Positions 1-64,000 of a stretch of 64,000 nucleotides of DNA are shown here, one piece after another. The position numbers were made by a program, and so were the translations under genes. How positions within the stretch are numbered: position 1 is the stretch's first letter; every line of letters starts with the position of its first letter. The DNA is from Zootoca vivipara (lineage: Eukaryota), in the NCBI RefSeq assembly GCF_963506605.1, contig NC_083277.1, forward strand, positions 84,444,001 to 84,508,000, given 5' to 3'. The notes under the pieces are model-generated. The model did not search any database and had not been told where the DNA came from. It saw only the letters and a list, made by a program, of their open reading frames with translations.

Positions 1-21400: not shown

Positions 21401-24400
21401 GGGGGAGAGCCCGCTTTTGATGCCCGCCAGACGAACCTGCCCCCAAAACTCTCGACTTGGGGTTTTTAAAGGGAATCCGCTTTGCTGGAGCGGCATTCCC
21501 TTTCTTCAAAGTGCCAAGGTCCGCTCCGCTGAACGGACCTCCAACCTCGATGGCGACGCGACCAACCGGAAGTCTCTATTCTTTCTTCACTTCAATGTAC
21601 TGCTTATCCTCTTGATCCAATTCCCTCTCCCATTTTAGTAAATATTGATTTGTTTTTCTCTTACCTATACCTTTCTTCAAGTGTTGTTTCTTCTTGCTTT
21701 GAACATGCTAGTGTCCAACAGTCATAAAAATGTCCACATATATTCCCGCCCCCCGCCCCTGACTTTGGGAAGCTAGGATTTTTAAAGCAAGATGTGACAA
21801 CCCTTGAGGGAAACAAGAGGTAAATTGTGTGTGGTGGTGAGGGCCCAATAATTACTAAACTGGATTTAGATCAGGGGGGACTTAACTGCTCCTCTTAATC
21901 TTATCTAAATGTGACAGTTTTCTTTCATCTAATTTTTTATGGTCCTTTTCAGCTGGTTTTTGATTCAAACATTCTAGTGTGACTGCTCTGTGGAAAATCT
22001 AAAGTGGTATTATGTGCTGAAAGACACCAGCTTTCTCTGTATGTACTTTCATCAGTTTTGGGTACAGGTGATCACTCTGCTTCTTTTACAGTTCTTTCGG
22101 ACTGGACAGTACCATCCTCTCCTGCTTTCACTCCTGTGTCATGAAAGCTTCTTTTAAGTCTTCCTCAATTATTATTCTAAGCCCTCTTCTCTTCACTCTT
22201 TATATGCTTTCTCTTAGCAATCCAATTTATTCTTGTGTCTTGCAATGTGCCACCATTATACAAATGATTTCAGGCTCTATTGTTTGGTCCTTCTCTCCCC
22301 TTTACCAATACCTTATTTCAAATTGTCTGTATCTGCCTGGATGTCACTGTGCAAAAGATACTTTGCCTTCTCTTCCAAAGTTCCAATTGGCACCAACCTT
22401 CAAGAGTTTTGGTGTTATCTTTGATCTCTTTCTATTTCGGCTCACATGTCTACTTAAGGTCTGCCAATTTAATTTCTATAAGATTTCTAAATTTGTTCTT
22501 TATGTCAGCTAACATTCTTGTTCAGACCTACAGCCTACCTTGTGTTAACTACTAAAATGTCTTGTTCACTGATCTTCCTGTTTCTCAATTTAAACATATT
22601 ATTTCTGTTTTCTCTTTTCTGCTTTCTTCAGTCATTTTATACCTCTCTATATATTTCCCTTCACAGGCTTCATGAAGTTTAAACTTCTTAAAGGTTAAGA
22701 AAAGAAGTTTAAACTTTGTATAAAGCAATACAGGAAGGAATACTGATAGAAAAAAAGGGCAAGAATATGATTAGATATGAAGGTTACACCTGTTCATGTT
22801 TTTGCCCCCTTTTCTATCTGTTGCCTTCCATTTTTGTCTTTGGTAACTCAGTTAATAAAGCACTGTTATTTTTAATTAAATCTCTACTATATAGTTATAT
22901 TTCTTAAACCCATGCTTTCTTTTTTATGTCTAGGACTATTTTCCCTTTACATTTTTGCCCAGCCCCATCATCTAATGAAGAAACAGTTTTAAAAACTTCT
23001 GTCTTGATGTGCTATTTGGATTTTTTTTGTTTGTTTCTTCCTTACTTCTAAAGTTCATTACTGTAGTCTTTTAACGCTTTCCTTCTTTCAGATAGTGCAG
23101 CTCCACTTCCCTTCCCTTTTGTTTCTTCATAGCTTCTGCTAAACGGGGACTTATTTCTGTACAATGGCCTAGGAGCATATGTTAATAATTTTATAACTAA
23201 AAAATTACAAAGTAAGTTTACTTTTGATAACTATGAGTCTTAAGTGCCATCAGAAAGGGGAGGAAGAACTGGACTTTTCAACAGCTGTTTTGAATAGACA
23301 CAAAACTTTTAATTTTAAAAACAAGAGTTACTGAGGTATAAAATTACCACAGACCAACCACAGAGGTTTTCAGTAATGTAAGTGCCATTCTTTGAAATAT
23401 GTTAACAGACATGCTTTGAAGATGGAGCTTCCTTCAAATATTGTGCACAGATTTTACAGACTAAACTCTGTTGTTTTATTCTCTTCCCTGAGCTCATAAG
23501 CCATTAGTCATTATCTCGTTTTAAGCATGATTCATTGCACCTATTCCAAAAATTCTGCCACATTTGGCAATTATGCCTAGCATGAGATGATTTGCATCTG
23601 TAATAGATTGCAACACCCAATGCAGCACAACAAATGAGCAAGTAGGTGTTTGATTCGTGCTGTAACTAGCAAAACCATTTTTAAAATTAAGAATAGCATG
23701 CCCATGCCTGTGCTTAGTTGCCAGAAAGAAGCTCACTTTTACTGACAGTAAATCACTAGTTATCAGGCTCTATACCCCTTGTATGAGGAGAACATGTGTT
23801 TCCAGAAATCATCTCCCTTTGCAGCCACTGCCAGTCAATTTGGACAGTACTGAAACAGATGGACTCAGTATAAGGCAGCTTCCTCCGTTACTATGACCAG
23901 TGCTTTCTCTTAAAATCTTAGAATCCTTCTGGGAATTCATAATGGCTACCAAGCAAAGACAGCAATTTCCCTGCTTTGACCCAGCCAGGATTACTGCCTT
24001 GGCATATCGGGATAATACCAGGATAATAGCTTTATTACAAATTTTATATACCATGATAGCTGTGATTCTGGCATTGCAGGGGATTGGACTAGATGACCCA
24101 TGGGATCCCTTCCAACTCCACAATTCTCTGATTCTATGATCATCATAAAGTAGCTTTTAAGGTGTAGGATAGAATCCTGCTTTCTGCAAGTGTGGTAAAG
24201 GATACCTGTCTAAGGTGATAGCTTGTGAGATCATGTCCTATTGCAGGAAGGGGACCCTTTCACAGCCTGAAGATCACATTCCCTCCTGGGTCCCCTGTGG
24301 GGGCTGCACTCCATTGGTGGGTGGAGCCAGGTGTAAAAGTAGGCACAGCAAGGGATGTGGATTCTTACATTTCTCCAGTAGTTTACATTCCATCCATGCA

Positions 24401-27400
24401 AACGTCAGCTGGTGCAAAACGCAGCAGTCTAGATTGCATCTAGGGTTTCCCTTTCAGAACTCTGCATTCTTTCCCAGTTTGTTTCTTAGCACAATTCAAA
24501 GTAGTAGTAACTGCCTATAAAGTCTTAAAACAATTGGGGACCAGGATGAGTGAAGAACCACCATCTCTCGCTTGAGCTTTCCTTCCACTTGCAGTAATCA
24601 TTGGAAGTCTATCTTAATCATCCTTGAGTGGGCATTTTCAACCAGAGTGGCCAGGTTGAGGAGCTCCCAGCACTAGGATTCTAGTGGATGCCTGTCTGAT
24701 TCATGACTTACCTATTTGCATTTCAGTGTGCTACAAAACCTTGTTGTTTTGCCATGTCTTTCAGTTTGGTTTTGTCTCTCCCCCCTTCCCCACATATTTT
24801 AACGTATGGCTTCTAGTTTTTAGTTTAGTTCTAAGTTTAGTCTTTATTATTTTATGGAGAGTATATTGTTTTAATCAATGCACAGGGTCCCCATGAGAAG
24901 CCAGAAGACACTATTATTTATATTTATTAAAATATTTATAATAAATAAACCACAATGGGAGTTACTTTTGAATAGACATGTACCAGATTGCATTGTTAGT
25001 CTTCTAATTATAAAAGACCTGTGTGAACTCATTGCACATAAAAGGAGAATATGCTTTCTGTGATGAGTGCATTTTACTTCTTAACTCTCCCATACATTAC
25101 TCAACAGTAAAACCTGAAAAACCTGCCAATGCAGTCTAACATTTGATGACAATGCACTGTGTTTACTAGGCCCGATAACGGTCAAAAAATTACCACATAA
25201 CTTAGGTTCAAAAAAGCAAGTCACCCACAAAGGAACTGTGGTAATTAGGGAAGAACAGGCTTCAGCATTATGGGCCTAAGTGATGTCTGACCATTTTGTT
25301 TTGTTTCTAACCCACAGACCAATGACATTTCTGACATGTGCCCCAACAACAGTTTAGCCTTTGCCTGATACTGCTTCACATTATTTTCAAATGCCTTTAG
25401 TGCAATAGTCTGTATAATAAATAGGAAAAATAGCTGTTATACCCCATTACATTAAAAAAAAAGACGTGTGTACCTGGGAAGGGATAGGCAGAGACTTTAG
25501 ATATATATATTTTAAAAACAAACCAATATTTAAAGTGGATTTGTAGGCTTCTGAGATAAAGATTTCCCTCTTTAGCCCTCACATCGATTCTAATGAGGAA
25601 AACCAGGAACAGATGAAGGAGCTCAGCGGAGAAAGGAGAGGGTGTAAGTGAACTTCTGGCATGTTCCTAACTCTCCAAACCATTACAGTGGTACCTTGGG
25701 TTAAGAACTTAATTTGTTCTGGAGGTCTGTTCTTAACCTGAAACTTCTTAACCTGAGGTACCACTTTAGCTAATGAGGCCTCATGCTGCTGCCGCGCCAC
25801 TGCCACGCAATTTCAGTTCTCATCCTGAAGCAAAGTTCTTAACCTGAGGTACTATTTCTGGGTTAGCGGAGTCTGTAACCTGAAGCATCTGTAACCCAAG
25901 GTACCACTGTACAAATATGGCGTCTGAACTGAGCCATTGTGTTTGTTTGGTGTTTTTTTTTTTAAAAAAAACACAACGTAGGGCTTTATTTTGAATGCTT
26001 AACCTATAGACTGAGATATGACTTTATTAAAAAGACAAAATATCTGAGAAAAATCAGAACAAATTCATTTACCTGTACGAGGCTTTGCATTTTAGTTTAA
26101 ATCCTAAAAAAAAAAAAGCACCCTTGTGGAGGGAGATCAGGGGCAGCCATTAACACCATTTATTTATGCTGACTTAAAACAAAATATAAACCAGGACATT
26201 CTTTTACATCTTGGAAATGTACTCACTAGCAGGGCTTGGGCAGTCCCATCATGCACACCAAATACAACTTTGCTGCTGAAATTTTGAGAGCTTATTTAAA
26301 AAAAAAATAGCCTCCCCAAAGTCAACCCCCCTGAATGAAAGATCAGACCTGTTCTGATGTTTAGATTTATTTCTTTAAAGGGAAAATGCAGGTCCCTATA
26401 AAAAAGAACTGAACTAAAAATAATAAATCACAAGTACGACAAATCAGGTAGCTAGGTGGGTGGGTGCTCAGAGACATTTCAAAAGTGGCAAGTAAGGTAG
26501 GGTAGGGATAAGAGGAGGGAGAGAGATTTAAATATGCATCCCTATTGACAATAAACAACACATTTAGATAATTTAAGAATATAAATGGCAAGAGGCAGCA
26601 TTTTAGCAGCAAAGTGCTAAAAGGGTATGTCACAAAAGAAAAGGGCAAAGCCACAGCTCAGAGGAAATACGGTGTGGTTGTTCTTGGGGGGATCACACGT
26701 TCTGAGTCTGGAACTGCACGGAAGAGCTTTGGTTCCCTTGTATTTACATCTTTAAATACCATGATTGAGGCAATATTTCCACAGCGGTAGCAGTAGTTCG
26801 GAGCAGACCACACTGTGACCAACTTCTCATCAAACATAAATTTATAACCTTCATGTACCAGCTGGTGGGCTCGGCAGATGAGCTTTAAGTTGTTGATATG
26901 GACAAACTCATTTGTGACTTTTGCCCCAAACAGCCAGCCTGCACCTCGGGGACTTATGGCCCAGGTGTCCACATCTTCTGGGTCAGACCAAACAAGGTCA
27001 CAAAAAGCTCCTTTGTGTGGGATCTCTTGGTTGCGCTCAATAGTCCGAATCTGGTCCAGTGTTTTTATGTCTGGAGACAGGCCCCCATGTACACAGAGGA
27101 TTTGCTCATCTATTAACGCTGCTACTGTGAGCATGTCAAAAACTTTGGTGCAGTATCTCCAGGCATTAGCATTACCATATTTGGTTTGGCATTCATCATA
27201 AAATCCATACACTTGAGTTATCTGTCTGCTCTCATGGTTCCCACGTAAAAGTGTGATGCGATCAGGCCATTTTGCTTTTAGGGCAAGAAGATAGGTAAAC
27301 GTCTCAAGGCTATAATAGCCTCTGTCTACAAAGTCACCCATAAATATATAGTTTGTGTCAGGAACCTGACCTCCAGTTCTGAACAATTCGCATAAATCAT

Positions 27401-30400
27401 AAAACTGTCCATGTATGTCGCCGCAGACTGTAACTGGTGTAGACAATGGCTGCACGTTAGATTCTTCTAGGAGGAGGTCACAGACGTAGTCACACAAGCG
27501 CTTGAGGTCGTTCTCGGGCAGATACTTGCAAAGCCGCGCAATCTCCACATACTTGTCCAAGTCCAGGGGCGCCATTTTGGGAGGGCAGCTTTCTCGGGGG
27601 AGAAGGTTGTAGGTAGGAAAAGAGAAAAAGTGGAGAGGAGGGTGCTGCGAGGTAAGAGAGAGGACTGGAAGTGAGAACACGGCACTTCCTGATGGTGAAG
27701 CGAGAAACCCACTCCCTCGAATTTCCGGATGAAAAAGGGCGAATGTCCCTTAAAAGCAATAAATAAGCGAAAGCCAAAAGGAAGAAGGTCGCAAGGACGC
27801 CTCCTTTTCTCTTCCCCTCTCTCCCTCCCCTCCCACGGCAGGAGGGAAGCCAGACCGGAAACGAGGAGACCCACTTCCGCCGTCTGAACTGAGCCATTGT
27901 GAATCAGATCGTCTCTTGTACACTTTCTACTCCCTAATACACTGTTCCGGATACAGAAATAACTAAGACGAACTTTTCTACTGGGTGGTGTGTATGATGT
28001 ACATATTTGCTGTCAGAAAGGCAGCACATTTCTTAAAATGTTTCTTCTTCAGACATCTCCACCCTGACCCTACCATTGCCCCATGCCTTCAAGGCTTCTG
28101 GCACCCAATACAAATGGGTGCATGCAGAAAATAATTACCAGCTTTGCCCCAAGTAGTTATAATTATTTTTATTTAATGGCACAGGCGGCATTTTCCCCTC
28201 AAGCATAAAGCAAATGAAAAAAAAGTTTCGCTTTGAAAGGAGATTGAAATTATCTGCAAAATGGTGTGCACAAAGTTGTATCATCTTTTTCCCTGGGATA
28301 TGTCCTGAGCATTGCCTAGTATAGCACCTTGAGCAGAGTCAATGCTTAGTGCTTCATTTCTATGGGTTCATTTTCCCATTTATCAACAGACATAAGAAAA
28401 GCTAGATCTAAAGTCTATTGCAGTTTGCAACTTGAAATGTCCATCTTTTCAGCTACCAGCTGATTTGGTACCAATTGGCAGATCAGCTTGATGGGAAGGA
28501 CTCAATTTCAAATGGCAGGCTGAATCTACTCACAAAAAACTCATGAGCTGAAACTATTAGCTGAATATTTGCAAATAGCTACAATAAGAATATGCTGGGA
28601 AGAATGACCAAAAAGTGAATCCCCATCTCTCCTGGCAAGAGGAAGGATGGTGTCTACATACCATGATGCTGTACTGTAAATCCATGCTTATTTACAAATA
28701 TGTTAGTCCCATTAATCACATTTGAATAATGTTTAGAACTGGACTGCATGGGTGCAGTCCTGCTGCTACTGAAGTCAGTGACAAGTCTGTCATTGGGTGG
28801 TGTAGTCATTGTCAAAAATGAACTCATTAAATTTTTGATGTGGAATCATATTCTGAGGAAGATTTTATTTTGCTTTGAATTAAATCAAATTAAAGATATG
28901 CATAGGTTCAGGTTTTCAGCTGCATCTGACATGGTCTGAGCCTCTCATTTGTCAAGTTCAATGAAGGAATGAACTATAAATAAATGTTCCAGTGTTAATG
29001 CCAAAAATACTCATCCTATCCATATCAGTTCTTCAGAAACACTTGGTAGTACTATTATAATCTTGTGCTATACTTATTCTTGTCTCTTCCTTTTTTAAAA
29101 GAACATAAATCAGACCCTCATCCACCTTTACTACTTTTAGGCAGATGTCCAGATGTCTTGCACTGTTCTAAATATTTAGCATATCAGCAGGCTAAAAAGA
29201 TTCATCATATTGATTCAGATATATGTGGTGAATTTTTCACTCTCTGTTTGTTAGGGTAATACCATTCAGAACCTATGCTTAACCTCCTGTGAGGGCCAGC
29301 TCTACCATTAAGCAGAGACAGCTGCCTTAGACGGCTATGGGGTGTCATGAAAGGGTAGTAAATTGAAAGTTATTTAATTTGCCGTTGTATTTTTACTGCT
29401 GAGAAGGGGAGAGATACGGTACTTGTGGGATTTTCTGCCACAGGTGCAAAATAAATTGACTACCTTTGAGTACTAGACACCTTGTCTTGGCAGTGGGTGA
29501 GCTGGAAGCATTTGCTCTTCCACGCAGTCAGAAAAATGGGCCCCAGTCACCATGTTTTCAGCTACAAGAAGAAAGATACATGCTACATTGGGGTAATGTA
29601 CATTGTTTTTATTGGTCTTTACCCTAGAAACGATGGAAGAAACGATCACATGACCATTTCCCTGTCAGGTGCTGATAAGTAAAGTATGTTTTTCAGTGTC
29701 CACCACGGAAACCAAGTGAGCTACCAGTGGAGGAAGAGATAGCATTCCGGATGCTGAGAAAGGAAGGTGCATGGCTGTACATGCATGGGGGCAGTGTGAG
29801 AATGAATGAATGAGTGCATTGGTGGGTGTAAGGTAAAGTTTAAAAGGGAGGTTCACAGTGGATGTGTGTAAATGGGGTATCCCCAGCCACTTTTGGCTTC
29901 AGACCTATCCAGTCAGAGGTGGAGCTAGCTGCTCTGGCACCCGGAGCAGCGCATATGTGTCCCAGAGGGGCGCAGCCCGTGGTGAGCGTCCCAGGGGGTG
30001 GCACTGCAATGCCAACCCCCCTCAGGCTTGACACCCGGTGCGGATTGCACCCCCTTCCTCCGCCAGTGTATCTACTGCCAGTAAGCAGGCAGCCAGAGAG
30101 CATTTTCCCTGAGGAAATGTGGTACTCAACTTTTTTATAAAGTTCCCCACTCTGCTGCATATGGTTACATAGTTTATACTGTACTTTTAAAACAGCAGAC
30201 AGCTACCTTCAAGAACTCAAAAAGTGATTAATTTTTCAAAAAATAAAAATCTCCACCAATACTCAGCATTCCCGATGGTCGCTCTAAGCAAACTGAAAGA
30301 AGCACAAGATCTGTATAGCAAACCTTTCCAGTCTCTATTTAAGAAGAGGTATTCTTCGTAGCTTCTCAAAGCAGTTGTAAAGCACAAGCTTGCTGACCTG

Positions 30401-31346
30401 GCACAGAACACAAACCCCAAATACAAACTTACACCATTCCTCTTCTTCAATGAAATATGCACAGCAAAATGTTAATCTCCTCCATTTAGTGTGCATCCTT
30501 TAATTTGGTGAGAATATGAGCATCACTGTCGTCATGATTTCAAGAAAACAAAGTGGAGGCAGCAGTTCATTTTAGCACTAGGATTAAATGACTTTAAGAG
30601 GACCAAATAAAATTGTTTGGCTGTGTCCTTGTATGTGCTTTAGTTCTTCTGCCTGTAGCTCTGCTGGGTCTACAGAACACTTAGTTTCACCAAGCTAGTC
30701 TGACCATGGTCATTACATCTACATGACATTTAACTTTACTGACTCATAAGGAAATTTTACAGTGCATTTGGGCTCACACCTTGTAATTCAGTTGACAGGA
30801 ATGGGCAACCTTCTAACGTTAAGGGAGGTGTGTGAAACCTGATTATTTGCAATAACCTAAACGTGGATCGTAGGGAAGCATAATCAAAGCAGATGACGGC
30901 AACACGGCAGCTAGTAGCCGATGGGCTTTCCTGCCATTGCAGTTTCTAAAGAAGGCTACCAGAGAGCTCAAGGCACTTGGGAAGGCAGATCATGCCCTGT
31001 CATGGAAGCCCTGCCCTATAACTGCCAAGGTGTGGGAGGTGTCTGCGGTGACTCAGTAATCGCGAAAGGCAGCCCTGCACAAACACTACCTTCCTCCGTG
31101 CAGTCTACAGGTGTAAGAAAGAGCTACCTGCCGCCCAATAACCGAGGCTAGCCTAGAGCTTGGCCGCAGGTACAACCCCCGCAGGCTCCCCCGTTGCTGC
31201 TTACCCATATTGTACCCGTAAGGCGACTCGGTGGCTCCATCCTCCAGGCTGGCTAGTATCTCTCCTTTGCCCACGTCGCTGTCGCCCACCAGCAGGAATT
31301 TCAGCAAGAAGTCATAAGCTTTCACAGGGCTGCCCACGTGGTTCAT
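12405..31346 (-). CDS. RAB40B: Ras-related protein Rab-40B (Rab GTPase + SOCS box), 6 exons, 278 aa
   Basis: Exons 31346-31205, 15920-15860, 15308-15248, 14923-14846, 14059-13837 and 12676-12405 (142/61/61/78/223/272 = 837 nt). Motifs GDSDVGK, WDTSGQ and GNRLHL, SOCS box [11 protein letters not shown]...[12 protein letters not shown]-terminus CTRNSCKIS. Lies between WDR45B and FN3KRP as human RAB40B does. Confidence 0.96.
15455..15570 (-). mobile_element. MIR-like/squamate SINE fragment
   Basis: CCAAGGTCACCCAGTGAGCTTCATGG...GGAATTTGAACCCTGGTCT pattern; ends approximate. Confidence 0.5.
16950..17242 (+). mobile_element. L2-type LINE 3' fragment
   Basis: ORF2 tail [15 protein letters not shown]...[10 protein letters not shown]; 3' end CCCAGCCAGATGGGTGGGGTATAAATAATAAA(TTA)n. 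Short related ends at ~11377-11452 (-) and ~56567-56605 (+). Confidence 0.8.
19610..21574 (-). mobile_element. 5'-complete non-autonomous L1-like retroelement (~1.97 kb, no RT)
   Basis: Starts GACTTCCGG with a CpG-rich 5' region; AATAAA at 19631-19626, then an A tail; 10-bp TSD TCTATTCTTT at 19600-19609 and 21575-21584. Confidence 0.75.
20344..20754 (-). CDS. 136-aa ORF inside the L1-like element, with a coiled-coil-like segment (possible ORF1p remnant)
   Basis: ATG-initiated; heptad-like [34 protein letters not shown] followed by an acidic tract; purine-rich sense strand as in L1. Confidence 0.35.
   Translation of the reverse strand: MSTSGTSVFQRTVLKLLGNLIDGQQQLRAQLRDVREQCQELNKTLQNEINNGKLIPEDRRQEYTEEEGNAQQGEEKDQDFMDSSDPLEWEKQELELISWEMWENVNRQGKECGKMEGQREGKAGAWVVKWERMGVG
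21960..22620 (+). mobile_element. Old, highly degenerate L2 LINE RT fragment
   Basis: Remnant [14 protein letters not shown]...[10 protein letters not shown], resembling L2 LGPLLFSLY...YHLYADDTQIY, split across frames. Confidence 0.55.
24060..24141 (+). mobile_element. CR1 3' terminal fragment
   Basis: GGACTAGATGACC...CCCTTCCAACTC...ATTCTATGAT, the typical CR1 3' end. Confidence 0.75.
25686..25909. mobile_element. Tc1/mariner (pogo/Tigger-like) MITE
   Basis: TA|CAGTGGTACCTTGGGTTA...TAACCCAAGGTACCACTG|TA terminal inverted repeats with TA TSD. Confidence 0.9.
25942..27880 (-). other. PPP6C: Processed (retrotransposed) copy of PPP6C mRNA: 5' leader, CDS, 3' UTR and A-rich tail
   Basis: 21-bp direct repeat CGTCTGAACTGAGCCATTGTG at 25921-25941 and 27881-27901; T-rich tail 25942-25963; AATAAA (minus) at 25990-25985; no introns. 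Confidence 0.95.
26658..27575 (-). CDS. PPP6C: Serine/threonine-protein phosphatase 6 catalytic subunit, intact intronless retrocopy (305 aa)
   Basis: MAPLDLDKY...TTTPYFL, 918 nt with no disruption; PPP motifs GDIHG, GDFVDRG, RGNHE and SAPNY. Matches recalled human PPP6C except L for V at residue 44. Expression cannot be shown from sequence. Confidence 0.93.
29914..30068. mobile_element. Small hAT-like MITE
   Basis: Imperfect TIRs CAGAGGTGGAG / CTCCGCCAGTG; imperfect 8-bp TSD TATCCAGT / TATCTACT. Confidence 0.45.
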
Positions 31347-32420
31347 CCTCTTTCGCCACCGCTCCGCGCTCCTCCTCTCTCTTCGGCCTCACAGAAGTCC
31401 CTGCGGGGAGTCAGTTCCCAGCGCCCATGAGAGGCACCCAACGAGCAGCTGTGGCGGCACTGAGAGCGTCACGGGCGGCGACGGCGACGGAGAGCAGCAG
31501 CAGCGGCGGGGGCAGCAGCACAGGCGCAAAGGCATGTTCGAAGAAGCCGCCCCGCGGAGCGCGTCGCCGGGGGCAGCAGCCGAGATCGCGGCGGGAGCTC
31601 GCAGCAGGTTCAGGTGGGTTGCTGCCAGGAGGAGGAGGAGAGGAAGAGGAGGAAGAGGGGGTCGCCTCACGGTGCCAGCAGTGGGAGGCAAGAGGCAGTG
31701 GGCGCCGCAAGGCTCCCACGCAACCGTGACAGCGGAGGAGGACTTTTCAACGGCGCCATCCGCGGCCACGCACCGACGAGGCCGACGACCAAAAGAACCG
31801 AAGGCGGCCGCTCCCGTCCAACCTGCCTGGCTGGGCGCGCTCAGTCGCAGCGAAAGAGAAGAAGGGGAAAGCCCGTCACCACAGAGGAGGAGCGGGTGCG
31901 CCGAACGGCCACAGGGGGAATAGGATCTGTGCTTCCCAAGGAAGGCAACGGGGGACCCTCTCGGCTGCCGCCGCCACAACTCTTCGCCACTGCTCGAGCC
32001 CCTCGAGAGGCGCCGTTGCCGTCGCTGCTGCTGCCGCCGCCTCCCCACCGACCGAGTTCGCTCCCAGCGCAACACCCAGTGACAGCCTCTCCAACCAACA
32101 CCTACCCTCCTGTGCCCATGGGGGTGCGGCTCCCGAGGCCACGCCCTCCGCCGCTGCCATTGGAAAAGAAGGGCCCCGCCCCCACCCTCCTTTTTTCCCA
32201 TTGGTACAGCTGGGCTTCCGAACGCCACCTCTCCGAAGGCATTGGCGGGCACGCACCCGCCCCCTCAGGCACCAACAATTCAGTTGCTGGGGTATTTCTT
32301 CCGCGGTATTGGCTGGCGCGCACGCCCGTCACTGCGGCGCTGCGCGGCTGTGTTTACACATCGGAGGATGAGGCATGTGCTCTGCTGTGCAGTTACGCGT
32401 GAGCGCGCTTTAGCGCTCTC
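31050..32420 (-). promoter_or_regulatory. CpG island covering RAB40B exon 1, its GC-rich leader and promoter
   Basis: Dense CpG; GC boxes (CCCCGCCCC near 32174); CCAAT/ATTGG at ~32200, 32241 and 32308. Confidence 0.8.
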
Positions 32421-32430
32421 CAGTTGGAGT

Positions 32431-32521
32431 CATAGCTGCCAAGTCATCCCTTTTTTTTAAGGGATTTTCCCTTATGCTGAATAGGCTTCCTCGTGAGAAA
32501 AGGGAAAACTTGGCAGCTATG
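32431..32521. mobile_element. 91-bp hAT MITE
   Basis: TIR CATAGCTGCCAAGT / ACTTGGCAGCTATG; perfect 8-bp TSD GTTGGAGT (32423-32430, 32522-32529). Confidence 0.9.
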
Positions 32522-34852
32522 GTTGGAGTCCAGCCTCCAGCCCACGTTTGTCGAACTGGGGCTTACAAAATAGAGAAAATTGTGGCCTCTGAATAAGGGT
32601 AATGACTGATGGAACTGCAGCGTGCAGAACGAAATGTCAGAGCAGGGTTAAGAGGCAGTAGAATATACGATTCTGCTAGCAAACTATTCCAGAATGGCAT
32701 TCATAAGGACAAATGTAGAATCACATCACTTACCGGTAAATTCTGCCTCCAACAGTGGTGTGGGCAAATGTTGCATGTACTTAAAACTTGGTTGCAGTTG
32801 GGAATGTATATTAAAAGGGTAAATCAAAGGCCACATGGAAGATGAGATCTAAGAAAGGAACGGACAACTGCAATATGTATTCATCCTATGTTGTGGGGGC
32901 AGCAAGGAGGAATGGGCATATAACTGAAAGAAGCATGAGACCTTTGGTTGGATGAGATTGGTAGGGTTGGAGAAGCAGAGGTCATAGGTGGAGATTTAGG
33001 GAGAAGCCAGGGTCAAGAGCTTGGTGTGGTCAAAGTGGTGGGTAGCTTTTAAAGTTAATAACAGGACACACACACATAGCAGATAAGTATGAGAAGTCAG
33101 AAGTGGTTTGAAGAGGGTGTTTTATTGCAATAGAGATGAAATACATTTGGATGTCGAATTTTGGATAGAGGTAAGAATTGAAGAATGAAAGAGGAAGGCT
33201 AGAGAAGAGAAGCTGGCAATGGTAAGGGCATGAAATAATCTAGCATGAACTAAAAGGGACAGAAGAGAATGGGTGTATTTATAAAAGAGAATTAGCAAAA
33301 CTTGGCAATGGGACGAATGTTAAGAGCAAAGGAAAAGAAAAAATAACCTATGAAGTCTAGGCTGTGTCCCTTATCAGTAAGGCAAATAGTGCTGTCAACA
33401 GGCATGAGAGGAACTGAGGAGAAGAAGACTTGGAAAGAAAGATCCACATCCATGCAGATAAGAATAAAATGAAGGCACAAATTTCAAACTCTATTATTTT
33501 TCTTATTGTCGTGCTTTTTCATTTCACAATACTATCTTTTCTCATAAATTAGCTGAGTCACTGATCTTTAACATCTCATTGGTCGGAAGAATGATTTATA
33601 CATTACTAAAGGGTATGTCACTGTACAATTTAGAAAGGAGATGGGGGATTTTATGTTTGAATGCTTTCTGTGCACAGGAAACTAACAAGATTGGGAGATG
33701 GCTTGTAAAAATGCTTGCATCCTTCCTGAACTAACCTTCAAGCTACCCAGAAGACATACTTTAGCATGAACATGCACATAGAGTGGTGCTTTCAGTAGAA
33801 AAAGATAAGAAATATTTTCCATTTATACATCTAAACCTAGCAAATGAAAGGCAGCACATACCAATTACCTTCTCTTTTCTGGTAGATATTGTCAGCCAGT
33901 ACACAGCTGCTGTCCTTTTTTATTTTGGTATGTATATATTAACTGATGACTCACCAAATAATTCCAGCCCAGGAAGCCAGCTGCTCTACAGAAATAAACC
34001 TTAATTAAACAGAAAGCTGACCAGTAGGGATGTCCCTGGAATGTCACTGTGTCCTAGAAAGACATCCTCATAAGGGTGGAAAAAAGACAGGGTTGGACTG
34101 TATTCCAAATATTAGTCTGAAGCTCAACACAGCAATGAATAGTGCTGTGTGTATGTGTGTATTTAAGTGTAAGTCAGAGGAGTTAGAATGTTGGGCTTAA
34201 TAGGGTTGCCATACTGTATTTCAAGAAGTAAAAATCCAGACACCCCCAGACACTCTAGGACAAACCACTGCCTTCCAGAAACACCCCCCCCCCCATATCA
34301 CTACATCCTGGTAAGGTCTGGGGAAATCCCAGACGCATAGCAGCCCTGAGGCTTGACAAATACCCCCCTACTAGCAAGCCACACAGCATCTCTTAACTCA
34401 CTGGCAAGCCAATGGGTACACAACAGGACCTAGGAGGGCTACCTGTGCAACTTTGCAACTGTACTGAATCACCATTTTGGTTCAAATTTGGCTTGCAACT
34501 CCATTTTCCCCAACCAGTTCATAGAGTCCAAGGTCCCTTGCCCCCCCAATAAAATATTTGAGCCCCCCCCCCCGCTGATGGGCATTGCTATGCATTTGGT
34601 GTGCATGTGATCCATTATGCAGGGCGAGGTTTACCTGCCCCTCCCCAAATATTTTATTCAAGCTGGCACCCCTGAGTCCATTTAATGGTGGGTTTGACTG
34701 AGGCACACCATACATATGACCTTCCAATTAAAATACAGTAAAAAATATACACATGCACTTTATAGTTCTACATATTTATCCAGCACAAGTGCGGACCTAA
34801 ATGCTGGAGACCTCAAATAGCAACCAAGCCACTCCTTTAAAATACGGCCTCC

Positions 34853-34942
34853 CATAGCTGCCAAGTTTTCCCTTTTCTCGCGAGGAAGCCTATTCAGCAT
34901 AAGGGAAAATCCCTGAAAAAAAGGGATAACTTGGCAGCTATG
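34853..34942. mobile_element. 90-bp hAT MITE, same family as 32431-32521, opposite orientation
   Basis: TIR CATAGCTGCCAAGTT / AACTTGGCAGCTATG; CGGCCTCC on both flanks, with 2 extra nt on the right. Confidence 0.85.
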
Positions 34943-34949
34943 GGCGGCC

Positions 34950-35830
34950 TCCCCACACGAAACGCGTGAACCAGAAGGAAAGGGGAGAAAAGGGTCACTG
35001 CTCCCGTTTCCCTCAAAGGCAGTGAGCCGCCCTTTCGCAGGCGCCGCCCTGCCAAGAGGCGCGCGCTCTTTCCTGGCGGGCGCTTGCTACCACCCCGCCA
35101 TTTCAGCAGGCAGCGGCGAGCACGGAGGCCTCCGGAGGGGGCGGGGCCTGCGACTCCGAGGGCGGGGCGAGTCTTAGCGGCTGGCCTCTTTCTCCCCGGG
35201 GCTCTGCGGAGGGATGGAGGAGGCTCTGCGGCGGGAGCTGGGCACTTCGGCGCTCCGGCCTACGGGCCACTCGGGGGGCGGCTGCATTAGCCACGGCGAG
35301 AGTTTCCACACCGACCACGAGCGCGTCTTCGTGAAAAGCAACTCCCGCGCAGAGGTGGGGGAAAGAACCGGGGGGGGGGAAGCACCGGCGGGTAATGCTA
35401 CTCCCGGTGGGGAAGGCGGGTGTGGGTGATGGGGAGTGAAGTGAAAAAGGGTCGAATAAAAGCCGTGCAGCCAGAAGGCGAATTGTTGTTTACTCCCCAT
35501 TGCTGAATAGCACTCCCATGTTGTTTGCTTTTTCTTTTTTTGCAAAGTGGCCTGACATAGGCGCAAATGCACAGAGCGAGCTCGAAACCCGTCACAGTGA
35601 CGCGAGGACGAGGCTATGTTAATAGTTTATTTCTCCTGCCCTGCAGGCAGCTGTTTAAAAAAGCAATGGGGCCGCAGCCGAAAGAAAGCGCCTGGCCTGC
35701 AGACGAGCCAGAGACTAGTTGCGGTGCCCCTGGCTGCCTGTTCGTTGGCGGACTTGCTAAAGTCGGAGCTGGAGAGGGGCTTTCTCGCCATCCATCTCCG
35801 TGGGCCCCGCCACTGCAGCGAAGTGAAAGT
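34950..35830 (+). promoter_or_regulatory. CpG-island promoter of FN3KRP
   Basis: High CpG around exon 1; GGGGCGGGG GC boxes at ~35138-35167. Confidence 0.75.
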
Positions 35831-38800
35831 TTACTTTTGAGGAAGTGTCTTAACACAGGAATCCCCCAACTCGGCCCTCCAGATGTTTTGGGACTACAAT
35901 TCCTATCATCCCTGACTACTAGTCCTGTTAGCTAGGGATGATGGGAGTTGTAGTCCCAAAACATCTGGAGGGCCGAGTTGGGGGATGCCTGGTCTAACAG
36001 GACATCTTGGCAGGGCTTTAATCTGAGCCAGGGCCTTAGGAGCCCATTTAAAAAGCTACGGTTTTGTCTACACTGCGAAACATGTGAAATAGTAAATGAG
36101 AGTGCCGGTGATCACGTGCAGGGTGCCTTGTTTCCGCTAGGAAACCAGCTTGCCTAGGTAACAGGATTTGTGCTGGGCATTCTTTTTATGCCAGCTCTTC
36201 TGTCAGATAATGGCCACTTGCGAGGCGTGATTGGCAGAGCTTTTGATAGCTAGTGTTAATGAAGAAATGAGCAGACATGGCTTGGCAGTTTGCTAAATAA
36301 TAGCTGCTGTGCTGTGTTGTGAATTATTCTCTGATTCAGTGCTGAAAGGGCGGATGTGCCCAGAAAGGGGCAAATGTGCTGTGTATGCAGGCTCCTAAGA
36401 TTATTATTTTTCTTTTAAATCTGACATATGCTGGAAAGTTTTGTATGTGAAAGTGTTTACAGAAGTCCCCACCCTCTATTTTATCTTGACAGGCAAGGAG
36501 AATGTTTGATGGAGAAATGGCAAGTTTAACAGCTATCCTGCAAACGAAGACAGTGAAAGTTCCTAAACCTATAAAAGTTATTGATCTGCCAGCTGGTGGT
36601 ACTCTGTTTGTGATGGAGCATTTGGATATGAGGGGTTTGAACAGGTAATCTCTCTCAATTTCTTGCTGCAATTTACTTGCACATTTGAGGAGGAAAATCA
36701 GTATCATGTAAACCACATTGAAGAAAACAAGTTAATACAAGTTAATCAGATTTACTATTCATTTATGCAATGACGTGAACTAGTTGGGTAACATTTTGGC
36801 CCATAAGTGTTTTATGAAGTCTTCTAAAGAGGAGAAAGAAGACCCAAGTGTTTATTCAAAAATGTTAAATTTATTATTGCTTTGCTTCAGTCTGAGCTGC
36901 AACCAGCATGCTGCTATGTATTCTAAATTAGGGTTGGGTTGGGGTATCTCCTTCAGCCTGATGGCTGCATTCCATAGGACTCAACCTTCCAGAGGTTGAA
37001 TGCCAGTGGTGACTGGGGACAGAAGCAAAAGTGGGTAGAACCATGGATATGACGTTCAGGGTCGTGGCGTAGGCTATGTGCAAAACTCAGACAATTTCTC
37101 ACCTCTCCATTTTTCCAGGTGGACAAGGGGCTTATCACAGTTCAAGAACTTTGCAGCCAGGCAAAAGCACATTAGAGTGTGGAGCAGGCCCTGTGATGGT
37201 TGTGGACTGGGAAGGTGCATGACAAGAGAGAGTCCAAATAGGGCCAAACAGAAAAGCCCAGAGCATTCTGCTCTAAATAATAAAGCTATAACTTTGTTTG
37301 GGATGGGAGGGTAAATTACCCTGATCTTACTGAACTTCCTTTATGAACTTTGGTACAGACAACATTTTCCAAGTTACTGTGTTGGCTCTTTAATATATTT
37401 GTTGAGATTTCAATGTTAATATATTAATTAATTATGTATGCATTTACTTGTGTATAGGATCTCATTGACTTTGAATGCATAGATTTACAGTCATAGTGTG
37501 TCATTTTAATTTTCTTGGGAACTTTCCCAATAGGTGAGTCTGCTGGAATGCTGGTAACAGCTTGACAGTCTTTTAATCTTTTATTTTGGAATGGAAACTT
37601 GGAGTTGATGCAATAAATCAATTTTATTGTAATCAAACAAATCAGTTTGGTTAGAAATTTATCAGTTTTGATATAGAACCCATATTACTTCAGAGACACA
37701 CACTCAAAGCCAAATTGCACCTAAATCCTCCAGAACAGCTTCTCATCACGGGACATCTCACTAGACCAAAATTCCTCCTCTATTGCTGGCTGAGTTTCCA
37801 ACAGGTCAAAAGTTTATGCTGATCGAGGCAACACATACTTCTTCTTTCAAGAACTCCAAACCTGGAGTTTGCATAGTTACTTGCCCAAAGTCCAAGGTAA
37901 CTTAACACTGTATGGTAAACAAGCACATATTTGGGGTTCCATCACATGCAACACTGAGGCTTAGTGTTATAAGGGATCATAGTGTCTTGAATGCATGCAG
38001 TGAATGTGCTGAGGTGCTGGATGAGACAACTTTCTTTCTGTCCTTTAGAGATAGGTACCTCTTAAATTGCGGTTGGATAAAACATGTGCCCTCCCAGATG
38101 CTGTTTCATAGTGAAACCATCAATTTTTTGTTGCTTTGTAAAAGTTGTTTTTTTTTTTTACATCACTAGACATGCGGAAAAACTTGGAACACAGTTGGCT
38201 GATCTTCATCTTCACAATCAAAAACTTGGGGAGAAGCTGAAGAAAGATGCAAACACTGTTGGTAAAGTACCCAGCTGTCCATGACTTGCCAATGCCCCTA
38301 GCTGTTTTGCTCCAACTATAGCAGAACCCCTAGAAACTCTTCATTGCATCCATAAAGAGATATAAAAATGCCAACAAGATGGGGCAAGTCGCCCCCTCCT
38401 TGAAAATTCCTCCCCATGAAGTTGTTACAGTAAGTGTCACACTTTTAAACAACAAAATAGGTGCCGGTACTGCGTATCATTGAGTACCCCTTGAAAAAAA
38501 GCACTGGGCAGCTGCATTTGGCACCCAGGCTTGAGGTTTCTCACCCCTGATTCAGATCATGATTTTGTCTCCAGTTGTAGCAACTGCATGCTTCTCAGAA
38601 TCTTACTTTACAGTATTTGTCGTAGCTGAAAACTGAAAACATAGAAACTTAGTTAGAACTACATGTTTTCCAGGTTTTTAAGGTTTTTAAGTTTATGGTT
38701 CTAATGCTAGTGGCAGCTGAGACCTGTGGGAATAGAGCGGTATATAAATTCAATTGATGATGATGATAATAATAATAATAATACAATCCATTCTATTTAG

Positions 38801-41323
38801 AATGGAGGTTTTTAAATCATAGCATAATATAGTTTCCTATGTTTAGAAAGCTATTCTGTTCAGAACAGATATTCACCACTTCTCTCTGTTTTAATAGGTA
38901 AAGGTGAAGAACAAACGGGGGTCCAGTTTGTGGAAAAATTCGGGTTCCACACTGTTACATGTTGTGGCTATCTTCCACAGGTATGATCTGAACTAATGGC
39001 TCTTCCGCATTGAACAAATCTTCCAGTTTTTTGTTTACTTCTAATTTTCCTTTAATTGGGAAAGTCTGAATTTGTTTGAATAAGAGGACTTTTAAATATT
39101 AATTCAGAGAACTGTAACTAGGTATGAAGATTCCAGGGCTATTGTCATAACTTTTGGTATTAGCAACCGATCTTCACCTTTCAGCTAACACAGCAGCAAA
39201 TGTCGGTGTTACAGCTGCACCCAAGGGCGTACCCACCATGCGGCAAGTTAGGGCAGCTGCCCTACTCTAGAAGCAGGGCTGGTGGGCAGAGGCGGAGCAC
39301 AGCCCGGCGGAGCGCGAGTTCGCCATTCCCGCCGCACGGCGCCGCACCCTCCCTCCAGCTCCCCGGCGCGCCCTCAGGCAAGGCCAAGCGCGGCGGGGAA
39401 CCAGGGAGCGCGGCGCGGTGGGCGGGAACGCCGAACTCGCGCTCCGCTGGGCTGGGCTCCGCCTCCGCCCACCAGCCCTGCTGCTAGGGAGGAGCACAGC
39501 CCGAAGGAGCGCGAGTTCGCCGTTCCCGCCCGCCGCGCTGCGCCCTCCCTCCAGCTCCCCGTCGCGCCCTCTGGCAAGGCCAAGCGCGGCGGGGAACCAG
39601 AGAGCGCGGCGCGGCGGGCAGGAACGCTGAACTCGCGCTCCGCTGGGCTGGGCTCCGCCTCCGCCCACCAGCCCTGCTGCTAGGGAGGGGCACAGCCCGG
39701 CGGAGCGCGAGTTCGCTGTTCCCGCCCACTTTGTGGCCCCTCCCCTTCCGTGCCTTGGCCCCTCCCCTTGCCCCCCCTAGTTTTGATCCTGGGTACGCCC
39801 ATGGCTGCACCCGTGAATGCCCCTGAAAACAACTGCTGTGCCTTACGCAATATCAAGAGTTGGTGTTAGTAACAGCTAATTAACACAGCAAGAGTCTTCT
39901 TTTTATATATAGAAGTGTAAAATTCCATATTTTTGTAAAGTCCGTAATAGTCTGTCAGTCTCATCCACAAACCATTTAAATCAGTTTCAGCACCAGAGAA
40001 GTAAGTATGTCTAGATGAGTCTCCATACAAATGGTATGGCTTAATTGGTTTATGAATTGCTTGTCTTATTTCCATCAAAGGGCCTTCTTTAAGGCATCCT
40101 CTCATAGAGCCAAACTGGCTGAATTTTTGACTACTTGCTTGTTTAGGTGAATGACTGGCAACAGGATTGGGTGACTTTCTTTGCCAGGCAACGAATTCAA
40201 CCTCAGATGGACATGATTGAGAAGAACTCTGGAGACAGGGAAGCAAGAGAACTTTGGGCAAAACTCCAGGTAACGATGTCCCATGGGGACCATAGAGGGA
40301 ATTGTCTCATTTGTAGAAGTGGGGTTGTTCTCAAATTTGTGTAAAGTTTCTGTAATACCTACACTGTCTGTGCAAATGTCATGATCCCCTTCTCCTCAGA
40401 ACCTAATAAACTAGTGGAAAAGAGTCTTTTCACCAACCTCTCTCTGAGGTCTCTACTAATTGTGGAAGAACAATACCGTAGCACCACTGAAGAGACCTCA
40501 TGTGGAAAGGACCAAATAATATTTGTGGGGAGAGGAGGAGCTATTTGAATATACAATAGTACATTTTAAAAACAATTAAAGACTAAAATAAGCATTCTCT
40601 TCATTGAAATAAACACTGATATCATGTGGCTATATAATGTAAGAAGGAATGTTTGAGAATTTTTTAAAATTTAAATACAAAAGGCTTAAAAATCTTCCTT
40701 AAGCCTTTTGATAAAGTAGTACCTCAGATATCTGGTTAAAATGCTAACAAGACTCTGGAAAATCCTGTTACAGTACTTCATTTTTGAATGTGATGTGCCC
40801 CCTACTGTTCATGTTACTTTAATTCAAGTCCTCTGTGCCTAGGTTGTCCACACCCATTGAAATTAGGTTTGTCTCTTTTTCTCTATACAGTATTGGGATT
40901 TGATGTGTCTACTGCTTAAAGCCACAAATTAGAACACCCCACCTCCTTACAATTAACTTTAGCAACTCCTGCTTTCTTTTTCAGCTGAAGATGCCCAGTT
41001 TGTTTGGCGATATGGAAATAGTTCCTGCTCTTCTACATGGGGATCTGTGGGGAGGAAATGTAGCTGAAGATGACTCTGGTCCAGTTATCTTTGACCCTGC
41101 AGCTTTCTATGGTCACTCTGAGTATGAGTTAGCAATTGCTGGGATGTTTGGTGGCTTTAGTGGTTCATTTTATTCTGCCTACCACAGCAAAATCCCCAAA
41201 GCACCAGGGTTTGATAAACGGCTCAAGCTGTACCAGCTATTTCACTATATGAACCATTGGAATCATTTTGGAGGAGGGTACAGAGGTTCATCTATCAATA
41301 TAATGAGGAATTTGGTCAACTGA
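35214..41323 (+). CDS. FN3KRP: Ketosamine-3-kinase (fructosamine-3-kinase-related protein), 6 exons, 309 aa
   Basis: Exons 35214-35354, 36493-36644, 38170-38261, 38898-38980, 40147-40269 and 40985-41323 (141/152/92/83/123/339 = 930 nt). Motifs [32 protein letters not shown] and IFDPA; QRIQPQMDM and the [11 protein letters not shown]-terminus match recalled FN3KRP rather than FN3K. Confidence 0.95.
35856..35991. mobile_element. 136-bp palindromic hAT-type MITE
   Basis: Near-perfect foldback CAGG..TCCCCCAACTCGGCCCTCCAGATGTTTTGGGACTACAA / reverse complement; near-TSD ...TAACA. Decayed relatives at ~55060-55155 and ~62950-63090. Confidence 0.85.
39222..39803 (+). mobile_element. GC-rich non-autonomous hAT element (582 bp) with ~197-bp internal tandem duplication
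   Basis: TIRs CAAGGGCGTACCCA / TGGGTACGCCCATG (13/14 match); perfect 8-bp TSD GCTGCACC (39214-39221, 39804-39811); strand arbitrary. Confidence 0.9.
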
Positions 41324-43181
41324 ATTCCTACCTGTAGGTTTTATTTCCCTGTTTTGGAAAATATATACACATATACACGCACCATGGGGTTTCAACTGTG
41401 CTAATGTGTATATCCTGTAATAGAACCTGAGCTTCCACCCTCTTTCCACAGCTAAAGGCCAAGTCATCCTGTGCCCTGGGTTTGGTGTCCTATTCTTGCA
41501 GTTTATCAGAGAGTTGCCCAAGGAGGTAACAAACCTTTGATTTGCGTGAAAGAGGTTTTGCTTTGAGGTGGAAATTGATCTAGGGGGAAATTCCTGCTGT
41601 GCAAATAGTTTGGAATAAATTTTTAATGCCAAAGAGAGGGAGAAATCCAAGCAGCGCATTAGAACAAGTAGCAACCTGCTAGCTATGTTCATACATATAC
41701 AGTCAAAGGAAAATTTACAGTCTTAGTCAATGGAAAGATTTTTTCTTGTCCTCCTACTTAGCTTTTGGTGACAGATACCAAAGGAATATAGCAGTCGTGT
41801 TCTAAATAGAACTGGAATTGGAAATAGATTTGGAAGCATATATTGAGTCTCTGGGGACTTCATTCCACGTGGGAAGATAAAGGGTTCCAGTCTAGGTGGC
41901 TTCAATAGTCCCCCCGTCCCCCGTCCCCAATTAGTATTGCAAGTTTGTCTTAGTACATCTGTAGCAATTGGACTGAACAGTTTGTATGGACCACAGTTTA
42001 TGGTAACCTGCTTCCATGCCATTAAGTTTCATCTATCAGCCTCCAGCTAGAGTCCATTGCTAGCCAGCATGATCTTGCCTCCCTGAATAATCTGCTGACT
42101 TGTAATGTGCTTCCAGTCCCTGGTGAACTAACTGGTCATTTATAGGCATATTTGGCTGTCTCATCAGACTTAGTTTCTTATGGCAGCTTGCTAGGTAGGC
42201 TCTATGCCTTTTAATTCATTCCTTAAGAGTTTCCTATGCTCCTCCTGAGTATTGGTAAAATGAAGTGAAATGCTTTCTGGCAGATAGTAATACAGTGAAA
42301 ATGCACTCTCATTCAAGTGTTTCCCCTTACCCAATAGTTTGGGAATGCGACACACATTTTGAGGAAGGCATCATAACACTTAGACTGTTCTCCATTTTAG
42401 GACCACATTTTTGTGTAGGATTGCCAACTCCTTTTCCAACAGGGCTCTCATGATTTAAGTGTAAAATGACAGGCAAAGTCTTTCCTCAGTGCAACATCTT
42501 CCTGCTGGGAAAAGTTTGCTTTTTGATCTTTTACGTGTCCTACAGTTGTTAAGGCACAAGAACCTAGCCAGAAAAAAACTTGGCAACCCTAATTCTAACC
42601 AAAATGCTGTTGCAGCACATCCTCCTCAAAGTAATATTGCAGTAAAATTCTGTCTTACGTGATTCAGTTTCTTCACTAGCCTGGCAGTGACTTACAAGAC
42701 CAAACAGATATTAAAATAGTTTACTTCTAGCATTAATTCTCTGTCCAGGTGGCAGCTGCCCTCATGTTGGTTGTGTGATGCAGGGTTAAATTGGAAATGG
42801 AGGAAGAGGCATATGTAAAAGTAGCATGCATAAGTTACTTAATTTTATTCTAGTATTCTTGTTTGGTGGTTTGGACTGGTACATGTTCACTGCAGGTATT
42901 GTCACAGTTCCTTTCTGGTTCATTGCTGGTACTCATGCCGAATACATGCAACTAGGTTCCCTCTTGTGGCCATTATGCATATCAGTTTCCTGTTCTCCTT
43001 ACATACCGTAATTAATTCAGTTACAGCATTTTGTGAATTCTGCAAACTGATCCAGAGCTCCTAGGATATGTCTAATATTGGGATTAGGATGGAATTATAC
43101 ATATGAACAAACACTATGCCTAATATTACCAGGTGAGAGAGGCATTATTCTGAGAATGCATGCTCATGTCAAATACTGAAT

Positions 43182-43305
43182 TGGCTTTTACTTAACATTC
43201 CTCTACAGTGTTTCCTGATATTTTTGAATTGGTTTTACACCAATTCTGGCTTTTACTTAACATTCCTCTACAGTGTTTCCTGATATTTTTGAATTGATTT
43301 TACAC
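43182..43305. repeat. Tandem duplication, 2 x ~65 bp
   Basis: TGGCTTTTACTTAACATTCCTCTACAGTGTTTCCTGATATTTTTGAATTG.TTTTACAC starts at 43182 and again at 43247. Confidence 0.9.
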
Positions 43306-43820
43306 TAAAAACAAACAGATGTAAACTTATTTATTAATTTCAGCTGTGTGTGCACTACTTTTAGTAATAGTATCAGTGGCTGTTCTGGGTTTAAAGCAAA
43401 GCATTGCTCATGCGTGTAATTGGTAATCTTTCTGGGTTGTGTTGAATAAAATATTTTCTGGACTGATTAGTTTTCTTTGGATTTTTCTTTATTGTTTTCT
43501 ATCTGCAATGGTAAGCACAAAATATTATGACCTCCAAATATTTGCATTGTGCAAACATTGTGAATCAACCTTCACAAATATGCAATACATACTATATTGT
43601 TTCACCAATAAAGTTAATCAATGTTTCTGCAATTGGCTTGTTAAGCCACAAAATAATTCATTGCCACATTGTAGGTTTCTTGCCCCTTTCTGCTGTGTCC
43701 TTTAAAAACTCCGTTGTACTGGTGAGGGTGCTGAGTTTGGAAATCAATAAATAACGAAATTTGTTTACATAAACACTATCCCACATGGGATAATAACCAC
43801 CTTTCACATTGCAAACCCAC

Positions 43821-44130
43821 CGGCTTGCTGATCAGAAGGTTGGCGGTTCGAATCCCTGTGACGGGGTGAGCTCCCGTTGCTTGGTCCCAGCTCCTGCCAA
43901 CCTAGCAGTTCGAAAGCACGTCAAAATGCAAGTAGATAAATAGGAACCGCTACAGCGGGAAGGTAAACGGTGTTTCCGTGTGCTGCTCTGGTTTGCCAGA
44001 AGTGGCTTTGTCATGCTGGCCACATGACCTGGAAGCTATACACCGGCTCCCTCGGCCAATAATGCGAGATGAGCGCGCAACCCCAGTCGGTCACGACTGG
44101 ACCTAATGGTCAGGGGTCCCTTTACCTTTA
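43821..44130 (+). mobile_element. Sauria SINE, 5'-truncated
   Basis: Reverse-complement match to 5031-5376; ends GGTCAGGGGTCCCTTTACCTTTA. Confidence 0.88.
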
Positions 44131-44814
44131 TTGGGGTTGCATTGTTTTTCACAACTTTTCCCTAACCAGGGCCGAAACTCAAAAACAAAATACAACTATT
44201 TACGAAGCAGGTTTTTACATTAGGAAATGGAGCTTCGGTATTTCCCAGTTGTGAAGAAACTTTTTTCTTTCGTAAAATCGAAGACATAATAGGGAGAAAA
44301 AACTTATTTATGTGAAGTGGAACATACGGAGAGAAAATAATTAGACTGCTACAGATTCCGGCTTTATACCAAACACCCCATTGGCCATAATTATCAATGC
44401 GCGCAGGATGCGATGTGCACCACGGAAGTTAGAGCGGAAGTAGTTAAAATCCAGACCGGAAGCGCAATGAGGATCGCGGTATTGCGCCAGCGACTAGGAG
44501 AAAAATTCAATCATCTCGATGGTTTCTTGTCTGTTAAGCCATACGAAATCTGTGTGGCCAAGGCTTCGTCACATGAAACGAGGAAATCGGGTTACAGTTA
44601 GTTTCCTACTGGCCGGGCTGCCTCACATGGTGCATGGTTCTCTTTCTGGCTATTGGCTGCTGGGACGCTCGCGAGCTGGGCCCAAGGACGAGATTGGCCC
44701 GCGAGCGGTCAAGTGGGCGGGGAATCTGGGCAACGTGCGCTCGACGGCGGTGTGGAGTGGAGCTAGCAGCTAGTTGGCTGCGTCTCCTGAGGAGCGGCGG
44801 AGCACGGTGGCTGG

Positions 44815-63407
<18,593 letters not shown>

Positions 63408-64000
63408 GCACAGCAGCAGACAGCTGCCTTTGTGCCTTTCTGACAGGGAGAGTGACTTATGCATGACGTGGTATGCACAGCACGGAAGATTCTGGAAGGC
63501 AGCTGCACACTTGAGCTTAGCCAAATTTGGTTGGCCTCTGTCTGGTAAATTACCTGTACTGCTTCTACAGGTGCAATTCCTGCTGGACACACGACTAGCA
63601 CAGCTGGCAAAATGTGCTTCCTGGCTACAATGTGCAGATCTAGTCTAATGGCTTGTCTGATTGTTTGCTAGAAATATTTTATTTTTCCGTTTTATAAACT
63701 TTGAGGCAGATAAAAGCAAATGATGGAGTTCCTAACGTGTGGTCCATGGAGCTTCATTCAGATAATCCGCGGTGTCTCTCTAAAAATGCAGTAAAAAACA
63801 TGTATCATCTAGCACAGTGTGTTACAATTGCTGCAACAGGCAGAAAAATCACTGAGTGGTCCACCAAGACCCTCAGCAATTTTCAGGTGGTCTGTGGAAG
63901 CAGGGGAGTTTGGCAACCACTGATTTAGACCAAGGGAAATCAGGATATTTTAACAAATGGGGATAGGACCTCTGGAATAAGGGGTGATTCTATTTTGCGA

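What the first reader, a model, noticed from the sequence alone, without database searches (positions are those of the whole stretch)
25921..27901. Intact full-length PPP6C retrogene nested in RAB40B intron 1
Seen: a 1,939-bp processed mRNA copy (305-nt leader, uninterrupted 305-codon ORF, ~690-nt 3' UTR, AATAAA, tail) between perfect 21-bp TSDs, in the same orientation as the host. All catalytic motifs and the C-terminal TPYFL are intact. Established: vertebrate PPP6C is a multi-exon, normally single-copy, highly conserved gene located elsewhere, and retrocopies are much rarer outside mammals. Inference: either a very recent, possibly polymorphic insertion or a retained second PP6 catalytic gene. 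I know of no description of it.
Basis: partly seen in the sequence, partly recalled or inferred. Interest (0 to 1): 0.85.

Follow-up and report, generated by a model that had tools for sequence, protein, structure and literature searches.

The report
Young intact PPP6C retrocopy in RAB40B intron
A spliced, reverse-transcribed copy of the phosphatase gene PPP6C sits, complete and still readable, inside the first intron of RAB40B in what is probably a lizard genome; it is a real and recent insertion of an ordinary kind, and nothing available here shows that it works as a gene.

Summary
A 1,939-bp intronless PPP6C copy lies on the minus strand at 25942-27880, between perfect 21-bp target-site duplications. 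It has a 305-nt leader, a 305-codon ORF, a 694-nt 3' UTR, an AATAAA signal and a short impure A-tail. It sits in RAB40B intron 1, on the same strand as the host gene.

The protein matches the amniote-wide PP6 catalytic subunit at 304 of 305 residues; the only change is V44L, codon TTG. This exact protein is already in NCBI/UniRef, recorded on one 123.6-Mb contig, so it is catalogued. I found no paper that describes it.

My best reading (0.7) is a young L1-type processed retrocopy whose ORF is intact because little time has passed. A neutral simulation shows that this state requires either under about 0.5% divergence since insertion or purifying selection. The TSDs and the retained CpGs also look young.

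A working retrogene or a RAB40B-PP6c chimera is not excluded (about 0.2). Several possible splice acceptors in the leader are in frame with RAB40B exon 1.

The scan has noted other intact retrocopies in this genome, so the rarity argument is weak.

The parts
27881..27901 (-). Target-site duplication, copy at the 5' end of the retrocopy
   Evidence: Identical 21/21 to 25921-25941.
27576..27880 (-). Retrocopied 5' leader: 305 nt, no upstream ATG, GC 54%, CpG o/e 0.65. It has ETS-like GGAAGT/TTCCGG motifs at its start and several AG acceptor candidates.
   Evidence: The flanks have CpG o/e 0.17.
26661..27575 (-). Uninterrupted 305-codon PPP6C ORF. The start context is CCCAAAATGG. V44L (TTG) is the only change from the amniote consensus.
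26658..26660 (-). Stop codon
25964..26657 (-). Retrocopied 3' UTR, 694 nt and AT-rich. It holds four AATAAA motifs; the last one, at 25985-25990, lies 21 nt before the tail.
25942..25963 (-). A-rich tail: A11 followed by CACCAAACAAA
25921..25941 (-). Target-site duplication, copy at the 3' end of the retrocopy
31205..31346 (-). Host RAB40B exon 1 coding part: 47 codons plus 1 base, with donor GTAAGC (a phase-1 intron)
15860..15920 (-). Host RAB40B exon 2, which marks the end of intron 1

Best explanation
This is a young processed retrocopy of PPP6C. A mature, polyadenylated PPP6C mRNA was reverse-transcribed at a staggered chromosomal nick, most probably by a LINE-1-type element of this probably squamate genome. 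It was inserted 3.3 kb into RAB40B intron 1, in the sense orientation, and the insertion duplicated 21 bp of target. The ORF is intact, and one residue from the amniote consensus, because too little time has passed for decay, not because selection has been shown. The copy is probably lineage- or species-specific and may still be polymorphic. It is transcribed at least passively, as part of the RAB40B pre-mRNA. Shown here: the anatomy, the insertion hallmarks, the protein identity and the host context. Inferred: the L1 machinery, the young age and the lack of function.
For: The insertion hallmarks are all present: perfect 21-bp TSDs frame exactly one mRNA-shaped unit with a PAS and an A-tail. 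The markers that protein-level selection cannot protect also look young. The TSDs match 21/21. The leader keeps CpG o/e 0.65 and the CDS 0.50, against 0.17 in both 2-kb flanks. One amino-acid change, at a residue that is invariant in the six other vertebrate PPP6C proteins aligned, is what a few neutral hits would give. The simulation puts the most likely neutral divergence near 0.1% and rejects 0.5% or more. The exact protein was seen on a single contig among about 15 billion proteins, so there is no sign of identical orthologues elsewhere. The genome makes such copies often: the scan notes list CDC7, TBCB, PIGP, PITHD1, NUDT21 and PLIN retrocopies. Lepidosaur retrocopies are 90.6% species-specific.
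Against: The parental PPP6C sequence of this genome could not be obtained, so dS, UTR divergence and the age are not measured. If the copy is more than about 0.5% diverged, neutrality fails. The tail is short and impure (A11 + CACCAAACAAA), which may mean some age, or internal priming on an A-rich stretch of a longer UTR. The nick site reads TT|CACA on the sense strand, not the L1 consensus TT|AAAA. CpG retention in the leader would equally fit an unmethylated, active promoter. An annotation pipeline called it protein-coding.
Confidence: 0.7

Rival explanations
1. It is a functional retrogene: a second PP6 catalytic-subunit gene. It would be expressed either from its own leader, which is CpG-rich and carries ETS-like motifs, or from a recruited promoter, and it would be kept by purifying selection.
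For: The copy is full-length: the ORF has a good start context, the leader has no upstream ATG, and the PAS is retained. The leader meets CpG-island-like values (305 nt, GC 54%, o/e 0.65). The ORF state is about ten times better explained by constraint than by neutrality over the range of ages the TSDs allow (my integration). The sequence is annotated as a protein in NCBI/UniRef. Functional retrogenes are a known outcome: 88-280 are preserved per mammalian species (PMC4772013).
Against: The prior is low, since only a few percent of retrocopies become genes. The single change hits a residue that is invariant in all other PPP6C proteins aligned, which suggests relaxed rather than PPP6C-grade constraint. 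The neutral markers look young too. There is no expression or orthologue evidence. The exact protein is on one contig only.
Confidence: 0.2
2. It is a host-retrocopy chimera. RAB40B exon 1 would splice to an acceptor in the retrocopy leader and the transcript would end at the retrocopy's PAS. The product would be either a RAB40B(1-47)-linker-PP6c fusion protein or a truncated RAB40B transcript. This is a subset of the functional reading, and it matches scan note s1-851010.
For: The copy is in the sense orientation, 3.3 kb below a phase-1 donor. Exon starts at 27748, 27688, 27664 and 27592 would be in frame, with no stop before the PPP6C ATG. Intronic retrocopies expressed as chimeras with upstream host exons are documented: 13 in human and 14 in mouse (PMC4772013).
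Against: The acceptor with the best pyrimidine tract (16/18, exon start 27644) is out of frame and would stop after 51 codons. No splice-site model was scored and no RNA data were available. A fusion would put 47 Rab residues and about 30 UTR-derived residues in front of an enzyme whose N-terminus is highly conserved.
Confidence: 0.05
3. It is an assembly artefact or cDNA contamination rather than a germline insertion.
For: Nothing specific supports this. The junctions could not be checked against reads.
Against: Contamination or mis-joins do not create a perfect 21-bp duplication of the local target around a complete mRNA with a tail, embedded in continuous intron sequence.
Confidence: 0.02

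Closest known systems
L1-mediated processed retrocopies, including young full-length retroCNVs such as those described in canids (PMC9435743) and equids (PMC10249811)
   Same: An intronless copy of a housekeeping mRNA that keeps its 5' UTR, whole CDS, 3' UTR, PAS and A-tail, with long perfect TSDs and an ORF still intact.
   Different: The host is probably a squamate, not a mammal. The tail is only 11 A followed by an A/C-mixed 11-mer, and the nick site is not the canonical TT|AAAA. Polymorphism has not been tested.
Canonical PPP6C (PP6 catalytic subunit, PPP family, Pfam Metallophos PF00149)
   Same: 304/305 residues match, and all metal-binding and catalytic motifs and the C-terminal TPYFL are present.
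   Different: It has no introns, sits in a new locus inside RAB40B, lacks the parental upstream promoter, and carries V44L.
Intronic retrocopies expressed as chimeras with host exons (e.g. mouse Taf9 retrocopy in Ak6; PMC4772013)
   Same: Sense orientation in a host intron, below a CpG-island promoter, with possible acceptors upstream of the ORF.
   Different: No chimeric transcript has been observed here. This is only possible from the sequence.

Membership tests
Processed (LINE-mediated) retrocopy | Contiguous copy of a spliced mRNA with no introns | tested here: met
   The 915-nt CDS is uninterrupted and colinear with the full 305-aa protein. That PPP6C is multi-exon in vertebrates is established knowledge; it was not checked in this genome.
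Processed (LINE-mediated) retrocopy | Poly(A) tail directly after a polyadenylation signal | tested here: met
   AATAAA at 25985-25990 and an A-run starting 21 nt later. The tail is short and impure: A11 + CACCAAACAAA.
Processed (LINE-mediated) retrocopy | Target-site duplications flanking the insert | tested here: met
   21/21 identical, 25921-25941 and 27881-27901.
Processed (LINE-mediated) retrocopy | L1 endonuclease-type target (sense strand TT|AAAA) | tested here: inconclusive
   The site reads GATT|CACAATGG: TT before the nick but no A-run after it.
Processed (LINE-mediated) retrocopy | A parental multi-exon gene elsewhere in the same genome | not testable with these tools
PP6 catalytic subunit (PPP family) | Metallophos domain with GDxHG, GDxVDRG and GNHE motifs and a PP2A-like C-terminal tail | tested here: met
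   Pfam PF00149, E=3e-44. 99.7% identity to the Amniota PPP6C protein.
Functional retrogene | Intact ORF | tested here: met
Functional retrogene | Transcription and translation of the copy itself (copy-specific variants) | not testable with these tools
Functional retrogene | dN/dS significantly below 1 against the parent, or conservation in orthologous position across species | not testable with these tools
   No parental or orthologous nucleotide sequence could be obtained. The simulation only sets the threshold, about 0.5% divergence.
Host-retrocopy chimeric gene | Sense orientation in a host intron, with a usable acceptor in frame with the upstream exon | tested here: inconclusive
   The orientation is met. 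Four in-frame AG candidates exist, but the best-looking acceptor is out of frame. No splice model was scored and no RNA data were available.

The most novel reading that the evidence does not exclude
The copy is a working second PP6 catalytic gene in a lizard lineage. It would be expressed from the RAB40B promoter or from its own CpG-rich leader, possibly as an in-frame RAB40B(1-47)-PP6c fusion. This would add a paralogue to a phosphatase that is otherwise single-copy and almost invariant across amniotes.
Probability: 0.2. Interest if true: 0.55.

Novelty: new member of a known kind. Interest (0 to 1): 0.3.

Why it matters
PPP6C is an essential, near-invariant, normally single-copy phosphatase gene. 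An expressed extra copy, or a Rab40-PP6c fusion, would be a natural dosage or neofunctionalisation experiment, and a clean example of gene birth by retroposition outside mammals. As it stands, the main value of the copy is as a well-preserved marker of recent L1-type mRNA retroposition in this genome. It is also a possible presence/absence marker, and its sense-oriented polyadenylation signal might disturb RAB40B. Young intact retrocopies are common wherever such machinery is active, so specialist surprise is low unless function is shown.

Tried and rejected
- **Sequencing runs.** I did not resend or trim it, and I sent none of its letters to any search tool afterwards. Only local scripts touched it.
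- **Rfam on the whole window.** It found nothing.
- **Literature.** The two PPP6C searches (with 'retrogene'; with retrocopy/processed-pseudogene terms) found no relevant paper.
- **Taxon identification.** An Atlas search with the 136-aa ORF at 20347-20754 gave only weak hits. A protein search with the CR1-like fragment at 5354-5650 found no candidate. 'Squamate/lizard' therefore rests on other scan notes and on my own unverified recognition of repeats.
- **Paralogous empty site.** The left flank is a SINE-like repeat that ends 9 bp before the TSD, so no other copy spans the insertion point.
- **Joined models.** The chimera frames were worked out only in a local script.
- **Rejected readings.** An assembly artefact is ruled out by the TSDs and the continuous flanks. 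Replacement of a lost parent gene is untestable here and has a low prior.
Full report
**What is there.** The element lies on the minus strand. Two perfect 21-bp direct repeats (CGTCTGAACTGAGCCATTGTG) sit at 25921-25941 and 27881-27901 and enclose a 1,939-bp insert at 25942-27880. Read in the sense direction, the insert has these parts:
- a 305-nt leader (27880 to 27576) with no ATG;
- an ATG in the context CCCAAAATGG;
- 305 uninterrupted codons (27575 to 26661) and a stop (26660-26658);
- a 694-nt AT-rich 3' UTR;
- an AATAAA at 25990-25985;
- an A-run starting 21 nt later, reading A11 and then CACCAAACAAA, directly followed by the second repeat.

**What it encodes.** Pfam assigns the ORF to Metallophos (E=3e-44). 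An exact-sequence look-up found the 305-aa protein already in NCBI, NCBI nr and UniRef, on a single contig of 123,560,741 bp. Its 90% cluster holds vertebrate PPP6C proteins. Against the sequence shared by about 140 amniote taxa (P0003) it is 304/305 identical. The only change is V44L, and codon 44 is TTG. Residue 44 is V in all six other vertebrate PPP6C proteins aligned. All catalytic motifs and the TPYFL end are therefore present.

**Host context.** Motif scans and reading of the sequence place a Rab40-type gene on the minus strand:
- Exon 1 CDS is 31346-31205: 47 codons plus one base, with donor GTAAGC.
- Exon 2 is 15920-15860, and further exons lie near 15298 and 14029.
- A SOCS-box exon lies at 12677-12408 (Pfam SOCS_box, E=6.9e-9).

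Intron 1 is 15921-31204. The retrocopy starts 3.3 kb below the exon 1 donor, in the host's orientation. A fructosamine-kinase exon at 40904-41320 fits the conserved WDR45B-RAB40B-FN3K neighbourhood; that synteny is my own knowledge.

**How it arose.** The insert is a complete spliced mRNA with a PAS and an A-tail, and the target is duplicated around it. That is the signature of target-primed reverse transcription of a cellular mRNA by a LINE-1-type element. Two details are atypical and remain unexplained. The tail is short and half of it is an A/C mixture. The nick site reads GATT|CACA instead of TT|AAAA. The tail may be decayed. It may be a genome-encoded A-rich stretch of a longer parental UTR, which would mean internal priming. 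Or it may reflect a non-mammalian LINE. Only the parental sequence can decide.

**How old it is, and whether it is constrained.** I therefore used clocks internal to the copy.

- **Neutral markers.** The TSDs match 21/21. That only bounds divergence at roughly 7% per copy or less (my arithmetic: exp(-42d) >= 0.05). CpG o/e is 0.65 in the leader and 0.50 in the CDS, against 0.17 in both 2-kb flanks. So CpG decay has barely begun, or the leader is unmethylated.
- **Simulation of neutral decay of this CDS.** The model used CpG transitions at 8x, a transition:transversion ratio of 2:1 and indels at 10% of substitutions. It assumed the parent encodes the amniote consensus protein. The probability of 'ORF intact and at most one amino-acid change' is 0.70 at 0.1% divergence, 0.19 at 0.3%, 0.04 at 0.5% and 0.001 or less at 1%.

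So the copy is either younger than about 0.5% divergence, roughly a few million years at typical vertebrate rates, or it is under purifying selection.

I integrated these curves by hand over the ages the TSDs allow. The observed state is about ten times better explained by constraint than by neutrality. The prior that a new retrocopy becomes a gene is a few percent; 88-280 preserved retrocopies per mammalian species (PMC4772013) stand against thousands of copies. This leaves roughly 0.2 for a functional gene. This is inference, not measurement. The single replacement falls at an otherwise invariant residue, and the exact protein occurs on one contig only. Both lean toward a young, unconstrained, lineage-restricted copy.

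**Possible routes to expression (inferred only).** Because it is sense-oriented in intron 1, the copy is transcribed within the RAB40B pre-mRNA.
- A local script listed AG sites with pyrimidine-rich upstream tracts. Exon starts at 27748, 27688, 27664 and 27592 would be in frame with the phase-1 exon 1 donor, with no stop before the PPP6C ATG.
- The site with the best tract (16/18 pyrimidines, exon start 27644) is out of frame and would terminate after 51 codons.
- An in-frame RAB40B(1-47)-PP6c fusion, as scan note s1-851010 proposes, is therefore possible from the sequence but unsupported.
- The retained PAS could also truncate some RAB40B transcripts.
- Chimeric expression of intronic retrocopies is documented in mammals: 13 in human and 14 in mouse (PMC4772013).
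- The leader begins with ETS-like motifs and has island-like CpG content, so weak autonomous initiation cannot be excluded.

**How unusual it is.** Two PPP6C searches, one with 'retrogene' and one with retrocopy and processed-pseudogene terms, found no relevant paper. The kind of element, however, is ordinary.
- The scan's own notes on this genome list CDC7, TBCB, PIGP, PITHD1, NUDT21 and PLIN retrocopies. Two of these are described as intact, and one as sense-oriented in an intron (unchecked notes).
- Other notes, including follow-up reports, call the genome a lizard or squamate. My own attempts to confirm the taxon failed.
- A survey of 244 VGP genomes reports retrocopy-dominated pseudogene profiles in lepidosaurs, 90.6% species-specific and 22.5% with intact ORFs, with a formation bias toward housekeeping genes (10.64898/2026.06.26.734816).

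**Limits.** Junction support, polymorphism and expression remain untested.

**Verdict.** This is a real, complete, young PPP6C processed retrocopy in RAB40B intron 1. It is a new member of a well-known kind, already catalogued as a predicted protein, and its function is undemonstrated. Confidence is 0.7 that it is an unconstrained recent insertion and about 0.2 that it is a working gene or chimera.

Noticed in passing
window 25668-25912: A SINE-like repeat of about 245 bp lies directly left of the insertion and ends 9 bp before the TSD. It has internal TAACCTGAGGTACCAC motifs. Other copies lie at 50605-50843 (85%), 8651-8826 (86%), 54469-54670 and 62247-62305.
   Followed up: partly
window 25942-25963 and 27899-27905: The retrocopy tail is A11 + CACCAAACAAA, and the nick site is GATT|CACA rather than TT|AAAA. 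This is unexplained: a decayed tail, internal priming on a longer UTR, or a non-mammalian LINE.
   Followed up: partly
window 5354-5650 (-): A 99-aa open fragment looks, from memory only, like the C-terminal end of a CR1/L2-type LINE ORF2 (...[11 protein letters not shown]...LWNSL...). It has no Pfam hit, and the protein search found no candidates.
   Followed up: partly
window 20347-20754 (-): An ATG-started 136-aa ORF in RAB40B intron 1, rich in coiled-coil-like sequence. It has no Pfam hit. The only Atlas lead is weak: 0.78 to a cluster in which 14% of members carry the L1 ORF1 trimerisation domain.
   Followed up: partly
window 40904-41320 (+): An exon encoding the C-terminal third of a fructosamine-3-kinase family protein (Pfam Fructosamin_kin, E=5.9e-40), upstream of RAB40B.
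   Followed up: partly
window 57422-57877 (+): An exon ending in ...[42 protein letters not shown], a metallo-beta-lactamase His motif that looks ELAC/RNase Z-like from memory. The Pfam hits are only sub-threshold.
   Followed up: partly
window 3115-4130: A GC-rich stretch that is open in several frames on both strands, with internally repeated peptides. It overlaps the region another scan note calls a Helitron.
   Followed up: no
window 39164-39852 and 45021-45691: Two GC-rich stretches give near-identical peptides on both strands (e.g. ...[18 protein letters not shown]), so they are copies of one repeat. One of them lies in the CpG-rich block at 44001-46000.
   Followed up: no
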